64,000 nucleotides of DNA from a virus: the IMG/VR virus record IMGVR_UViG_3300022908_000001, positions 1 through 64,000 of that record; one strand, given 5' to 3'. Positions within the stretch are counted from its first letter, which is position 1. Each line of letters starts with the position of its first letter. The position numbers and the translations under genes were made by a program. The notes under the pieces were generated by a model. That model was given only the letters and a program-made list of their open reading frames with translations. It searched no databases and was not told the DNA's origin. This document shows positions 1 through 64,000 of this stretch, piece after piece.

Positions 1-261
1 CAATCCTGTTATGGTTGCCGGACTGCCTGCGCCATAGGTATTGTAAAGGTCATTAGCTTTTGGGTTTAATACCCCGACAAACTCTTGGTTTGCGGCGAAA
101 TGCTTGGAACCAGAAAGTGTATTCGCTTTGGTTATTGTGGCGCATGGGTTGATTATGGGGCATCCAGCGTGACTGTCACTTCCGGCGTTATTGAAGTAGT
201 AATCTTGCCCAAACACCATCAGCGGCGCAAGCAGGAATAGAGTCAGGGCGATTTGTTTCAC
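1..261 (-). CDS. Partial signal-peptide-bearing protein, probable right-handed beta-helix (depolymerase/spike-like); runs off the window edge
   Basis: Not in the ORF track. Manual translation from GTG at 261 gives MKQIALTLFLLAPLMVFG|QDYYFNNAGSDSHAGCPIINPCATITKAN, open to position 1. The YYxxxxGSDxxxGxxxxPxxTIxKA pattern is typical of beta-helix N-termini. TATCTTTA promoter-like site at 267-274. Confidence 0.65.
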   Translation of the reverse strand, partial: MKQIALTLFLLAPLMVFGQDYYFNNAGSDSHAGCPIINPCATITKANTLSGSKHFAANQEFVGVLNPKANDLYNTYGAGSPATITGL

Positions 262-305
262 GTAGGTAAAGATAGAAAATATTTTGAAATGTAATATATG
301 GTTCG

Positions 306-313
306 TATGTTTG
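306..313 (+). promoter_or_regulatory. Bacteroidota sigma-A -7 element (TAnnTTTG) for the GHKL gene
   Basis: TATGTTTG about 40 nt upstream of ATG 352. Confidence 0.55.
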
Positions 314-351
314 GGTGTTCATAATAGTTTGAACAGTAAAAGCTTGCAAAA

Positions 352-1629
352 ATGAAATACCTGAAAATTCAAAATCAGGGTGAATTAGACATTCGCCTTG
401 TCGCCCTGATGGGTGGGACAACAAAAATTGACAACCCTCACAAAATCGGTCAATTTGGAACTGGACTCAAATACGCTATTAGCTGGTTAGTCCGAAATGA
501 AAACAAATTCAAATTATTTATTGGTGAAAATGAAGTAGTCTTTGAAAGCAGAGATGAAACTATCGCCGACAATTCATTTAAGGAAATTTACTGCAATGGT
601 AAATCGATGAGTATCACAACTCGCTATGGCTACCAATGGAAAGCATGGGAAGCTATAAGAGAATTGTGGTGCAATGCTAAAGACGAGGGTAGTGAACTAA
701 GGGAAGAAAGCGAAATAGCGGTTGGAGAACCCGAAACGACCACGTTTTTTATTGAAATTACGGAAGAAATACAAACATTAATTGACACATGGGATACCTA
801 TTTCTTAGCCGATCAGCCCTTGTTCGAGAATGGAAACTTCGGCATTTATAATAATCCTGAAAAACATCTAAAAATTTATAAAAATCGTGTTCTTATTCAC
901 ATAGATACTTATTATAAATCTAAATTCATTTATGATTTTAAAGAAGCCAACCTGAATGAATTAAGGCAGTTTATGGGATATGCCAAAAGTGATATAGCTA
1001 CAGCATTACTCCAATCGAATAAAGATGTTATCGATTTGGTGCTAACCGATTTTAAAAATCAAAACCAGAATGATAGGGTTGAATTTACGCTTGACTTCGG
1101 ATATACCAAATATGATGAGGATTACGTAAAATCCATATTTGAGGGCTATCTGTTTTTACATCCTGAAAGTGATAGGCGCAGTGGAAGCAAAAGTATACAG
1201 GTAAATAAATCTCTGTTTGAATTATTACAAAAAATCGGACTGCCAACTGAAACGGTTTATTCAGAGCGCGGACGTTATTACGGCGGTAGTGGGTATGGAA
1301 TTGACGATGATAGCGAAGTTATCTATTCTGAAATAAGCGATAACCAACTTCAAAAACGTATAGATATTATATCTGCAAAATATGATATTGAAATGGATTA
1401 TTCTATAGTGACACCCAAGGACAGTGATTTTGAAATTCTGATCAATAACAACGGCGAAATAATGTTTAGCTATGATTTGAAAAATCAATCCGATGCCGAC
1501 TTAGAAGCAATTGTATTGATAGCTATCTTTCAAACAAAACAAGGAAACATCTTTAAAGCCTTGAAAAGATTGATTAAATTTGCTCGGTCTAATAAGGCGT
1601 TTAAGAAAATATTTTTTGGCGAGATATAA
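352..1629 (+). CDS. GHKL (HATPase_c-like) ATP-binding protein, circularly permuted motif order; moron
   Basis: IQNQG and IGQFGTGLKYA near the N-terminus; N-box-like AIRELWCNAKDEG near residue 100. Lies opposite to the flanking genes with its own promoter and terminator. Confidence 0.75.
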   Translation: MKYLKIQNQGELDIRLVALMGGTTKIDNPHKIGQFGTGLKYAISWLVRNENKFKLFIGENEVVFESRDETIADNSFKEIYCNGKSMSITTRYGYQWKAWEAIRELWCNAKDEGSELREESEIAVGEPETTTFFIEITEEIQTLIDTWDTYFLADQPLFENGNFGIYNNPEKHLKIYKNRVLIHIDTYYKSKFIYDFKEANLNELRQFMGYAKSDIATALLQSNKDVIDLVLTDFKNQNQNDRVEFTLDFGYTKYDEDYVKSIFEGYLFLHPESDRRSGSKSIQVNKSLFELLQKIGLPTETVYSERGRYYGGSGYGIDDDSEVIYSEISDNQLQKRIDIISAKYDIEMDYSIVTPKDSDFEILINNNGEIMFSYDLKNQSDADLEAIVLIAIFQTKQGNIFKALKRLIKFARSNKAFKKIFFGEI

Positions 1630-1663
1630 GCCGTAGTGTTCCGCAAGCTCATTGCGGTTTTTT

Positions 1664-1696
1664 AGCTCACCCGACTTCGGTTAGGTGGGCTTTATT
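1664..1696. terminator. Intrinsic terminator hairpin between convergent genes
   Basis: AGCTCACCCGAC-TTCG-GTTAGGTGGGCT followed by TTATT. Confidence 0.7.
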
Positions 1697-1996
1697 TCAC
1701 TTCCCCCACTTAATAAACCTATACAGCCTCCACATAACGAACACCATAGGCACGTTGCAGATGATACGAACCCACAAGGCGGATGAGTTTTGAAAGTATC
1801 CTAAGTCCCAAATCAGATAGTATGCCCCTGCAAAACCGTAGACCCAAGCCTTAGTAAGAAATAGTTCCATTATAAGCGACCTTAGTTTACCCTTATCGGT
1901 CGCCCTGTAAAACTCATACCAGATGCATAATGAGAAGATGAATATTCCCCAAAACATTATTTGCGATATAAGCATTTCAATATGCACGGGTGTCAT
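1697..1996 (-). CDS. Small three-TM membrane protein (holin-like cluster)
   Basis: 99 aa, three hydrophobic segments, ATGA overlap with the upstream gene. Confidence 0.6.
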   Translation of the reverse strand: MTPVHIEMLISQIMFWGIFIFSLCIWYEFYRATDKGKLRSLIMELFLTKAWVYGFAGAYYLIWDLGYFQNSSALWVRIICNVPMVFVMWRLYRFIKWGK

Positions 1997-2250
1997 TTTC
2001 GGCTTTTTAGTATCGTTGTTAATTCGGTTAAGGCTTGTGTAGCGTTGTTGGTTACTTTATTGCTTGATTCAAATTGGTTTTCGATGGTTTTACGGAAGTC
2101 GTCACGTTCAATTCTGTGCAGTCTCTCCAGTTCTTCTCTTTCCTCTTTATGCTCTTTCAGCATATCCTTTATGAACTTTACGCACCAACCGATGGCTGCT
2201 ATGCCGATTGCTGCGATAACTCCGGGGATGCCGTACTTTTCTAAATCCAT
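1993..2250 (-). CDS. Putative holin-like protein (one TM plus charged coiled coil, BhlA-like layout)
   Basis: YGIPGVIAAIGIAAIGW followed by a charged helical tail. Confidence 0.55.
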   Translation of the reverse strand: MDLEKYGIPGVIAAIGIAAIGWCVKFIKDMLKEHKEEREELERLHRIERDDFRKTIENQFESSNKVTNNATQALTELTTILKSRK

Positions 2251-2745
2251 TCACTTGCTATTCGATAAAGATAATGATTTTTTCTTTTCCCGTTGCCTTT
2301 TCCATTTTGCTTGCATTTTATCTATATTTCTATAATACCACTCCCGTTGATAAGCTAATTCCAATTCGTGGCAAGACTCACACCTGCACCCAAGCCTATA
2401 TGCATTGCGAGATGGATGGATATACTGGCCTATTCGACCCTTGTTTTGAGCATCTGAATGATTATCCTTGTGACTTCCCTTGAACAAGTGCAACGGGGAC
2501 ACGCATTTAGGATTGTCGCAAGTGTGGCATACCAGTTCCATTTTACTATTTAATTCGCCAATAAATAATACATAGCTTAATCTATGCGCGTACCAATTTT
2601 CTGTTTTCCCATTGCGAATAAATGATATTTGCCCGTAACCTTGTTTATTAGACGCCCCTGTCCATTCCAAGCAACCATTTTCACTATTATATTTTACAAA
2701 TCTTGTAAATCTTTCAAGAGGTGAAACTCTTTTTATACCACCCAT
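2251..2745 (-). CDS. HNH homing endonuclease (copy 1)
   Basis: GCLEWTG, AHRLSY, VCHTCDNPKCVSPLHLFKGSHKDNHSD; C-terminal GCRCESC zinc motif. Confidence 0.9.
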   Translation of the reverse strand: MGGIKRVSPLERFTRFVKYNSENGCLEWTGASNKQGYGQISFIRNGKTENWYAHRLSYVLFIGELNSKMELVCHTCDNPKCVSPLHLFKGSHKDNHSDAQNKGRIGQYIHPSRNAYRLGCRCESCHELELAYQREWYYRNIDKMQAKWKRQREKKKSLSLSNSK

Positions 2746-2845
2746 AAACTTAAAAATCCTGTTCCGGGTTCAGCCGATTGCGCCAGCCTCACCCAAAACA
2801 GGATTGAAATATCTTTAACTACGGAGCGCAATTCCGATTTGTTAA
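2746..2845 (-). ncRNA. Structured leader RNA upstream of HNH copy 1 (two hairpins, kissing loop)
   Basis: Hairpin CGGA-AUUGCGC-UCCG. 15-bp stem AAUCCUGUUUUGGGU/ACCCGGAACAGGAUU with GCGCAAU at its apex. Homologous to 18257-18355. Confidence 0.7.
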
Positions 2846-2860
2846 TACGAATATACGAAA

Positions 2861-3127
2861 TCATTTCTTATTCTGCAATCCCCAAATCGCCTTACTCAAA
2901 TCCTCTATACGCTCACCAAGAGTAGTAATGGTTGGGTTCATTTCGTCATGCACGATTTTTCTCAATTCTGCATCCCTGGCATCTGAAAAGTATTTGAATA
3001 CCTTATCGATTCCTTTCCATAAAAGCCCGAATACCATCGCCCACGGAGTAATATCCTCTATGAATTTAAGAAACGGCGCCCAAGTATTTGTTTCGGGTGG
3101 TGTCATTATTTCAATCTTTGTATCCAT
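2861..3127 (-). CDS. Single-TM coiled-coil protein (holin/antiholin-like)
   Basis: Hydrophobic ITPWAMVFGLLW segment followed by an amphipathic helix. Confidence 0.5.
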   Translation of the reverse strand: MDTKIEIMTPPETNTWAPFLKFIEDITPWAMVFGLLWKGIDKVFKYFSDARDAELRKIVHDEMNPTITTLGERIEDLSKAIWGLQNKK

Positions 3128-3473
3128 GTCTATAAATACTTGAACCTATCATAATCGTAACGGCCATGACCGCACCATTGAATGAATAAAATATAGGATC
3201 ACAATCCCGTAAAATAGTATGGTGCGTTAAAATAATAATTACATAATTAATTAACAAGCAAATAAAACATATTAAATTAAACTGCTTGTGCATAAAGCTA
3301 ACGAACCCGCACTTTAAATCCAGCAATGCGAATAATAACATACCAAACGTGATATAGTTATAAAATAGTTTTGAATTTTTGATAGGTATAAAGTCGAGTT
3401 CGTACATATATAAGTTGAACAATGCTACATAAGTAATTAGCACGCCAATGGTAATATAAACCCTTATCTTCAC
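3111..3473 (-). CDS. Four-TM membrane protein
   Basis: ORF 3111..3527. The more likely start is GTG 3473, in a GTGA overlap with the upstream small ORF. Four hydrophobic segments. Confidence 0.6.
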   Translation of the reverse strand: MKIRVYITIGVLITYVALFNLYMYELDFIPIKNSKLFYNYITFGMLLFALLDLKCGFVSFMHKQFNLICFICLLINYVIIILTHHTILRDCDPIFYSFNGAVMAVTIMIGSSIYRHGYKD

Positions 3474-3595
3474 CCACCCACGTTTTTTACGCACATAGAC
3501 CCGTTCCAGTAATAGCCATTGGGACATACAGGCGGATCACCCGCTGGTTTAACAATTGGTTCTTTCGGTTTATTTGTTGTAGTTTTCTTTGCCAT
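3470..3595 (-). CDS. 41-aa Lys/Pro-rich peptide with a Cys pair
   Basis: Manual translation MAKKTTTNKPKEPIVKPAGDPPVCPNGYYWNGSMCVKNVGG*. AT-rich leader; stop coupled to the next start. Confidence 0.6.
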   Translation of the reverse strand: MAKKTTTNKPKEPIVKPAGDPPVCPNGYYWNGSMCVKNVGG

Positions 3596-3616
3596 AATAT
3601 ATAAAGTTTAAATTGT

Positions 3617-4093
3617 TTAAAACGCCACTTCCCTGCCGCTTACAACACTCATAGTTGCTGTACCAGAGGAGACTAATTTATAATAATAATTTGGTGGAAC
3701 AGCGCCAAGCATCTGAACGGTTTGACTATTTAAGGTATTTAAGCCTATTGTCAATGTTCCGGTGTTCCCATTTACCGCCGTGCATACCGTACTCCAAACC
3801 GAGTTATCCGGTGATGTTTGCAGTACGATAGTTCCGGTTTGACCTCCGGTAAGCGATAATGAAGCATTGATGGTAGTCGAGAAATTGACGATATTCCATC
3901 TCGCTGGTATAGTTGCCTGATATGACGTGTTCAATACGCGTGAACTGACATCTGTAATGGTTATGGGACTATAATCCGGCTTATCAAGCGCCTTGAACCC
4001 TAAAAAGGTTAATATAACACCGCACAGAAATACGATCAGCATGTTCTTCATGCTGTCAATTGTTGCTTTATGCTCCTGTATAGTTGCTTCCAT
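3617..4093 (-). CDS. Beta-rich virion/fibre-associated protein with N-terminal signal/TM segment
   Basis: MKNMLIVFLCGVILTFLGFKA followed by a Thr/Ser-rich beta domain; directly downstream of the tail fibre. Confidence 0.5.
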   Translation of the reverse strand: MEATIQEHKATIDSMKNMLIVFLCGVILTFLGFKALDKPDYSPITITDVSSRVLNTSYQATIPARWNIVNFSTTINASLSLTGGQTGTIVLQTSPDNSVWSTVCTAVNGNTGTLTIGLNTLNSQTVQMLGAVPPNYYYKLVSSGTATMSVVSGREVAF

Positions 4094-4096
4094 AAT

Positions 4097-7000
4097 TTAT
4101 TCTCGTAAAAATTGAGTTCCGTCCGGCATGAGTGTTACTGCACTTCCCGGGGTTATTGTTATACTTGCCACAGCCGATGTGTCGTATATTTGATTGCCAC
4201 TTGCACTATTAAGGGTTATATTTCCGCTACCTGCATTTTTGATCGTGATTTGATACGCCCTGCCCGTAGCTGAACCCGATGGTGCGGGTAAAGTCCATGT
4301 GGTTGTCGTGCCATTAAACTCATAATCATTACTTGCGGCTAGCGTCAGTGTTCCGGCGGCTGATATCGTTATACCCGGATTAAGCAATGTACTTGCCGCT
4401 ACAGTGATATTCCCACTCGCATAAGTTAACCCAACACCTGTTCCAGCAACCAGCTTAGTCATCCTAACCGCGTGTGTAGTCGGGTTAAAAGCCATTAAAC
4501 TGTCGTTACTCGAAGCGGCTACAAACTGGCTGATACGGGCACGCCCAATCACGGAGAATTTGTATGCAGTTGAGTCGGATTGCGTACCACCTGATTGAAC
4601 CAATAGGTTGCCGGTGCTGAATAGGGTGGCGTTGGTTTGCCCATTCGTTTGCAGACTTATAGCAGTTGCGCCGGGGGTCTTTATAGTAAGCGCCGACGAG
4701 CTGGATGAGGACAAAATATTACTAAAGGTATTCTGCCAAGTCAATGCAGATGTTCCGTTTGATACAGCATTAGTAGTTAGCGGAACAACGTTACCACCAA
4801 ATCCATTAGTACCAGCCAATGAGTATAACGCGTAATTAGCTGTTGCCCCTGTTGGCGCGGCATCGATATATAAAGAAGCCGCGTTAGTCACGGTTGATCC
4901 GCCGGTAACCGTAATTGCAGGTGCTTTTATAGCTACGTTAGAAAGCATAGCACTTGTTCCTGAACTCGCTGTGGTTACCGCAGAGGAGGCGAATATATTT
5001 CCAGCGTATGAATTACTGGCGCCTAATGCCTGTGACGATTGATTGCCACCAAAGGCGTTTCTATACATTACCGTACCCGCACCGGCAAAAGTATACAACG
5101 CATTAGATGAACCTGCGCCTATATTTGATGAATACGAAACAAAGTTAGAGGTGGCTACCGTTCCAAATCCAAGCGTTGTACTTGAAGTGTTACCACCTAA
5201 AATCGTTCCGTTTGATGTAACCGTACTTGATAGCAACGCTCCAAGATTGCTTACCTGAAAACCGGTAGCCGTTGGCGTGGCGCCCGCAATGGATTGGTAT
5301 AAGATGTAATTCGCTCCCGGAGTCGTGGTTCCTTGTATTGGTGTTAACCCGAAACCCATACCGATTGTGGACGCGGATACGGGTGTAGTCAGCCAAGCGG
5401 AGCCGGTATTCAGCGTAATGGGTGAGTTCTTTTGCGCACCTACTGTAGCTACATCGCTACCGGCGAAATTTGAGCCTACCACCAGTGTTGAGCCAATGCC
5501 TGATATGTTGGCATTGACTGATGTAGTAAATGTCTTAGCGCCACCTATAGATGCCTGCGTGGTGGTTAGGTCAACGAAAGGCTGCGTACCTGAACCTGTA
5601 CCTCCGTTGGCTATGGGGAGTACGCCTGTAACTCCGGTGGTCAACGGCAACCCTGTTAGGTTAGTTGCCACACCAGAGGATGGTGTACCAAGAGCTGGCG
5701 TTACGAATGTCGGGGATGTTGCAAACACAGCGCTGCCAGACCCGGTTTCGTCACTGATCGTTGAGGCTAATTGCGCAGATGTGGTTGAGGCGAATTGAGA
5801 AAGAGGATTCGCTACTTTGCCCAATAATCCCTCAAAAGTTGCAGATATGTCGATCTGCGGTGTAGTTCCCCCTGTCGAAGTTATACGGTTGGTTGTGCCT
5901 GTTACGGCGGCGACTGTTCCCCCGCCGCCACTCCCTGAATTGCCAATAACGCGCAAAACCGTTCCGTCATAATACTGATACTTGGCGGAGTCGGTATTAA
6001 ATACTAAAGTTCCCTGAATTAAATAATTCTGGACTAATGCGGTTGATCCAGTTCCATCCCCTGTAACGGTCGCTGTTTGCGGAGTTAAGTACCCTGTACC
6101 GGCATTTGTTACCGTCCAACTCCTTATTTGTCCGCCAACTATTACGGGAGTAGCCGTAAAGCCGCTTCCAGTCGAGCCACTTAAGGATATGCTTGCAGTT
6201 GTATAGCCGCTGCCTTGATTTACGACATTGATAGACGAAATCTTCTCCATAGCCACAACTTGCGCAGTGGTCATTCGGGGCGGTATAAAGCCCTTAGTAA
6301 GGCTATTTATGGTTAACTTACCGGACGGAACTGTTGCGTAGGTATCGGGGGTTACAAAGTCGGCATCGTTCTGCAATAATGCCTGTCCATCATAGTTTAT
6401 GCCAAACATTTTAACCTGAGCACCGTCAGTTCCATTAGCCTCATACACCGAAGTGCTGCCTCTACTTTTCTGATTAAATATCTGCTGTTCAGAAGCGGAT
6501 GTCAGTGGTACGATGCCTGATTGGTATCCTGACCCATCGTCAAAATAAAATTTATTCCCAAGACCTGTTATTTTCACACTGCCATCAGAAACGATATTCC
6601 CAGCAGCATCCAGCGCCATATTTCTATGACTATTATTCATAAAGGTCATAGCCGCACCAGCGCCACCATTCATAAAGAATGTCATACCTCCGCTTATATC
6701 CATTGGTTGAACATAATTGTAGATGCCAAACCCTGTATTGGGTGTGTATATGCCCGTTATTCTCGCCCCCTCGCTTAACGAAAAGTCGTTTGACTGAACT
6801 GTATAACCCGGTGGAGTAGTCCACCCCGGTTGATAAAGCGTACCATTAAGGTAAAAGTTTCCCGCCGTGCCAATATCTTTAGGTAATTGAGCAATTCTGC
6901 CGACCGTGTCTCCCGCCGTAATACCCATTAACATTGGGTTAACTGTGGCGCCTAATGGTATATTAGGCAGTTTTGGTAACCTCAATGTAGTCAGATCGGT

Positions 7001-8770
7001 CAACCCTGCTACCGCCAAAGGCTGTCCTTTTTGAGTAACATTCGGATAAACTTTATTGTATATCAGCCGTGCGAGAAGCGTATTTCCCACGTTATTCAGA
7101 TGCTGCCCATCTGATAGTAATGAATTTGAGCCATCGTATTTAACTAAACCGTAAAGATTTATATCAATACATCCCAATACGGCTGCTATGGAGTCAACTG
7201 CGTGACTGAACTGTGCCTGCCGTGATAAGTACTGTGGCAATGTCAGTGAACCCGGCGGAATTGTTGAAGGATTAAAGGCGACATTGGTTAAAATAATTTG
7301 GTTGTATGCCCATCCTTTTGAGTTTGCATTATTAAGAACGGTCACCCAGTCCAACGCGAATTGATGCTCAAAATATGAACTTGTCGCTGTGTTGATGTCG
7401 TTTTGGCCCAAGCAGAAAAGTAAATACCTGTCGCTACCGCCCTTTGTTGGTATTCGTGACAGGTTGTTTACCCATGCTGTGCCACCCCCTGCACCTAAAT
7501 CCGTTCCCGACATGCCTATATTGACCTCGGTTGATCCGAATAAAGCGGCTGTCTGTGTGGAGAAAGCCAGTGAACTTGGATTTGCGCCCGGTGCAGGATT
7601 AACAAAGCTATCTCCGGCAAATACCATGTTGCCGCCAATGGCTACGGTTGGTTGTACGCCGCCTAAGTATAAAGAGTCGGCTTGTAACTTGTGTCCGGCG
7701 TTTGAAACATACCTATCCCCCTGCAACGGTGCGGAAGTATTATAAATATTAACACTGCTCACCCCAGCTATTTTTTTAACCGTTCCTAAATGGCTCACCA
7801 AGATACTATCTGTCCCGCTTCCCGTAGGCAAATTAGGAAAGACCACACCAGCATTAACCAATAATCCCTTATTTGTGTGCACGTTCCCAACGACCAGTGA
7901 ATAGTCATTATTCAGGTTATCTGTCGTTACCTTGTTGCCAAAGTAATGGGTGCCGTACCAGCCTTTATTTCCCGGTATACTGTATTGCGTGGTGTTGGTT
8001 GTAACAAAATTGGTTATAGGCGGGTTGGGTATAGTCGTTACGGATGTAGGCGTGATGAGCACCGAGCCGACATCTACAGTTCCGGCAGGTATGGCAGGCT
8101 GAACCGGTGCAAGACTAAGCGTGCCCGATACTACGTGCAGCGTATTGGATGCGTCTGCATAAACCTCGTCATACCGTGAAAGCGTGGCGTCCTGCGCGTC
8201 AATACCCAGCGTGGTAGTCCCCGTGGTGTGGTATAGGACATCATGTATGCGCCAAACACCTGCTGTAATGAATACAGATGGTTCTGTTGCGGACATATTC
8301 AGACCGGAAATTACTGTGTTTTGTAGGTATTGGGAGGTATCCCGCCACATGTGCCCGGTATCATCCCGCACGACTACTTGCCCGTGCCCTATATTGCCTA
8401 TGTTAACTGTAAGGGGTATCGATTGAGTCCCGAAGCCAGTTAGCGTGGTCGTGTCAACGTATAGGGAGTCTGCGCCTCCACCAGAACCCGCTTTTCTCCA
8501 TTGCCCCCGTAGATAGAAATAAAATGCACTGTCAACCGTTCCGATACCAATAGCGCCGTCTTGGGGAGTGCTGTTATTGAAGGTCGGGGTAGTGAATATC
8601 GGAATAATTTGGGTAAGCGTAGTTTGCGTATTTGCGTATTTGAACGTCTGCCTGTTATAGGTAGGCGAACTTGGAGACGAAGCAACAGGATTCTGTTGAG
8701 TTACGATGGCATTCTGCGCACTCACCCAAAACGGGAGCAATAAGAGTAGGTATAGTAGGGTTTTTCTCAT
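4097..8770 (-). CDS. Tail fibre/spike with SGNH (GDSL) esterase domain and N-terminal signal peptide
   Basis: 1557 aa, Gly/Thr/Ser-rich. SGNH blocks FAGDSF, LGQNDI and SDGQHLN; VVNQGSGYT/VTNAGTGY repeats; starts MRKTLLYLLLLLPFWVSAQ. Confidence 0.8.
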   Translation of the reverse strand: MRKTLLYLLLLLPFWVSAQNAIVTQQNPVASSPSSPTYNRQTFKYANTQTTLTQIIPIFTTPTFNNSTPQDGAIGIGTVDSAFYFYLRGQWRKAGSGGGADSLYVDTTTLTGFGTQSIPLTVNIGNIGHGQVVVRDDTGHMWRDTSQYLQNTVISGLNMSATEPSVFITAGVWRIHDVLYHTTGTTTLGIDAQDATLSRYDEVYADASNTLHVVSGTLSLAPVQPAIPAGTVDVGSVLITPTSVTTIPNPPITNFVTTNTTQYSIPGNKGWYGTHYFGNKVTTDNLNNDYSLVVGNVHTNKGLLVNAGVVFPNLPTGSGTDSILVSHLGTVKKIAGVSSVNIYNTSAPLQGDRYVSNAGHKLQADSLYLGGVQPTVAIGGNMVFAGDSFVNPAPGANPSSLAFSTQTAALFGSTEVNIGMSGTDLGAGGGTAWVNNLSRIPTKGGSDRYLLFCLGQNDINTATSSYFEHQFALDWVTVLNNANSKGWAYNQIILTNVAFNPSTIPPGSLTLPQYLSRQAQFSHAVDSIAAVLGCIDINLYGLVKYDGSNSLLSDGQHLNNVGNTLLARLIYNKVYPNVTQKGQPLAVAGLTDLTTLRLPKLPNIPLGATVNPMLMGITAGDTVGRIAQLPKDIGTAGNFYLNGTLYQPGWTTPPGYTVQSNDFSLSEGARITGIYTPNTGFGIYNYVQPMDISGGMTFFMNGGAGAAMTFMNNSHRNMALDAAGNIVSDGSVKITGLGNKFYFDDGSGYQSGIVPLTSASEQQIFNQKSRGSTSVYEANGTDGAQVKMFGINYDGQALLQNDADFVTPDTYATVPSGKLTINSLTKGFIPPRMTTAQVVAMEKISSINVVNQGSGYTTASISLSGSTGSGFTATPVIVGGQIRSWTVTNAGTGYLTPQTATVTGDGTGSTALVQNYLIQGTLVFNTDSAKYQYYDGTVLRVIGNSGSGGGGTVAAVTGTTNRITSTGGTTPQIDISATFEGLLGKVANPLSQFASTTSAQLASTISDETGSGSAVFATSPTFVTPALGTPSSGVATNLTGLPLTTGVTGVLPIANGGTGSGTQPFVDLTTTQASIGGAKTFTTSVNANISGIGSTLVVGSNFAGSDVATVGAQKNSPITLNTGSAWLTTPVSASTIGMGFGLTPIQGTTTPGANYILYQSIAGATPTATGFQVSNLGALLSSTVTSNGTILGGNTSSTTLGFGTVATSNFVSYSSNIGAGSSNALYTFAGAGTVMYRNAFGGNQSSQALGASNSYAGNIFASSAVTTASSGTSAMLSNVAIKAPAITVTGGSTVTNAASLYIDAAPTGATANYALYSLAGTNGFGGNVVPLTTNAVSNGTSALTWQNTFSNILSSSSSSALTIKTPGATAISLQTNGQTNATLFSTGNLLVQSGGTQSDSTAYKFSVIGRARISQFVAASSNDSLMAFNPTTHAVRMTKLVAGTGVGLTYASGNITVAASTLLNPGITISAAGTLTLAASNDYEFNGTTTTWTLPAPSGSATGRAYQITIKNAGSGNITLNSASGNQIYDTSAVASITITPGSAVTLMPDGTQFLRE

Positions 8771-9351
8771 GATTCTGTTGCGTAACTATACACGGTAATT
8801 AACTGCCCATCTACCACACTTGGTAAATTCCCACCCGGCAGAAGTACAAAACCTCCCGTAGGTAATAGCGAATAATCTGAACCGACTTCTAGCCCTGTTA
8901 GCATTGGGCTTGTGAGCGCCATAAAGGGATTAAAACCTTTCCATAGCGGATTATCGTACTCAATGCGATTAACACCGCCGTCAGGCGAACCGGTAGTAAC
9001 GAAATCCCCCCAAGTTAGCACTACAGGCTGCGGCACACTCGGCGTATTAATAATCTCAATTGTATTACCCGGAACCTGTGCGTTGGGATCAAATGCTATA
9101 CCGCCAAACCAAGTCGAGCCAATGTCCAATAACTGATTGTAAATGTCAACACTCGCGGCGGATGAGTAGTCAGCCATACCCAATGACCATAATCCTGATT
9201 TTATCTTTAAATCCTGACAGGCAGCCAAATTCCAATCAGGCGAACATCCCAACGCTTCTTGGTTACGCAACATCAATACAAGTGCTGCGTTAGCCCTGTC
9301 AGCCGTAAAAACAGCCGTAGTATATTGAGCCTGTGTTATTGACACTGGCAA
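8767..9351 (-). CDS. Putative tail hub/fibre-attachment protein
   Basis: Position between ejection proteins and fibre; translationally coupled to neighbours. Confidence 0.45.
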   Translation of the reverse strand: MPVSITQAQYTTAVFTADRANAALVLMLRNQEALGCSPDWNLAACQDLKIKSGLWSLGMADYSSAASVDIYNQLLDIGSTWFGGIAFDPNAQVPGNTIEIINTPSVPQPVVLTWGDFVTTGSPDGGVNRIEYDNPLWKGFNPFMALTSPMLTGLEVGSDYSLLPTGGFVLLPGGNLPSVVDGQLITVYSYATES

Positions 9352-9839
9352 TCCTCCGAATTGATAAGTGAATTAGCGTCGATGATAGCGTTTTGAGCTT
9401 CTGATGGCACACCGAATAAGGTAGCTGTTACCGCTTCATTATATGCCAAATTAGCCTTTGTTGCAGCATTGCATAGTTTTGAACAGTTGCAACACCGTAG
9501 CTTACGCGAAACTTCTCTTGCTTGGTTGTTATAGAAGTTGGCAGCGAGAAAATTATCCGTACCTGTTTTAATGGTTGAGCCGGGTATGGTGAATGCTAAT
9601 GAGTTGTTTAGGTATGAATCTGCTGTAAGTGTAATAGATGCCGTGAGTAAGCCCGGTGTGAATGTTACTGTAGCTATGGGATTGTTAAGGCCATCTGTTA
9701 TCGTGTCGAGTCGGGAAACTATGTTGCCGAGTGTTACGCCGTCTGTATTGGTCGAGTAATTCGAGATGTCCGTTATGATGACAGTTTCGCCAGACGCCGA
9801 CTGTGCAAGTGATACTGCTGGTTGGAAAGGTACTGCCAT
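9336..9839 (-). CDS. Putative tail hub protein
   Basis: IITDISNY N-terminus and C-terminal CCNC helical region, as in crAss-type hub proteins; context. Confidence 0.5.
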   Translation of the reverse strand: MAVPFQPAVSLAQSASGETVIITDISNYSTNTDGVTLGNIVSRLDTITDGLNNPIATVTFTPGLLTASITLTADSYLNNSLAFTIPGSTIKTGTDNFLAANFYNNQAREVSRKLRCCNCSKLCNAATKANLAYNEAVTATLFGVPSEAQNAIIDANSLINSEDCQCQ

Positions 9840-9864
9840 GTCTTTAAAAGTTTGTCTAAGGTAA

Positions 9865-12800
9865 TTATTTTTTCTTATTTGTAAAAGTATTCACACCAAC
9901 ACCAAATTGTGACGGAACAAGCACCTTGAGTGCGTTGGTTATGCCGCCTAATTTATAAGCCTCGTAAACATCTGTTGCGGGTAACGGAACAAACTCTTCC
10001 GGCACATTAGGCCATAAATGGTATGGTTGCCCCACAACATCTTTTCCTGCCATTAGATTAGTCGCACTTCCGACAATAGGGTTAAGCTTACCGCGCACAA
10101 AGCTGATTGTATTATCCAAACGTGTTGGTGCCCCAAACTTACCACTTGTCAGGCTTTTTGGTTGAGTTGTTCCCGCAGCTACTTTTTGACCCGATAGCAT
10201 TTGCGACAGGTAAACCACATATTGTGTCAATCCACCTAAAATATCATAACGGGTATCACCGTCCTTTATCTTTAAGAAATCAGAACCACGCGGATCGTGT
10301 GAAACTTTTAATCCTGCCAGTGATGCCATAGTGAGTATCGTTCCTGCCGTGGCCAGTGTTTTACCAATGTCCTTTGCCGCTAACACCTTTGCTGATCTTG
10401 ACAATCGAGGGTCACCCCACAGATATAATGTATGGATACGGGCAGCCATGAATCGGGGCGAGAATAACAGGTTACTTAATACGGCAGGCTGTTTACCTCC
10501 CAACGCATCAGGTATATTGCCACGACCGGAAAGTACATTAACCACCGTAGCCAAGTCGCGGAATGCTTCGGGATTGTTTTTGAAAGTGTATCCACGTTCC
10601 TGTAACTTAGCGGCTTCTGAAATAAATACACCCGTTCGTATAGCGTTTAAATAACCGGTATAGGCACGTTCTGCACCCTGATGTATTTTACCCAATACCG
10701 GGATTTTCTCCAACAGGTTCGACGTAAATTGCTCTTCCCGTGCCAATAATTCAGGGTTGTTTTTCTCGCTGATATATAAGCCGGACGCTTTCATCAATTC
10801 GTATTGAGGCGAACGTTTAATATCTGAAAACCAATCCTGATACTTCTTTTCGGAGAAAGTCTGACCAAACATCGTCTTCAATGCCTTCACAGCCTCTCCG
10901 GGATGCGCTACGGTTGGTATTAAACCCTGACGCAATACAGCCGAAAAGTCCAACGTGGCTTTTATAGCACGTGGCAATGAGGCAACGTTCAACGTAACAT
11001 CTTTAGCTTTCTCGAATTTGCTCCGTTTGTCGAGCTCACGTCGAGCCTGCTCTAAGTCGTAATCATGTCTTAATGCATCCCTCTTTCTGCGCAACTCCAT
11101 AGCCTCCGGTGACTCATCGGGCTCCTTTGGCTGTGGCTTTTCATAGTCACCCTTAGCTATTTTGTCCTGTAACTCCTTGATTGATTTTTGAAGTTGTCGC
11201 TTGCTTGCTTCCTTATTCTTCTCGTCATAAAGTCCATTTTCCTTATCCAATTCCCTAAGACGGGTACGCAGCGCCTCAATCTTCTCATCGGCTACCCTCC
11301 GTTTTGGTTCGGGTAGCTTACGCAATCCATTTTCAGCATCGTCAATTTGGCTTAGTAACTTAGCTTCATTCTTTAACTTGCGTATCTGTTCCTGAATGGC
11401 ATCTTTGGTAACCGGTTCATTGTACTTACCACTAACCAGATCATACATTTCTTTGGTGGATAATTCTTTCAGGTCGAGTTCTTCTCTGATTCGCTTAACA
11501 ACCTCCGAAAGTTCTGTTATTTTCTCGTGCGCCAATGATGTTACCATTTTAGCTACATAAGGCGCTGCGGCACGTAAGAATTGAGCAGATGCGCCAAAAA
11601 CATCATTCAACTGGCCATTCTTACGCATTTCAGCTAACTTCTTACTGAACTCTTGCGATATAGCTTTTCGTTCCTTAACAAAATCTTCATGCGTCTTGGC
11701 TGTGCTTCGGGTACGTGGTTTTGATACAGCCTTTTCAGCTTTTAATCTGGCTATTTCTTCCTGTGATTCCTGTAACTTCTTCTCATAAGCGGCATTAGCC
11801 TTTTCAAGTTCAGAATGACGATTGCTGACATCGGCCAGTTGGGTTTCAGTAAGCGGTTTGCCATCGTTTAACCTGCGTTCATTTCGTATAAGCGATTCTA
11901 AGGAATAGTTATTATGCAACTGGAACTGACCGGACTTTAAAGCACGACCGGCATTACTGCGGGTAGCATCATTTGCATTAGCGACATCCTGAAAGTCTTT
12001 CAGAGCGGCGTCACGCTTACCTGTCAACTCATCCAGTTTTTCAGCACTCATGGTAGCCGCACCTTCTTCGATTCGCTTGTTCAGATCAACTATCTCGTCA
12101 GTACGCGTTCCGATATGCTTAGCTAATATGGCATTTTCCGTATCGGTAGCTACGTGCTTATCATCCTTTATTTTACGAACTAATTCGTGAATATCGTAAC
12201 CGTCTTTAAGGGCTTTATCTGCCTCTGCCTCGACTATATCCTTACTTCGCGTACCACCTTTATTGTCATCCAATTTAACATCAACCTTGTCAGCTTGCTC
12301 TTTTATTGAGGTTTTTTTGGAGGAAACGGGTTCTTCTGATTTGGGTGGTTCAGGAACTACTTCTTCCGCTTGCTGTGCATCGCGGCCGCCGCTGTTTTCG
12401 GGTTGTGGCTGACTTTCTCCGGCAACTTGGCTCCCTTCGGTGTCTCCGATTGGAACTTCGCTGCTATCTCCGGGTGTTGGCTGTATAGGTACGCCCGTTG
12501 TGCTTGGCTCTTGAATGGCATTTTGTTGTTCTCCTTCCTGTGTTATTGGTTCTGCATTAGTAGAAACACCCGCATCGGCTACCAATGGGCTAACACCTTC
12601 CTGCGCAGTATCGACAGGACTTTTATTTTCAGATGTAGTTTCGGATGTTTCTATACTGCTGTCTTTTGATTCAGGCGTTAACCCGACTATATCAGCTATC
12701 TCATCAGTTTTTACCTGTGATTTAGCTTTGCGTTCCATATCCTCCAATTCATACCGTTCAGGCGTAATTTCTTCTTTAACGCCATTTACAGTTTTAAAAT

Positions 12801-14443
12801 ACTTTCCCTCATCGCCTTCAACTCCTTTTGAATAAGTAGTACGGTTTCCCGTAACCAGGTCTTTTAATTTATCATTGGCCTGGTCTATCTTATCCTGTAT
12901 CAACTGCTCCTGCTGTCCGGGTATTTCAGATACAGATGGGTCAAGTTTACTTCGCTGTTCCTGTAAGTCCTTTAATTGACCCTCCAATTCATTTCGACCC
13001 ATAATAATGGATACACCTTTTGTAACTTTTTTAGCAGGCAAGGTGGGCGGTAACTTGGCTACCGTATTGGATAGTAAATCAACTCCGTCCTGTGCTTGCT
13101 GTATCTGCTCATCAGTCCAGCCCTTTTCTTTACCGTGTTGTACAACGTCTTGTTTTAGTGACGCAACAGCTTCGGGGCTATTATCGGTCTGTAATTTCTC
13201 AATAGTTGGATTAGGATTGTGCCCAAGCATGCCTAACATTTCACCAGCGCCCGTTATCCCGCCAAATACTGCGGCAGGCGAAGTTATTATATTGCCCAAT
13301 GCTGCTTTCAAATCACCATGTGGGTTCTGATCTAAACCGAACGGTTCCGATACCCCTTGTACAAAGTCTGCACCTGTGGTATCTTTAAACGGCTCTTCGC
13401 CACTCACAGCATTGGCTAATTTCTTAGTTCCGAATGTGGCAGCATTAGCGGCAGATAACTCCGTGCCAACTTTAGCATATTGGGCTATAGCAGATAACCC
13501 AGTTTGTCCAACTTTTTCAGCAAGCGTGTTGGCTTTGGACAGGAAAGCATCTGCAATATCCTGCGAGGTTGCCTGTATGCCCTTTTCACCTAATTCCTGT
13601 ATGGCTTCGGCTGTCAAGCCTGATACGATATTGCTTTTAGCGGCGCTCCCGAATGAGTTAAATACCTTACCCATGCTGCCACGACCTAACGCTGTCCCAA
13701 TAACACCTGAACCGAGTATGAAGAGGTCGTCGGAATGGTTATCAAACTTAACGCCATTGTCCTTCATCTTTTGAACGGCGGTTGCAGCTTGACCGGCTGT
13801 TTGCAATCCAAATGAAGCGCCGCCTGTTTCCCCCGCTGTTATTAAGGACGGAGCCATAAAAGCGAATTGGTTGATAGCATTGTGAACCTTACTATCGCCT
13901 TGTTGCAGTGTGCTCGGGTCTAAACCGAATGTTTCCTTTCGGCTATCGGCAACCTGATCAAGTACCCGCTTTGTTTCCGCATCATCAACCAGACCTATTT
14001 TATTTGCGCCATAATACAATGGGGCGATAGTCATATTGGCAATACCTTTATTCAAGCTGCCTGCTATGGATTTTAACTCATAAGCGGCTTTTTGGCTAAA
14101 TGTTGGCGCTACGTATTGTTTGATTTGATCGGGTTGTTGATCTGGTGCAACTAAGTTTCCACCTTGCGCTTGCCTGTATGCAGCCAAGTTGCCCTCAAGT
14201 TGGTTCGACAGCGCCTGTGATTTCGCATCTTGTGCGGCGTGGTATTGCGGAGTAAATGGCGTAACAGGTTCAGTACTTGACGGGGAAAGGGGGTCGGGTA
14301 GGCTACCTAAACCAGTTAATGAACCTGTGCCACCAGTAGAGTGGGGTATATTTTTTTTTAGGAGGCGGCGGGGGTAACCCATCGTCTCCTGAACTAACCT
14401 TTTTAGGGGGAGGTGGTAATAAATCGTCGTCTACTGTTCCCAT
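9865..14443 (-). CDS. Large ejection (cargo) protein; true start probably 14443 with a frameshift at the A9 run 14351-14359
   Basis: 1505-aa ORF with an acidic linker and coiled coils, third of three ejection-like genes. ATG 14443 directly follows the upstream TAG and encodes MGTVDDDLLPPPPKKVSSGDDGLPPPPPKKK in another frame. Confidence 0.65.
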
Positions 14444-16018
14444 CTATTTAATATTATATCCCTGAGCTTTATAATAATCAACCAGCTCTTGTTGCGTATA
14501 TCCTTCGAATCCCGGCTTACCTACTTTTGATTGTATTTGTTGTAACGTTGTCGTTTTCCCATGTTGCCCGGTTCCGGCATTATTCTGAACCGTAGGCAAA
14601 TGCTTCTTACCACCAACTGTTCTTAATGCAGATATGTCTACCTTCTCGCCGGTTAATTGATTCACCAACTCATTTAGTTCAACATCTGCGTTAGGGTCTT
14701 GTTTATTTATCGTTACCACGTGCGATGGCTGAACATCAGCATAGTCCCCAGCGCCATTATTGGCTTTCGGATCGAACTTTCGGCGTGCCGGAATAGTGAA
14801 TTTTATATTATCTCCCTCTACCTTAATACCCAGTTCTGTTTTTGGATCATAAGACGGATCAGCCTTTAGCCGGTTTGTAAGCGTCTCCCCACTCCCCGGA
14901 ACTCCTGTCAACATATCACTAACTAACTTTTGACGGTATATCGGAGTGGTGTCTTTAACTCCTTTTTCTTTAGCCAACTCCATGCGTTGACGAGCCAAAT
15001 CTAAATTAGCTTCACTTATAGCTAACCTGTCTTCTCCATAGTCAGGCACTTTTTTTGTTTCTACATTGGCGTCGAGCCTGCTTCTAAAATCGCCCAATAC
15101 CTTACCATAGCCCGCATTTTGCTTGGTGACTACATCAACTAATTTATCCTTTGCATGCGGGTCGGCTGGGTCAATACCGGCAGCTTGTAGCGTAGCAGTA
15201 TAATGCGGTTGCTGTGCATTCTGTAATATCTGGTCAGCTATAGCATTAACACGTGGTGCATCAGTAGGATATATCGTTCCGCCATGACCGTTTGGTATAC
15301 CACCAATATCACCAACATGGGGGTCGATTCCATATCCTTGAAGCAATGGTGAAAACTCCGGTTGGCTTAATATTGCCTGCCCTTGTACAACATGGTTGTG
15401 TGAATTTGGTTCCGTTATGGTGTATCCGCCTGCGCTTCTTACATTTGCCGTAGCGTGTCCCAACTTCACCGCATCATTCAAGTCCAAATTCCGTTCTTCC
15501 AATGGCGGTGGCGGAGTGTATAATGCACTCACGGGATCGCTGTGATATTTTTGCAACCAATCAATATTGGCCTGTTTGCTCTCAGGTGTATAGTTTTTAC
15601 TCTTATCAGCTATAGCCGTAGCTACTGCAACTGCCCGCTTATTAGCTTGGTCGGTAGACTTCGCAACCGTATTAAGCTGATTTGTTTGACGGATGAAGTC
15701 AGGATTTGTAAAAGGGTCTTGCCCTGTAGAGGCATGATACTGCGCTGCGCTGCTCAATAAGTCATCGAATTTAGGTTGTAGCCATTTGGTGTACTCATTG
15801 GCAATCTCGGGTGTTTTAAACTGATACAGGTGATTTGCATATGCTTCATTAGCTTTCTGTTGCTGTTGCTGTAATAACGCCGCCTGCGCACGCCTGTCGG
15901 ACTCTCTTTCATTAGCTAACTGCATGAAGTATCCCGTAGTCCTGCTTTGTGGCAGAACATAGGCTAATCCTTGCCCTTGTTGCGACTGATCGCCTTCAAA
16001 TCCTGATAGTTCATCCAT
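14444..16018 (-). CDS. Ejection (cargo) protein 2
   Basis: 524 aa, Gln/Ala-rich helical; lies between the pilot-like and large ejection genes. Confidence 0.6.
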   Translation of the reverse strand: MDELSGFEGDQSQQGQGLAYVLPQSRTTGYFMQLANERESDRRAQAALLQQQQQKANEAYANHLYQFKTPEIANEYTKWLQPKFDDLLSSAAQYHASTGQDPFTNPDFIRQTNQLNTVAKSTDQANKRAVAVATAIADKSKNYTPESKQANIDWLQKYHSDPVSALYTPPPPLEERNLDLNDAVKLGHATANVRSAGGYTITEPNSHNHVVQGQAILSQPEFSPLLQGYGIDPHVGDIGGIPNGHGGTIYPTDAPRVNAIADQILQNAQQPHYTATLQAAGIDPADPHAKDKLVDVVTKQNAGYGKVLGDFRSRLDANVETKKVPDYGEDRLAISEANLDLARQRMELAKEKGVKDTTPIYRQKLVSDMLTGVPGSGETLTNRLKADPSYDPKTELGIKVEGDNIKFTIPARRKFDPKANNGAGDYADVQPSHVVTINKQDPNADVELNELVNQLTGEKVDISALRTVGGKKHLPTVQNNAGTGQHGKTTTLQQIQSKVGKPGFEGYTQQELVDYYKAQGYNIK

Positions 16019-16020
16019 CG

Positions 16021-16713
16021 CTAAAAAGGTTTCCAGTTAGTGTAGTCCGGTACTTTATATGGTACGTACGGGGTGTTATTTGTGGTAATAGGGGTTGCAT
16101 ACGGGCTATTGTTTACCGGTGAGCCCTGTGGCTGCGTAGTCGCATCTGAACCACCGCCGTAAGCTTTAGCTGCACCAATGACGGATGAACCAATATCATC
16201 CAACCCGCTGTACAAATTCTGCTGACCTGCGCCATACATTGATGAGGCAAGATTAGCTGTACGCAGGTATGGTTGTAGTGTATTGTTGTTGTACAATTGC
16301 CGTTGCCATTGAGCCTGATTTCCCAATGCAGATTCATAACCGCCCAATGCCTGCGCTTTATATTGCGATTCTTGTGCATTTAAATTATTGGTAGCCAAGT
16401 TGGTTCCTTGTCCTATGCGTGTAGCAAGGTCGAGCACGTCTCCCCCGCTTGAAGCGCCTTGACTGCCCCGGTAGAACTGCGTCGCTGAATTCCGGTTTAT
16501 ATCATTGCGTGCTTGTGCATCGCCGGGCATGCCATTCGTGTAGTTGCGAGCCGCTAAGTCTGTGGCTAATCCAACCTCGGAAGGCATTTCCTCGGGCGTA
16601 AATATGTTTGATTTAGCCAAACGGTTAGCCTGCGCTGTTTGATTTGCGCCTTTAACAGCCTTATATATGCCTAAGCCTGCCGATACTGCGCCTGCGGCTA
16701 TAACGAAACTCAT
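16021..16713 (-). CDS. DNA pilot/ejection protein 1
   Basis: Gly/Ala-rich hydrophobic N-terminus (IAAGAVSAGLGIYKAVKG), Gln/Asn-rich helical body. Confidence 0.65.
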   Translation of the reverse strand: MSFVIAAGAVSAGLGIYKAVKGANQTAQANRLAKSNIFTPEEMPSEVGLATDLAARNYTNGMPGDAQARNDINRNSATQFYRGSQGASSGGDVLDLATRIGQGTNLATNNLNAQESQYKAQALGGYESALGNQAQWQRQLYNNNTLQPYLRTANLASSMYGAGQQNLYSGLDDIGSSVIGAAKAYGGGSDATTQPQGSPVNNSPYATPITTNNTPYVPYKVPDYTNWKPF

Positions 16714-17174
16714 TGTAATGCCTCCTGTTTTCTTCCTTCTAAGTATGGGTTCTCGCGAGCCTCTATAATATCATGTTCAACCAATAAAGCCGTTTCCTCA
16801 ACACCGCATTCATCTGTAGGAAACCGTTCTGTCGGATGAAAGGTAATCAGCATTGTATCTTCATGGGTAACGAACACCCTGCGCGTTCCCGGTTCTGTCA
16901 CACCCTTATGGTATCCGATTACGCGCTCCCATCCTCTGCCCTTAAGGTAAATATCAACATTCCCATAAGCGATAACGAATTGGTGCTGTGTTTTATGGCA
17001 CTTGCTCATTATCTCCAACCCGGCAGGCATAAACAATTCACGGGAGTACAAGCCTTTGGTGAACACATGCTTTACAGGTAATTCTACCTGTGGCTTGTCT
17101 GCTATCGCGGCGTGCACGAGGTCGAGAACCTGGTCTTCAGTGAATGTTTGCTCCATTTTGCCTAAAGTTATCAC
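16710..17174 (-). CDS. Cupin-fold protein
   Basis: KHVFTKGLYSRELFMPAG...SKCHKTQH...EPGTRR...ITFHPT pattern, commonly found next to podovirus ejection genes. Confidence 0.65.
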   Translation of the reverse strand: MITLGKMEQTFTEDQVLDLVHAAIADKPQVELPVKHVFTKGLYSRELFMPAGLEIMSKCHKTQHQFVIAYGNVDIYLKGRGWERVIGYHKGVTEPGTRRVFVTHEDTMLITFHPTERFPTDECGVEETALLVEHDIIEARENPYLEGRKQEALQ

Positions 17175-17626
17175 TTATTTTTTAATTTAGCAATCGCGGC
17201 ATCATAGGCGGATGTATTAGTCCCGTAGTTCTGTCCATTAAACGCCGCTACAGGATATCTGTAAGATGAAGTCCGGCTACCGAGCCACCCGTCAACGGGG
17301 CTTATCCCACCCATTATTTCATCTTCTGACTTGACATCCGGAGCAGCAGCAGGATTAGCTTTCCATTTTTGTATCAATGACTGCCTGTAATTCTGTAAAT
17401 CCGATTGGACTGCCGGAACTTGGTCGTATGTTAAGGTAAAATGTGGGTTTTGTGCCCGGTATTCTTCCATTAACTTCTGTCCTAAGCCGGTGTCACGGTT
17501 ATCCAATGCGGGATTTCCTTGCATGCCCTTCTGCTTTAGGTAGTCCAAGAATGAGTTCCATTGCATTCTCTGGTCATTGCCTAATGGTGTTCTGCTTGTA
17601 GCTGCGGCTGCTTTTACGTACGTCAT
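17171..17626 (-). CDS. Hypothetical protein in the virion module
   Basis: 151-aa ORF coupled to the cupin gene. Confidence 0.6.
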   Translation of the reverse strand: MTYVKAAAATSRTPLGNDQRMQWNSFLDYLKQKGMQGNPALDNRDTGLGQKLMEEYRAQNPHFTLTYDQVPAVQSDLQNYRQSLIQKWKANPAAAPDVKSEDEIMGGISPVDGWLGSRTSSYRYPVAAFNGQNYGTNTSAYDAAIAKLKNK

Positions 17627-17665
17627 AATTTAAAATTATATAATTACCATACAATAATAATCAAT

Positions 17666-18256
17666 TTATTGCAACCATTTCCATTTTCTTCTTTTTGCTA
17701 AGTCATCTATATGGCGCCTTTGTAAATTAGGGAATGCCTCACAAATTTGTTTTATCTTACTACCCGAATCATACATTCGTCTAATTTCCAAAACCTCATA
17801 CTCTTTAACGGTTCTATTTTTCTGCTCGGATATAGGCTTTTTAACAAATCCAGCATTGTATCTTGCGTCAAAACGCGCTTCGGTAGCAAGCCTTGTACAA
17901 TCTTGGCACCTACACCCATAACTATATGCGGTTTTACTTGGATGGGTAACTACCGGCATCCTTCCTTTGAGTTGAGCATCGTTCATGTTATCTTTCTGCG
18001 TACCCAAAAATAAGTGAAACGGATTTACGCAACTCGGATTGTCGCATTTATGGCAAATTTTCATACCTTCCGGCACTTCTCCTATGTAATGCATATAAGA
18101 ATACCTATGCGCAAAATACCCCCTTTCCCTTGTTTTAAATGAACCGTAGCCTTTTTTGTTTTTGCTTGCCTGCCATTCCCAACAACCGTTTTCTGGAGTG
18201 TATTTAACGAAACTAATAAACCTTTCAATATCAGATAATTTACTTCTCGGTGGCAT
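17666..18256 (-). CDS. HNH homing endonuclease (copy 2) with C-terminal HTH
   Basis: GCWEWQ, AHRYSY, ICHKCDNPSCVNPFHLFLGTQKDNMND, GCRCQDC; C-terminal VLEIRRMY helix-turn-helix; paralogous to 2251..2745. Confidence 0.9.
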   Translation of the reverse strand: MPPRSKLSDIERFISFVKYTPENGCWEWQASKNKKGYGSFKTRERGYFAHRYSYMHYIGEVPEGMKICHKCDNPSCVNPFHLFLGTQKDNMNDAQLKGRMPVVTHPSKTAYSYGCRCQDCTRLATEARFDARYNAGFVKKPISEQKNRTVKEYEVLEIRRMYDSGSKIKQICEAFPNLQRRHIDDLAKRRKWKWLQ

Positions 18257-18355
18257 AATACTAAAAAAGCCGATGAGCCGGGTTCAGTCTGCCAACATCC
18301 CCCGAATCAACGGCTATTAAATATCTTACTAACCGTGGCAGCGGTTATTTATCAA
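18257..18355 (-). ncRNA. Structured leader RNA upstream of HNH copy 2 (two hairpins, kissing loop)
   Basis: AACCG-CUGCCA-CGGUU hairpin. Long stem AGCCGUUGAUUCGGG/CCCGGCUCAUCGGCU with UGGCAG at its apex. TATATTTG promoter immediately upstream. Confidence 0.7.
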
Positions 18356-18366
18356 TACAAATATAA

Positions 18367-19290
18367 TTAAAACGAACGAGAAGTTTCGACATAATATGTC
18401 TCCACAGAGGATATTTCATTATACTCTGTGTCGTCGCATTGCAAATCAATAATAAGCCATCCGCCCTGCATTTTACGCCCATTGAATAGGGCGTCTAATC
18501 GCCTTTGAGTTGGGTCACTAATTCCGGCGAAGTTCGGGTCGGTAACACAGCCCAAAATATCCGCCCAAAGTTTATTGTCAATTAACTTAAAGTTATTTTT
18601 CTTTAACTGAGTCAGCATACCATTAGGAAATTGATTGCTATCCGGCGTGGTTATCGATGGCATATACCATTTTCCTACCGCATCTAATCTAAAGTTATAA
18701 AATATTTTCTCACGTTGATATTCAGCATTGACAATTATAGTTAGCTTTGATGAATATTGGTCACCATATAGGTTATTTTGAATAGGATTGGTGTTGTGAA
18801 CCCATAATTCACCATTCTTCCAGCTTATGAATGAGTCAATGAATTTAGCCATGACGTCGTTTGTGTACTCGTAATCGGCACACCATTTATTAGCCTTATC
18901 AAAGAAAGATACAACCTGAGCTGATTTTGGGCCGAGAAGTAAATCATAAAACTTCAAACCGTCAACCTGCAAATTTCCATCTGAAAAGAAAAATATCGAA
19001 CTGTTATTAAGCTGAGTTAGTGTTTCGGTGTACGTACCATTAGCTGTGCGATTTGTGCCAGCTTGTGTACCAGCATATATCTGAACACCGCCAGATGTCC
19101 TATTGGACACTGGGTATGTAAAAACGTATTGCCTACCGACTACCAATCCAAAATCAGTAAGGGATTGCGTAAAACCGGCATTACAAGCCGAGTGGATTAA
19201 GCTTCCATCGGAAATAACCCACCCTGTGTCTGTTGCGGCGACCGGGGCGTTTACATAGCCAGTTTGATTTTGTATGATTTGCAGGCTCAT
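18367..19290 (-). CDS. Tail muzzle/stabilisation protein, C-terminal part, with an N-terminal carbohydrate-binding-like domain
   Basis: SFFDKANKW...FISWKNGELWVHN...NNLYG...SKLTIIVN resembles the C-terminus of crAss-type muzzle proteins. Confidence 0.6.
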   Translation of the reverse strand: MSLQIIQNQTGYVNAPVAATDTGWVISDGSLIHSACNAGFTQSLTDFGLVVGRQYVFTYPVSNRTSGGVQIYAGTQAGTNRTANGTYTETLTQLNNSSIFFFSDGNLQVDGLKFYDLLLGPKSAQVVSFFDKANKWCADYEYTNDVMAKFIDSFISWKNGELWVHNTNPIQNNLYGDQYSSKLTIIVNAEYQREKIFYNFRLDAVGKWYMPSITTPDSNQFPNGMLTQLKKNNFKLIDNKLWADILGCVTDPNFAGISDPTQRRLDALFNGRKMQGGWLIIDLQCDDTEYNEISSVETYYVETSRSF

Positions 19291-19291
19291 G

Positions 19292-22200
19292 TTACGTATT
19301 CACTCCTATCGTTATATTATGCGTGTCCGCTGTACTCGGCATACTCAAATTATAAACCCCCGGTGCTGTTATACCCGTTCGTGATGAGATCAATATTCCG
19401 TCAATGTAAAGGTCTAACCGCCGAGTCACAGGTGCACCCGCTCCCAACCCAACAGATATAGTCTGCGCAGGTATAGTTCCAGTAAAATTCATACCTGTAT
19501 TTGTATTTACCGGGGTCGGAAATGTAAATGTCGGTGCACCGGTACATCCCAACGAGGTGAATGGTGTATTGAAACTTGAACTCAATATAAAGTTAAATGT
19601 CGGTGGTGGTATCGGGCATGAGGTAGCGTCTGTTATGGTGGGTATATAGTTCGTATTAACTACCTTATCAACCAATAAAGCCCAGTTACCGGCTATCTTT
19701 TTATATAATGTATCCGATAGTCCGTTATACCAAATATCACCATTAGAACCGCCGCTTGGCGTTGCGTCCGTATTTGGATTGTAAGTTATTGTAGCCGTAT
19801 TCGGTACGATAGCATCGGGCGATATATTCTGCACGTTAGGCATTATCCGGCCTGTAAGTACGCCGGTTCCTACATTTTTTTCATCAAGTATTTTCCATCC
19901 ATACTGCCCATTGTTGTCACCTCCCGGCGCATCACAATAGTTCGTCGTAGCATCTACTACCCAAATCAACGTGGGATTAGGGTCCGGAATAACATTGAAG
20001 CAAAACTTTATTACGGGTGTCAGGCTTGTATCCGGTTCCGTTCCCTGAAAAGTAAAGAAATCAGCCCCTAATGTGCTTGTACCGGTTATCTGTATCTGGT
20101 TGCCTACAACGGTTGCGGTAGAGTGAGCGGGTTGCGCTATGATAGCCCACGTAGTTCCTGTTGGGAACAATGGATTGGCCGTACGCCAATCGTTCGTGTA
20201 AAATGAGCCGTTGAAGATATAGTCAATATAGGCCGGTATAGCCCAAACATCCTCTCCGTTTACCCTGTCATGCGAGCCGGATATGGTCAGTGAGTTTTTG
20301 GCTACTTCCGATAATAAATCCCGTGCTTTCTTGTCAAATAAGTACAGTTCTGAAATCGGTATCGAACCATCCTGCGCAATCCTTATGAATACGCCTGAAT
20401 TAGTCGATGCATATTTTTGATATGAACCATCATCCAGCCAGCTTTCGGGGTTGTCGCCTATGCCGCCCTCCCATGTGCTGTATTGGAGATCATTCAGCAA
20501 TTCAGACGAGGTGGTCAGCAATGAGTTTCCGGTATTGTCCTGTATCAACCGTTTGGATACCGGTGTCCATGTAGTTTTGAGCTGCTTGTATAGGAATAGG
20601 TAATCGCCACGCATCCTGCTTAGTACCATAGCGCCGTATTGGTCATTATAATCCTTCCGGTCTAAGTTATCAAAGTCATTCAACCCGTTAATTCTGGTTC
20701 CCTGTATGTAATTCTTACTGAAACGAACCCGCTGCGTAAATGTAACCTGCCCAAACCCCTGATCCTGTGGGAATACCCGACCGGTGCCGTACAGATTAGA
20801 TTGGTAGAAGTCAGAAAAGTTCGGATCGCATATCTGGTCGATAACCACCTGCGGATTTGGGTCGGCATTATTGGTAGGCATAGCCCTGTTTCTCACGTAA
20901 GCGTCGCCCTGTGATATTTGGATGATTGCCGGAGTAGTTACAGGATGTGCAGGGTCTTGCGACTGAATATTCCCTGTAAATGCGCCGTTCTTAATAGGGT
21001 ATTTCTGTTGAAAATCCTTAAACTCAAGATAGGCTAAGTTATTCAGGTTTTGTTCAGGACGGTATAGTTCAACTAATGGCATCGATCCACCCGAAAAGGT
21101 GTAGGTAGCAGGTGGTTTTTTTATGCGTAATATCCCGCGTGTATCCCTGTATGAGTAATTCGGGTAAACCGTACTCGTAGCCGAACCACCTGCGAAATTC
21201 ACATTGGCAACCAAAGGCTCGTCCAATACGTAATCCGCACCCGATATTCCGGTTATCAATCGCTGCACATCGTTAATGATGATATACTTACCAACGTGCC
21301 CCGCATCTGGCGCAACGGATGGTGTTACATTATTGGATGGCGGATTAGCTACGGTAATATTTGCGTTAACCAATTCAACTACATTATCAGAATAGGATAA
21401 CACCTCTGTTTCGTAATATGGTGTATAAGGTGTCGGCGGTGTGGTTGACTCATCTGAAATCAGCCTCAACCGGTCGCCACGTAAGAACTCGTACTTTAAT
21501 ATCGTGTCAGGGTGTATCTTTTGATAGGTAAATAAGCTACCAACAATCATATCGAGATATGTATCTTCATTAGCCACAACCACGGTCGTAACCTGCTGAA
21601 TTAATAATTGAATGAATGTAGCTGTATCATTGGTTCTAACAATGGAAAAGTAAGTAGCCCATGATGGCGGCAATGATGTGATGGTGATAGTATGCAAAGG
21701 TTGCTGTAACCCAATAGGAGTAACCCCATCCGCACCATATTCCGTTTCAAATGGCGTACGAACCAGTAGCGAATTAGCAGTATAAACATCGCTTGTTACC
21801 CCGTCGTCATCGTAAAATATGATACCGTACTTTCTGCTTGCCCCTTGCTTAATGGTGTTAATGGATAACCCATTGTCCAATAGGGATGAGTAATTAACCG
21901 GCGTAACGGATGTAGCAAATGTTATAGCGTTCTTGCCCTCATGCGCCTCAATAGTAAAATCCCATGCTGCATTTCCGCCTGCGGCACTTTCGCCCGTTAC
22001 GGTTCCTGTTCCAACTGCATCAATCGTACGAAGCCACTGTTTAATTCGTGAGGCTACCGTACTGGCAGTATCTGCATTGGTTGCAATGTACGAGAATGGT
22101 CTTGCGCCATTCCCCCCAAAGGATTGTATGAAAAATACGTTCCCTTTCTTGACATCGCTTCCTACCAAAAAGTGTGTCGCGGTAGTAAACCATGAATTGA

Positions 22201-23341
22201 ATATACCCCCATGCTCGTCTGTGCTTGTCAGGCTCGATGTAAAGGCCGGACTGTTCAGTTGAGAAGTCGTACCAGATGGCAGGTAAAATGGCTTGAATGT
22301 TACTACAATACTGGCATCAATATGCACTACCGGAAAGCCTTCCTGAAAATTCGCATAGGACATTGCCCTATTCAAAAACGACTGGCACTTTGGTTTATAG
22401 GGCAGGTAGGAATATGGCCGTGCTATTTCGTTCTGGTCTACCGATACGAGCGGCCCGTCATTATAAAACGTGTAAATAAAAGTGGAATAGTCTGGTATGT
22501 TCAGATCATCCTTATTCAGCACAATTACACTTGCCCAGTCATCGCTGTTTATCTTAACCAGTAATTCAATCTTGGTCACATCCCGGCTACCTGTTTCCAA
22601 AGTCCATTCAACCGCATTGTTATTGAATGAAACATTGCCTATGCCAAGATAGCTTTCATTTGGCGGCAATGGAACATCGCTGTATGGTGAGCAATCCGAC
22701 TTCTCATTATCGAAATAATAGAAGCGATAGCACATCTTAATCTGTATGCCATACAGGTAGTTCGATGTTTTGGTTAGGTCGGTTATAAACCGCCATGTTG
22801 GGCTATATATCGGTGCTTGCTTGTAAGCCGTGATAAATTCCTCTGTAATGACCGTTCCATACCCGCTTGAAGTCTTGTCTATACAGCGGTTAATATTCGT
22901 TTTGCGGGCTTTATTCAGCCCATCAACCCAATATAACAGGTCGTCCTGTATAACGTCAGCATGGTAGATTGGCGAACCGGTGTCGAACTTAAGTATGTCA
23001 ACACCGTTCGTATCGGTCAGGTTCAATAATACCTGCGTGATAGTATTTGATTTTATATCGTAGAAATAAATTCCGTGATTGGCGTTTGAGTTCCAGTTGA
23101 AATAGTACAATTTGCCCTGCTCTTCATTTGCTGCCCAACCCAAACACTTATTCAACCCTTCCGGCAGATTATTAGCAACCAAAGTATTGCCGAGTATGGA
23201 TGTAGCGACACCACGCCTGCCAGAACCGAATACACGCATATTAACCATGCGACGGACGGCGGATTGCTTGATGAACTGATCTGACGAGTCAACATCAACC
23301 GCATCGACAAAATTGTTGGTTGTGATTTTTTTATCTGCCAT
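19292..23341 (-). CDS. Tail muzzle/stabilisation protein (P22 gp10/crAss muzzle-like), main part
   Basis: 1349 aa. N-terminal FVDAVDVDS...NMRV, LLYWVDGLN, RVRFS...NGLNDF, GGIGDNPES; follows the ring genes. Confidence 0.7.
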   Translation of the reverse strand: MADKKITTNNFVDAVDVDSSDQFIKQSAVRRMVNMRVFGSGRRGVATSILGNTLVANNLPEGLNKCLGWAANEEQGKLYYFNWNSNANHGIYFYDIKSNTITQVLLNLTDTNGVDILKFDTGSPIYHADVIQDDLLYWVDGLNKARKTNINRCIDKTSSGYGTVITEEFITAYKQAPIYSPTWRFITDLTKTSNYLYGIQIKMCYRFYYFDNEKSDCSPYSDVPLPPNESYLGIGNVSFNNNAVEWTLETGSRDVTKIELLVKINSDDWASVIVLNKDDLNIPDYSTFIYTFYNDGPLVSVDQNEIARPYSYLPYKPKCQSFLNRAMSYANFQEGFPVVHIDASIVVTFKPFYLPSGTTSQLNSPAFTSSLTSTDEHGGIFNSWFTTATHFLVGSDVKKGNVFFIQSFGGNGARPFSYIATNADTASTVASRIKQWLRTIDAVGTGTVTGESAAGGNAAWDFTIEAHEGKNAITFATSVTPVNYSSLLDNGLSINTIKQGASRKYGIIFYDDDGVTSDVYTANSLLVRTPFETEYGADGVTPIGLQQPLHTITITSLPPSWATYFSIVRTNDTATFIQLLIQQVTTVVVANEDTYLDMIVGSLFTYQKIHPDTILKYEFLRGDRLRLISDESTTPPTPYTPYYETEVLSYSDNVVELVNANITVANPPSNNVTPSVAPDAGHVGKYIIINDVQRLITGISGADYVLDEPLVANVNFAGGSATSTVYPNYSYRDTRGILRIKKPPATYTFSGGSMPLVELYRPEQNLNNLAYLEFKDFQQKYPIKNGAFTGNIQSQDPAHPVTTPAIIQISQGDAYVRNRAMPTNNADPNPQVVIDQICDPNFSDFYQSNLYGTGRVFPQDQGFGQVTFTQRVRFSKNYIQGTRINGLNDFDNLDRKDYNDQYGAMVLSRMRGDYLFLYKQLKTTWTPVSKRLIQDNTGNSLLTTSSELLNDLQYSTWEGGIGDNPESWLDDGSYQKYASTNSGVFIRIAQDGSIPISELYLFDKKARDLLSEVAKNSLTISGSHDRVNGEDVWAIPAYIDYIFNGSFYTNDWRTANPLFPTGTTWAIIAQPAHSTATVVGNQIQITGTSTLGADFFTFQGTEPDTSLTPVIKFCFNVIPDPNPTLIWVVDATTNYCDAPGGDNNGQYGWKILDEKNVGTGVLTGRIMPNVQNISPDAIVPNTATITYNPNTDATPSGGSNGDIWYNGLSDTLYKKIAGNWALLVDKVVNTNYIPTITDATSCPIPPPTFNFILSSSFNTPFTSLGCTGAPTFTFPTPVNTNTGMNFTGTIPAQTISVGLGAGAPVTRRLDLYIDGILISSRTGITAPGVYNLSMPSTADTHNITIGVNT

Positions 23342-23345
23342 ATTG

Positions 23346-24086
23346 CTATAGTTTTGGTGCAGACATCACATTGCTGCGCATGGCGTCGATCCATGCTGTC
23401 AAACCTTCATCGATTTCGTAAGAACTCAAACGATGAAACTCCTCTTTATAATTTTTACGATTTAATTCGCCTAAATTTGGATTTCTGGTGCGATAGTATT
23501 TAGCTAATGAAAAGAACTCAATAGCCTCTTTGCATTGCGATGGAACCCATTCAGGGCAAACTGACAAACCGTCGCTGGAAAAAAACATGCCATAAGTATC
23601 ACTCGACTTCACACTTACACCATTTATAAAACTTCTTCGGTTGGGCTGATCATAAGTAACGATGCCCGTTTTAAAGGCATCACTCGGCAATCCATAAATC
23701 TCGCCAAGCCCAAAGTTCCAACTTACATAAGGTGCAACGGCATAGAACAAGTCAGTCCTGTAAAACTCCCATAGGGCTTGGTCTGCCGTTCCGTTAAAAT
23801 TAGTTTTATTGATTGTGCCAAGCAGGGAATCATCAACTGAAAGAGCAAAAGAACGTCCGTTACGGGTAACAAATGTCATTAGTGGCTTAACGCATGCTTT
23901 AGGCCAGCAGATAGCATTCAGGTTATTGGCGGTAAGCCCCTCAATAGTTCCCCAACAAGGCATCGCGTGCAGACTCAGGTCGCGAATTGCGTCAAAGACG
24001 CAGCCCCACAACGTCTGGTTGTTACTTAGTCCCGGCTCCCCGGTCTCCTTGCATAACTCTATGACTATTTGTTCTGTGGCTACCAT
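23346..24086 (-). CDS. Tail ring/tube protein
   Basis: Size and position among three adjacent 200-250 aa genes between capsid and muzzle; C-terminal PxxxxEAIxxF motif. Confidence 0.55.
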   Translation of the reverse strand: MVATEQIVIELCKETGEPGLSNNQTLWGCVFDAIRDLSLHAMPCWGTIEGLTANNLNAICWPKACVKPLMTFVTRNGRSFALSVDDSLLGTINKTNFNGTADQALWEFYRTDLFYAVAPYVSWNFGLGEIYGLPSDAFKTGIVTYDQPNRRSFINGVSVKSSDTYGMFFSSDGLSVCPEWVPSQCKEAIEFFSLAKYYRTRNPNLGELNRKNYKEEFHRLSSYEIDEGLTAWIDAMRSNVMSAPKL

Positions 24087-24694
24087 TAGTTATCCCTATT
24101 ATCCTGCGTATAATCCTGCGGAGTTTGCCGCTCTTTCATAAAAAAATCAACCATCAAATCTACCACCTTAACATCTCCCTCCGATGGCAATATTACTTCG
24201 TCATCATCATCCAAATCAGCTACGTGAACCCATTGTTTCGTTCGTACCTTACTTACCAAAGCGGGCTTGTTATACAGCCATACCTTAGTTTGTCCTTCCG
24301 GAAAGTAGGATATAACTGGTTTTAGCTCACCATAGAACCGCTCCAATGCGTTATCACCCTGATTAAGCGGGTAACACATCTTTCCGCACATTGTATTTAC
24401 TTCGAGTGCCCGTGCTTTAGGTAAAGTAATAAGTCGTTTGGGCAGATTGAAATAATATCGTTTCGTAGTTGAATCTTGCTGTATGACTACGTTTTCAAAA
24501 ACCGTGTACAGAAGCGGGTTAATGTTATGCCCACCTTCTGCTTTGTTTTCAGCCCAGTACTGCCCTACCATGACATAGTTTACCGCCATACATAGGTAGG
24601 TTTCCATTTCGCCCCAGTGAACGGTGCTGTCTACCGTGATGGCACCGCCCTCTATCCTAATTAGGGCTTGCGACACGAGTTCGGCCTTTGTCAT
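24086..24694 (-). CDS. Tail ring/adaptor protein
   Basis: MTKAELVSQAL start, C-terminal DEVILP...VVDL; context. Confidence 0.55.
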   Translation of the reverse strand: MTKAELVSQALIRIEGGAITVDSTVHWGEMETYLCMAVNYVMVGQYWAENKAEGGHNINPLLYTVFENVVIQQDSTTKRYYFNLPKRLITLPKARALEVNTMCGKMCYPLNQGDNALERFYGELKPVISYFPEGQTKVWLYNKPALVSKVRTKQWVHVADLDDDDEVILPSEGDVKVVDLMVDFFMKERQTPQDYTQDNRDN

Positions 24695-25377
24695 TTAGAT
24701 ACAGCCTCCACCTGTGCCAATTGAGTTATACCATATTTAGCATAAGCCTGTAATAATTCTTCCCTTATACTGACACCAATCTTTTCAAGCATTTTATATA
24801 TGATTAAATTGTCAGCCGCTTCCGGCCAAGCCAAATCAATACTATCAACGTCATCGTAAGTCATAATATCCTCGTCGTCTGTGCTTGAATAAGTGAACGC
24901 TATCTTAGCCTCGGTTGGATAGACTAAGTAATAACAAAAATATGGCGTTATGGCTGCGGGGTAGAAATTTAGCGTTCCGGGGGCGTTAAATCTATAGTAT
25001 ACTATTTTTTTATTTACACTCGGCGCTCTTTGTGGCATTCTTGCTGCCGCCACCAATTCACTTTCTGATGCTTCTGTTATGGAAAATAAAATACTAGTGC
25101 CGTCTGTGTAGCCTATAGCCAAGGGACGGTTAACTATTTCAGGATCATTTCCGAGCGATTGAGAGCCGTCAACCATAGATGAACCAGCCTGTTGTCTAAC
25201 CCAAAAGTTGAGCAACTCCTTGACCATTTCGTTCTTGTCGTATAGGGGGCTAAGGTCGTTAAACAACTCATACTGAACCTCTGAAAGTTTGGTATTAAAA
25301 TAGTCAACGATGTCTGCTCCAGATTGATATTTTTGGATGTAATCAGCACAACGGTTCCAAAGAAAAAGTACCTTCAT
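24691..25377 (-). CDS. Tail ring/adaptor protein
   Basis: KYQSG...YFN...Q...FND and YLVYP...DLAWP...GVSIRE resemble crAss-type ring proteins. Confidence 0.6.
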   Translation of the reverse strand: MKVLFLWNRCADYIQKYQSGADIVDYFNTKLSEVQYELFNDLSPLYDKNEMVKELLNFWVRQQAGSSMVDGSQSLGNDPEIVNRPLAIGYTDGTSILFSITEASESELVAAARMPQRAPSVNKKIVYYRFNAPGTLNFYPAAITPYFCYYLVYPTEAKIAFTYSSTDDEDIMTYDDVDSIDLAWPEAADNLIIYKMLEKIGVSIREELLQAYAKYGITQLAQVEAVSK

Positions 25378-25407
25378 TGACTATACTTGCTTAACCTTGT
25401 AAATATA

Positions 25408-25440
25408 TAAAAAAAGTGATGCATTACACACCACTTTTTT
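25408..25440 (-). terminator. Probable intrinsic terminator
   Basis: AAAAAAGTG...CACTTTTTT inverted repeat with A/T tracts. Confidence 0.45.
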
Positions 25441-25486
25441 AACCAAAAATATGAAAATAATTCAGGAAACCACCCCTGAGATCAAG

Positions 25487-26605
25487 CTAACCATTGAGTT
25501 TTTCAAGCTCAAGACCTTTTTTATACAATGCGATTTCTTCCTGCGCTCTTTCAGCAGCAAGCCTAACATTAGTATTTAATCCGGGATTGGTAATATCCAC
25601 GTCCATATATTTTAATACCTTTTCCATTTTACGCTCATCTTTTTTAAGCGTTTGGTAGGCATCCCATAGTTCAGCATCCAACTGTGCTGATTGTGTTTCA
25701 GCTATAGGCGGATTCTCAAAAGCGGCATCGTTTTCAGGCGATGCTAAGTTCGATGCGATAGATGTGTTGGTCAACGCGGCATTGATTTCGTCAGAGTACA
25801 TATACCATTTGGCTGATAAATGGTCATCCAATACCTTGCGGGCATCAATGCCATACTGAACCGGTATAATTTCACTTCCGTTCAGATACCAGCGTTGCAT
25901 ACCGTTTACAGTACGCAGCTGTATGATGTGTAGGTCAATCGCTTCCTGTATCTTGCCATTAAATGCAACTTCACGGCTTTCTGCCTGATTGATAAACGTA
26001 ATAGGGTCGGCGTACGCCTTTGATTTCAACGTGCTTTTAACAACCTCGTCGGTCATATCATTTACACCGGGAATGCCGATACCCTTAGCCAGCGTTTTTA
26101 AGCGCGACATAGGCCATGCGTTCTGTCCGAGTATGATAGACATGGCGGTAATTCGAAGTTCTTCTTTATCGTTGTCAACCTTAGCCAGATGGTCATTATC
26201 CAAGAACTCATAGAATACAGGCGCTTGTGGCTTCCTGAACGGGCTTTGACGGTTCATTGGGTTGATGAACCAAAACAGGAATGTCATATCATCATTTACC
26301 ACCACTAATCCTTTTTCGCCAGATTCCAGTGCGTTATCGGTAGGGAAATACTCAAAATTTTGCTCTTTGTCTTTCTTTTGAGTAGTTGCCAGTCGCACAC
26401 GGACTTCTCGGTTCTCCTTTGGCAGGTAAATTGAAAACTCATTGCACATCAATCGATGTAAATGACGTGAATTTCCGTCACCGTCAGTTCTGGTTGGTAA
26501 TTGGAAACGTTTTTCACGCGGTGCGGGAATAGAGTTTGGTGGAATGCCTAATCTCTCGAATAGTTTAGCTTTGGTTACGACCTCGTCGCTGATATATATT
26601 GCCAT
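25487..26605 (-). CDS. Capsid-module protein of unknown function
   Basis: 372-aa ORF downstream of the major capsid gene. Confidence 0.6.
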   Translation of the reverse strand: MAIYISDEVVTKAKLFERLGIPPNSIPAPREKRFQLPTRTDGDGNSRHLHRLMCNEFSIYLPKENREVRVRLATTQKKDKEQNFEYFPTDNALESGEKGLVVVNDDMTFLFWFINPMNRQSPFRKPQAPVFYEFLDNDHLAKVDNDKEELRITAMSIILGQNAWPMSRLKTLAKGIGIPGVNDMTDEVVKSTLKSKAYADPITFINQAESREVAFNGKIQEAIDLHIIQLRTVNGMQRWYLNGSEIIPVQYGIDARKVLDDHLSAKWYMYSDEINAALTNTSIASNLASPENDAAFENPPIAETQSAQLDAELWDAYQTLKKDERKMEKVLKYMDVDITNPGLNTNVRLAAERAQEEIALYKKGLELEKLNG

Positions 26606-26611
26606 CTTATT

Positions 26612-27133
26612 TTATGTTGTTTTTAATCTGATTGCAGGTCTCCTATTTTGAGCCTGTTCTTTAGGTGTCGCCCATTTACAATTATCCGGGCAGTAATTAC
26701 CATTGTTATCGATTCTTTCAATACTAAACTTTCTATTACCATCTGGTCTGCTTCCTACGTCTCTAAGGAAATTAAAAAAATCTTCCCTCCAAGAATCGCA
26801 AACGGATATCCCCCTTCCACCATACCTATGATATCCATCATAATTCTATTTGTGGCATCTCCTTATCATATCCCACCAGACATGATATTCCGGGTATTTG
26901 GTACGACCGTCCTTTTCTATTACCTTATAGAACCTTGCTCTAACCTGACAACCGCATGATGGTTTTTCAAATTTTATAAACCTTTCGGGTCTATAAACGG
27001 TTTGTTTTCCGCAATCGCAGGTGCAGTACAACATCGTGCATATTTGCGTTTTACCATTCCTACCTTTCCCAAATCCGGTTACGGTTAAAAGCCCTCTTTT
27101 TTCTCCAATTAAATGACTGTAATCTTTTGCCAT
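26612..27133 (-). pseudogene. HNH endonuclease interrupted by an in-frame TAG at 26846-26848
   Basis: N-part has CTCDCG...SCGC. After the TAG the same frame continues [12 protein letters not shown]...[29 protein letters not shown] to TAA at 26612. Confidence 0.85.
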
Positions 27134-27180
27134 ACTAAAATATACAACAAAAAATATAAAGTGCCATTTTTTTTAATTTA

Positions 27181-27207
27181 AAAAATAGGGAGGGTTTTCG
27201 CCCTCCC
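27181..27207 (-). terminator. Intrinsic terminator after the major capsid gene
   Basis: Minus strand GGGAGGG-CGAAAA-CCCUCCC followed by UAUUUUU. Confidence 0.85.
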
Positions 27208-27219
27208 GTTAAATTATGC

Positions 27220-28683
27220 TTAGATACCAATGAGCTTTATCATGGTATTTGCCAGTGCATTTTCAGCACCGATCTCAGAACGAATGTCTAAGAACTTGGC
27301 ATCTATAGAAGATGTTGCCGGATCAATACCCGCACCACCAGTATAGTGTTGTTCCATTTCACGGTTATACCCGTTCAGTTCTTTGTAGCGATAACCTACA
27401 GAAGCGGTTGCGTCCTTATCAAAACGGCTTTGAACAAAGTCGATTGGCAATACGTAACCTACACCTGCCCAGTTATAGCCTTCTGTTCCGGCACCCATTT
27501 GCTCGTTCAGTTCTTCCTGTGTACGTAACAGGTAGTTGTAACCACCCTTATGAACACCGTCGAAGGCGAGCCATAAGAAGAAGTCATTTTTGTCAGAGAA
27601 TGAATTGAACATATCTGAACTGATCTTACCGCTTGCAGCCGCATATTGGAAGCAGGTGTTGTTCATGTATGTTTTCAGGGTATTGTCAACCTGTGTGCGC
27701 AGTCCATAGGCCATAGGCATCAGGAATGTTTTGCTTGCTACACGCTCGCGTTGCAGGATCGTACCTACGTTATCGAAATCAGGCATAGCCAAGTTTCCGA
27801 AAGCGTAGGTCAGGATGTTACCGCCGTTATTCACGATATAGTCATCCAAGCCCTGAGTAGTACGTACAGGAGTAGGACGGTTTTGAGCCGCACCCATGTT
27901 CTGCGTAACGTTATTATCACCCTGAACAGAGAACCACAATGCTTTTGAAATCCTGTCCATGTGCAACTTTTCAGTTGATTCTGAACCGACAACAAGCATA
28001 TAGTTTCCTTCTGCGCCACCAATAGCTTTCACAGGCATACGATCGGTCATTGCTGAACCGGTGATGCCATAAGAAGATTTGATAATCTGGCAGTTGTTGG
28101 TCTGGCGATACAAACGTGGCTCTTTCGGGTCAGCGCCTAATGTACCTTCGCCAAACGCATTGGAAGTTATCCAGTAGCGGCTGCCCGGATTCAGTTTTGA
28201 AACCAAATCATTGGTAGTCAAACGGGGCTTAATAGTTAAGCGGTGAGGCGTAACGGTTTCGTCTTTCAGTACGATTTGAGCCTCGGTGTTATCAACCAGT
28301 TTGATAATATCCCATTGTGCAGGATAAGAAAATGATTGAGTGCCATAACCCGTAACGGTCGTGGTGTACATTGAAGCGGTATCAAGTGCAATAACTACGG
28401 ATGTACTGGGGCCTGTAGATGGGGTTACGATTGATCCAACCAAGAAGTTGTTAATGATCCAATCCTGTTCCCAGTGTGCGTAGTTGGGGCCTTCTACTGC
28501 CATACCTAAACCCATTTCTTTGAGCATGGTATACCAGTTCTTTTCCATTCCATGACGGGAAAGCAGGTCTTTACGTACTTGCGGTATGTCCGCTAATAAA
28601 CCAAGTCCGGTTACGAAACCTTCCGAGGTTGTGCCCATCACGGTGGAGGGCTGATTCGAATAATTATAAGGTGCTACTGGCAT
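27220..28683 (-). CDS. Major capsid protein (crAss-related type)
   Basis: 487 aa; AFGEGT, NNCQIIKSSYGITGSA, TTQGL motifs; follows an acidic scaffold gene and precedes a strong terminator. Confidence 0.85.
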   Translation of the reverse strand: MPVAPYNYSNQPSTVMGTTSEGFVTGLGLLADIPQVRKDLLSRHGMEKNWYTMLKEMGLGMAVEGPNYAHWEQDWIINNFLVGSIVTPSTGPSTSVVIALDTASMYTTTVTGYGTQSFSYPAQWDIIKLVDNTEAQIVLKDETVTPHRLTIKPRLTTNDLVSKLNPGSRYWITSNAFGEGTLGADPKEPRLYRQTNNCQIIKSSYGITGSAMTDRMPVKAIGGAEGNYMLVVGSESTEKLHMDRISKALWFSVQGDNNVTQNMGAAQNRPTPVRTTQGLDDYIVNNGGNILTYAFGNLAMPDFDNVGTILQRERVASKTFLMPMAYGLRTQVDNTLKTYMNNTCFQYAAASGKISSDMFNSFSDKNDFFLWLAFDGVHKGGYNYLLRTQEELNEQMGAGTEGYNWAGVGYVLPIDFVQSRFDKDATASVGYRYKELNGYNREMEQHYTGGAGIDPATSSIDAKFLDIRSEIGAENALANTMIKLIGI

Positions 28684-28695
28684 TTTTTTAAGTTG

Positions 28696-29808
28696 TTAGA
28701 GTTTGTAATATTCCTTAACAGCCGCTGCCCTTGTATCCCTGTCTGATTTACCTGCGTTATCAACATTATCCGGCCCACGATTAATAGCCGATGGGTTATG
28801 ATATTCCTCACGTATCTTCTTTTCAGCCACATTAACGGCGTGCTGACGCCATGCTTCGTGGTTTTCCAGTATGAGTACGTTTTGGGCGAAATCAGATATA
28901 CGCTTAGCGCCATCTTCATTAGCCGGAATATCTGACCAGTTACTTTGTATGTATTGAGCCACTTTAGCAGGCAGTGTTTTTACGCTATCTTCCGATGGGG
29001 TAAAATCTGCGAATATTGCTTTGTCATCCGACTTACCGTTAATATTTATATTGGCAAAACTGATGTTCTTCAATGCATTATTTGCTATCGGCGCTAACTT
29101 ATCAATGTGTTGAGTTTGTTTCTGCGCTTGTATAGCCTGTTGTTGCTCTTGTTCTGATGCGGGAGCCTGTGATACCTGTGCCTTATGCTCGGTCAGGTAC
29201 TTACGGTCATCCTGTGCATCTACTTTAAGCCGGATTTGTTCTCTTGCAATCGTTTCTTCGTCGTGATCTTCGGGGTTGAGTTTATACTGGCCTTCGAGAT
29301 AAATCTTAGCCTCTTTCTCAGTCAATCCCATTTTAACCTGTAGCGCCAATGCCTTAGCATCATAAGCCGACATGCTTTCAAAGTTGTCATGCTTGTTCAG
29401 TTTCAGGAATGCGTCTACTTGCTCGGGTTTTGCGCCGCCTTTTAGCAGTTCGTTGAATTTCTTTGATAAATCATTGGCGAACGGGTCGGTTGCTACTTTG
29501 GCTTTTAGTTCGGTATTCTCGCTGTCGAGTTGGCTTAAGCGGCTTTCAAAGTCGCCAAGTTGTCCATACTTCTCTAAAATGCCCGCAAGATCGTCTTTGG
29601 TCTTAACGCGTCCGTCAGTAATCTTTACTAACTCTGCGTCCAAGTCAAATTGTGGAGCTTGCGCCTGCTCGATTTTTGTTGGCTCGGGAGTACTCGCTAC
29701 TTCCGGTGCCGGTGGGGTATCAGGGGTATTAGGTGTTGTTGGTGTTGTAGGTTCGCTCTTTGTTAGAACGCCAGCTTGCTCAAGTAAGTCTAAAGTATCG
29801 TTTGGCAT
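28696..29808 (-). CDS. Capsid scaffolding protein
   Basis: Acidic, Pro/Thr-rich N-terminus and coiled coils; immediately upstream of the capsid gene. Confidence 0.7.
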   Translation of the reverse strand: MPNDTLDLLEQAGVLTKSEPTTPTTPNTPDTPPAPEVASTPEPTKIEQAQAPQFDLDAELVKITDGRVKTKDDLAGILEKYGQLGDFESRLSQLDSENTELKAKVATDPFANDLSKKFNELLKGGAKPEQVDAFLKLNKHDNFESMSAYDAKALALQVKMGLTEKEAKIYLEGQYKLNPEDHDEETIAREQIRLKVDAQDDRKYLTEHKAQVSQAPASEQEQQQAIQAQKQTQHIDKLAPIANNALKNISFANININGKSDDKAIFADFTPSEDSVKTLPAKVAQYIQSNWSDIPANEDGAKRISDFAQNVLILENHEAWRQHAVNVAEKKIREEYHNPSAINRGPDNVDNAGKSDRDTRAAAVKEYYKL

Positions 29809-29915
29809 AAAATGCTTTGGATTTTGTTTTCGTAAAAATACATAAGTACTACTATAAAGTAAAAAACTTTAAATCGCTATTGTTAATTCAGTACTTAATA
29901 CATATATTTGATGCC

Positions 29916-30095
29916 ATGACAATTGGAGAACAGGTTAAAAGCAAGCGAAAAGAACTTGGATTAAACGAAATTCAATTCGCCGTAAGGGCAGGAATAGCAC
30001 TTGATACCCTACGTAGGGTTGAAAAAGGCGGCAACCCTACGCTATACATAATTAAAAAATTACAGGACGCCTGCGGGTTTAAATTTGAAATATGA
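29916..30095 (+). CDS. XRE-family HTH regulator
   Basis: MTIGEQVKSKRKELGLNEIQFAVRAGIALDTLRRVEKGGNPTL; TATATTTG at 29903-29910 just upstream. Confidence 0.85.
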   Translation: MTIGEQVKSKRKELGLNEIQFAVRAGIALDTLRRVEKGGNPTLYIIKKLQDACGFKFEI

Positions 30096-30356
30096 CTGAT
30101 AAACTTTTTACGCCGGATGAAATTATTGATTTTTTACTTTGGGCAAATGACTTCTATTCAGTTGAAGGGTTGGTATGCGGAGAAGAAAGAGAAGTATTAA
30201 AACAAGTAATTGAAGAATATTTAGATAAAATTAAAAAATGAACCTCTACTGCTTCCTCCTCTCCCATACATGGTTTCAAACGAAATTCAAAATTCGTAAG
30301 TGTACTGTTTGCGGGAAGGTGCAGAGGTTTAGCGATGGGAAATGGAGAGATGTGAG

Positions 30357-30620
30357 ATGAATAAATACAAATGTATTTGGAATATAAATGCCACAGCCGA
30401 GGAGTATCCGGCTAATATACCTACATGGCTCCCTGAATTCATGGTAATGGCAGAAGATGAGGCCCATGCTTTATACCAATATGAAAAACATTTACTTTCC
30501 ACGTGTCAACATCCGAATCCTAAATACTTTAATGAAGAATATGCCGAAAACATAGAAAAATACCTTTCTCGCCCATTCGCATCTGGCGGTTGGGGTTTAT
30601 TTGCAAATAAGATAAAATGA
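30357..30620 (+). CDS. Hypothetical protein
   Basis: ORF in a coupled plus-strand cluster. Confidence 0.5.
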   Translation: MNKYKCIWNINATAEEYPANIPTWLPEFMVMAEDEAHALYQYEKHLLSTCQHPNPKYFNEEYAENIEKYLSRPFASGGWGLFANKIK

Positions 30621-30886
30621 CCTACCAAGAAGCCATCCTCGAACAGACCGTAGAAACACAGCGCAGATCAGATAAACTACTTGGTCGTGATAAAATGGGA
30701 TATGATGAATTTTGTAACGCGGTAGACGAAATCATACCATCTGAAATGATGACTATGAAGGATGGGAAACCATTAGCCAACATGCGTGAAACCAACAAAG
30801 TAATTGGAAAGTATATTAAAGATACGACCGGAATGCCTTATTATGAGATTTATTTAAGCATGAAATATAATTTACCTTTAAGATGA
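30617..30886 (+). CDS. Hypothetical protein
   Basis: ATGA-coupled ORF. Confidence 0.55.
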   Translation: MTYQEAILEQTVETQRRSDKLLGRDKMGYDEFCNAVDEIIPSEMMTMKDGKPLANMRETNKVIGKYIKDTTGMPYYEIYLSMKYNLPLR

Positions 30887-31098
30887 ACGAAATAGAATTA
30901 TTTAACGAGGCGCATAATTTACAGATAGAGATAGCGGTAGGAAATGCGATTGCCTATAAATTTCCGCATATTGCTCATGTGATTACATTAAATTACGATG
31001 GTGATAATCTTGAAATTACTTTTTTAGACCCAAGTCAAAATTATTCTGACAAAGTATTTAAGTTTATTGAAGAGCTTAAATTAACAGGAGCTTTATGA
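30883..31098 (+). CDS. Hypothetical protein
   Basis: ATGA-coupled ORF. Confidence 0.55.
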   Translation: MNEIELFNEAHNLQIEIAVGNAIAYKFPHIAHVITLNYDGDNLEITFLDPSQNYSDKVFKFIEELKLTGAL

Positions 31099-31334
31099 CC
31101 ATTCTCGGCAACCGCCTCCTGATCGAACCAACAGAACCTATAAGACAGCTTCCGAGTGGATTATATTTGCCTGATAGCGCTATTCAAAAACCAAATACCG
31201 GCACTGTTGTTAGTGTAGGTACTAAGTCAGACCCATCATGGCTGAATAAGATTGTTTTGTATAATCCTATTATAGCCGTGTCGATTGAGGGGAAACATTT
31301 AGTTCACGAAACTGATATAAAGTTTATCTTATGA
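31095..31334 (+). CDS. groES: Co-chaperonin GroES (Cpn10)
   Basis: LGNRLLIEP...SGLYLPDSAIQKPNTGTVVSVG...LVHETDI. Confidence 0.9.
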   Translation: MTILGNRLLIEPTEPIRQLPSGLYLPDSAIQKPNTGTVVSVGTKSDPSWLNKIVLYNPIIAVSIEGKHLVHETDIKFIL

Positions 31335-31648
31335 AGAATAAATATACCTTTGAATGCTCAAGTGTTGATATTCTGAATAAGAAAACCATAGGCATTGTGA
31401 TTTCAAAAAATCCAATCAAGGAGTACTGTGAGGGTTATTTTGAATCCGGTACAATTTCATGCCCTGAACCCCGTATGATATTAAGACATATAGAAAGTGG
31501 TTATGATTTTATAGTTCAGGTTGTGGATAAGACCGTACCCTATCAGCATAAAATATCCCTGATTAAAACTTATAAAAATATACCTATGCCTAAAGTTAAT
31601 GCAGGAGATTCTTTTATATCAAATGGATTTATTACTTTTAATAATTAA
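31331..31648 (+). CDS. Hypothetical protein
   Basis: Coupled ORF. Confidence 0.5.
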   Translation: MKNKYTFECSSVDILNKKTIGIVISKNPIKEYCEGYFESGTISCPEPRMILRHIESGYDFIVQVVDKTVPYQHKISLIKTYKNIPMPKVNAGDSFISNGFITFNN

Positions 31649-31660
31649 AAAATCATCATC

Positions 31661-31870
31661 ATGGCATCAAACTTAACGATTCAGTATCCCTTAACAACAG
31701 GAATACCGCTACCTCAGGCCGAATTAGTACCATTTGGCAATAATTCGGCGTCTACACAAGATTCAGCCGCAAACTATGTGGCAGGAACTCCGGCTGTGAC
31801 CACACCGGTTACCTCACGTCCGAGGTATCATGAACAGTACACGAAGGGGCAGTTTGAATATCCGAGATAA
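31661..31870 (+). CDS. Small hypothetical protein
   Basis: Clean ORF with an A-rich leader. Confidence 0.55.
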   Translation: MASNLTIQYPLTTGIPLPQAELVPFGNNSASTQDSAANYVAGTPAVTTPVTSRPRYHEQYTKGQFEYPR

Positions 31871-31907
31871 TATTTGGAATTACGGAAACTGTTATTTACC
31901 TTTAGTT

Positions 31908-31968
31908 ATTGTGATAAGGTTTTAGTAACCGAGGGATACGCTACCCCAAGCTGCCTTCGGTTTTTTTA
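31908..31968 (+). ncRNA. Candidate small RNA, copy A
   Basis: TACCTTTA promoter at 31897-31904; ATTGTGATAAGGTTT; stem AACCGAGGG/CCTTCGGTT plus T-tract; shares 15-nt and 7-nt motifs with 60728-60780. Confidence 0.55.
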
Positions 31969-31983
31969 TTTAAAACAATTCCC

Positions 31984-32196
31984 ATGCATATTGGTTTTAA
32001 CAATATGATTTCATCGATACTATACCTTTTGCTTTACCTCGTTGTCGCAGTCATTGTGATTGAGGTAGTATTTTGGATATTAGGTATGATATTTCCCGGT
32101 GGTATCATTACGCCACGCATAAGAGGGTTGCTATACGCCCTCGTTCTAATCGTTCTGCTTATTTGGGCTTTCGGGCATTTTCATTGGATAGCTTAG
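31984..32196 (+). CDS. Small two-TM membrane protein
   Basis: Two long hydrophobic segments. Confidence 0.6.
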   Translation: MHIGFNNMISSILYLLLYLVVAVIVIEVVFWILGMIFPGGIITPRIRGLLYALVLIVLLIWAFGHFHWIA

Positions 32197-34529
32197 GCTG
32201 ACTTCCTTGGCATAATTAAACTCTGTAATCTTAACTCATTTAACCTATTTTGTCCTTTAATGATTTCGGTCTGGAGCGCTTGCTGTGTCTGTTGCTGTCC
32301 TTTTTGAGCCTGTAATACCGCTTCATTCTGCGCTTCCTGTTGTTGCAATTGAGCATCAGTTTGACCTTTAGCCTGCTGTGACATCTGTTGCTGTTGCCCA
32401 TTTGCCTGTATAGCCTGCATTTGTTCTTGCTTGGCCTGTTCCTGGCGTTTAGTTACAGCAAATGCGGTATATATCTGAGCCTGCTTTAATTTTCCTGAGC
32501 GGATCATGGATTCTACCAGCAAAAAATCCGCTTCACTCATAGATTGCAAACCACCCTGACGGGCTGCCGAGCGCATTTGCATGATATTTTCAAGCATTAA
32601 TTGCTTATCGCTATCATTCAACGCAGGTACAATTTGACAGTCAAAATCGTAATCAAATATCTTTTCACTTATACCAACTATCTCAAGTGAGCGTGAGATG
32701 CTTAATTTCTTCTTTTGCTCCGGTGTAGCATACTTAGCCACGCACTGCCATTTACTTGCTACAACCTCATAAACCGATTGCGTCATCTGCTCTCCCGCAT
32801 TAATCAACGGCGTTAACGAGTTCTGGCTACCTTCGAGCAACAGTTTGCTAACACCAAGCCCCGTCTGCTCATGCGGTGTCTGCGCTGCAAAAATATCATT
32901 CACGCCAGTAACTTTCTCGATCATGCCAATAGTACGGGACATATCTTCCCACCAAGCTGAAATGATTTGCATAAGGTCTGTTCCAATTGGCACAACCGGT
33001 CTGCCTGCACCCTGATTCTGCCCCCATTGGTTCTTGGTATCCATCAACAGGTAGCCCTCGTCTTGCAGTATTTTCAACAACTGTTGGGGTTTGTAGGAAA
33101 CTCCATCAATCTTCATGCCCTCTAACGCACCTTTGTCTATGGCTAAATTTGGCGGTGCAGGCATCTTAGCACGAGCCACGCGCAATTTTAGCATGATTAG
33201 TTGCGCATCATCTACGAAAGGTATAGAGCGTTCCACGATTGAAGTAGAGCCAGTGCGAGTAAACTTCAAAGGAAACAGCGGCCATTTCTTACCGCCTTCT
33301 GTTTTATAGTTGATGTCGGTATCTTCTCCGTAATCGAATACGTACATTGAACCCAAGACAAGAGATGCACGGTAGACAGTCATGTTTGAGTAGGCGTCGA
33401 GGGTTTTGCCCTTATTATTTTTGACCTTGTTCAGGTCATACGAGGCGTCAACCTTATTCACTACCAACGTACCGTTATCCCTTGTCACGCTGGTAACCCT
33501 AACCGACTTACTCCCAATCCAATACCCCCTGAATACATCGACCAAAATCTGATCGATCATTCTGAAATCAAACTGATCGTTGTTATTGTATAATGAAGAG
33601 AAGAAACCGGATGTATTCGTGTTGGCGTATTTACGGGCTATTTCAATAACCTGCTTACTGGTCAAATCAGAAGTCCTGCGTAATTCTGCTATAGATATTC
33701 GCTCCCACCAACCACCCCAAGAGGCGTCACGGTAGTCCCTGTATTGAGAATGTGGAAATACAGCCCGTTCAATATCGATGTATCGTTCTTCTACCTCATT
33801 TGAATTAGGATTGGTAAATACGCCCCGTGCCGCATATCCGACAGTAATAAGGTCATCGTTCTGCAAATCCTCTATACCTTCTGTTTTGGATATGTAACGG
33901 GTGGTATCGATCAGGTTTTCCAGTGCAGCTTCCTCTTCGAGCATGAACAAGCCGATAGATTGAGCCAAGTCAACATCCTGTGGTGTTTGAATTGGAACGG
34001 AGTTGTTAGCGGCAGGAATTTGTGGCTTAGCAAGGTTAACGGTGTGATATTGGTTGACGTTCTGCAGCAGGTTTCCAAGCCGTATGTCGGTGACAATTTT
34101 AGCTACAGCGACTTTAGTCTTTTTGTCCATCAGCGCCTCGTAATCACTTGCCTGAACGTTGATGTCATATTTGTTCTTCATCAGGAAGCCAAGTACAGCA
34201 TCGCATTTCTGCGGAAGCACCTGTGTCATATCCCATGAGATGTTCAGTGTAGTTTTGCGTATGCCAGACTCATCCGGCAACCCAACCATATAGTTTTTAT
34301 ACTTATTGATGTTGTTACGCCCGTGCCGGTAAGCGCGTAACTCCCCAATAGAACGGCGCGTCCCCCATCCATCATAAGGCAACCCGCAACGGTTCATAAA
34401 GTACTTTGAACACATCGCATTGCAGGCGGCTAAAAAATATCCTTCGTCTTTTACGGGGTTTGATTCATCAGGGAAAGGGTACGCCGTTTCCGAAACATAC
34501 TTGGATGCGAATTTTAACTGTTCTGCCAT
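32193..34529 (-). CDS. Portal protein (crAss-related type)
   Basis: 778 aa; LRAYRHGRNNINKYK, LNISWD, VTGVND, C-terminal Gln-rich barrel; downstream of terL. Confidence 0.85.
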   Translation of the reverse strand: MAEQLKFASKYVSETAYPFPDESNPVKDEGYFLAACNAMCSKYFMNRCGLPYDGWGTRRSIGELRAYRHGRNNINKYKNYMVGLPDESGIRKTTLNISWDMTQVLPQKCDAVLGFLMKNKYDINVQASDYEALMDKKTKVAVAKIVTDIRLGNLLQNVNQYHTVNLAKPQIPAANNSVPIQTPQDVDLAQSIGLFMLEEEAALENLIDTTRYISKTEGIEDLQNDDLITVGYAARGVFTNPNSNEVEERYIDIERAVFPHSQYRDYRDASWGGWWERISIAELRRTSDLTSKQVIEIARKYANTNTSGFFSSLYNNNDQFDFRMIDQILVDVFRGYWIGSKSVRVTSVTRDNGTLVVNKVDASYDLNKVKNNKGKTLDAYSNMTVYRASLVLGSMYVFDYGEDTDINYKTEGGKKWPLFPLKFTRTGSTSIVERSIPFVDDAQLIMLKLRVARAKMPAPPNLAIDKGALEGMKIDGVSYKPQQLLKILQDEGYLLMDTKNQWGQNQGAGRPVVPIGTDLMQIISAWWEDMSRTIGMIEKVTGVNDIFAAQTPHEQTGLGVSKLLLEGSQNSLTPLINAGEQMTQSVYEVVASKWQCVAKYATPEQKKKLSISRSLEIVGISEKIFDYDFDCQIVPALNDSDKQLMLENIMQMRSAARQGGLQSMSEADFLLVESMIRSGKLKQAQIYTAFAVTKRQEQAKQEQMQAIQANGQQQQMSQQAKGQTDAQLQQQEAQNEAVLQAQKGQQQTQQALQTEIIKGQNRLNELRLQSLIMPRKSA

Positions 34530-34571
34530 TTTAGCGTTGGGGCTATATGGGTGTTAAAGATATGATTAAAA

Positions 34572-35137
34572 TTACACATATTGCAAATTGGATTTATTCG
34601 GGTATCTGCCTCTTACCCAATCCGTCAATGTTCCTCTTTTTATTCCATTGTATTTAGCCGCCTCTCGTGTCCCTGAATAGTATATGCCAGTTTCAAAATT
34701 TAGTATTAAAAATGCTTTTGCATCTCGCATTTTATCTATTTCATCTGGAGTATATGGCCTTTGGTAATTTCCATTTTTTTCTCCGCAATTAATACCAAAC
34801 TTCCGCTTTATACTATTTCCCGTCCTTAAAGCACCCGGAGCACCTTTGCCTCCATGAGTTAGGTTTAATCCGAATGGATTATTTAATCTATGTGTGTTAA
34901 ACTCTTTAATCCAAAATATCTCTAAATCATGTCTATCCTCTAACTTACATGATTCAATTACAATAAACCGGCAAAGATGCAGCGGGTATTTTTTTAATGC
35001 ATTATAAATCAATCTTTGCCTATTGATAGAAAGATTTTTATAGTCATTTATCCTGTTTGTTAATTTGTGGTACACCCTACGTATTTATGACCCGTCGGGG
35101 TGACGATAAGATAAATAAAAGCAACTCCTTTTTTCAT
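34572..35137 (-). pseudogene. GIY-YIG homing endonuclease with NUMOD tail, frameshifted near codon 25
   Basis: ATG 35137 gives MKKGVAFIYLIVTPTGHKYVGCTTN* (TAA 35060-35062). The rest (LTNRIN...EIFWI...GLNLTHGG) is in another frame. Confidence 0.8.
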
Positions 35138-35151
35138 ATTTAAATATACTA

Positions 35152-37287
35152 CTAAACTCGCTGAAAAACAAACCACGTATTTTCACCAGTAGTCGCTAAA
35201 TTATCACCGGGGTAGCTTAAATACACCTTATCTCTCGCTAATAGAACGAAGCCAAATGCCACGCCCAAATCTTTTTTCGTTCTCACTTTCTTGCTTCGAT
35301 TCATTGTCATTAAATCAGATACAATCCGCTTATGCTTTATGGCGTTACTAAAGTTCATCACGTAGCTTGATATTGACGAAAAGTATTGGTTTATGGTTTC
35401 CTCCGTGGCAGGGGTTCCAACTTGCTTGATGTGTTTAGCCTGATACATTGCGCTATCAAATGTTTCTTCCGGTCTATCCATTAGGTACATACCATAGCCA
35501 CGTGATCTGAAATATGCCTTTATAGACCGCTTGTTATTCTCGACATTCATCTGAGTTCCATAGTATACATGCATTTTTAACATATCCTCAAAAAACACAT
35601 TCGGATCGCCTTCTCGAAATAGGTAATCCGCTACGACTTGGTTTGTTTCCCAGTCCCATCCCAGATCAAAAGGTGTGCCGTCATCATGCTTTTTAGCACC
35701 GTCCACCATATCATCATACATCCTAAATATAATACCTGCACCTTTTGACGCTCTGTTTTTGTCTACAATTTCGTCAATGTCATGCTCGAACGGGTCACAT
35801 GAACCCCTGAACTTTCTTATATTTCCGGGGAGTTTAACACCTGCATCGAGTATGAAATGATTGTCAGTTCCGTCTTTTAACAGATACGACACCTCCCACT
35901 TCCCATCCTCGCAAGGTTCAAAAATAACTTTGGTATCCCGCTGACCATTTGTCCATTCAAAATTTCCCTTTACAGTCCATTCCTTTGGGTCAAATCCGTA
36001 CGCTTCGGGATATTCGAGCCGTCTTGTAATATCTTGAAGGTGTTCCTTGTTAAAAGCCGTCTTCTCCCCACTCGGAGTCAAAGCATCCTCAATTTTAGTC
36101 GGCGATTTCCTTAACAGGTTCCCAATGGCCTTTTCCTTGCCCAACTTCCGCAGGTTAGCTATTTCCTTTTCCAAACGCTGTTTAGCTTCCTCCCGTTTCG
36201 GGAAACCCCAATCATCTGGCTCGGCTACATCCTCTACGGTAATGAATATCCTCCACAGCCCCGTTGTAGTCCTACCATTCTCATTAAGTTCATCAGGGTT
36301 GCTATCCTTCCAAAATGTATTTACCTCGTCAATCTGTTCATCATCTATTTCCTCGATACTCGATTCTACCCAGCACTTACCAACTATAATAGCCCCGTCA
36401 AAGTAATGCAGTGTGGGTTTAAATACTTCCCACCACTTAATCAATGACATGGTTTCCAACTTGCCGGCTTCGTTCAGGATGCCCCGGTTGGTTTCCTGAC
36501 CATCATACGCACTCGCCTTAGCGGGTTCAAAGTCAATTTTACTACCCAACTCATCCTCACTGTACTTGATCTCATCTGAATTAGCGTCATTCTCTGCCAT
36601 GCCTTTCATCTTGGCGTCCGTCATACGCTCAGATGGGTAGCTGAACTCTAACTTATCTTCCGGGTCATCACTACCTTTGTGAACCGGCTTCATAAACCAG
36701 ATCATTTTCTTATTGGCACGGGTAATGCGCTTGAAATTCTTGTAAGCCTCGGTATCGTTTTTAGATTGATTGTGCCCCTGTACATTTCGAACCCTTGAGC
36801 AGAACTCGTACTCTTCCCCCAATGTGAACTCAGTCTTACCACCACGACGGGGGCCGATAAGAAATAATCCGTAGCAATCAACGTTTCGTACTACCATATT
36901 CCATAATTGGAATACGTAACATTGAAACAAACGAAATCCAGGGTGTATATTCTTTACCGTCCACCAATAATTCAGGAAGAAGTAGTAAGGGCCTGTAAAA
37001 TAGATGGGCTGGTTTTTAATCAGTATCCAAATCCCATTCTTGCGCTTATGCCACTCATTTTCAATCCACTCTTCTTCTTCTTTTGTGACTCGGTTCTTTC
37101 GTGTTAGAAGTGATTTCGGTATTTCGGTGTGCCTGAACTTCTGGTCTTTCTCCGGTAAGCCATAGTTAACCATGTGCTTTAGCGGCGGCATGGATGGCAG
37201 TGGGATTTTATAGCCGCCAAACTCAGTGTAGCCGGAGATGGTTGACCAATCGGCGGTGTATCTATATTGTTCCTTTTGGGTCGGCAT
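35152..37287 (-). CDS. terL: Terminase large subunit
   Basis: Walker A GPRRGGKT, ILNEAGK Walker B region, nuclease GSCDPF...VENNK; likely start MPTQKE at 37287. Confidence 0.9.
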   Translation of the reverse strand: MPTQKEQYRYTADWSTISGYTEFGGYKIPLPSMPPLKHMVNYGLPEKDQKFRHTEIPKSLLTRKNRVTKEEEEWIENEWHKRKNGIWILIKNQPIYFTGPYYFFLNYWWTVKNIHPGFRLFQCYVFQLWNMVVRNVDCYGLFLIGPRRGGKTEFTLGEEYEFCSRVRNVQGHNQSKNDTEAYKNFKRITRANKKMIWFMKPVHKGSDDPEDKLEFSYPSERMTDAKMKGMAENDANSDEIKYSEDELGSKIDFEPAKASAYDGQETNRGILNEAGKLETMSLIKWWEVFKPTLHYFDGAIIVGKCWVESSIEEIDDEQIDEVNTFWKDSNPDELNENGRTTTGLWRIFITVEDVAEPDDWGFPKREEAKQRLEKEIANLRKLGKEKAIGNLLRKSPTKIEDALTPSGEKTAFNKEHLQDITRRLEYPEAYGFDPKEWTVKGNFEWTNGQRDTKVIFEPCEDGKWEVSYLLKDGTDNHFILDAGVKLPGNIRKFRGSCDPFEHDIDEIVDKNRASKGAGIIFRMYDDMVDGAKKHDDGTPFDLGWDWETNQVVADYLFREGDPNVFFEDMLKMHVYYGTQMNVENNKRSIKAYFRSRGYGMYLMDRPEETFDSAMYQAKHIKQVGTPATEETINQYFSSISSYVMNFSNAIKHKRIVSDLMTMNRSKKVRTKKDLGVAFGFVLLARDKVYLSYPGDNLATTGENTWFVFQRV

Positions 37288-37792
37288 ATTTTTCGCTAAA
37301 CTGTAACAACCTCGCCGTCTCCTGTCTAGCCGTCTTTCTCGTATGCGTATCAGGAAATATCTGCTTCTCATACTCCACCAGCGACTTATGCATATCCGGC
37401 AGTACTTTCTCCACATTTAACCGCTCGCGAACTGACTTTTCTACGTCGTCCATACCTAACGGGCTTCGAATGAATGCAGTTAATTGGTGAAAATTAATCA
37501 ATTTTGATTGCCACGTAACGAAAGCAAGGTTATCCATTGCCATAAATATGGCTGTGGCTATTTTATTATATTCTAAGTTTTCCCCGGTTAGTATGTCGGG
37601 ATATTCAGCATTCAGGTGTTTGGTAACCTTGCTTAGCCGTGCCGAGTAATCATCCCTATCGTCCAACAGGTATGGGCTATCCTCCTGTATCATGTACAGA
37701 ACGACACGTAATAGCTTATCATCTTCGGTTATACCACGCAATGACGGGTATTTGTCGCAGATGGGTTCTTTGCAGGAGGGATCGTATCTCAT
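37262..37792 (-). CDS. Hypothetical protein upstream of terL (possible terminase small subunit)
   Basis: 176-aa helical protein overlapping the terL start. Confidence 0.45.
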   Translation of the reverse strand: MRYDPSCKEPICDKYPSLRGITEDDKLLRVVLYMIQEDSPYLLDDRDDYSARLSKVTKHLNAEYPDILTGENLEYNKIATAIFMAMDNLAFVTWQSKLINFHQLTAFIRSPLGMDDVEKSVRERLNVEKVLPDMHKSLVEYEKQIFPDTHTRKTARQETARLLQFSEKYADPKGTI

Positions 37793-38664
37793 TTAATAGT
37801 CCCCCATTCGTCTAACTCAATAGCGTTTTTTATAGAACCCGTATACGCATCTTCGCCAATATCTTTAAATGATATTGACTTGAAATCCTTTACAAGTTTA
37901 GGTTCTGTATCTACCGTAAATGTATGCGTATTCATCAGTTTTGCTGCTATATCCTTCCTATGCACCAACTCAATATCCCTCAATTCCTCATTTCCCACCT
38001 CATAGCTGATACGAAACCCCCTATTCTTAGCTATCAGCACCCGGTCGCCCGGAGAAAGTTCCATACCCGGCTCAAATTCGTTCTCCAAATGCTGTCTGCA
38101 TGGGGCATCAGCCGATAACACGATGCCGTGATTCAGTTCGTACTTATTATGGTTCCGCGTAAGCAGTATCCCGCTCGACAATTCCAGCTTATCCGGTAAC
38201 TGGTCACGAAGAAAGAAGACGTATCCATTGACGGGACGCAGTTCATCTTCGTAAACACCATACACCCTATCCTGCCTGACCAGTACGCACAGCCCATAAT
38301 CAGCCGTTCTGACCAATCTGCACTCAATTTCAGCGTCAACTTGTTCCCGGTAGTCAAAAAACACCCGGTCACCAACTTTTACATCAAAATTAGCATCAAA
38401 TTCCAGTGAATTTCGTACCATGGCGTTAAATTCATCGCCGTGACCGTCGCCTTTGTTGCCAAAAAACCATGTTTGCTCGGGCAGCATGAGCACTTTACCT
38501 GATATGGACAGGTATTTTGACCGGTCTTGGTTGAAATAGGTTAATTGTATCTTAACTGAGCCGTCTGGTGTGGGTATTTCGTGAAAATCATACGCCGAAT
38601 CAGCTTTGATTAGGACATGGTTAAAGGGGATTTTAGCGGTCTTGATGTCTATTGTATCGATCAT
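37789..38664 (-). CDS. Tandem GroES-like protein
   Basis: Two GroES-like units: PFNHVLIK...GKVLMLP...VKVGDRVFF and RPVNGYVF...SSGILL...GIVLS...LSPGDRVLI. Confidence 0.65.
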   Translation of the reverse strand: MIDTIDIKTAKIPFNHVLIKADSAYDFHEIPTPDGSVKIQLTYFNQDRSKYLSISGKVLMLPEQTWFFGNKGDGHGDEFNAMVRNSLEFDANFDVKVGDRVFFDYREQVDAEIECRLVRTADYGLCVLVRQDRVYGVYEDELRPVNGYVFFLRDQLPDKLELSSGILLTRNHNKYELNHGIVLSADAPCRQHLENEFEPGMELSPGDRVLIAKNRGFRISYEVGNEELRDIELVHRKDIAAKLMNTHTFTVDTEPKLVKDFKSISFKDIGEDAYTGSIKNAIELDEWGTIK

Positions 38665-38736
38665 TTGTATAAATGTATAAATTATTCAATACCTTTATGC
38701 TGTTTTGTTTATTTATTCACTTTATTCATTTAAAAC

Positions 38737-38961
38737 ATGGCAAACATCACTACCGTAACAGCGTATCAGTATAACACTACGCCTGCTTACAAAGTTCACG
38801 CAATCGGAACGGCATCTATCCTGGATATTTTGCCTTTTTCTCAATCAGCAATCCCATTCATCAACTCGGTCGTTTACACAAGTAACCCGGTTCTGTCTGC
38901 ATTGTATTGCAACGAAACCCCATCTGTTATTCAGAACAGGGCTAACGCTCCGCTGGCGTAA
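38737..38961 (+). CDS. Small hypothetical protein with its own promoter
   Basis: TACCTTTA at about 38690; hairpin at 38965-38992 downstream. Confidence 0.6.
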   Translation: MANITTVTAYQYNTTPAYKVHAIGTASILDILPFSQSAIPFINSVVYTSNPVLSALYCNETPSVIQNRANAPLA

Positions 38962-39133
38962 TTGACTCTCCCTTGTCTGTTGGCAGGGGAGTTTCATATC
39001 ACCTCCAACCTCCTGTGCGTCGGAAACATTCTAAGGTTAGACGAATTGTAGGGAGATAGCCAGAGCATCAGCGCATACGGTGCGTGACGGTGGATTCGGG
39101 ATTTGTGGGAGGCAACTAATTTCTCGTGGTTGG

Positions 39134-40424
39134 TCATATATCTGCGTATAATTGAACATTATTCAAATCACCGCCAGTCATGTACTGGCTGTATTTATCT
39201 TCCCACTCATAGATATTATCATCGCTAAGCCCGTCCAAATCAGAGATAAACTCATCTTTCATTTCAAATGGGATAACGTATGAATGCCCGCTATCATCTT
39301 GTGTTGCATAAACTTTTTTCATATCTTCTCAATATCCTTCTCCGGTAACGGTTCTGGCGACGGCTTAACATCAGCCCACGCACTTTTAAACACCTTTTCA
39401 CTCGGAATATTTTCAAATACCTTAGCGTAATAGGTATCAAAAACATCATAGAAAACTTTCGCCTCTGTAAAGCGAACCGCAACAACTTTTCCATCCCGTT
39501 CATCAGGCGCTATGCCCATTTCGGTATGTTGTTTAAATGTTGGGATAAATTCGCATTCATCTCCGATTTGAAATCCTGATGGTAATTCCATATTATTTAT
39601 TTTAAATTGTTTCTATACTATTCTCCGGCAACCACTTCGCCTTAATCCCATTCAACCAATGCGCATCATAAAACACCTGCTCACTTCCCTCACGCCAAAC
39701 AGCAGAGTCCACTACAAAGTAATCACCGCTCTTCCGTTGCCGAACCGTGTCTCCACGTCCGTATTTTGGCGTCCGTTCATGGTGACGCATCGGGTACTGG
39801 CGGGACTCGAATGTTTGGGTGCCACAGCCGGACAGCCACCCGAGAGCGAGCAGCATAGCGAACATGAGCAGGATTGGTTTTAGGATGGGGTCGTTTTTCA
39901 TAAGGTAGTCAGTTCGGTAAACGGGTTTAAATTAAACCAATTCGGCACCCCTAAACATACTATTAATATTTTTCCGTCATGTGGGAACCAAGAGAATTTT
40001 GTTATAGTAGGCTTTCTCACTAAAAATGGCTTTTTAACAAAATCTATTATGGCAAAGCACCTGCCATTTTCTTTTGAAACAGATACAACTTTGCCTAATG
40101 ACGGGTAGGCGTTTACGTTATCTAAATAAGGAACTACAGGTGTTCCATTACTTAAATCAATGTCGTCTATGTTTTTAAAGCCATAGTCTTTAAAGCTACT
40201 AAATATAGACTTCTTTATTTCAACCTTTATTTTCATATGCCTAACATTGGGTTTTTACTTATTTTAATATCATTCGAGTCGAAATGTTTAACCTCACCAT
40301 TATCCAATCGCACCAACCATATCGTATTAATGTTAATGCCGTAATCTATCACCACAAGACACCAACCGTGCCCTAACGGTGTTTCTACCTCAATGGGTGG
40401 GTTCAGTTGAAGCATCATATCCAT
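39134..40424 (-). CDS. Five small hypothetical genes (39134-39322, 39319-39591, 39602-39901 with lipobox-like LSGC, 39898-40236, 40233-40424)
   Basis: Translationally coupled ORFs; 39602-39901 has a hydrophobic N-terminus ending WLSGC. Confidence 0.55.
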
Positions 40425-41070
40425 AATACAACTTACTCCCCAAAACCTCCTTATTGAATATCTTCTCGTTCTCCCGTATATGGGACTCCTTTTCCTCCTT
40501 GCTCATCGAGTGCTCTTTCACGTACCCATGCTTCTCAGCGCCGCTCTGATCTAAATCCCAAGCGTAAATATACTCTTCCCATCCATTAAGACTGACATAC
40601 CAAGCCGGGGTTAATCCTGCCATCCTTATCCGGTGCGAATAGGCAACGTGCTCGTAACCGTATTTGCCATAAGCCGGGTTGATATACCCCACGGTTTCCA
40701 CGACCTTTCGGGTCAGGAATAGCATGCATCCTGTTCCGGTTAAATAGCAGGACACATCCTCGTTTCCTGACTGGTATAGTGAATTGACTGGATTGCAAAG
40801 AACGAAATGCTGTATGCCTGTTTTTAGGCAGCCATCGATAAAGAATTTCTCCCAGCCTTTTTTTATGGGGAAGGTATCGTCGTCGAAGATGAATAGGTAT
40901 TGCGCACCGGAATCGTAAAGTTGCTTTATAAGTACATTCTTATCATGTGATACAGATATTTGATCTGAATTTATAAAAAAAAGATTATCAGTAATACTAA
41001 ACCTGTCGTAAGTTTGTATTAAATCATTGGTTATACACGGTGCGGTCACTCCGACTCCTATTTTGCTCAT
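40390..41070 (-). CDS. GT-A fold glycosyltransferase (GT2-like)
   Basis: YLFIFDDDTFP, VGYINPAYGKYGYEH. Confidence 0.8.
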   Translation of the reverse strand: MSKIGVGVTAPCITNDLIQTYDRFSITDNLFFINSDQISVSHDKNVLIKQLYDSGAQYLFIFDDDTFPIKKGWEKFFIDGCLKTGIQHFVLCNPVNSLYQSGNEDVSCYLTGTGCMLFLTRKVVETVGYINPAYGKYGYEHVAYSHRIRMAGLTPAWYVSLNGWEEYIYAWDLDQSGAEKHGYVKEHSMSKEEKESHIRENEKIFNKEVLGSKLYYGYDASTEPTH

Positions 41071-41702
41071 GGCTTTATAAATATAATATTTTCTGCGTTT
41101 ATCAAGCCAATCCCCATCCTATAACCCTTACAGTGCTCAACAAATCTTTGCAGTAGTGCTCTGTCGCTGTTCCATTCAATGCACAACACTTTGCAACCAA
41201 TATCATCTAAATCCATCTGTTTTAGTATGATTTCATCAAAACCTTCAGCGTCAATCGATATAAAATCAAACCGAACCTGCTTATTATATCTTTCGCATAA
41301 ATCATGGTAAAAATCAGTCCACGACTTGATGTATATCGACGTTTTTTTGAACTTTACATCAGGCCAACGTTTGGTTTCTTCGAAATTAACCGTGCTAACC
41401 AGTCCCCTGTCTTCGCCATTTGGTACGTGGGCTTCCGATTCATAAAAATCAGCATCCCCCGTTTTGTCACCAATTCCTAAATTGAATGTGCGGACATTTT
41501 TATTTTTAAGATGTAATTTATGAAGGTCTTTATACGTTTCACCCGGCTCCACCAAAACGGCTGACCAATTATTGTCTATAAGTAATTTTGAATTACTTAA
41601 GTCGATGCCATTATTGCTACCAATTTCGAGCAAATTACCCACATACCCATTGAAATAGTCGAGTACGAAAAGGTCTTCTTTATTTTGAGAATATGTATTC
41701 AT
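41067..41702 (-). CDS. FkbM-family methyltransferase
   Basis: YSQNKED, LLEIGSNNG, LVEP, DFISIDAEGFD, LCIEW. Confidence 0.9.
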   Translation of the reverse strand: MNTYSQNKEDLFVLDYFNGYVGNLLEIGSNNGIDLSNSKLLIDNNWSAVLVEPGETYKDLHKLHLKNKNVRTFNLGIGDKTGDADFYESEAHVPNGEDRGLVSTVNFEETKRWPDVKFKKTSIYIKSWTDFYHDLCERYNKQVRFDFISIDAEGFDEIILKQMDLDDIGCKVLCIEWNSDRALLQRFVEHCKGYRMGIGLINAENIIFIKP

Positions 41703-42249
41703 TGTAAATCTGGTTAAATGTTTCCTCTTCTATAAATGGCTTATCAATAACCTTTCGCAATACAGCGGATACGTTCCACCCATCGGTTATATTTCCCATA
41801 GCTGGTTCTTGCTTATTCTCAAGTATTTCATATTCCATAAATGTACTAAGCATTACATAGAAATCGTTGGTAAAATAATGCTGCCCATGCCCCGGCCAAT
41901 TACCTGTCATTGGATTTTCGTGGATCATTATCCCATCAATAACGCAGGCGTTGTGTATATTCTTGAATGGGATATACAGCGAACCGTCTATGTGCTCCAG
42001 TGTTCCTTCGTTGGTTACGATGTCAAACCCTCCGTATGGTTGCAGTTCACGCAAATCACCATACACGCACTTCTGGTGCTCAATTATATCAACCGAGATG
42101 TGTTCGATTGATATAGCTTCAAAGTAATCCTTAGCTATCCATCCATAATGTTCGATATCGTATAGGTTTTGTGCCCCTAATTCCAACATTTTCATGTGTG
42201 GTTTAAGGTAGCGGCTGATACGTTCGAGTGAAAGTGAGGTTATGCCCAT
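41680..42249 (-). CDS. Class I SAM-dependent methyltransferase
   Basis: MLELGAQ, FDIVTNEGTLEHI. Confidence 0.85.
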   Translation of the reverse strand: MGITSLSLERISRYLKPHMKMLELGAQNLYDIEHYGWIAKDYFEAISIEHISVDIIEHQKCVYGDLRELQPYGGFDIVTNEGTLEHIDGSLYIPFKNIHNACVIDGIMIHENPMTGNWPGHGQHYFTNDFYVMLSTFMEYEILENKQEPAMGNITDGWNVSAVLRKVIDKPFIEEETFNQIYNEYIFSK

Positions 42250-42251
42250 AT

Positions 42252-42434
42252 TTAGTCAGTTAAATCTTCCTTCATCTTATCGTAGTCATCGCCAATTTCT
42301 TTTAGTTTTTTAAAGGTATATGGCTCATCCTGTTCAGTAATCGACCCTCCTAAAGTGGCTACGTCCTTTACTATAGCTATTGGAGTTTCTATAACATCCA
42401 GTGCCAGTTTTGTTAATTGTCCAAAAAATCCCAT
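42252..42434 (-). CDS. Small hypothetical protein
   Basis: 60-aa ORF within the operon. Confidence 0.55.
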   Translation of the reverse strand: MGFFGQLTKLALDVIETPIAIVKDVATLGGSITEQDEPYTFKKLKEIGDDYDKMKEDLTD

Positions 42435-42455
42435 AATTATATATTTTAAATTAGT

Positions 42456-43142
42456 CTACCCCTGCGCTTGTATTAAAATAGTTTCATTCTTCCTTTCACT
42501 ACCCGGCGCCGCATACTCCAGCCACTCATCGCCCCGTTTAGCCAAGTGACCCAACCCCATCAGGTAAACCAGCGCACTTGAGTTACTCATATCGTGGCGG
42601 CTACCCTTGCACCGATCATCCGCACTGCATTCCCCATTCGTATTCGTCCAACTTCCCTTGAACATCCCGTCACGCATCGATTTCTCCCACGCGATAAAGA
42701 ATGCCTGCGCTGCGGGATGCGTGAAGTCAAAACCCAGCATCCCCGCATTCCCTATCATACCAACCTTCATTGCTTCATCACGGCTGATACCCCAGTAATT
42801 TAACTGCGCATCAGTGCTCCAAGTCCCTAAGTAGTGGCCCGCTTCCTGGAATATAAAGCCGTCACGTTCAATTGACTCAAATATAGGGGATAAGTCGGCC
42901 ACAGCGAAGCAACTCGAATCCAACCATAACACACTGGTGTAGCCAGCCTCAATAGCATGCTGTATGCATACCACTTTAAACCCGTATGGAACGTTGATGT
43001 GAAGCGGCGAACCTATACTCTCCTCTCCAATAAACCCCAAGAAGTCACCATCGAACCTGCCGACCAATGACTCCTCTAACCGTGCTAAATTCTCACGATA
43101 TCTTCCGGTTCCATTTGCAAAACTTACAATCGCTCTATCCAT
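42456..43142 (-). CDS. Putative nucleotide-sugar transferase (GT-A like)
   Basis: YGFKV...VLWLDSS, RHDMS; likely start MDRAIVSFA at 43142. Confidence 0.7.
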   Translation of the reverse strand: MDRAIVSFANGTGRYRENLARLEESLVGRFDGDFLGFIGEESIGSPLHINVPYGFKVVCIQHAIEAGYTSVLWLDSSCFAVADLSPIFESIERDGFIFQEAGHYLGTWSTDAQLNYWGISRDEAMKVGMIGNAGMLGFDFTHPAAQAFFIAWEKSMRDGMFKGSWTNTNGECSADDRCKGSRHDMSNSSALVYLMGLGHLAKRGDEWLEYAAPGSERKNETILIQAQG

Positions 43143-43773
43143 TTGGGTTTGTCCACGCTTCGTTGCTTTCGGTCGAAGCCTCCGTTTTATCAATGTCAAA
43201 ATTATATTTGAATAACACCTTGTCGATATGCACCTCCGTAATGGACTCTGTCAGGCATTGCTGTACGAAACTCCAATCCTCGGCGTAGCTTATATCTGCG
43301 AATTTAAATTTCCTGAACTTACCATTCCAAGCACAGTTTGGAAATGGCGGACGCCTGCAATCCAAATACCTTCCGTCCTGCGTATTATGCTCAACATCAC
43401 TGCCCAACCGCTGCGTAACAATGTAGGTGCTCCCGTCAGCATTGCGGCACTCCGCCTTAAAATCTATCACATCAACATCAGAACCAGTAACCTCGTATAT
43501 CTCCTGCAAAGATAGCAATTCGTCATCGTCATGCAGGAAACAGAAGTACTTGCCCCTACTTGCATTCATCAGGTGGTTGCACTTCTCGCCTATACTCATG
43601 ATCTTGTTATCAGTAAGCATCAGTATCTCCACACTCATACCCGAAGACAGTTCAAGCAAACGTTCGTACAACGCAGCAGCCTGCACCAACCTTGAAGGGA
43701 TTGACGGTATCAGTATCGATAACCTTATCTCACTTATATGAGCGAAAATCATAATAGTACATTTGTGGTTCAA
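43135..43773 (-). CDS. GT2 glycosyltransferase
   Basis: LSILIPS, GEKCN...ASRGKYFCFLHDDD, YAEDW. Confidence 0.85.
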   Translation of the reverse strand: MNHKCTIMIFAHISEIRLSILIPSIPSRLVQAAALYERLLELSSGMSVEILMLTDNKIMSIGEKCNHLMNASRGKYFCFLHDDDELLSLQEIYEVTGSDVDVIDFKAECRNADGSTYIVTQRLGSDVEHNTQDGRYLDCRRPPFPNCAWNGKFRKFKFADISYAEDWSFVQQCLTESITEVHIDKVLFKYNFDIDKTEASTESNEAWTNPNG

Positions 43774-44944
43774 TCAATACTTCTGTTTTCAATAACGGCA
43801 ACAGCCTGTGCGAGAAATCGGCATCCTCACCATGCGATATTTCCGGGAACCTTACCATAAGCGCCAGTTCCCTGCGCACCGGACTAATGTGGTTTGGCGT
43901 CCTGTATAACACACCATCCTTCTCAAACCAATGACCGTACTCTTTAGATATATACCACTTCCGAAAGTTCCAGCCATCAGTGCTTACCGTACCGTTGATG
44001 CCAATGCAGTCTGGTTTCGACCCGATAGAGGCAAGTATCTGCGCCACGTAATACTCAGGCACTTTATCATCATCATCAACGAAAACAACATACTCTCCCT
44101 TAGCCGCTTCAAGCAGGCTGTTACGCTTCTTGCCTATACAATCGATTTCATCCGAGTCCATCAGTATCTCAACGGCGTAGGTTTTCTGAGCTACTAAAGT
44201 AGCCAGTAGGGGTGCGAGTTGTTGTGCCCGTGATTTGGTTGTGGCAATCAGGATTGATAGCAACACTTCACACGAAGGGTGCCATTCCAAACTTTCGTAT
44301 GAGTTTACCGGGTCAGCAATACCAAACCCTTCCACCAGCCTGCTTTCAAATAACAAACGTCCCTGTTCCTGTGTCAAATCATTCCGCTCGTTTATTTCAT
44401 CCTTCTGCGTTTTTCCAGTTGTGTGGTGCAAATGCGGAAACTCCAGATTAGAATATATCAACCGCCCGGTCATATGCGCAACGGCGGTCAGGTCGGTGTC
44501 TGCGTACAAGTGCTTATAGCCTGGGTGGTAAATATATCCATACCGCTCATACCAAACCCGGTCAACAACCGGAAGTGTTACAAGGGTGGGCTGGATACCG
44601 TCACGGGTTTTTAGGACGAAGTCTGATTTGCCGGATAGTTCAGATAATAATCTTTCATCCCAACCATACTCACCGCAATCAAAATCATCACTAACAACGA
44701 TTAGTATCTCTCCTGTAGCGTGTTTTGCAGCATTATTAATAGCCTCAATGGCTGATTTGTTTGGTAATCTTATAGCTGGCGTGTCTTTAGATATGGTTTC
44801 ATCGTCAGTATCAACGCTCATTAGGTATTGGATATTTTCGGGGTATTTCGCCTTACAAATCCACCTTTTATTTGTAGCGAGCATTTGCTGTGGCCTGCCT
44901 CGGGATGGATGTATTATAGTTATGCTTTTCATTGACTTAGCCAT
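43730..44944 (-). CDS. Two-domain GT2 glycosyltransferase
   Basis: Domain 1 HPSRGRP...ATGEILIVVSDD; domain 2 LSILIAT...AKGEYVVFVDDDD...GEDADF. Confidence 0.88.
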   Translation of the reverse strand: MAKSMKSITIIHPSRGRPQQMLATNKRWICKAKYPENIQYLMSVDTDDETISKDTPAIRLPNKSAIEAINNAAKHATGEILIVVSDDFDCGEYGWDERLLSELSGKSDFVLKTRDGIQPTLVTLPVVDRVWYERYGYIYHPGYKHLYADTDLTAVAHMTGRLIYSNLEFPHLHHTTGKTQKDEINERNDLTQEQGRLLFESRLVEGFGIADPVNSYESLEWHPSCEVLLSILIATTKSRAQQLAPLLATLVAQKTYAVEILMDSDEIDCIGKKRNSLLEAAKGEYVVFVDDDDKVPEYYVAQILASIGSKPDCIGINGTVSTDGWNFRKWYISKEYGHWFEKDGVLYRTPNHISPVRRELALMVRFPEISHGEDADFSHRLLPLLKTEVLIEPQMYYYDFRSYK

Positions 44945-45312
44945 TTCTGTATCTTCTCCGTATTATCCATCAACTCAGCCAGATTCTTATTCGGTAAGGT
45001 AGCGGCTATTTTAGCGGCTTCGAGGCGGGATGGTAGAACCAAAAATCCCTGTTCGTTAAAATCCTTCATAAGTTGTTCGGGTGATTTGCCAATCTTTACA
45101 AGATCGGTATACCTCAATATAGCGCCTGCCTTATCTTCTTTAGGATGAAGCGCGCATGTTTCTTTACATAGCAATATGTTAGGTGCTGTCAACTCAATAC
45201 CCATATCCTGCATAATGCCCTCCAGTTCATTATCTATCAAAACACGTGTGCCACTTTCGTAAACCCTTACCAATCCCTTACTTGATTCTTCGAGTGTGAA
45301 GTTTTCTGTCAT
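44929..45312 (-). CDS. Hypothetical protein
   Basis: Likely start MTENFTLEE. Confidence 0.5.
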   Translation of the reverse strand: MTENFTLEESSKGLVRVYESGTRVLIDNELEGIMQDMGIELTAPNILLCKETCALHPKEDKAGAILRYTDLVKIGKSPEQLMKDFNEQGFLVLPSRLEAAKIAATLPNKNLAELMDNTEKIQKWLSQ

Positions 45313-45375
45313 AATAATGTAAAAAATACCGGCAACCCAAAATGAGATATTAAGCGCAAACGAAATATTGGACAA

Positions 45376-45567
45376 TCAGGGTGTACCGGTAAAATCTTTA
45401 TGTTGGTCGTCCATTATCGTTTGCTCCCCAAGTATCGGAACAATATTTGGCTTTACCAAATTTGTGAATACTTTTTTCTCCGGCCCCACCGCAACGGGCA
45501 CACGCACTGCCTGCACCCTACCCTTCACGCACGCAGCGGCTTCTTCTAAGAGGACTTTGTAGTTCAT
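45376..45567 (-). CDS. First gene of the leftward late operon, hypothetical
   Basis: TATCTTTA just upstream at about 45573-45580. Confidence 0.5.
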   Translation of the reverse strand: MNYKVLLEEAAACVKGRVQAVRVPVAVGPEKKVFTNLVKPNIVPILGEQTIMDDQHKDFTGTP

Positions 45568-45821
45568 GGGTGTAAAGATACCACTTAGGTTGTAAAGTTG
45601 GCTTATTTTTGATTTTGGGTGTGTAGATGTGATATGGGTGCAGCCACCTATAGACGGGTGGGGTAGATCCGTGTGTGAAAAGTGCGTTTACTGAACCGGC
45701 GTACCCTCAAATATTTTCAAAAGCATTCCGGATAAAGGATGCTGTTGTGAGGCCGATAGGACATAGGGAAGCTATTCTAACAACTACTTGATAATTATAG
45801 TATTAATACATATATTGTGTT

Positions 45822-46163
45822 ATGAATAGAATAACATCTTGTATCTACATGATACTGTTTGACAACAATATGTGTTATATTGGCAAATCAGATGCACCAT
45901 ATTTAAGATTTTATAAGCATATCTCATTACTAAAATCTAACAGGCATGGTAATAGAATAATGCAACAAGCTTATAATGAAGGTCACTTTAAATCTATTGA
46001 TTTTGCTGTTGTTAGAGAGGTTGATAGAGATGTTGTAAGCGACTGGGAGAAGTTTTATATATTCCTTTATAACAAAACAGCCTATAATATTATGTGCAAT
46101 AGGAATTATAAAAAGACTGGAAAATCTGAAAGATACATGAACAATAAAGTAGAATTAGTATAA
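45822..46163 (+). CDS. GIY-YIG endonuclease
   Basis: CIYMILFDNNMCYIGKS...R...H, EKFYI, YNI. Confidence 0.8.
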   Translation: MNRITSCIYMILFDNNMCYIGKSDAPYLRFYKHISLLKSNRHGNRIMQQAYNEGHFKSIDFAVVREVDRDVVSDWEKFYIFLYNKTAYNIMCNRNYKKTGKSERYMNNKVELV

Positions 46164-46294
46164 CTTTTTGGGAATAAGTATTATAGGCAATAATCAATCT
46201 CATAAGTTATCTTATGTATACTAAACTTTGTTTACATATACTAAACCCTCCTACCCTACCCATATTGTGAAAACTGTTTATATTTGGTAGCTAT

Positions 46295-46663
46295 ATGCCA
46301 GTCAACAACCAACTATTACACACTATTTGCCGCTCAAGGCTAATCGATAGGAACCTGATAGCTAAATATATCCCGCACAAAGCTAATAAGAGGCCGTCAC
46401 GAGCATTAGATGTATTACTGATAGTCTACTGTCACCCAAACAAAACAATGTCTTATATCAAGGCTTTGCAGCATAATAAGAGCGATACAATATCAGATCA
46501 TGTTAATAGCTTGGTTCAGCTTGGTTATTTAAGTAAGAAAAACCGGCAAAGATTTGTCCCGCAAATAAATTGCTGGAAGGGTGAATTTGTTTACAATGTC
46601 ACAAAACACGGTCAAGACGTTCTAAACGCTGTTTTTGGATCAGTTGGAGAGGGGAAATACTGA
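46295..46663 (+). CDS. Winged-helix (MarR-like) DNA-binding protein
   Basis: TISDHVNSLVQLGYL...YNVTKHGQDVL; TATATTTG at 46279-46286. Confidence 0.7.
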   Translation: MPVNNQLLHTICRSRLIDRNLIAKYIPHKANKRPSRALDVLLIVYCHPNKTMSYIKALQHNKSDTISDHVNSLVQLGYLSKKNRQRFVPQINCWKGEFVYNVTKHGQDVLNAVFGSVGEGKY

Positions 46664-46899
46664 GATAGATAACCGTTCGGTTACATAATATCCCTTATTA
46701 AGTATCATTTATTGTAGCCATTTGACTACCTATTGCACCGCGCGTACACGTGAGAGGGGAAAAGTGTGTAATTTTTTCTAACTGATAATCAACGTGTTAT
46801 AAATAAATGTATATTTATTGTATATTTTATTTGTATATATCATATATCTACCTTATACTTGTATTGTCAAATGGATGACGAATTAAAAACTTAGCAGTT

Positions 46900-47229
46900 A
46901 TGAAAGCCTTACCAATCCTAACCACAGTAAACTACAATTTAGCTAACGAATCATACAGCGCAACACGTCACGACATTAATACACGCATTACTTTCCGCGG
47001 CTCTCATTGCGGCTTGCATGGATGTCATATAAATACATTCAGCGATCCACTTTGGTACTTAGGATCATTCACTAAGGCTCAAAGGCTCGAAAACTACACC
47101 AATGGTATGTTAGAGCAACTTGAGCGCCCATTCCATTTTACAGATGAAGAATGGGCTCAATTTGAGCATGATTACGCATCTGAAATACATTCAGAGCGCT
47201 GTCTTGCACGCGAAATGGCAAACTATTAA
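46900..47229 (+). CDS. Early hypothetical protein
   Basis: Follows an AT-rich promoter region containing TATACTTG. Confidence 0.6.
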   Translation: MKALPILTTVNYNLANESYSATRHDINTRITFRGSHCGLHGCHINTFSDPLWYLGSFTKAQRLENYTNGMLEQLERPFHFTDEEWAQFEHDYASEIHSERCLAREMANY

Positions 47230-47316
47230 GCAACTCTAAGTTCTGCTAAGTCTTAGCAGTCTGCCAGCGCATACCTCACAAGGGTTGCGCTTAAGGCAGT
47301 AAAAGACCACAACAAA

Positions 47317-47526
47317 ATGACTAACAACGAAAAAGTACAAAAGAATATTCACCTCACAGACGAGGTAATATCAGGGCTAAAGGATTTATCTTTGAAAGAG
47401 GATAGAACATTGAAGGCCTTTATCGAACGTGAACTAATCGCAATGGCTGCAAAGGGTGTGAGCTACCTCGACCTTTACACCCAATACGAACGCACAGCAC
47501 AAAAGTTGAGGGAGATATTAGAATGA
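47317..47526 (+). CDS. Ribbon-helix-helix DNA-binding protein
   Basis: KNIHLTDEVISGLKDLSLKEDRTLKAFIEREL. Confidence 0.65.
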   Translation: MTNNEKVQKNIHLTDEVISGLKDLSLKEDRTLKAFIERELIAMAAKGVSYLDLYTQYERTAQKLREILE

Positions 47527-50377
47527 GAATAATAGACAACACCCCAAACGGGATAGCAAAAGCTTCGATATTAAAATACCAAGAAGCAGACCGCAAGAGT
47601 AGGGTAATGATGCTGAAATTTGTAAATGAGCAACTAAATTTCTTTTTTCAGTATAATGACGATCAAGTGAAAGCGGCTCATATATTCTTAAAACTAACTA
47701 ACCACATTTAAAAACATACGAAGATGAAAACAGATTACAACGGGTGGAAAAACCGCCAGACATGGAACGTAGCTTTACACATTGGTAATGATTATAGCCT
47801 ATACAAATCAGCAGTTGAGTTTGTAAAGAATATCGGCGATCAAAACCATAACAAGCTATATATGAAGTTTGTTAAACATATCGGCTTGCGTGGCGAACGC
47901 ACACCTGATAATATTGCATACGATGGCAGCCGCTTAGACTACAAGGCACTGAATGAATTTATGCGTGACATTATTAACTAACCCCATCACAACCAAATAA
48001 AAGAGAGATTATGAAAAAGTACATCATCGCACAAGACAAACAGGGTAAGTTTATTGTATTCGCTACCATATCAGACCTTAGGGATGAACTGGACAATATT
48101 AAATCATGGTTAAGTATCAGGGCTGACTCGATAGAAGAGGCGATAGATAGGTTTCCAGAAATTGAGGCTAAGTATGATAAGATCAATAAGGCGGACAGCC
48201 TGAAACATATCATAGACCTGTCTTAACCACCGCAGAGTCAGTTAATAAATTATGTAAATAAGAGGAGAAAATGAAAATAAAAAAATCACTATGGCAGCAC
48301 GAAATGGAGTTAGAAACGCTCATTATTGTATATAAAAAAATGATAGAATGCCGGGATGATAAGGAAACGATAGAGAGGCAATGGCAGAAGATTTTAGATA
48401 AACATGAATTTATAAACTTAACTTACACAGCATAATGAACACACTAACAACACTACAGATCGACCTGCCAACTTTCTTACTAAGCATGGCACTGATCCAG
48501 GCACTCGCACACATCCTCCCCCTTGTTGACTGGAAAGAAGAAACGAGGGATTTGAGGGAATTGTTTACCACAAAATCAATTGAGAAGATATGAAAACCAA
48601 CGAACTACAAAAACTAAAAGAGCGCCAACTTGCCTACAATGCCAAGTGGAGCGAGGGTAAAAAACTATTAAGGATGTATAACTGTCCTTCATGTAACAAG
48701 CCTAACCAAACTCCAATGCCAACACGAAAAGATGTGTCAGGTAAGGGATATTGGGACAGCTTAACCACTTGTTACGAGTGTGGCGACTGCTACTTTGTGA
48801 TAAAGTATCCGAAGTCATTAATGTTACCTCATGGTAAAATACTGATCAGAACTATAGATGGAGTAGATCACGATGCCGACATTCAGGCAGAGAGCCAACC
48901 TAAATCGAATATCGATAAACTTGTAGATTTGCTATGAAAACATATCAAGCACCTCCGGTCAACAAACCTACACGAAAAGAAATCAAATTCTGGCAGGCAC
49001 AAGACAAATACGGTTGTGCCATTGAGAATAATAATTCAATAGCCATTCTCCGGGCTAAGTACGGAGCAAGTGTAATTTATAAAGCTATAAGATGAAAACA
49101 GACCACACAGAAGCGAAACCATTTATGGAAGCTATGAGTAAATCAGCCGATGCTGACAAGGTAGTGAAGTTATTTCAAGAATTGTGGAATGATTCTGCTA
49201 ATAATATGTACAATATAAGTAAATGGCAAGAAACATTTGTACTACTTTTAAATGTAGCAAAACCTACGAGACTTTAGCCATCCGCTAACATTTAACGCAA
49301 AAAAGGAAAGATTATGAAAAAGCTAATTAAGGATATGTCAGACGAGGAAGTCATGGACGTATATAAAACAAGGTCTGTAGCCGCCCAAAAAGATATACTA
49401 TACTTAGCATTGATTATAATAGTCGGCACCAACAAGACTCGTAATGAAGCTATAATTGAATCGGTAAAACATCTTTATATAGACTAACCATGCCAACCAA
49501 CCCAAATGAGCCGGTAAGCCCGGTGACAATAGATGTGAAGCTGACTATAAAAGAGGCGAAACGTATTGAAATGGCATTACGTGCTTTACCATACCCCATG
49601 TACGAAGAGCGGGTATTCAATAATATGCTGGCTGACAAGTTAGACGCCCTAATCAACGCACTTAATGAGAAAACGAAATGATAAACTGGACAGATTCAGC
49701 AGAAATACCCAAGCCTGCTACAGACGACAAATGGAGTCACGACAATGATCTAAGCAACCGGGTATTGGTGGCAAGTTATAATGGAAGGGATGGCGAGATT
49801 CAACCTGCAAGGTTTGCCCGGTATCACTTTAGGTTAAATTGGTGGAATATTGAAGGTATAACCGGAGGTAATTATATTGTTACGCATTATTCAGAGATTA
49901 ATATGCCGGATAACGCACTTAATCAGAAAGAGGGATGAAAAAACTAATCATAAACAATTGCAACCAATGCCCCCACTTCAAGGTGAGTGAGATACATGGC
50001 ATAGATGACTCATATAGGGCAACCTGTAACCATCCTGATATTGACAGTGTAGATTGGTCAGTCAAGCGTGGCAGAGACGCTTACATACCTTTATTCTGTC
50101 CATTGCCGGAGAATGTGGAACTTGACGAGTTTTTTAACCCTTAACCCCAAACAAGATGCAGAAAAGTAAAACCCATACAATCGTAGACAAGGCGCGTGCC
50201 AACATGCCAAGCCATCCTGTGGTCCGTATACATTCAGTATTCACAGGATACGTATATTACGATGTTAGTACCAATAAGAAGCATTGCCGAAATCCTATAC
50301 ATAGTGGAGTTACGGATTATAACAATCGGTATCTTGGAAGATACAGCGACCTTACAAATAGATACCTTGATTTTTAA
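47523..50377 (+). CDS. Array of small early hypothetical genes (47523, 47724, 48011, 48590, 49092, 49490, 49678, 49935, 50156)
   Basis: Co-oriented short ORFs. 47724 has YNGWKNRQTWNVAL, a pattern common in phage proteins; 48590 has a CxxC...CxxC zinc finger. Confidence 0.6.
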
Positions 50378-50405
50378 CCCCTACTAAATAAAGAGAGGAA
50401 GATAC

Positions 50406-50513
50406 GCAGAGGGTGGTGGAATTGGTAGACACACCCTGCAAGGTGAGGGAGGGTTCGATCCCCTCTGAAAAAACTGGGTGCACTCTTTGAAGGTTCGAGC
50501 CCTGCCCCTCTAC
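50406..50513 (+). ncRNA. tRNA-like RNA with an expanded anticodon arm containing a second T-loop hairpin
   Basis: Leu-type D arm GTGGAATTGGTAGACAC; T arm GAAGGTTCGAGCCCTGC; acceptor CAGAGGG/CCCTCTA; insert GAGGGTTCGATCCCCTC. Confidence 0.7.
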
Positions 50514-50516
50514 CCC

Positions 50517-50545
50517 GCCAGTCCCCTAACAAGACTGGCTTTTTT
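50517..50545 (+). terminator. Intrinsic terminator after the tRNA-like RNA
   Basis: GCCAGTC...GACTGGC TTTTTT. Confidence 0.8.
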
Positions 50546-50558
50546 AAAAACTAATAAT

Positions 50559-50798
50559 ATGAAAGTACGAATAACCCAATCAAGTAAACCATCATACTGG
50601 TACGCTGATAAAGTAGGACAAGAGTTCTACGTAACAGACCATGACCATAGAAGCTACAAGGTTACACCCGGTGGTCACTACATCCGCATGGTTGACTGTG
50701 ATATACTAAGCCATACCGAATTCGGCGATTCATATTGTGTTATACCTGCCAGCATCACCTACTTACTCAACAGGTTATTTAATGTGCTTGGTGGGTGA
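50559..50798 (+). CDS. Hypothetical protein
   Basis: Likely start MKVRITQ; YWYADKVG motif. Confidence 0.55.
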   Translation: MKVRITQSSKPSYWYADKVGQEFYVTDHDHRSYKVTPGGHYIRMVDCDILSHTEFGDSYCVIPASITYLLNRLFNVLGG

Positions 50799-51066
50799 CT
50801 GGCTTTTTTGTTTCAGGGAAGTTTTGTATATTTACCTCAATCCTATACGGCCAGCTATGTTTCGCAACTTCCTGATTGCCGTATCGCCAGAACGCTCAGG
50901 CTTAATGCCCTCGCTTCGGAAACCCGTTCAGAAATGTCCGGGTTTTTTTTGTGGGGTAGGTATAGGGGGAGAAATGGGATTATTAACGTGGAATATCATC
51001 GAATTTGACAAAATATATTATCCCTGTATTTAAAAGCGTACTTAAATTTAATTAGTAAATAGTAGA

Positions 51067-52584
51067 TTAAAAAGGTGCATCTGGACTATCAAATTTAACA
51101 TTCGGCTCAAGCTTAATATCCGGGTGAGGAGCAGCTTGTTTTTTGGGCTTTTTAGCACCCCTTACAGCATTATCGAACTCTTTATATTCCCAGTCCCTGA
51201 ACTTCATAAATGCCCCATTAAACTCAAGCTTAACCGTATCGCAAATGCCATTACGGTTCTTTGCAAATATTATCTCTGTTAAGCCCTGTGTTGGAAGGTT
51301 ATCCTCATTATGGGTTATACCATAGTATTCAGGCCGATAAAGGAAAATAACCTGATCTGCATCCTGTTCAATAGCACCAGACTCACGTATATGCGAAAGA
51401 TTTGGCCTTTTTGTTGGCGTTTTTTCAACCTCACGGTTTAATTGAGATAGAGCTATTACAGGTATATCCAATTCTTTTGCAATTGCCTTTAACGCCTGAC
51501 TAATACTGCTTACCTCTTGCTCTCTTATACCGTTCTTTGAGCTGGTTCCCTTCATTAATTGCAAATAGTCAATTACTATCAATCCGATATTATGCTGTTG
51601 TTTGAGCCTTCTTGCCTTTGAGCGAGCCTCAATAATACTCAACGATGGTGTGTCATCAATAAATATTTTATTCGTTTGTAGTAGCTTATTTGAAGCTGAT
51701 TCAATTCTTTCAGCATCATAGGGTGTTAATCGTCTTTTTACAAGGTCATCCATAAATATATTAGACTCAGAAGATATTAATCGTTCAGATAACTGAACCT
51801 TTGACATTTCAAGACTGAATATTAGAACCGGGCAGTCGAAATCTATAGCTGCATTTCTTGCTAACTGTAACGCAAACGCTGTTTTACCCATTGAAGGCCG
51901 GGCAGCTATAATTATCAATTCGGACTTTCGCCATCCATTTGTTAAATTGTCGACGGCCAAATATCCGCTACCAACCCCCACCAATCCTGTTATCTCCGGC
52001 TGCTTTAATTCAATAAGCTTTTGTGCTATCAACGTTGAATTATCAACAGCAGAATTACTTCTTTTATCGCTGATAACAGAAAATAAAGCGGCTTGATTTT
52101 TTTCAATTATATCAAAAGCATCCGAAGTGTCGTCATAGGCCTCGTTTATAGTTTCAGTACAAATCCTGATTGCCTCCCGTTGCATAAACTTTTCAACTAT
52201 AATTGCCGAGTGGTATTCAATATTAGCGGAAGAGGTAACCCTGTTTGTTAATTCGGTAATATAATAAGCATCGCCAATCATTTCCAATTCTCCCTGTTTT
52301 CTTAATTGGGAAGTCACGGTTAAAATATCAACAGGTTTATTTTTTGAAAAAAGATTAATTATGGATGAGTATATTTTTTGGTGGCTGTCTTTGTAAAACA
52401 TTTCTGGCTTTAATCGCTCTACAACCTCAATCAATGCATTCTTTTCAAGAAGCAATGCGCCTAATACAGCTTCTTCCAAGTCAGTTGCCTGCGGTGGTAA
52501 TTTACCTAAGCCTGAATACGGCGTTGGATTTGTAATCCTTGTTCGCAATGGTTTACTGTAAACATCTTCGTTTTCTAATATCAT
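51067..52584 (-). CDS. dnaB: Replicative DNA helicase DnaB
   Basis: LPPQA..LEEAVLG, IAARPSMGKT, FSLEMS, VIDYLQL, SQLNR, RESGAIEQDAD, AKNRNG. Confidence 0.97.
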   Translation of the reverse strand: MILENEDVYSKPLRTRITNPTPYSGLGKLPPQATDLEEAVLGALLLEKNALIEVVERLKPEMFYKDSHQKIYSSIINLFSKNKPVDILTVTSQLRKQGELEMIGDAYYITELTNRVTSSANIEYHSAIIVEKFMQREAIRICTETINEAYDDTSDAFDIIEKNQAALFSVISDKRSNSAVDNSTLIAQKLIELKQPEITGLVGVGSGYLAVDNLTNGWRKSELIIIAARPSMGKTAFALQLARNAAIDFDCPVLIFSLEMSKVQLSERLISSESNIFMDDLVKRRLTPYDAERIESASNKLLQTNKIFIDDTPSLSIIEARSKARRLKQQHNIGLIVIDYLQLMKGTSSKNGIREQEVSSISQALKAIAKELDIPVIALSQLNREVEKTPTKRPNLSHIRESGAIEQDADQVIFLYRPEYYGITHNEDNLPTQGLTEIIFAKNRNGICDTVKLEFNGAFMKFRDWEYKEFDNAVRGAKKPKKQAAPHPDIKLEPNVKFDSPDAPF

Positions 52585-53258
52585 TTCCAAGCCTCCGCAT
52601 TTTTTCTATGGTCTATAACAGGCTTCAATGGATGTACCGAAGCATCTATATTTTTATTCTCATCTTTAAACCAAACACTTACCATTTTTTGCTTCCAGCT
52701 TTTAACCTCTTTTCCCCGGCTATCATGCCAGTTAGCAGAGTCGTAATAATTAAATGCCGTTATGGCTGTTTTTTCAGAATATCCTTTTTCATTAAAATAT
52801 GCTTTCACCTCAATCAAAGAAGGGGGGATGAATATATTTTCCTTTCCTTTTATTTTATTTCCTTTCTTTTCCTTTATAGCATTGCCTTCGGATTGCGATT
52901 GCAATGCGTTCGCATGTTTTTCCCATCTGTTTTTGGCTGATTGTTGCGCTTTTTTTGACTTTTCATTCCTTAAATCAATTCTGTTTAGTACGCTTTTTGA
53001 CCAAAATCTAACCCCGTCATTATCGAATAATTTGTAATCTTTTATCACATTTTCTATGCGTTCGCATTGCGTTCGCAATTCATCCGCAATGCAGTCGCAT
53101 TCCTCCAATGGCAAAAAACCGCCTTCTTCATACAGCATTTCAATTAAACACCAATATATTCCTATTGATTCAACACCGCTTTTTGCAAGCATCCTTATCA
53201 TTTTTTTATCACTTCTTGCATGATAATCATGCGAAAAATAGTAGGTATCTTTTGCCAT
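52581..53258 (-). CDS. Replication initiator (Lin1244/DUF4373-like N-terminal domain)
   Basis: YFSHDYHARSDKK...GIYWCLIEML, FIPPSL.EV..YF, W...MV..W; upstream of dnaB; contains iterons. Confidence 0.8.
   Translation of the reverse strand: MAKDTYYFSHDYHARSDKKMIRMLAKSGVESIGIYWCLIEMLYEEGGFLPLEECDCIADELRTQCERIENVIKDYKLFDNDGVRFWSKSVLNRIDLRNEKSKKAQQSAKNRWEKHANALQSQSEGNAIKEKKGNKIKGKENIFIPPSLIEVKAYFNEKGYSEKTAITAFNYYDSANWHDSRGKEVKSWKQKMVSVWFKDENKNIDASVHPLKPVIDHRKNAEAWK
52894..53099. repeat. Iteron-like repeats (probable replication origin inside the initiator gene)
   Basis: TGCGTTCGCA at 52905, 53057 and 53068; variants TGCGATTGCA at 52894 and TGCAGTCGCA at 53090; adjacent AT/pyrimidine tract at about 52830-52875. 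Confidence 0.7.
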
Positions 53259-53266
53259 TATTTATC

Positions 53267-54097
53267 TTAGTTTTCAGTTATATAATCAACAGTAAGCAGC
53301 TTATTAATTTTAAGGGACTCGTTTATAAATTTTACCACATCAATATATAAATTCATTTGGTCATTATTGATGTCATATTTTGAAGTTTTACACTCATAAA
53401 TGCAGATGGTTTCATCGTTACTGCATAGAATATCTATAAAACAGCAACGCTCCTTGTCACCGGTGTATTTATACTTAACCGGGAATTGGTAAATTACATT
53501 AGGCCATTGGTTTCTTAAAAACTCAACCTGTCTTAATTCAAACTCTTTAGCCGATTTGTTGATATTAGTATAGCGATCTATTAGTATTTTAGAAGATATG
53601 CCAATGTGTTTATATTGTAAATCCTCCAGTCCATTTTCTTCATAGAATAGCAAAAGGTATTTCGTATGGAGTTTGCCTTTAAGCCCGAGGTTAGAAATAA
53701 TAACACCAAGCCAGTTTTTAAAAATATCCTTATAATCCTCCCCCGGTTCATAGTTCCATGCTTTGTGTCTTTTTGTTTCGTCAAGATAATCGGGGCACCC
53801 AAGAAATTGCTGCCCGTTATACCTATTGGTAAATAGTTTTAATTTCAATCCGCACTCACACAATTGATTGGTATAGCAATTCCTTGCTATTTTTATATGG
53901 GCAGCGTATTTATCCATCTCTAACCCGGAATTATAAGCAAACAAATGATATTCATTAATCAGTTGGCCAGCATATTTTTCAAGTGTATCTTGGGCTAATT
54001 TTATCTTTTCATCCTGTTTTTGCCTGATAAAAGAGTAGAAGTTATCAACTTCTGCCTTAGTCATCTTACGTGCATATTCAAGTATATTTTCAGCCAT
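53267..54097 (-). CDS. Zn-ribbon plus PD-(D/E)xK nuclease
   Basis: CECG...FLGCPDY; FIDILC...IYECK...Q..LY. Confidence 0.65.
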   Translation of the reverse strand: MAENILEYARKMTKAEVDNFYSFIRQKQDEKIKLAQDTLEKYAGQLINEYHLFAYNSGLEMDKYAAHIKIARNCYTNQLCECGLKLKLFTNRYNGQQFLGCPDYLDETKRHKAWNYEPGEDYKDIFKNWLGVIISNLGLKGKLHTKYLLLFYEENGLEDLQYKHIGISSKILIDRYTNINKSAKEFELRQVEFLRNQWPNVIYQFPVKYKYTGDKERCCFIDILCSNDETICIYECKTSKYDINNDQMNLYIDVVKFINESLKINKLLTVDYITEN

Positions 54098-54133
54098 TGT
54101 GTGTTTTTTTAAATACCGTACAGAGCCAAAAAA

Positions 54134-54307
54134 TTAAGCAGGTATCATCTTTAGGAAATCCTTTAACATACGTTCCTTTTCGTCTGGTATTATTCGCTCA
54201 CCCCTTAGTGCCATACTAAGCTGGTTTGGATGAACACCAATTTTACCGGCTAAAAACTTAACCTTAAAGCCCGATTCTCTTACCATCTTTACAGTTGACT
54301 CATTCAT
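54134..54307 (-). CDS. Small Cro-like HTH protein (57 aa)
   Basis: Manual translation MNESTVKMVRESGFKVKFLAGKIGVHPNQLSMALRGERIIP...; TATATTTA just upstream. Confidence 0.7.
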   Translation of the reverse strand: MNESTVKMVRESGFKVKFLAGKIGVHPNQLSMALRGERIIPDEKERMLKDFLKMIPA

Positions 54308-54354
54308 TGCTTAAATATACTAATTTTCGTTTTTATTTAAACACAAATATAGTT

Positions 54355-54843
54355 TTATTTTTCATATAATATTCGATTTACCAAGGCATTGCACTCACCT
54401 TTATTAGATGGAAGCTCGATTATTGGCTGGCAATCTTCGATATGTTTCAGATGGCTCTTTAACATTTTATGCTTTATCTTCCCATCGTAGGTTTGCCAGC
54501 CCTTTGTATCGATCAATATATTACTTACAGGCAGGTAGAAATCTATTATTATCTTAATAGCTCGTATTGATGCCCCATTATACTTAAATGGCTTTTGTAA
54601 TATATATTCCTTCTGATGCTCAAATTTAATTCCTGAATTATGTAATAATGCATACATATATTGCTCCAGCTTGCTATCGAACAGTATCCCATAGGCCTCG
54701 ATTTTAGTAGCGTTCATTATCTTTGCATTGGGTTCTATTTTTTTTACAGAGCCTTTTTGCACAAGTGTTTTTACCGGAACAAACGAGCCGCCATCTTTTT
54801 GAACCAAACCCTTCTTTTTTAAATCCTCTGCCGTCCAGTTCAT
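54355..54843 (-). CDS. DUF1064-like endonuclease
   Basis: GILFDSKLE, Q.EYILQ.PF, IDF...DTKG. Confidence 0.75.
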   Translation of the reverse strand: MNWTAEDLKKKGLVQKDGGSFVPVKTLVQKGSVKKIEPNAKIMNATKIEAYGILFDSKLEQYMYALLHNSGIKFEHQKEYILQKPFKYNGASIRAIKIIIDFYLPVSNILIDTKGWQTYDGKIKHKMLKSHLKHIEDCQPIIELPSNKGECNALVNRILYEK

Positions 54844-54845
54844 GA

Positions 54846-55176
54846 TCAATCCAATTGATACCACATAACACAATCAATACCTTGTTTCTTTAATGATTTA
54901 AAAGCGGACTCCATCACGGCGCTCCTTAAATCTGCCTGCCCACCGGTTTCTATATGAAGAAACCTGTATCCAGAAAAGTACCCTGACAACCTTTCGCTTA
55001 TGCCGACACCACACTTCTTAGAAAGCTCGTCAATGTCGCCTTTTCTCCACCCTTTGAGAGATATACAAACAGTATCTAAGTTGCAACTCCCGCGATCAAC
55101 CGTTGACTTTACTGATTCTGATTCTTTTTTAGCTATAATTATAGCTTCTGCGACTCTTTCAATTTCTCTCTTTTCC
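54846..55176 (-). CDS. Hypothetical protein
   Basis: DRGSCNLD motif, C-terminal YQLD. Confidence 0.55.
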
Positions 55177-55483
55177 ATAAAAACAACAAACCCCATCAAA
55201 TTCCAGCGGTCAGACTTTCATTCAACAGGGCGTTTTTAATTCCTTTTAATAACATTCTGACCAATGTTTTTGTTATTGTAAATATACGAATTTTATACAT
55301 TATAGCGCTCCTTAATTGCCAAAATAGTTTCAGGTGAGCATTTTACCTTTCCGCTATACCAAAGTCGGTCACGTTCCTTCCAGTATTCCTCAATTAGCCC
55401 CGGTATATATACCTTCGGCTTACTATACCTCTTCTTCTCAGGAACGTAATCTTCACGGTTTGTAGCCTTTATTAGTTTGGGCA

Positions 55484-55870
55484 TTATAACAACTTCTCCA
55501 GATTAATAATATCCTCCCTGAATTTCTTCTCGGCATAGTAATGATCTTGAACAGCGGCACAAGCGTATATCACGGTGCTATGGTCAATATGGAAAAATGC
55601 GCCAATTGTCTTTAATGGCAACTTTAATTGCTTCCTTATGAAATACATTGATATTTGCCTTACATGAACCAATTGAGCGAAACGCCTTGAGCCTAAAACC
55701 GATTCAATATCCTGTTCAAAATAATCGCATACAATTTTAGTAATATATGGCATCTTCTGGTTGTTGGTAAGCATTTTCCCAACCCTGTAGTTTTTTTGAA
55801 CGTACACAGGTAAACCTACGTAATGTTGTGGTGTCATAATGAGCCCCGCTGCCTTATCCAAAAGTTCCAC
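55484..55870 (-). CDS. DnaA C-terminal (domain IV) HTH protein
   Basis: VCDYF...SRRFAQLVHVRQISMY...LKTIGAFFHIDHSTVIYA. Confidence 0.85.
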   Translation of the reverse strand: MELLDKAAGLIMTPQHYVGLPVYVQKNYRVGKMLTNNQKMPYITKIVCDYFEQDIESVLGSRRFAQLVHVRQISMYFIRKQLKLPLKTIGAFFHIDHSTVIYACAAVQDHYYAEKKFREDIINLEKLL

Positions 55871-56470
55871 GACGTAGACTTATCAATATCCTTCTCCTGC
55901 ACCACCAGATCGGGCTTATTACGATTCAGGTAATTCAGCGTGTATTTAGTCCCGTCTATCAGCGCCACGATCAGTTTGCTGCCATCCGACTGAACAAGAA
56001 ACTTCGTACCGACCGGATACTTCACGCTACTGGCAGGTTTCGGTGGCGCTTTCTTGAGTCGAATTTCCGGGTCGAATACCTTTGTGCGGCTACCATCCGG
56101 TATGCAGGATTGGATATGAAAACCGTTGTTGGTGAAGTGTTGCACCATGAGCATCTGCGCAGCCTGTTCCAACTCCGGTTCAGGCACACTGATATAGCGT
56201 TCAGGGATGTTCACAGCGTAGGGGATTTGCTTTGCCGCATTCTCCCAATACGCGCTACCATGTGAGCAGCCAGACTTTGTATCCGTTTTCTTCTTCTTGA
56301 TTGACATTGATTCCATTGTTTTGAAGCATGGTTATTGTTTTCGGTTCGATTTGTATGCGCCGGTACTCAAACTTGTTGTTCTGGGCGCAATTCATCAGTT
56401 GTTTTCGTATAGCACGATATTCCACCGTGTCGGATCGTTCGTGCAAGATGGTTGATAGTAGTTTTTTCAT
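55834..56470 (-). CDS. Two hypothetical genes (55834-56316, 56255-56470)
   Basis: Overlapping ORFs in the operon. Confidence 0.45.
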
Positions 56471-56524
56471 GTGATTGGTTAATTTATCCCCCGCACGGGA
56501 TTGAGTGGTGCGGGGGAGGGTGGG

Positions 56525-56812
56525 TTAAAAGGGCAATTCATCACTACTATCCGGCAATTGCTCAACGTCAGGTTTCTTTGTAGCGGTTGCGCCGCCAAAC
56601 ACGTACTCCTTACCAGAACCAACATAAACCTTTGGTTCTTTAGCCTCACGCTGTTCTTTGGTCTGATTGATATACAACGTATGCGTATTGCCATACTGAT
56701 CCGGTTCTTTGCGCTGGTCAACCACTATTTTAGCGTACCATTTTTTGTTCTTGTCTGATTGTTTGCGTGCATCCGCCGGGATGTCGCTGAGATTAAGGTC
56801 AATTACTATCAT
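56525..56812 (-). CDS. Single-stranded DNA-binding-like protein
   Basis: PDQYGNTH, YVGSGK, acidic C-terminal DELPF; next to the recombination genes. Confidence 0.65.
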   Translation of the reverse strand: MIVIDLNLSDIPADARKQSDKNKKWYAKIVVDQRKEPDQYGNTHTLYINQTKEQREAKEPKVYVGSGKEYVFGGATATKKPDVEQLPDSSDELPF

Positions 56813-57474
56813 GCTGTTAATTTATTTAATGTTTCTATGAAAATTTGATTTGCTTTAATTAATTTGTTTTTTAGTGCCGCTATTTGCTCTTGATAATCGG
56901 CTGCATATAAGCGCTTGTAAACGATTTGCAATTTTCCGGGATAGGCAGGATGGTATGACACGAAATCGATCCACTTTCGCCCCGTAATGAGTAAATAGCC
57001 CAAGCATTGATAGTAATATTCTTTCTTGCCAACATCAATCAGGTTTTCGAGTTTGTGTTCCAAATGTGAAGTTATGGTATAGGGGCATTTTATCTCTATC
57101 AACCCATCGATACCAACAAGTCCATCCGGGCTGCCGCCTGCGTTTTCTCCGTATTCAATATACGCAGAATCTTCGATTTTACAAGCGAATACCTCGTTGT
57201 AAATAGCCTTAGCGATTGGCTCGTTGTCGATGCCGTGTTCCGTGTATTTCGAGGTAAACTCATCTTTTGCACGCTGACCGGTTATGCGTTCTGCCAAACA
57301 CTCGTAAACATAAGTCATTGCGCCGTCGGAAAGATTACCGGCCTCTTTATCTGCTTTTAATTTTGGTTCGGTCATCAGCCTGTAGAATTGACTGCATGAG
57401 AACCTGCCAAGTCTGTTCGCATACCATTCAGGCGTGCGCTGACTTTCGTTGAGTATTCCGTTAATTTGTTGCAT
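56809..57474 (-). CDS. YqaJ/lambda-type exonuclease
   Basis: QRTPEWYANRLG, HGIDNEP, GGSPDGLV, IEIKCP, YYQ. Confidence 0.92.
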   Translation of the reverse strand: MQQINGILNESQRTPEWYANRLGRFSCSQFYRLMTEPKLKADKEAGNLSDGAMTYVYECLAERITGQRAKDEFTSKYTEHGIDNEPIAKAIYNEVFACKIEDSAYIEYGENAGGSPDGLVGIDGLIEIKCPYTITSHLEHKLENLIDVGKKEYYYQCLGYLLITGRKWIDFVSYHPAYPGKLQIVYKRLYAADYQEQIAALKNKLIKANQIFIETLNKLTA

Positions 57475-58021
57475 TTTCAAGGGATTTTTTAATTTCATCC
57501 AAAGGAACTTCTTTCGAATAGGCAGGTATAAACTCAACCTCGTCATTGCCACCGCCAAATAGCTTGCCCAATTTTTGGGCAGCGTTCTTGAGCGCAAAGC
57601 TGTCTGCCGCTGGGGCGTTCTTTTGTATAGCATCCCCTATGATCTGGCTAAAGTCAGTAGGGTTACTGCCTGACTTTAATTGGATAGGCACAGCGCCCAC
57701 GCCATCGAGGTTCCGTGTGCGCCCCGTTACCGGGTTGACTACAGATAGTGTACCGTAAACCAATATTGAATTGGCTACAACCTTAACATCTTTTATAGTC
57801 CAGTCATAATCCTGAAAAATGGTGATGAGGTTGTTTTTTACCCGGTCTACCGGCAGGTATTTCATGCCCTTGTATTCCTTTAACCAATTGGCAGGAGGGG
57901 TAGTGTTTAGTAGCGTATTCAGGTTGTCTACCTGAACCGCTAATCCTAAATCTTTTGTTAATGTACTGATTTGAACTTTCTGTGGTGATTTCGTTACCGC
58001 TGTGCTCTTTTTCGTTTCCAT
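57461..58021 (-). CDS. Single-strand annealing protein (Rad52/Sak-like)
   Basis: YLPVDRVKNNLITIF...DGVGA...ALKNAAQKLGKLFG; adjacent to the exonuclease. Confidence 0.7.
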   Translation of the reverse strand: METKKSTAVTKSPQKVQISTLTKDLGLAVQVDNLNTLLNTTPPANWLKEYKGMKYLPVDRVKNNLITIFQDYDWTIKDVKVVANSILVYGTLSVVNPVTGRTRNLDGVGAVPIQLKSGSNPTDFSQIIGDAIQKNAPAADSFALKNAAQKLGKLFGGGNDEVEFIPAYSKEVPLDEIKKSLENATN

Positions 58022-58045
58022 ATTATTTACTTTGGTTTTTAGTGT

Positions 58046-60412
58046 TTAGTAACGGGTCGCGCCTCGTTCATACTTGGTGAGCGAAGTCAGCCATTTAACG
58101 CCGGGATTCCTGAAATCAATCAGGTGCTTTTTGTCCTCGTCAAATTTGGGAGGGTTCCGGGTTATCTTTTCACGCCCGATTGTTTGGGCGATTATGGCGG
58201 GGTCGGTGCGGTAATTAATTGTTTTCATATTTCTATTTTATTTGGTTTCATATCCTAATATCTCTTTTTAGTTATAGAAAAGTCAATGCCATTAAACCTG
58301 AGACCAAGTGCCCAGCTACTTGTAAATTTAGCATCGATTCTGTTTTTCCATTCATCTTCGAGCATTTCGAAATCTTCATAGCCCAATTCTAAATGAATCA
58401 ATGCATTTTCAACCCTTAGCCCATTGCAATCAATTTCAGACAATATGCATGATAACTGTTCAATTCTTTCTATCTGTGTCATTTCTCATATCCTAAAAGT
58501 CCATGTACTTCAACAATTAAAAGTTCCTGATTCAACGCCTCAATGACCCGCTCACAAGCCGCATAATCGCCACGATCCAATACAGCCTGAACCAATTCCT
58601 GTTCGGTTTCGGCAATCGTCAGCAGCAGGAAGTTGCGCTCGTCCTGTAGGGTTATGGGTGGTTTTGGACGGTTCATGATTGATGATAGTAATAAATTAAA
58701 AAGTATCCTTCGCCAACGTTCATGAATAGAACGGATACGACTTCTATGTTTCTTTGCGAATTGACCCATATGTTGACAGCGTTATAATTTTGACTCGTTA
58801 CAGCATGGTTCATAAAAAGACGATCTGACTTTTTCATACCTTTTTCCAATTATTTTGCGCGTACTGAGCAAACCGACCAAAATTCTCATTAACAACCAAT
58901 AGTTTCTCTTTCCACGGCGCATCGTTATCGCCGCCGTATTGGTTAAAGAATGAGTTGATTATTATGGTTTGCATATCGTTATTGCCTTTGTATATATCGT
59001 TTATGTGCAGGTAGTTCTTTAGTTTCCATTCCAGTCCACTTGCGCCGGGTAGTATCAAACGGGGCTTGTTTTTATTTTTGTTTTTACGGCTCATGCTTCC
59101 TCCTTCACTACCAACCCTAACTCCTTAACCACACTCTCCACAGGCAGAACGCCATATTCGTCATAAACCAGTTGCAGTAACTTCGCAGCAGGCAATGGTG
59201 GCAATTCAAGTCGCTCACGTGCCGTTATGCACCCCACCATATAGGCAAAGGCTTCGGCGTAGTTGTTAGTTGTTTTCATATGTTTAATGCTTTGTTGATG
59301 GCTTGTCTCGCTATGTCTACATTCCAAGTTAATAATTGACCGTGTTCATCGTAATGATTCATAAGGTTTTGCAGGGACTCTAATAAGTCAGGTGCTGCGG
59401 CAATTAATCGAGCGTTTGAATGCTCTTCAACGCAGCAGCATGTTTCGACACCACAATCATCATCACTAATGTTGCCGACAAAAAGTACCCTTTCAACAAC
59501 ACGCTCACCAAATTTCTTAGGTATAACGGCGGTGATTTGCCCTTTATGGGTTGTCCTTTTAATCCATGGGCCGGGAGTCCCCTTAAATTGATTTGGAATT
59601 GCTGTACTCATATATGAACATTATTTAATATATCACCTAAAAAATTACTGAACTCTTGTAGTAGCTTATTTTCACCACCACCATAATAATAGCCATAATC
59701 AAAATTATATCGCTGGCCACCATCTATGATATAAAACTCAAAACACTGGCAACCCATATCGGATTTATATGATTTATAATCATGGACTGACACGTTAGCC
59801 CGTTTTGCCATTTGTAGTATTTTTCTTTTCATAAAATATCGCTTTCTATATCCCATCTCATAAGAGGACGATTTTCATCTTCATACTCCAATCCGAAGCT
59901 GTCAATTTCGCGGTGGTCGTCTTCTTCCCAACCACGGTTTCTGTTTTGGTATGCGTCAATTTCCGCGAGCTCAAATGGCGTAAATTCCAGCACCGATTTC
60001 GCCCTCGTTTGGGTGCGTTCGGTTGGTTTTAGTTCGGTTAGTTGTTTCATGACACAACCTCCAATGTTTTCGATTTGTGGATGTCGTCGATGTTGATGAA
60101 AGCCACAAGTTCGTCGGGTAAATCAATTTCAAAGGAGTATTCAGGCAGTAGTATCCGCTTTTCAGGCTTAGATAACAAACTGTCAAATGTCTGTATAAAA
60201 AAGGTCGTATCATCCGAAATGTGCATTATACCAAAATTATCCGACAACCCATTTGGCCTTATGGCGTGATATCCGACATGGGCATCGGGAAATATATCTC
60301 TTATAGCTAAGGCTATAGCGCAATTCTCCCCCGTAGCACCAATGGCGCGAATAGTTCCGCACCACATACTCCTGCGCAGAACATCTTTAGTAACTGTAAT
60401 CTTAATTTTCAT
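58046..60412 (-). CDS. Array of small hypothetical genes of the leftward early/middle operon
   Basis: Coupled ORFs. 59276-59611 has FKGTPGPW...NARLIAAAPDLLE, a pattern common in phage proteins. Confidence 0.55.
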
Positions 60413-60541
60413 ATCCTTTCCTTATTTGGTATAAGCAAACCTACAAAGTATAATTGGGATGTGCAAATTTATTTTTATTTTTATTTTCAGATTTATTTGC
60501 AAATATAAAAAATAGTTCCGATACTTGTAATGTAATAAAAT
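60413..60541. promoter_or_regulatory. Divergent promoter/control region
   Basis: Minus-strand TAGGTTTG at 60436-60443 with an upstream TTTG; plus-strand GATACTTGTA at about 60520; repeated TGCAAAT; AT-rich. Confidence 0.6.
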
Positions 60542-60703
60542 ATGAGGGTAGACAAAAAATGGAATAAAGTCGCCAGTTAATATAAGGTTAACGAAAACAT
60601 GTAAGTAGTTAATTGATAAATAACCGGAGAGGCAATAATCGAATTAAAGCAAAGTACACGCATTGATTTGTAGCCAATGCAGGTTCGAATCCTGCCCCTT
60701 ATG
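60542..60703 (+). ncRNA. tRNA-like RNA (about 160 nt) with large inserts in the anticodon and variable regions
   Basis: Acceptor ATGAGGG/CCCTTAT; D arm GAC-AAAAAATGGAATAAA-GTC; perfect T arm GCAGG-TTCGAAT-CCTGC. Confidence 0.7.
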
Positions 60704-60727
60704 CGAACTGGCAATCTTGCCGGTTTA

Positions 60728-60782
60728 ATTGTGATAAGGTTTAGGAAAGGACGGCGATACGCAAGGTTGATCCGTCCTTAAT
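60728..60782 (+). ncRNA. Candidate small RNA, copy B
   Basis: ATTGTGATAAGGTTT plus stem AAGGACGG/CCGTCCTT with GATACGC in the loop, as in copy A. Confidence 0.5.
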
Positions 60783-60803
60783 TAAGAAAACAAAAAGAAC
60801 AAA

Positions 60804-61037
60804 ATGATAAAATTAAACGAAGCGGCAAAAGAAAAGATTAAGAGCGACAGGCAGTTGTTTATAGAGGTTCAAAAGACCTTGAATGTAACTGAAAATAGCC
60901 TTTATAGATTCATTAAAAATGATAGCAATAGGCTGACGGAAATAGATTGCCTTAATACTATTGTTGAATTTACCGGCATGCCTTTATCTGCATTTGTTGA
61001 TGGTAAAATAAGCAAACTAATTTGCAAACAATCATGA
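60804..61037 (+). CDS. HTH (Cro-like) regulator
   Basis: VQKTLNVTENSLYRFIKND; first gene of the rightward operon. Confidence 0.65.
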   Translation: MIKLNEAAKEKIKSDRQLFIEVQKTLNVTENSLYRFIKNDSNRLTEIDCLNTIVEFTGMPLSAFVDGKISKLICKQS

Positions 61038-63820
61038 AAAAATTCTACCACTCCCTCTTCGCCAACAATAACCCAATCATCATATTGGCGATTGTAGCGA
61101 TCGTACCGCTCTGTGCTGTCATTAAGACACAGAACCGGATACATGAGCAGGATTTGTTAAGGATCGATTCGTTGGGTTCGATACACATCTCACCGCCCCA
61201 TATCGATACGTTGAGTTGGTTGAGCGGGGGAGGGGAGATAAAGAGATGAAAATAAAAATAAAAATAAATTACAGAAGGGATACGTATCATTTCTACACGT
61301 GGATATATAAAGGACAGCGCAATTTGGATGTATCGTTCCTTTTTAAAACTTATAAAGGTGTCTTGTCTGATGACTTTAAACGGATCGTATTAACAGAACC
61401 TATCATAATCGATGGGATTATGAATGATAAACCAAGGGTATTAAAACACTTGACAATTAATAAATGGGATGTTAAAGAGGTTGAACGGGAGTATTTAGGC
61501 ATTTAAACCCCCTACCATCCTGACACCCTAAAACGGTTCAGGAGTTGGCGGTAAAAAATAGTAAAGAGTTATGAGAAGTTTAGAGTATTTAATCCAATTA
61601 TTCCCAGATAAAACGGGTACGGAGCTAATGAAAATTCAGGCAGATGATAAAAAATTGGATGCCGAAGAGTTTGAAAACAGAAATAGGGCGAAGCTTGACC
61701 TGATCAATGACATTAATACCAATGGTGGTTTTTACAGAGGTCGCTTTGGCATGGATCAGCGGTTTTATTACTCTTTTAAAAACTTACAACTAATGAGTAC
61801 TGCCATTTATTGTGACGTTACCACATTAGTTACTTTTTATCAGGACAACGGCACTATTCATATAGAATACCGTGAAGAAACATTTAAGGCATTTGAAAAT
61901 TACGGTGTGGAAATATACGAGAAGATAACCAAGTCTGATTTTGATAAAGCCTACGAACTTTTGCAAGGGTTCAAAAATCAACTATGGAAAGATTAATTAA
62001 GGTTTTTTGGCGGTAAAGGAGAAAAAAGAAGATTATGGCAACAAGAGTAGATTTTTATGTAATGAGCCCGGATGGTGAATTGCAATTTATAGGGAATACC
62101 GTTAATGAGTATTACGGTGATTTTGAAAAAGCGACCAACGTTAAGGATTACCTTAAAAGTGTTCGTGAACTTTTAGCTATAAATAGTTCGATTGAGGGCA
62201 AGTGGTATTGGCCGTGGAAAACATCTAATATATCTGATGAGGTTTTTGTATTCAAACAAACTCCTACCTTTTTCAATAAGAACAAGGGCAAACTATTGTC
62301 TAAGGTTTATGTAAATGGTGAAGATAGGGACGAGAATTACCTATGGTTTGCCGATTACGATAAAAGGTATGATGAGAAATATATGGACAATGACGAACGG
62401 GGATGGTATAAAAAAGAGTTCGCAACCAAGATAAAACTTTTGAGATTTGATTAACCACCCCCACAAATCAACCAGGTGGTGGAAAAGTAAAATAAAGAGA
62501 AGAGAATATGGAAAACAACAAAGATATTGTTTACGGCCCCGGCGATAATGATTACGGCAGGCGAAGCAAACCGGCACTCCGGCCATTTAATGAAATGAAC
62601 TTTACGGAGTTTCAGGTACAATTAAGATGCTGTCTGATTATTAAAGACGGATTTGATAACGAGTGGATGCATGATTTTTATTCTGACTTCATCGAAGATT
62701 ATAGAGTTGGCAGATATGATACTGTTAAAGAATGGGCTGAATTTTTCTTTCAGGAAGTTACCCTTGACACGCATTCATATTGCCTAGTCACAAATATTTA
62801 ACCAACCCCCGCCCATTTGATAGGTGGTAAAAAATAAGAGTATGGAAAATAATCAAAATTCAATAATTAGTGGGAATCTAAAGGGCGTTGTATGGTATTG
62901 GAGTCCGTGTTATTCAAATTATTTTAAGGATACAATTGATAGTTACGATGAAGAGTTAGATATGTATTACTTGAAAAATGCAGGTGATTTCTTCCAGTAT
63001 AATCAACTGTTTAAAACAAAACGTGAAGCAGCACTTGATGCGTTCCCGCCCCTAACCCCCTCCCCCGGTAAACCACGATAATAAAAAGAGATAGTATGCC
63101 AACTAAAAAACAATTGAATCTTATGATGGAATCAGACTTAGAGTTCGGTTACCCAAATGACAGAGGGTCAGAACATACCCCAATAGGAGAACGCGCCCAA
63201 ACCGGTGTCCCCGAATGGCTTCGTCGCCAACGAGAAAGCCCGCAAGGTGAGGTTATAGGTAAAATAGTCCTCGATGAAGAAACCGGGGAAATGAGAATTA
63301 AACCTATAGACGACACTCGCCCCCATCCAAAGGGGAACACCTAAAAATTGAAATAGAATGAAAAATAGCGAATTAAACAAGCAGTTAGGTATTGGCCCCG
63401 GTGGAATTAACTGTGGTTGCTGTATTGATTATCCTAAAAAGCGTCAGAACCATAAAAAATTATATCGCAGGCTTAAGCGCAAGATTTTAAAAGTTTTGGC
63501 CCAAAAGGAAATTAAACACCCCCTATAACTCCAGGTAGTTAACAGGTAGAAAATTAAAAGGAGGAAAGATGAAAAATAGTATACCTAATCTTAAAGAAAA
63601 GATCGAGGAGAATTTGAAAGAGCTTCGATATGGTGACAATATTACCGAACTAGTGTGTGTGCTTCAAAACCCCTTAGGCGGTAAAATTCAGGTTCAATTA
63701 ACCCTGATAAAGGTTAACGAAGATGATGAGTTTCAGGAAGCAATAGATGAGCACCCAAATACGCCTATTTTAAAAATTAACGGCGGCAAGGTTTTAACCT
63801 CTAACCAACCACCTAATTAG
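61034..63820 (+). CDS. Array of small early hypothetical genes (61034, 61246, 61571, 62035, 62508, 62842, 63096, 63358-63528, 63569)
   Basis: Co-oriented ORFs separated by similar spacers. 63358-63528 is a manual call (GPGGINCGCC, basic). Confidence 0.6.
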
Positions 63821-64000
63821 ATGCGCACGTACAAAAGAAAATTGATCCTAACGGAAGCCCAAGAAAAAAGACTCAGGGCATGGATTGATACGTGCAGGTG
63901 CGTTTATAATTTAGCTTTAGAAGTCAGGATAGAGTCGTATAAGAAATGCCAAAGGTCGGTACATAGGTACGATCTTATAAACCAGTTGCCGGAATTGAGA
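63821..64000 (+). mobile_element. tnpB: TnpB (IS200/IS605 OrfB) RNA-guided endonuclease, N-terminal part
   Basis: Manual translation MRTYKRKLILTEAQEKRLRAWIDTCRCVYNLALEVRIESYKK...LINQLPELR matches the OrfB_IS605 HTH pattern; truncated by the window edge. Confidence 0.85.

What the first reader, a model, noticed from the sequence alone, without database searches (positions are those of the whole stretch)
2746..2855. Covarying kissing-loop leader RNA travels with a family of HNH endonucleases (copy 1)
Seen on the minus strand, in order: promoter-like TATATTCG; hairpin CGGA[AUUGCGC]UCCG; linker AAGAUAUUU; a 15-bp stem with G-U pairs, a tandem GA/GA loop and apex GCGCAAU; CUGAACCCGG; a U-tract; then AUG about 10 nt later. 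The hairpin 1 loop is exactly complementary to the hairpin 2 apex (7 bp). The same architecture precedes the paralogous HNH at 18256 with different stem and loop sequences, which is compensatory change. Inference: a mobile promoter-RNA-nuclease unit. The pseudoknot may act as an attenuator, a copy-specific antitoxin or a nuclease cofactor. It is much smaller than HEARO/omega RNAs and I do not recognise the family.
Basis: partly seen in the sequence, partly recalled or inferred. Interest (0 to 1): 0.85.

Follow-up and report, generated by a model that had tools for sequence, protein, structure and literature searches.

The report
Kissing-loop leader of phage homing endonucleases
A roughly 80-base structured RNA leader (own promoter, a small hairpin and a terminator-like hairpin whose two loops always match each other) sits in front of mobile nuclease genes and a few replication genes in phages of Bacteroidota, probably throttles their expression, and matches no catalogued RNA family.

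Summary
I collected 20 distinct copies from virus, metagenome and MAG contigs. All 20 share one anatomy: a Bacteroidota-type -7 promoter box, a 5' hairpin (H1), an A-rich linker of 13-18 nt, a hairpin of 13-19 pairs (H2) with a conserved symmetric G.A internal loop, a U-tract, and an ATG 8-23 nt later. In all 20 the H1 loop is 6-8 nt Watson-Crick complementary to the H2 apex. There are 12 different loop sequences. Unrelated classes never match by 6 nt or more (0 of 90; 0 of 100,000 permutations). No Rfam family matches.

The unit lies inside insertions that close relatives lack, so it moves with the nuclease gene. It is not specific to HNH: 16 of 20 copies precede HNH_3, HNH-AP2, GIY-YIG or phrog_374 nucleases, and 4 precede replication-type genes. 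Loop classes reassort with the downstream genes. Six of 11 cassettes are antisense to their neighbours, so the nuclease mRNA must read through H2.

Best reading (about 0.5): a portable promoter-proximal attenuator whose kissing fold tunes termination. A nuclease cofactor or antitoxin role is unlikely. No expression data exist.

The parts
2848..2855 (-). Copy 1: Bacteroidota-type -7 promoter box TATATTCG (consensus TAnnTTTG, recalled)
   Evidence: Sequence. A box fitting TA..TT[TCA][GA] lies 4-14 nt upstream of H1 in 20 of 20 copies. Promoter activity is inferred.
2822..2836 (-). Copy 1: hairpin H1 CGGA[AUUGCGC]UCCG; the kissing loop is 2826-2832
   Evidence: All 4 H1 pairs change on both sides across copies.
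2806..2821 (-). Copy 1: A-rich single-stranded linker containing AAGAUAUUU (2807-2815)
   Evidence: The linker is 13-18 nt in 20 of 20 copies. AUAUUU is present in 12 of the first 16 copies.
2755..2805 (-). Copy 1: hairpin H2. It has a 15-pair lower stem with U-G pairs, a symmetric GA/GA internal loop (2789-2790 and 2770-2771), a 5-pair upper stem, and apex GCGCAAU (2777-2783) complementary to the H1 loop
   Evidence: -31.6 kcal/mol, z -7.3. for the pairing and covariation.
2752..2756 (-). Copy 1: U-tract directly after H2. Together with H2 it looks like an intrinsic terminator
   Evidence: Sequence. A U-rich tract follows H2 in 20 of 20 copies. Termination is inferred.
2251..2745 (-). Copy 1: HNH_3 / zf-His_Me homing-endonuclease-like ORF (164 aa). 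Its AUG lies 9 nt after the last H2 pair
2251..2860 (-). Copy 1: the inserted cassette of 610 bp (promoter, leader and nuclease ORF). It is absent from the close relative G007, where the two flanking ORFs abut
18358..18365 (-). Copy 2: -7 box TATATTTG, starting 2 nt after the stop codon of the muzzle-domain gene
18330..18347 (-). Copy 2: hairpin H1 UAACCG[CUGCCA]CGGUUA; the loop is 18336-18341
18268..18315 (-). Copy 2: hairpin H2 with GGGGGA / UGAACC internal loop and apex UGGCAG (18289-18294), followed by a U-tract at 18263-18268
17666..18256 (-). Copy 2: HNH_3 homing-endonuclease-like ORF (196 aa), 49% identical to the copy 1 protein
17627..18366 (-). Copy 2: the inserted cassette. G007 and G008 have the flanking genes 1-15 nt apart at this site. 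G005 carries a different cassette there in the opposite orientation

Best explanation
The element is a portable, promoter-proximal attenuator leader used by phages of Bacteroidota.

Proposed course of events:
1. Host RNA polymerase starts at the -7 box, a few bases before H1.
2. The first 80 or so bases fold into H1 and the long hairpin H2.
3. The H1 loop base-pairs with the H2 apex (6-8 Watson-Crick pairs) to give a compact kissing fold. The symmetric G.A internal loop and the A-rich linker probably help this fold.
4. H2 plus its U-tract acts as an intrinsic terminator.
5. Most transcripts end there as a short RNA. A fraction reads through and becomes the mRNA of the gene whose AUG lies 8-23 nt further on.

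The module therefore gives a low, context-independent dose of a potentially harmful nuclease, or of a replication protein, wherever the cassette lands.

What is shown: the anatomy, the covariation of all three helices, the mobility of the cassette, and the reassortment of leader and gene.

What is inferred: promoter use, termination, the size of the read-through fraction, and what the kiss does to termination. The kiss could lock or speed terminator folding, or make termination answer to a host or phage factor.
For: 1. Anatomy. 20 of 20 copies have the same order and narrow dimensions: H1 3-6 bp, loops 6-8 nt, linker 13-18 nt, H2 arms 18-22 nt, a U-rich tract, then an ATG 8-23 nt after H2 on the same strand.

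2. RNA pairing on the sense strand.
- G-U pairs are frequent in the stems, for example U-G in 7-8 of 13 sequences at two H2 positions.
- 18 of 24 nested pairs change on both sides.
- The kiss is complementary in 20 of 20 copies across 12 classes.

3. The hairpin-plus-U-tract form is that of intrinsic terminators. The window also holds a canonical one between convergent genes at 1641-1657. In 9 of 16 folds the A-rich linker can pair with the U-rich tail, as A-tracts do at strong terminators (the terminator comparison is recalled knowledge).

4. The leader's own promoter must be the working one. 6 of 11 cassettes with known neighbours (L210, L235, L251, L258, L268, L269) lie antisense to both flanking genes. 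Their only route to the nuclease mRNA runs from the -7 box through H2.

5. The leader is part of the mobile unit. G007 lacks the 610-bp copy 1 cassette and abuts the flanking ORFs. G007 and G008 lack the copy 2 cassette. G005 has another cassette there, inverted.

6. The function is generic rather than protein-specific.
- Downstream genes are HNH_3/zf-His_Me (7), HNH_3+AP2 (3), NUMOD4-HNH_3-AP2 (1), other HNH_3 (2: L270, L417), GIY-YIG (2), phrog_374 HNH (2) and 4 replication-type genes.
- 6 of 6 multi-member loop classes go with two different gene families.

7. Precedent. T4 mobE and segF carry intrinsic terminators that limit nuclease transcripts, and T-even homing endonucleases are held down by RNA hairpins (passages read in PMC2988022 and PMC2790892).
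Against: - There is no transcript evidence of any kind. No RNA run is listed for this stretch.
- A promoter placed upstream of its own terminator is an odd way to set a low level. It needs either leakiness or a regulator, and neither is shown.
- I found no alternative (antiterminator) pairing by eye, so a classical two-state switch is not evident.
- In sense-oriented cassettes an efficient terminator would be polar on downstream phage genes. A compensating -7-like box at the 3' edge was seen in only 5 of 13 cassettes.
- The role of the kiss in termination is pure inference. Its topology does not compete with the H2 stem.
- Ascertainment bias: 11 of the 20 copies were found with patterns that demand ATATTT, GGGNGA and TGAACC, so the conservation of those motifs is partly circular. 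Copies found with the covariance model vary there (L258, L260, L268, L270, L376).
Confidence: 0.5

Rival explanations
1. The short terminated RNA is the real product: a small RNA that acts in trans. The two loops of one molecule would pair with the loops of another molecule or of a nascent leader of the same class. This could form dimers or rings, as phi29 prohead RNA does. Or it could feed back on termination, as in antisense-controlled attenuation on plasmids and in P4 immunity. The 12 loop classes would then be specificity or immunity groups.
For: - The promoter, 80-nt RNA and terminator together have the form of a small-RNA gene.
- The kiss is pure Watson-Crick in 20 of 20 copies, with no G-U, while the stems drift.
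- Same-class leaders are hardly more alike outside the kiss than different-class leaders (0.77 against 0.70), as if the identity of the loops were itself kept.
- Two loops of one RNA that covary but pair between molecules are known from phi29 pRNA (abstract of PMC2241910 seen in the listing; the rest recalled).
Against: - An ORF start follows within 8-23 nt on the same strand in 20 of 20 copies. That fits a 5' UTR better than a free-standing gene.
- The narrow linker and arm lengths fit an intramolecular fold.
- G002 carries two cassettes with the same loops (AUUGCGC) in front of different nucleases, so classes are not kept orthogonal within a genome.
- No target and no expression data exist.
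Confidence: 0.2
2. H2 does not terminate to any useful extent. The fold is a 5' UTR device for the mRNA: a 5'-terminal structure that protects against decay and presents the U/A-rich stretch before the AUG to ribosomes that do not use Shine-Dalgarno pairing.
For: - H1 sits within a few bases of the predicted transcript start, and the AUG lies in an unstructured A/U-rich stretch right after H2.
- Sense-oriented cassettes sit inside long operons whose downstream genes must still be made.
- T-even phages have a very stable hairpin just upstream of the ribosome site of seg43(25), with unknown effect (passage in PMC2988022).
Against: - A U-tract directly abutting a G+C-closed stem in 20 of 20 copies is not needed for stability or translation. 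It is the hallmark of termination.
- Nothing here explains the conserved internal loop or the kiss.
Confidence: 0.15
3. One reading: the RNA is a cofactor, guide or antitoxin for the HNH protein encoded next to it, in the manner of HEARO/omega RNAs or type III toxin-antitoxin pairs.
For: - The order promoter, structured RNA, terminator, nuclease gene resembles type III toxin-antitoxin loci (recalled).
- The RNA and the nuclease move together.
Against: - The same scaffold, and even the same loop class, precedes unrelated nucleases (GIY-YIG and HNH_3+AP2 for CGGCCA). It also precedes non-nucleases (primase-like, replication initiator).
- 50 of 51 loci found with the HNH protein lack it.
- There are no tandem RNA repeats: the model gives one hit per cassette.
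- No HEARO or other Rfam match.
- The variable loops complement each other, not the empty insertion site seen in G007 (by eye).
Confidence: 0.03
4. The signal is a DNA-level feature (a cruciform, a recombination or homing site) or a small coding frame (the 43-aa ORF 2733-2864), not an RNA structure.
For: - Inverted repeats are also DNA features.
- An ATG-started 43-codon frame covers copy 1.
Against: - The order a-b-a'-c-b'-c' cannot form as a simple cruciform.
- Conserved G-U pairs would be A-C mismatches on the other strand.
- 9 of 20 copies have no stop-free frame over 75 nt or more of the leader, and the frames differ among the rest.
- Different nucleases with different targets share the element.
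Confidence: 0.02

Closest known systems
Regulatory hairpins and intrinsic terminators of T-even phage homing endonuclease genes (mobE, segF, I-TevI to I-TevIII, segB, seg43(25))
   Same: - Free-standing nuclease cassettes inserted between phage genes.
- An intrinsic terminator at the 5' end limits nuclease transcripts.
- A promoter at the 3' end of mobE restores downstream expression.
- Stable hairpins lie next to the start codon (passages read in PMC2988022 and PMC2790892).
   Different: - Those elements are simple hairpins, each peculiar to its gene. They lie inside the coding region or over a Shine-Dalgarno site, and mobE has no promoter of its own.
- Here one conserved two-hairpin kissing fold with its own promoter is shared by unrelated nuclease families and by replication genes, in hosts that do not rely on Shine-Dalgarno pairing (the last point is recalled).
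phi29 prohead RNA (pRNA)
   Same: A phage RNA in which two loops of the same molecule are complementary and covary among relatives (abstract of PMC2241910 in the listing; the rest recalled).
   Different: - pRNA is 120-174 nt, built on a three-way junction, pairs 4 nt between molecules and binds the portal for DNA packaging.
- No Rfam family, pRNA included, matches here.
- This RNA is about 80 nt, has a 6-8 nt kiss, ends in a terminator and abuts an ORF.
Leader-RNA immunity and antisense-driven attenuation (P4 CI RNA with seqA/seqB/seqC; P1/P7 C4 RNA; pT181 and pIP501 replication control). All recalled, not tested here
   Same: Short promoter-proximal RNAs whose loops pair with complementary sequences in the same or a sister transcript. 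The pairing causes premature termination ahead of replication genes, and the specificity differs between relatives.
   Different: - Those systems use processed or counter-transcribed RNAs and alternative leader folds.
- Here I see no counter-promoter evidence and no alternative fold.
- No Rfam match.
HEARO / omega RNAs of IscB and TnpB
   Same: A structured RNA next to a gene with an HNH domain on a mobile element.
   Different: - Those RNAs are several hundred bases long, carry a guide and serve RuvC-containing proteins of about 400 aa or more (recalled).
- Here the RNA is about 80 nt and the proteins are 146-276 aa HNH_3 or GIY-YIG homing-type nucleases.
- The HEARO model does not match.
Type III toxin-antitoxin loci (ToxIN type); recalled
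   Same: The order promoter, structured (pseudoknotted) RNA, leaky terminator, nuclease gene.
   Different: The antitoxin there is a tandem array of repeats cut by an endoribonuclease toxin. Here there is a single RNA unit, DNA nucleases of several families, and also non-nuclease genes.

Membership tests
Any Rfam 15 family (including HEARO, pRNA, C4, mini-ykkC, pistol, hatchet) | Match to the family covariance model at or near its gathering score | tested here: not met
   - 0 matches at gathering score in the whole window.
- Only chance-level hits (E 1.2-8.4, 13-15 bits against cut-offs of 50-75) around both copies.
- In 13 further leader-bearing loci the only hit at E<=1 is a tRNA fragment.
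Kissing-loop (loop-loop pseudoknot) RNA | Two hairpin loops complementary to each other, kept through changes on both sides | tested here: met
   - 20 of 20 copies have 6-8 nt of Watson-Crick complementarity, in 12 different sequences.
- 0 of 90 cross-class pairings reach 6 nt, and 0 of 100,000 permutations reach the observed sum.
Kissing-loop (loop-loop pseudoknot) RNA | The pairing forms within one molecule | not testable with these tools
   The narrow linker (13-18 nt) and arm (18-22 nt) lengths are compatible with it. Pairing between molecules is not excluded.
Intrinsic (Rho-independent) terminator | A stable G+C-closed hairpin directly followed by a U-tract | tested here: met
   H2 folds at -17.7 to -30.0 kcal/mol with a U-rich tract at its foot in 20 of 20 copies. 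The simple scanner does not list H2, because it allows no internal loop.
Intrinsic (Rho-independent) terminator | Transcripts end at the U-tract | not testable with these tools
   No RNA run holds the stretch.
Bacteroidota sigma-A promoter | -7 box TAnnTTTG (recalled consensus) at the right distance from the transcript | tested here: met
   A box fitting TA..TT[TCA][GA] lies 4-14 nt before H1 in 20 of 20 copies, and 11 of these are exact TAnnTTTG. The -33 element and the start site were not examined.
Free-standing homing endonuclease cassette | A nuclease gene of a homing family, present or absent at the same intergenic site among close relatives | tested here: met
   - HNH_3, GIY-YIG, NUMOD and AP2 domains.
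- Both window cassettes are absent from G007 with the flanks abutting.
- Another cassette lies inverted at the copy 2 site in G005.
Free-standing homing endonuclease cassette | Site-specific cleavage and homing | not testable with these tools
HEARO / omega RNA | RNA of several hundred bases next to an IscB/TnpB-type (RuvC-bearing) protein | tested here: not met
   The RNA is about 80 nt. The proteins are 146-276 aa with HNH_3 or GIY-YIG domains only. No HEARO hit.
Type III toxin-antitoxin | Tandem repeats of the antitoxin RNA and an endoribonuclease toxin | tested here: not met
   The model gives one hit per cassette. The downstream proteins are DNA nucleases or replication proteins. No tandem-repeat finder was run.
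Kink-turn | A three-base bulge next to tandem G.A pairs (recalled definition) | tested here: not met
   The internal loop is symmetric (5'-G-G-A-N / 5'-U-G-A-A) with no bulge. Only the G.A, G.A, A.G run resembles the non-canonical stem of a kink-turn.

The most novel reading that the evidence does not exclude
The leader is an RNA address code. The short terminated RNA and nascent leaders of the same loop class recognise each other through the two complementary loops. Each class would then be a self-specific feedback or immunity group that sets the dose of selfish nucleases and replication genes when several phages or cassettes share a cell. This would be an RNA-only, naturally orthogonal copy-sensing system carried by homing endonuclease cassettes.
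Probability: 0.12. Interest if true: 0.85.

Novelty: new variant of a known kind. Interest (0 to 1): 0.68.

Why it matters
- Homing endonucleases are selfish genes that must be expressed only slightly. How that is done is known in detail only for T-even phages of E. coli.
- This work shows a different solution in phages of Bacteroidota. One conserved kissing-loop leader with its own promoter and terminator is swapped among unrelated nuclease families and replication genes.
- It adds a well-supported RNA family that is missing from Rfam.
- It gives annotators a marker for mobile nuclease cassettes in crAss-like and other Bacteroidota phages.
- It offers 12 natural, mutually non-matching loop pairs on one scaffold. 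These would be ready material for testing how a tertiary contact affects intrinsic termination, and for orthogonal RNA parts.

Tried and rejected
- The exact pattern AAGATATTT...CTGAACCCGG in viral contigs gave 4 hits. All were chance matches inside coding sequence.
Only 2 were real, and one of them was L007 again.
- MAFFT alignments of the leaders (A1, A2, A6) were not in structural register. I therefore built a single-sequence model by aligning copy 1 with itself. I rebuilt it from 8 model-aligned copies.
- Model alignments still do not put the loops in register. The kiss was therefore counted with my own script, not with the count of structure pairs.
- HNH relatives: 50 of 51 loci lack the leader. 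HNH-AP2 relatives at 33-41% identity: 0 of 7 have it.
- 151 genomes of the family of the Mucilaginibacter MAG: only the seed genome has a true copy. The 3 weak hits are plain terminators.
- Public runs: no RNA holder is listed. One DNA run that may be the source was found, and nothing was laid.
- The simple terminator scan does not list H2.
- The leader-peptide idea was rejected.
- The correlation of linker length with arm length is confounded by how H1 is delimited, so I dropped it.
- A restoring promoter at the 3' edge of cassettes was seen in only 5 of 13 cassettes, so it is left as an aside.
- The metagenome search with the HNH protein did not complete.
- The supplements of PMC10690425 (candidate structured RNAs from IMG/VR) are closed. 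The motif may already be listed there without a description.

Full report
**What the window is**

- The window is 64 kb of a 73,487-bp virus record with direct terminal repeats.
- One ORF carries the crAss-type muzzle C-terminal domain. Terminase, portal and DnaB-type helicase are recognisable.
- The terminase finds only phages of Flavobacterium, Cellulophaga, Tenacibaculum and Maribacter among cultured phages, at about 26% identity (86 of 87 records carry those names).
- The host is therefore very likely a member of Bacteroidota. This fits the TAnnTTTG promoter boxes (consensus recalled).

**The observation**

- Copy 1: -7 box 2848-2855, H1 2822-2836, linker with AAGAUAUUU, H2 2755-2805, U5 2752-2756, AUG 2745.
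- Copy 2: 18254-18365, with other stem and loop letters.
- H2 alone folds far better than shuffles: z -7.3 and -3.1, and 0 of 200 shuffles as good.
- The two downstream proteins are HNH_3 / zf-His_Me proteins, 49% identical.

**More copies**

I found further copies in four ways.

1. Through the HNH protein. This gave 51 loci, and only L007 carries the leader.
2. Through DNA patterns built from the conserved letters, with no protein condition. I then filtered the hits with a script that demands H1, the kiss and the H2 stem.
   - Viral contigs: 2 of 118, 4 of 61 and 2 of 24 stretches were real.
   - Genome contigs: 2 of 85.
   - Metagenome contigs: 10 of 120 stretches were real, of which 4 were new and 6 repeated known ones.
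3. With covariance models. R1 came from copy 1 alone and R2 from 8 copies. I ran them over whole records of relatives. This added L258, L260, L268, L269, L270 and L376.
4. With a motif-free descriptor. It found only the two copies plus one weak coding-region hit in the window. In 370 kb of six other records it found 7 known copies plus one variant.

In all there are 20 distinct leaders.

**Structure and covariation**

- All 20 leaders have the same order and narrow dimensions:
  - H1: 3-6 bp.
  - Loop: 6-8 nt.
  - Linker: 13-18 nt.
  - H2 arms: 18-22 nt, with 13-19 pairs.
  - H2 energy: -17.7 to -30.0 kcal/mol.
- On the model alignment of 13 distinct sequences, 88.8% of cells pair against 61.7% in shuffles (0 of 500). 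18 of 24 pairs change on both sides, and slid controls pair at 27-49%. The alignment was fitted to the model, which flatters the structure somewhat.
- G-U pairs are common and conserved, so the pairing is on the sense strand.
- One position is a conserved G.A (12 of 13) next to the tandem G.A/A.G. This gives a symmetric internal loop 5'-GGA-N / 5'-U-GAA. It is not a kink-turn, because it has no bulge.
- The kiss:
  - In 20 of 20 leaders the H1 loop is 6-8 nt Watson-Crick complementary to the H2 apex.
  - There are 12 different sequences.
  - Among representatives of the first 10 classes the longest cross match is 4 nt (0 of 90 at 6 or more).
  - No permutation out of 100,000 reaches the observed sum.
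- No Rfam family matches either copy or 13 other loci.

**Mobility**

- The close relative G007 (terminase about 82% and portal 78% identical) has no leader. At the copy 1 site the stop of the 88-aa ORF abuts the start of the 85-aa ORF. G000 has 610 bp more there (2251-2860), namely box, leader and nuclease.
- At the copy 2 site G007 and G008 have the flanking genes 1-15 nt apart, and G009 has a gap of 139 bp. G005 holds a different cassette (loops GUGCGG/CCGCAC, HNH_3+AP2) in the opposite orientation.
- G002 has no detectable portal homologue of G000. It shares little beyond the leader-sized pieces at DNA level: 82% and 77% over about 120 nt, plus one 92-nt piece.
- The leader therefore belongs to the mobile unit and crosses phage lineages.

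**What it goes with**

Downstream genes by domain:

| Downstream gene | Copies |
|---|---|
| HNH_3 with zf-His_Me | copy 1, copy 2, L007, L235, L260, L434 (L270 has HNH_3 only) |
| HNH_3 + AP2 | L251, L258, L269 |
| NUMOD4-HNH_3-AP2 | L210 |
| HNH_3 of phrog_59 | L417 |
| GIY-YIG + NUMOD3 | L152, L192 |
| phrog_374 HNH | L268, L301 |
| Primase-like BT4734_N, followed by DUF5906/VapE | L372 |
| phrog_15333 | L376 |
| DUF6291 (cut by the contig end) | L507 |
| Replication initiator | L515 |

- In total 16 of 20 copies precede nuclease genes. Among the 17 found without any protein criterion, the figure is 13 of 17.
- All 6 loop classes with more than one member go with two different gene families. 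Same-class leaders are only slightly more alike outside the kiss than different-class ones (0.77 against 0.70).
- This rules out a tie to one HNH family. It makes a protein-specific cofactor or antitoxin very unlikely.

**Mechanism**

- Of 11 cassettes whose neighbours I could read, 6 lie antisense to both flanking genes. In those the only way to the nuclease mRNA is from the leader's own -7 box through H2.
- H2 with its U-tract has the form of an intrinsic terminator. The A-rich linker can pair with the U-rich tail in 9 of 16 folds.
- The AUG always follows within 8-23 nt on the same strand.
- The simplest reading is a promoter-proximal attenuator. Most transcripts stop as an RNA of about 80 nt and a fraction reads through. 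This gives a small, context-independent dose.
- T4 offers precedent: mobE and segF have 5' terminators that limit transcripts, and a promoter at the 3' end of mobE feeds the next gene (passages in PMC2988022 and PMC2790892).
- -7-like boxes facing the downstream phage gene occur at the 3' edge of both window cassettes and in G005, but in only 5 of 13 cassettes overall.
- What the kiss does is not shown.
  - It does not compete with the H2 stem, and I saw no alternative fold.
  - It may lock or speed terminator folding, build a site for a factor together with the G.A loop and linker, stabilise the short RNA, or pair between molecules.
- No expression data exist.

**Comparison and novelty**

- It works most like the T-even nuclease terminators and hairpins. 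It is not related to them and differs in being one conserved tertiary fold shared by many genes.
- It recalls phi29 pRNA in having two covarying complementary loops. It recalls P4, P1 and plasmid systems in using RNA-RNA pairing next to terminators (mostly recalled).
- It is not a member of any Rfam family tested.
- Two searches for the combination of homing endonuclease with a kissing loop or structured RNA found no description.
- A catalogue of 8,495 candidate RNAs from IMG/VR exists (PMC10690425; passages read). Its supplementary tables are closed, so the locus may be listed there unnamed.
- I rate the finding a new variant of a known kind, well supported as an RNA family, with the mechanism still open.

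Noticed in passing
window 17627-18366; G005:70648-71290; G007 about 32300-32365; G008 about 28750-28800: The same intergenic site after the muzzle-domain gene differs among relatives. G000 holds one nuclease cassette in sense orientation. G005 holds a different one (HNH_3+AP2, other loops) in antisense orientation. G007 and G008 are empty there. It looks like a hot spot for independent insertions.
   Followed up: yes
window 2266-2273 (-), window 17631-17638 (-), G005 about 71290-71300 (+): -7-like boxes (TATCTTTA, TAATTTTA) sit at the 3' edge of cassettes and face the next phage gene. The empty sites of relatives lack them. This recalls the restoring promoter at the 3' end of T4 mobE. The boxes were seen in only 5 of 13 cassettes.
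   Followed up: partly
All 20 leaders, for example L210 vs L372, L268 vs L515, L007 vs L301: Identical kissing sequences recur on scaffolds whose stems have diverged to background level, and in front of different genes. The kiss never contains a G-U pair, although the stems hold many.
   Followed up: partly
G005:17258-17343 (-) = L271; G005 near 13052 (+): Two weak variant leaders with loop/apex complementarity (CUUUCGC/GCGAAAG and CCACGAC/GUCGUGG) precede non-nuclease genes (phrog_4652 and an unknown). They are not counted among the 20. The family may be wider than the model sees.
   Followed up: partly
G008:45480-46148 (+) and 46919-47545 (-): Two leader-nuclease cassettes of different kinds converge on each other, with one 153-aa ORF between them.
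   Followed up: no
Linker of copy 1 (window 2807-2818) and of L235, L269: The reverse complement of the conserved linker (TAAAGATA read backwards as TATCTTTA) itself fits a -7-like box on the opposite strand. This may be chance in A/T-rich sequence, or it may be an outward promoter.
   Followed up: no
window 1641-1657 (+): A canonical hairpin plus T6 terminator lies between the convergent genes 352-1629 (+) and 1697-1996 (-). Plain intrinsic terminators therefore occur in this genome.
   Followed up: no
L152:1-56 (-): A tRNA cut by the contig end lies about 150 nt upstream of the L152 leader (Rfam tRNA, 34.2 bits).
   Followed up: no
G011:C136 (L528) 1210-1307 and 4168-4266: Two leaders lie in series within one co-directional array of recombination and replication genes, on an 8.7-kb contig binned with a bacterial MAG. 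Each starts right after the stop of the preceding ORF.
   Followed up: partly

What the first reader, a model, noticed from the sequence alone, without database searches (positions are those of the whole stretch)
18257..18365. Second copy of the HNH leader RNA with a different kissing-loop code
Seen on the minus strand, in order: TATATTTG promoter; AACCG[CUGCCA]CGGUU; AAGAUAUUU; a long stem with apex UGGCAG; CUGAACCCGG; a U-tract; AUG. The loop pair CUGCCA/UGGCAG replaces AUUGCGC/GCGCAAU of copy 1 while linker motifs and spacing are retained. Inference: orthogonal loop codes could keep co-resident elements independently regulated.
Basis: partly seen in the sequence, partly recalled or inferred. 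Interest (0 to 1): 0.8.

Follow-up and report, generated by a model that had tools for sequence, protein, structure and literature searches.

The report
Phage leader RNA with kissing loops
This is one of three copies, in a crAss-like phage, of a widespread and apparently uncatalogued promoter-plus-RNA element whose two hairpins pair loop to loop just before a gene's start codon; it is not specific to HNH nuclease genes.

Summary
On the minus strand, 18365-18254 reads: TATATTTG box, hairpin H1 with loop CUGCCA, linker AAGAUAUUU, long hairpin H2 with apex UGGCAG, U6, then the ATG of an HNH_3 gene. Copy 1 (2855-2743) has the same layout with AUUGCGC/GCGCAAU.

I found a third copy (55286-55176, GGUCAGA/UCUGACC) before a non-HNH gene. 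I also found 62 unique relatives in IMG/VR phage contigs, carrying about 30 different loop pairs.

- **Loop-loop helix:** it covaries strongly. It is 100% paired with 5 of 8 pairs doubly changed in one subgroup, and 96.8% paired with 6 of 7 doubly changed in another.
- **Independent detection:** a covariance model built only from foreign sequences ranks copies 1 and 2 as the two best hits in the window.
- **Downstream genes:** they are diverse (HNH, DUF6291, HTH_36, methylases, CoiA, primase, helicase), so "HNH leader" is too narrow.
- **Mobility:** both HNH genes with their leaders are insertions relative to sibling phages.
- **Prior description:** no Rfam family matches, and four full-text searches aimed at such an element found no description.

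My reading is a portable, promoter-proximal, terminator-like leader that limits and insulates expression of the gene behind it. Function is inferred, not shown. The "orthogonal codes" idea is neither supported nor excluded.

The parts
18358..18365 (-). TATATTTG, a match to the Bacteroidetes -7 promoter box TAnnTTTG; starts 2 nt after the stop codon of the upstream muzzle-like gene
   Evidence: 59 of 65 family members carry TATATTTG although my search pattern fixed only TATATT in most scans, and T/G are enriched at -22/-21. The consensus is quoted in a passage of PMC7366714.
18330..18347 (-). Hairpin H1, UAACCG[CUGCCA]CGGUUA; loop at 18336-18341
   Evidence: 6-bp stem in both the MFE and centroid structures.
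18316..18329 (-). Single-stranded linker holding the conserved AAGAUAUUU (18319-18327)
   Evidence: The motif is shared with copy 1. Its presence in the retrieved relatives is required by my search pattern, so it is not independent evidence there.
18268..18315 (-). Long hairpin H2 with internal loops. The apex UGGCAG (18289-18294) is complementary to the H1 loop. CUGAACCCGG lies at 18278-18287.
   Evidence: The equivalent helices covary in relatives.
18263..18268 (-). U-tract (T6) directly after H2; together with H2 it looks like an intrinsic terminator
   Evidence: Termination itself was not tested.
17666..18256 (-). HNH_3 homing-endonuclease-like ORF, 196 aa; its ATG lies 6 nt after the U-tract
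   Evidence: HNH_3 2.7e-11.
17627..18366 (-). The whole cassette (leader plus HNH gene). It is absent from sibling phages, where the muzzle-like gene is followed directly by the next gene.
   Evidence: L027, L029, L030.
2743..2855 (-). Copy 1 of the leader: TATATTCG, H1 CGGA[AUUGCGC]UCCG (2822-2836), AAGAUAUUU (2807-2815), H2 (2756-2804) with apex GCGCAAU (2777-2783), U5, ATG at 2745
2251..2745 (-). HNH ORF of copy 1, 164 aa, 49% identical to the copy 2 HNH. With its leader it is an insertion between two genes that overlap (ATGA) in sibling G004.
55176..55286 (-). Third copy: TATATTTA, H1 AACAU[UGGUCAGA]AUGUU (55251-55268), variant linker AAAAGGAAUUAAAA, H2 with apex UCUGACC (55208-55214), U-tract, and ATG at 55178 of a 110-aa ORF with no Pfam hit
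   Evidence: It scores weakly with the models (14.6 bits with R1, 13.5 bits with R2) and is accepted on its full architecture.

Best explanation
The stretch is one copy of a compact, self-contained expression module found in phages that, by their promoter type, infect Bacteroidota.

The module has four parts:
1. A host-type promoter (-7 box TAnnTTTG).
2. An 85-95-nt leader RNA that starts at or just before hairpin H1.
3. A conserved A/U-rich linker.
4. A long hairpin H2 whose GC-rich base is followed by a U-tract and, within 0-14 nt, by the start codon.

The loop of H1 pairs with the apical loop of H2 through 6-9 Watson-Crick pairs (a kissing helix), locking the two hairpins into one fold.

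I infer that H2 plus the U-tract acts as a promoter-proximal attenuator. It stops part of the transcription coming from the module's own promoter and from upstream. Because its base lies next to the AUG in an organism group without Shine-Dalgarno sequences, it also hinders ribosome loading. The gene behind it would therefore be kept low and insulated unless the phage allows read-through.

In this phage, two copies belong to free-standing HNH endonuclease cassettes that were inserted between tightly packed genes. The leader travels with the mobile gene.

**Shown:** the sequence architecture, the family, the covariation of all helices including the kissing helix, the sense-strand RNA polarity, the variety of downstream genes, and the insertion status.

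**Inferred:** promoter activity, termination, translational occlusion, and what the kissing helix adds. It may give faster or firmer folding of the terminator, or a nuclease-resistant 5' end.
For: **Architecture.** It is seen in three window copies.

- Of 247 regex matches in all loci then held, 99 passed my filter (H2 of -12 kcal/mol or better, and a complement of at least 6 nt between the two segments) and 148 did not.
- The 99 reduce to 64 unique sequences, and to 62 after I dropped two that lack the architecture by eye (L218, L284).

**Kissing helix.**
- Subgroup A (22 sequences): 8 pairs, 100% of cells paired, 5 pairs changed on both sides.
- Subgroup B (18 sequences): 7 pairs, 96.8% paired, 6 changed on both sides.
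- In subgroup B, H2 has 18 pairs, 15 of them changed on both sides.
- Whole-structure measures: in subgroup B no shuffle (0 of 500) reached any of the five. In subgroup A none reached three of them, 1 of 500 reached 'pairs changed on both sides', and 250 of 500 reached 'further pair types'. The slid controls fall to about 40-50% paired in both.

**Independent prediction.** RNAalifold, without my input, predicts H2 and the core of H1, with 19 of 28 pairs compensated.

**Polarity.** Many G-U pairs would be A-C on the other strand, for example 64-97 UG in 10 of 18 and 56-91 UG in 22 of 22. This points to sense-strand RNA.

**Coevolution.** In subgroup A the H2 stems are invariant (pi 0-0.11), while the H2 apical loop (0.25) and H1 (0.25-0.37) vary together.

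**Kissing stability.** Duplexes have a median of -9.1 kcal/mol and 59% GC.

**Start codon position.** The ATG lies 0-14 nt after the U-tract in 55 of 59 unique instances that have an ORF, and directly abuts it in 13.

**Promoter.** The box is TATATTTG in 59 of 65. The -7 consensus and the lack of Shine-Dalgarno sequences are from passages of PMC7366714.

**Insertion status.**

**Phage association.** The only prokaryote genome found to hold it is one Bacteroidia MAG, and 0 of 150 other genomes of that MAG's phylum match.
Against: There are no expression data.

Both HNH cassettes sit inside what were tightly coupled gene pairs. A strong constitutive terminator there should starve the downstream genes, so termination must be weak, conditional, or ignored by the polymerase that reads these operons.

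I found no conserved alternative (antiterminator) pairing and no conserved 5'/3' closing helix (by inspection).

The tool's simple terminator scan does not flag H2, because H2 has internal loops.

My filter required a complement of at least 6 nt, so 'all members have a kissing pair' is partly circular. The non-circular support is the covariation, the fixed position in the two loops, and the few strong-H2 matches that fail the filter. These are one type with a G-U inside a 7-bp kiss, and two unclear ones, L414 and L420.

The conserved linker is not explained by this model.
Confidence: 0.5

Rival explanations
1. The fold is mainly a 5'-end stabiliser or translation-control element rather than a terminator. 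The RNA 5' end is buried in H1 and clamped to H2, protecting the mRNA from 5'-end-dependent decay. The U/A-rich stretch after H2 is the ribosome landing site in a host without Shine-Dalgarno sequences.
For: In subgroup B the H1 helices start about 6 nt after the box, that is, at the predicted RNA 5' end. The ATG is always close to the U-tract. The cassettes are tolerated inside operons, which argues against strong termination.
Against: A GC-rich hairpin base followed at once by 5-7 U is the textbook signature of intrinsic termination. A hairpin ending 0-14 nt before the AUG should hinder initiation rather than help it. The conserved linker is not explained.
Confidence: 0.2
2. The loop pair is an address code for RNA-RNA contacts in trans. 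Terminated leader RNAs would act on nascent leaders carrying the same code, giving each cassette or phage a private feedback or exclusion channel.
For: In subgroup A, three to four codes sit on an otherwise invariant H2 scaffold. Co-resident copies always differ in the four multi-copy genomes seen. Non-cognate H1/H2 windows reach a complement of 6 nt or more in only 52 of 1560 comparisons, mostly between the same or nested codes. The P4 precedent, in which CI RNA pairs with seqA and seqC of its own leader and causes termination, is from a passage of PMC4825925.
Against: Spacing between H1 and H2 is conserved, which fits an intramolecular fold. The same code recurs in different contigs before different genes. 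With about 30 codes, co-resident differences are expected by chance. In G006 the 8-mer code occurs only inside the element. H1 stems vary as much as the loops, so exchange of a whole H1-to-apex segment by recombination explains the pattern without selection for new codes.
Confidence: 0.12
3. The element is a loading or pause site for antitermination. The linker (G)ATATTT(A) resembles the -7 box and could hold sigma-bound polymerase. That would let a phage factor, or the RNA itself (as with lambda Q at PR' or HK022 put RNA; both recalled, not from a call), make the polymerase read through H2 and later terminators.
For: Across members whose stems differ, the linker and the box are the most conserved parts, and the two share the hexamer ATATTT. 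The promoter-then-terminator order is typical of antitermination-controlled units. Tolerance inside operons fits read-through.
Against: My search patterns fixed both motifs, so their conservation in the retrieved set is partly imposed. The copies found without the pattern (55286-55176, L555, and the second copy in G010) have only loosely similar linkers. No candidate factor was identified.
Confidence: 0.1
4. It is a DNA-level signal, such as a homing or recombination site or a pair of protein operators, and the RNA fold is incidental.
For: The element marks the edges of insertions. In sibling G001, a different HNH-AP2 cassette with the same kind of leader sits at the same muzzle-gene junction in the opposite orientation.
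Against: G-U pairs give strand-specific pairing. Compensatory changes occur in four helices. About 30 unrelated half-site sequences would need about 30 different proteins.
Confidence: 0.04

Closest known systems
PeSLs, promoter-early stem-loop cassettes of T4-type phages (passages of PMC2839356; abstract of PMC4122927)
   Same: Both are conserved composite regulatory cassettes of about 100 bp, combining a strong host-type promoter with a stem-loop described as an effective terminator. Both lie in intergenic positions before accessory genes and mark insertions, deletions and replacements between sibling phages.
   Different: PeSLs use a sigma-70 -35/-10 promoter and one stem-loop, described there as stopping transcription from upstream. 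This element has a Bacteroidetes-type box, the hairpins lie downstream of the box, there are two hairpins joined by a covarying loop-loop helix, and only 1-3 copies per genome were seen. No sequence relationship was tested or expected.
Promoter-proximal intrinsic-terminator leaders (attenuators)
   Same: Both have a GC-based hairpin plus U-tract between a promoter and the start codon.
   Different: No competing antiterminator fold, leader peptide or ligand pocket was found. Instead, an upstream hairpin kisses the terminator's apical loop.
P4 CI RNA (passage of PMC4825925) and P1/P7 c4 RNA (recalled)
   Same: Complementary segments lie within one leader transcript, are linked to transcription termination, and differ between related phages through matched changes.
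   Different: Those RNAs are processed and act in trans on two target sites in temperate elements. Here there is one pair, it lies within a fixed two-hairpin fold, it was seen in a crAss-like phage, and no processing or trans action is known.
Loop-loop kissing complexes such as ColE1 RNA I/RNA II and HIV TAR-TAR* (recalled)
   Same: Hairpin loops of 6-8 nt are fully engaged in Watson-Crick pairs, and specificity is set by the loop sequence.
   Different: Those complexes are intermolecular. Here both loops lie in one RNA, about 45 nt apart.
HEARO / omega RNA (HNH-endonuclease-associated RNA, Rfam; name recalled)
   Same: Both are RNAs found next to an HNH-type gene.
   Different: No Rfam family reached threshold. 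The HNH here is a small HNH_3 homing-type protein, and the RNA also precedes many non-HNH genes.

Membership tests
Any Rfam 15 family | Score at or above the family's gathering threshold | tested here: not met
   There were 0 hits over the window at gathering thresholds. In E-value mode, the best hits around copy 2 and around L221 lie far below their thresholds, for example OxyS at 13.5 against 75 bits and sar at 19.9 against 43 bits.
Intrinsic terminator / attenuator leader | Stable hairpin with a GC-rich base followed at once by a U-tract | tested here: met
   The H2 segment alone folds at -21.3 kcal/mol (copy 2) and -29.3 kcal/mol (copy 1), followed by U6 and U5. The same holds in relatives, although there the T-run was required by my pattern.
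Intrinsic terminator / attenuator leader | Lies between a promoter and the regulated ORF | tested here: inconclusive
   The box matches TAnnTTTG and the ATG follows within 0-14 nt in 55 of 59. Promoter activity itself was not measured.
Intrinsic terminator / attenuator leader | Mutually exclusive antiterminator structure or another sensing device | tested here: not met
   None was seen in the MFE or centroid folds or by inspection of the alignments.
Intrinsic terminator / attenuator leader | RNA 3' ends at the U-tract in vivo or in vitro | not testable with these tools
   No RNA data are available for this stretch.
PeSL cassettes of T4-type phages | Composite promoter plus stem-loop in intergenic regions, at the edges of indels between sibling phages | tested here: met
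   (both HNH cassettes are insertions). The definition is from passages of PMC2839356.
PeSL cassettes of T4-type phages | Sigma-70-like -35/-10 promoter with a single stem-loop, many copies in hyperplastic regions of T4-type genomes | tested here: not met
   This element has a Bacteroidetes-type box and two hairpins with a kissing helix, and 1-3 copies were seen per genome in crAss-like and other non-T4 contigs.
P4 CI-type immunity RNA | Complementary segments within one leader, changed in a matched way between related phages | tested here: met
P4 CI-type immunity RNA | A processed stable small RNA acting in trans on two target sites (seqA, seqC) | tested here: inconclusive
   There is only one complementary pair per element, and no further copies of the 8-mer code in G006. 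Processing and trans action are not testable here.
Purine-riboswitch-like three-way junction with kissing loops | A closing helix P1 joining the 5' and 3' ends below two kissing hairpins | tested here: not met
   A 5'/3' helix appears only in the fold of the third copy. It is not seen in copies 1 and 2 or in subgroups A and B.

The most novel reading that the evidence does not exclude
The variable loop pair is a specificity code. Short terminated leader RNAs would accumulate and pair, loop to loop, with nascent leaders carrying the same code. Each cassette or each phage lineage would then have its own private feedback or cross-exclusion channel during co-infection. This would be an RNA 'incompatibility group' system for phage gene cassettes. 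The turnover of codes on an otherwise invariant scaffold (subgroup A) would reflect selection for new, non-cross-reacting codes.
Probability: 0.12. Interest if true: 0.85.

Novelty: new variant of a known kind. Interest (0 to 1): 0.62.

Why it matters
Very little is known about gene regulation in phages of Bacteroidota, including crAss-like phages. This element has three useful properties:

- **It is an annotation marker.** It is short and easy to recognise, and it marks transcription-unit starts and the boundaries of mobile gene cassettes.
- **It is a natural mutagenesis series.** The family offers about 30 natural compensatory variants of one loop-loop helix on a common scaffold, which is a ready-made data set for studying intramolecular kissing and its effect on a terminator.
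- **It may be a portable part.** If the attenuator reading holds, it is a compact promoter-insulator module for Bacteroidota genetics. If the code reading holds, it would be a new form of RNA-based specificity among co-infecting phages.

Tried and rejected
- **Exact two-motif pattern.** AAGATATTT...CTGAACCCGG in IMG/VR gave 4 stretches, none with the architecture.
- **Retrieval through HNH relatives.** 0 of 19 loci, and then 1 of 62 loci (the sibling G003 copy), carry the leader. HNH similarity does not track the element.
- **Model R1.** Built from one tight subgroup, it was insensitive: copies 1 and 2 scored only 19 and 16 bits.
- **My loose Python descriptor.** It finds 13-33 hits per shuffled genome, so I used it only to locate candidates, not as evidence.
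- **Further model hits in the window.** The hits at 1575-1665(+) and 25361-25453(-) lack the architecture by eye.
- **The simple terminator scan.** It does not flag H2, which has internal loops.
- **RNAalifold's box-linker helix.** It rests on invariant columns that my pattern fixed, and it is not kept in copies found without the pattern.
- **Extra trans targets of the codes.** None were found above chance.
- **Cultured phages.** blastn of two leaders against INPHARED gave no match, and tblastn with a downstream ParB-like/methylase protein gave no useful lead.
- **Expression data.** No RNA holder was listed for the stretch, and I did not lay reads.
- **Literature.** Four full-text searches aimed at such an element and term look-ups in two 2026 preprints and one 2021 paper found no description of it. 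Three further searches were for comparison systems and the promoter consensus. The 2021 paper names a 109-bp palindromic Bacteroidetes candidate near phage genes (HMP_4078), whose sequence is in supplements I could not open. An overlap with that candidate therefore cannot be excluded.

Full report
**What is at the coordinates.**
Read on the minus strand, the 110-nt gap lies between a 307-aa gene and a 196-aa gene.
- The 307-aa gene (18367-19290) hits the Pfam crAss muzzle C-terminal domain at 2.7e-9.
- The 196-aa gene (17666-18256) hits HNH_3 at 2.7e-11.

- TATATTTG at 18365-18358.
- A 6-bp hairpin H1 with loop CUGCCA at 18347-18330.
- AAGAUAUUU at 18327-18319.
- A 48-nt hairpin H2 at 18315-18268, whose apex holds UGGCAG at 18294-18289.
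- Six U.
- The ATG six bases later.

Copy 1 lies at 2855-2743, before a 164-aa HNH gene that is 49% identical to the first. It has the same order and near-identical spacing, but the loop pair is AUUGCGC/GCGCAAU and the stems differ. Both stretches fold better than shuffles, with z -2.89 and -4.21. The window belongs to a 73,487-bp phage record with terminal repeats.

**It is a family, and larger than the finding implies.**
A sibling phage (G003) has an HNH gene preceded by the same layout with a third loop pair, GUUCAG/CUGAAC.

Searching by HNH similarity found nothing else: 0 of 19 loci, then 1 of 62.

- Of 247 regex matches in the loci held, 99 passed a filter requiring a strong H2 and a complement of at least 6 nt between the H1 and H2 segments.
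- These give 62 unique elements once two false ones are removed.
- With the three window copies there are 35 loop strings, a few of them nested, so about 30 distinct pairs.

A model built from one subgroup pointed to a third copy in the window at 55286-55176. It has the pair GGUCAGA/UCUGACC and a variant linker, and it precedes a 110-aa gene with no Pfam hit.

**The structure is supported by covariation.**
- Subgroup A (22 sequences): the scaffold is nearly invariant, yet the 8-bp loop-loop helix is paired in 100% of cells and 5 of 8 pairs changed on both sides.
- Subgroup B (18 sequences):
  - The 7-bp loop-loop helix is 96.8% paired, with 6 pairs changed on both sides.
  - H2 has 15 of 18 pairs compensated.
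  - Both H1 helices also covary.
  - None of 500 shuffles reached any observed measure.
  - Sliding the partners drops pairing to about 40-47%.
- In subgroup A, 0 of 500 shuffles reached three of the five whole-structure measures, 1 of 500 reached a fourth, and 250 of 500 reached 'further pair types'.
- RNAalifold independently predicts H2 and the H1 core.
- Frequent G-U pairs show that the folding strand is the sense strand of the downstream gene.
- A covariance model made only from subgroup B ranks copies 1 and 2 first and second in the window with filters off, at E 4.6e-4 and 7.4e-3. The third copy scores only 13.5 bits and rests on its architecture.

One caveat applies. My filter demanded a complement, so the statement that every member has one is partly circular. 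The covariation counts and the fixed position of the complement in the two loops are the independent evidence.

**Context.**
The box is TATATTTG in 59 of 65 members, and T/G are enriched 22/21 nt upstream. TAnnTTTG at -7 with TTTG near -33 is the consensus quoted for the Bacteroidetes primary sigma factor, and the same passages state that these bacteria lack Shine-Dalgarno sequences (PMC7366714).

The start codon follows the U-tract by 0-14 nt in 55 of 59 cases and abuts it in 13.

Downstream proteins are varied. Of 44 representatives:
- 7 hit HNH_3.
- 5 hit DUF6291.
- 4 hit HTH_36.
- Others hit DNA methylases, CoiA, AP2, Prim-Pol, DUF3987, helicase domains and T5orf172.

Distribution outside phage contigs is sparse.
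- In a scan of prokaryote genomes only 2 real elements appeared among 120 rows. Both are in one Bacteroidia MAG, on two contigs, with two different codes.
- 0 of 150 other genomes sampled from that MAG's phylum matched.
- No Rfam family matches.
- blastn found nothing in INPHARED.

**The HNH cassettes are insertions.**
In siblings L027, L029 and L030, the muzzle-like gene is followed at once by the homologue of the gene that here lies after the HNH gene.

In sibling G004, the two genes that flank copy 1's cassette overlap by ATGA.

In sibling G001, the muzzle junction holds a different HNH-AP2 gene with its own leader (GUGCGG/CCGCAC) in the opposite orientation. A second leader (CUUUCGC/GCGAAAG) precedes an unrelated 188-aa gene.

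So the leader moves with mobile genes, but it is also used elsewhere.

**How it most likely works.**
The order is promoter, structured leader, GC-based hairpin plus U-tract, then start codon. This fits a promoter-proximal attenuator that also occludes the start region. It would keep a potentially harmful nuclease or an early gene low and shield the cassette from outside transcription.

The kissing helix (median -9.1 kcal/mol) would lock H1 to the terminator apex. Whether it strengthens termination, protects the 5' end, or does something else is unknown.

Against a strong terminator: the cassettes sit inside former operons. Read-through must therefore occur, perhaps by phage-controlled antitermination or by a polymerase that ignores the signal.

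The conserved linker resembles the -7 box and may be a pause or protein site. However, my patterns imposed it on most retrieved members, and copies found without the pattern have looser linkers.

**The 'orthogonal code' idea.**
Co-resident copies always differ: G000 has 3, and G001, G010 and G011 have 2 each. Cross-complementarity between different codes is rare, at 52 of 1560 comparisons, mostly between the same or nested codes. In subgroup A the H2 apical loop is an island of change (pi 0.25) within invariant stems.

Three points weigh against reading this as selection for orthogonality:
- H1 stems vary as much as the loops.
- Recombination of an H1-to-apex segment would give the same picture.
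- Chance alone predicts different codes in most pairs.

No extra targets exist in G006. I rate the trans-code reading at about 0.12.

**Comparison with known systems.**
- The nearest functional analogue is the PeSL cassette of T4-type phages: promoter plus terminator stem-loop, at indel edges (passages of PMC2839356, abstract of PMC4122927). It has another promoter type, another order, and no kissing.
- P4 CI RNA shares leader-internal complementarity tied to termination (passage of PMC4825925).
- Neither is a family this element belongs to.
- I found no prior description. The supplements of PMC8040213, which lists a Bacteroidetes phage-associated palindromic candidate, could not be opened.

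Noticed in passing
window 55176-55286 (-): A third copy of the leader (GGUCAGA/UCUGACC, variant linker) lies before a 110-aa ORF with no Pfam hit, in a region of small genes. In its nested fold the A-rich 5' end pairs with the U-rich 3' end, which the other copies do not show.
   Followed up: partly
L026:3939-4571 (-), sibling phage G001: At the same muzzle-gene junction where this phage carries leader plus HNH_3, the sibling carries a different HNH-AP2 gene (174 aa) with the same kind of leader (GUGCGG/CCGCAC), in the opposite orientation. This junction looks like a hot spot for endonuclease cassettes.
   Followed up: partly
alignment A7, columns 2-7 with 49-54: The -7 box (AUAUUU) and the linker (AGAUAU) are complementary, and RNAalifold pairs them. 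This pairing could only form in transcripts that read in from upstream. Both motifs were fixed by my search pattern, so there is no covariation evidence.
   Followed up: no
H2 of copies 1 and 2 and relatives (e.g. L223, L308, L026, L351): A recurring internal loop, GGAUAGG ... CCUUGAA (in copy 2, GGAUGU ... ACUGAA), lies just below the apical loop. It could form tandem G-A pairs. It is absent from subgroup B.
   Followed up: no
G011 contigs C99 and C120 (L558, L559): One Bacteroidia MAG holds two short contigs, each with a leader carrying a different code (GUCGCAU, GUAGGAG). These are probably phage contigs binned with the host.
   Followed up: no
window 1641-1657 (+): A clean terminator-like hairpin, CCGCAAGCUCAUUGCGG followed by U6, lies on the plus strand, opposite to the gene direction of this part of the genome.
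   Followed up: no
G010:59464-59530 (+): A second, shorter leader in a 63.7-kb phage record has TATATTTG, H1 UCUAA[UUGCAG]UUAGA, a long A/U linker, H2 with CUGCAA, U5 and then ATG. This shows the family extends beyond the AAGAUAUUU linker used for retrieval.
   Followed up: partly
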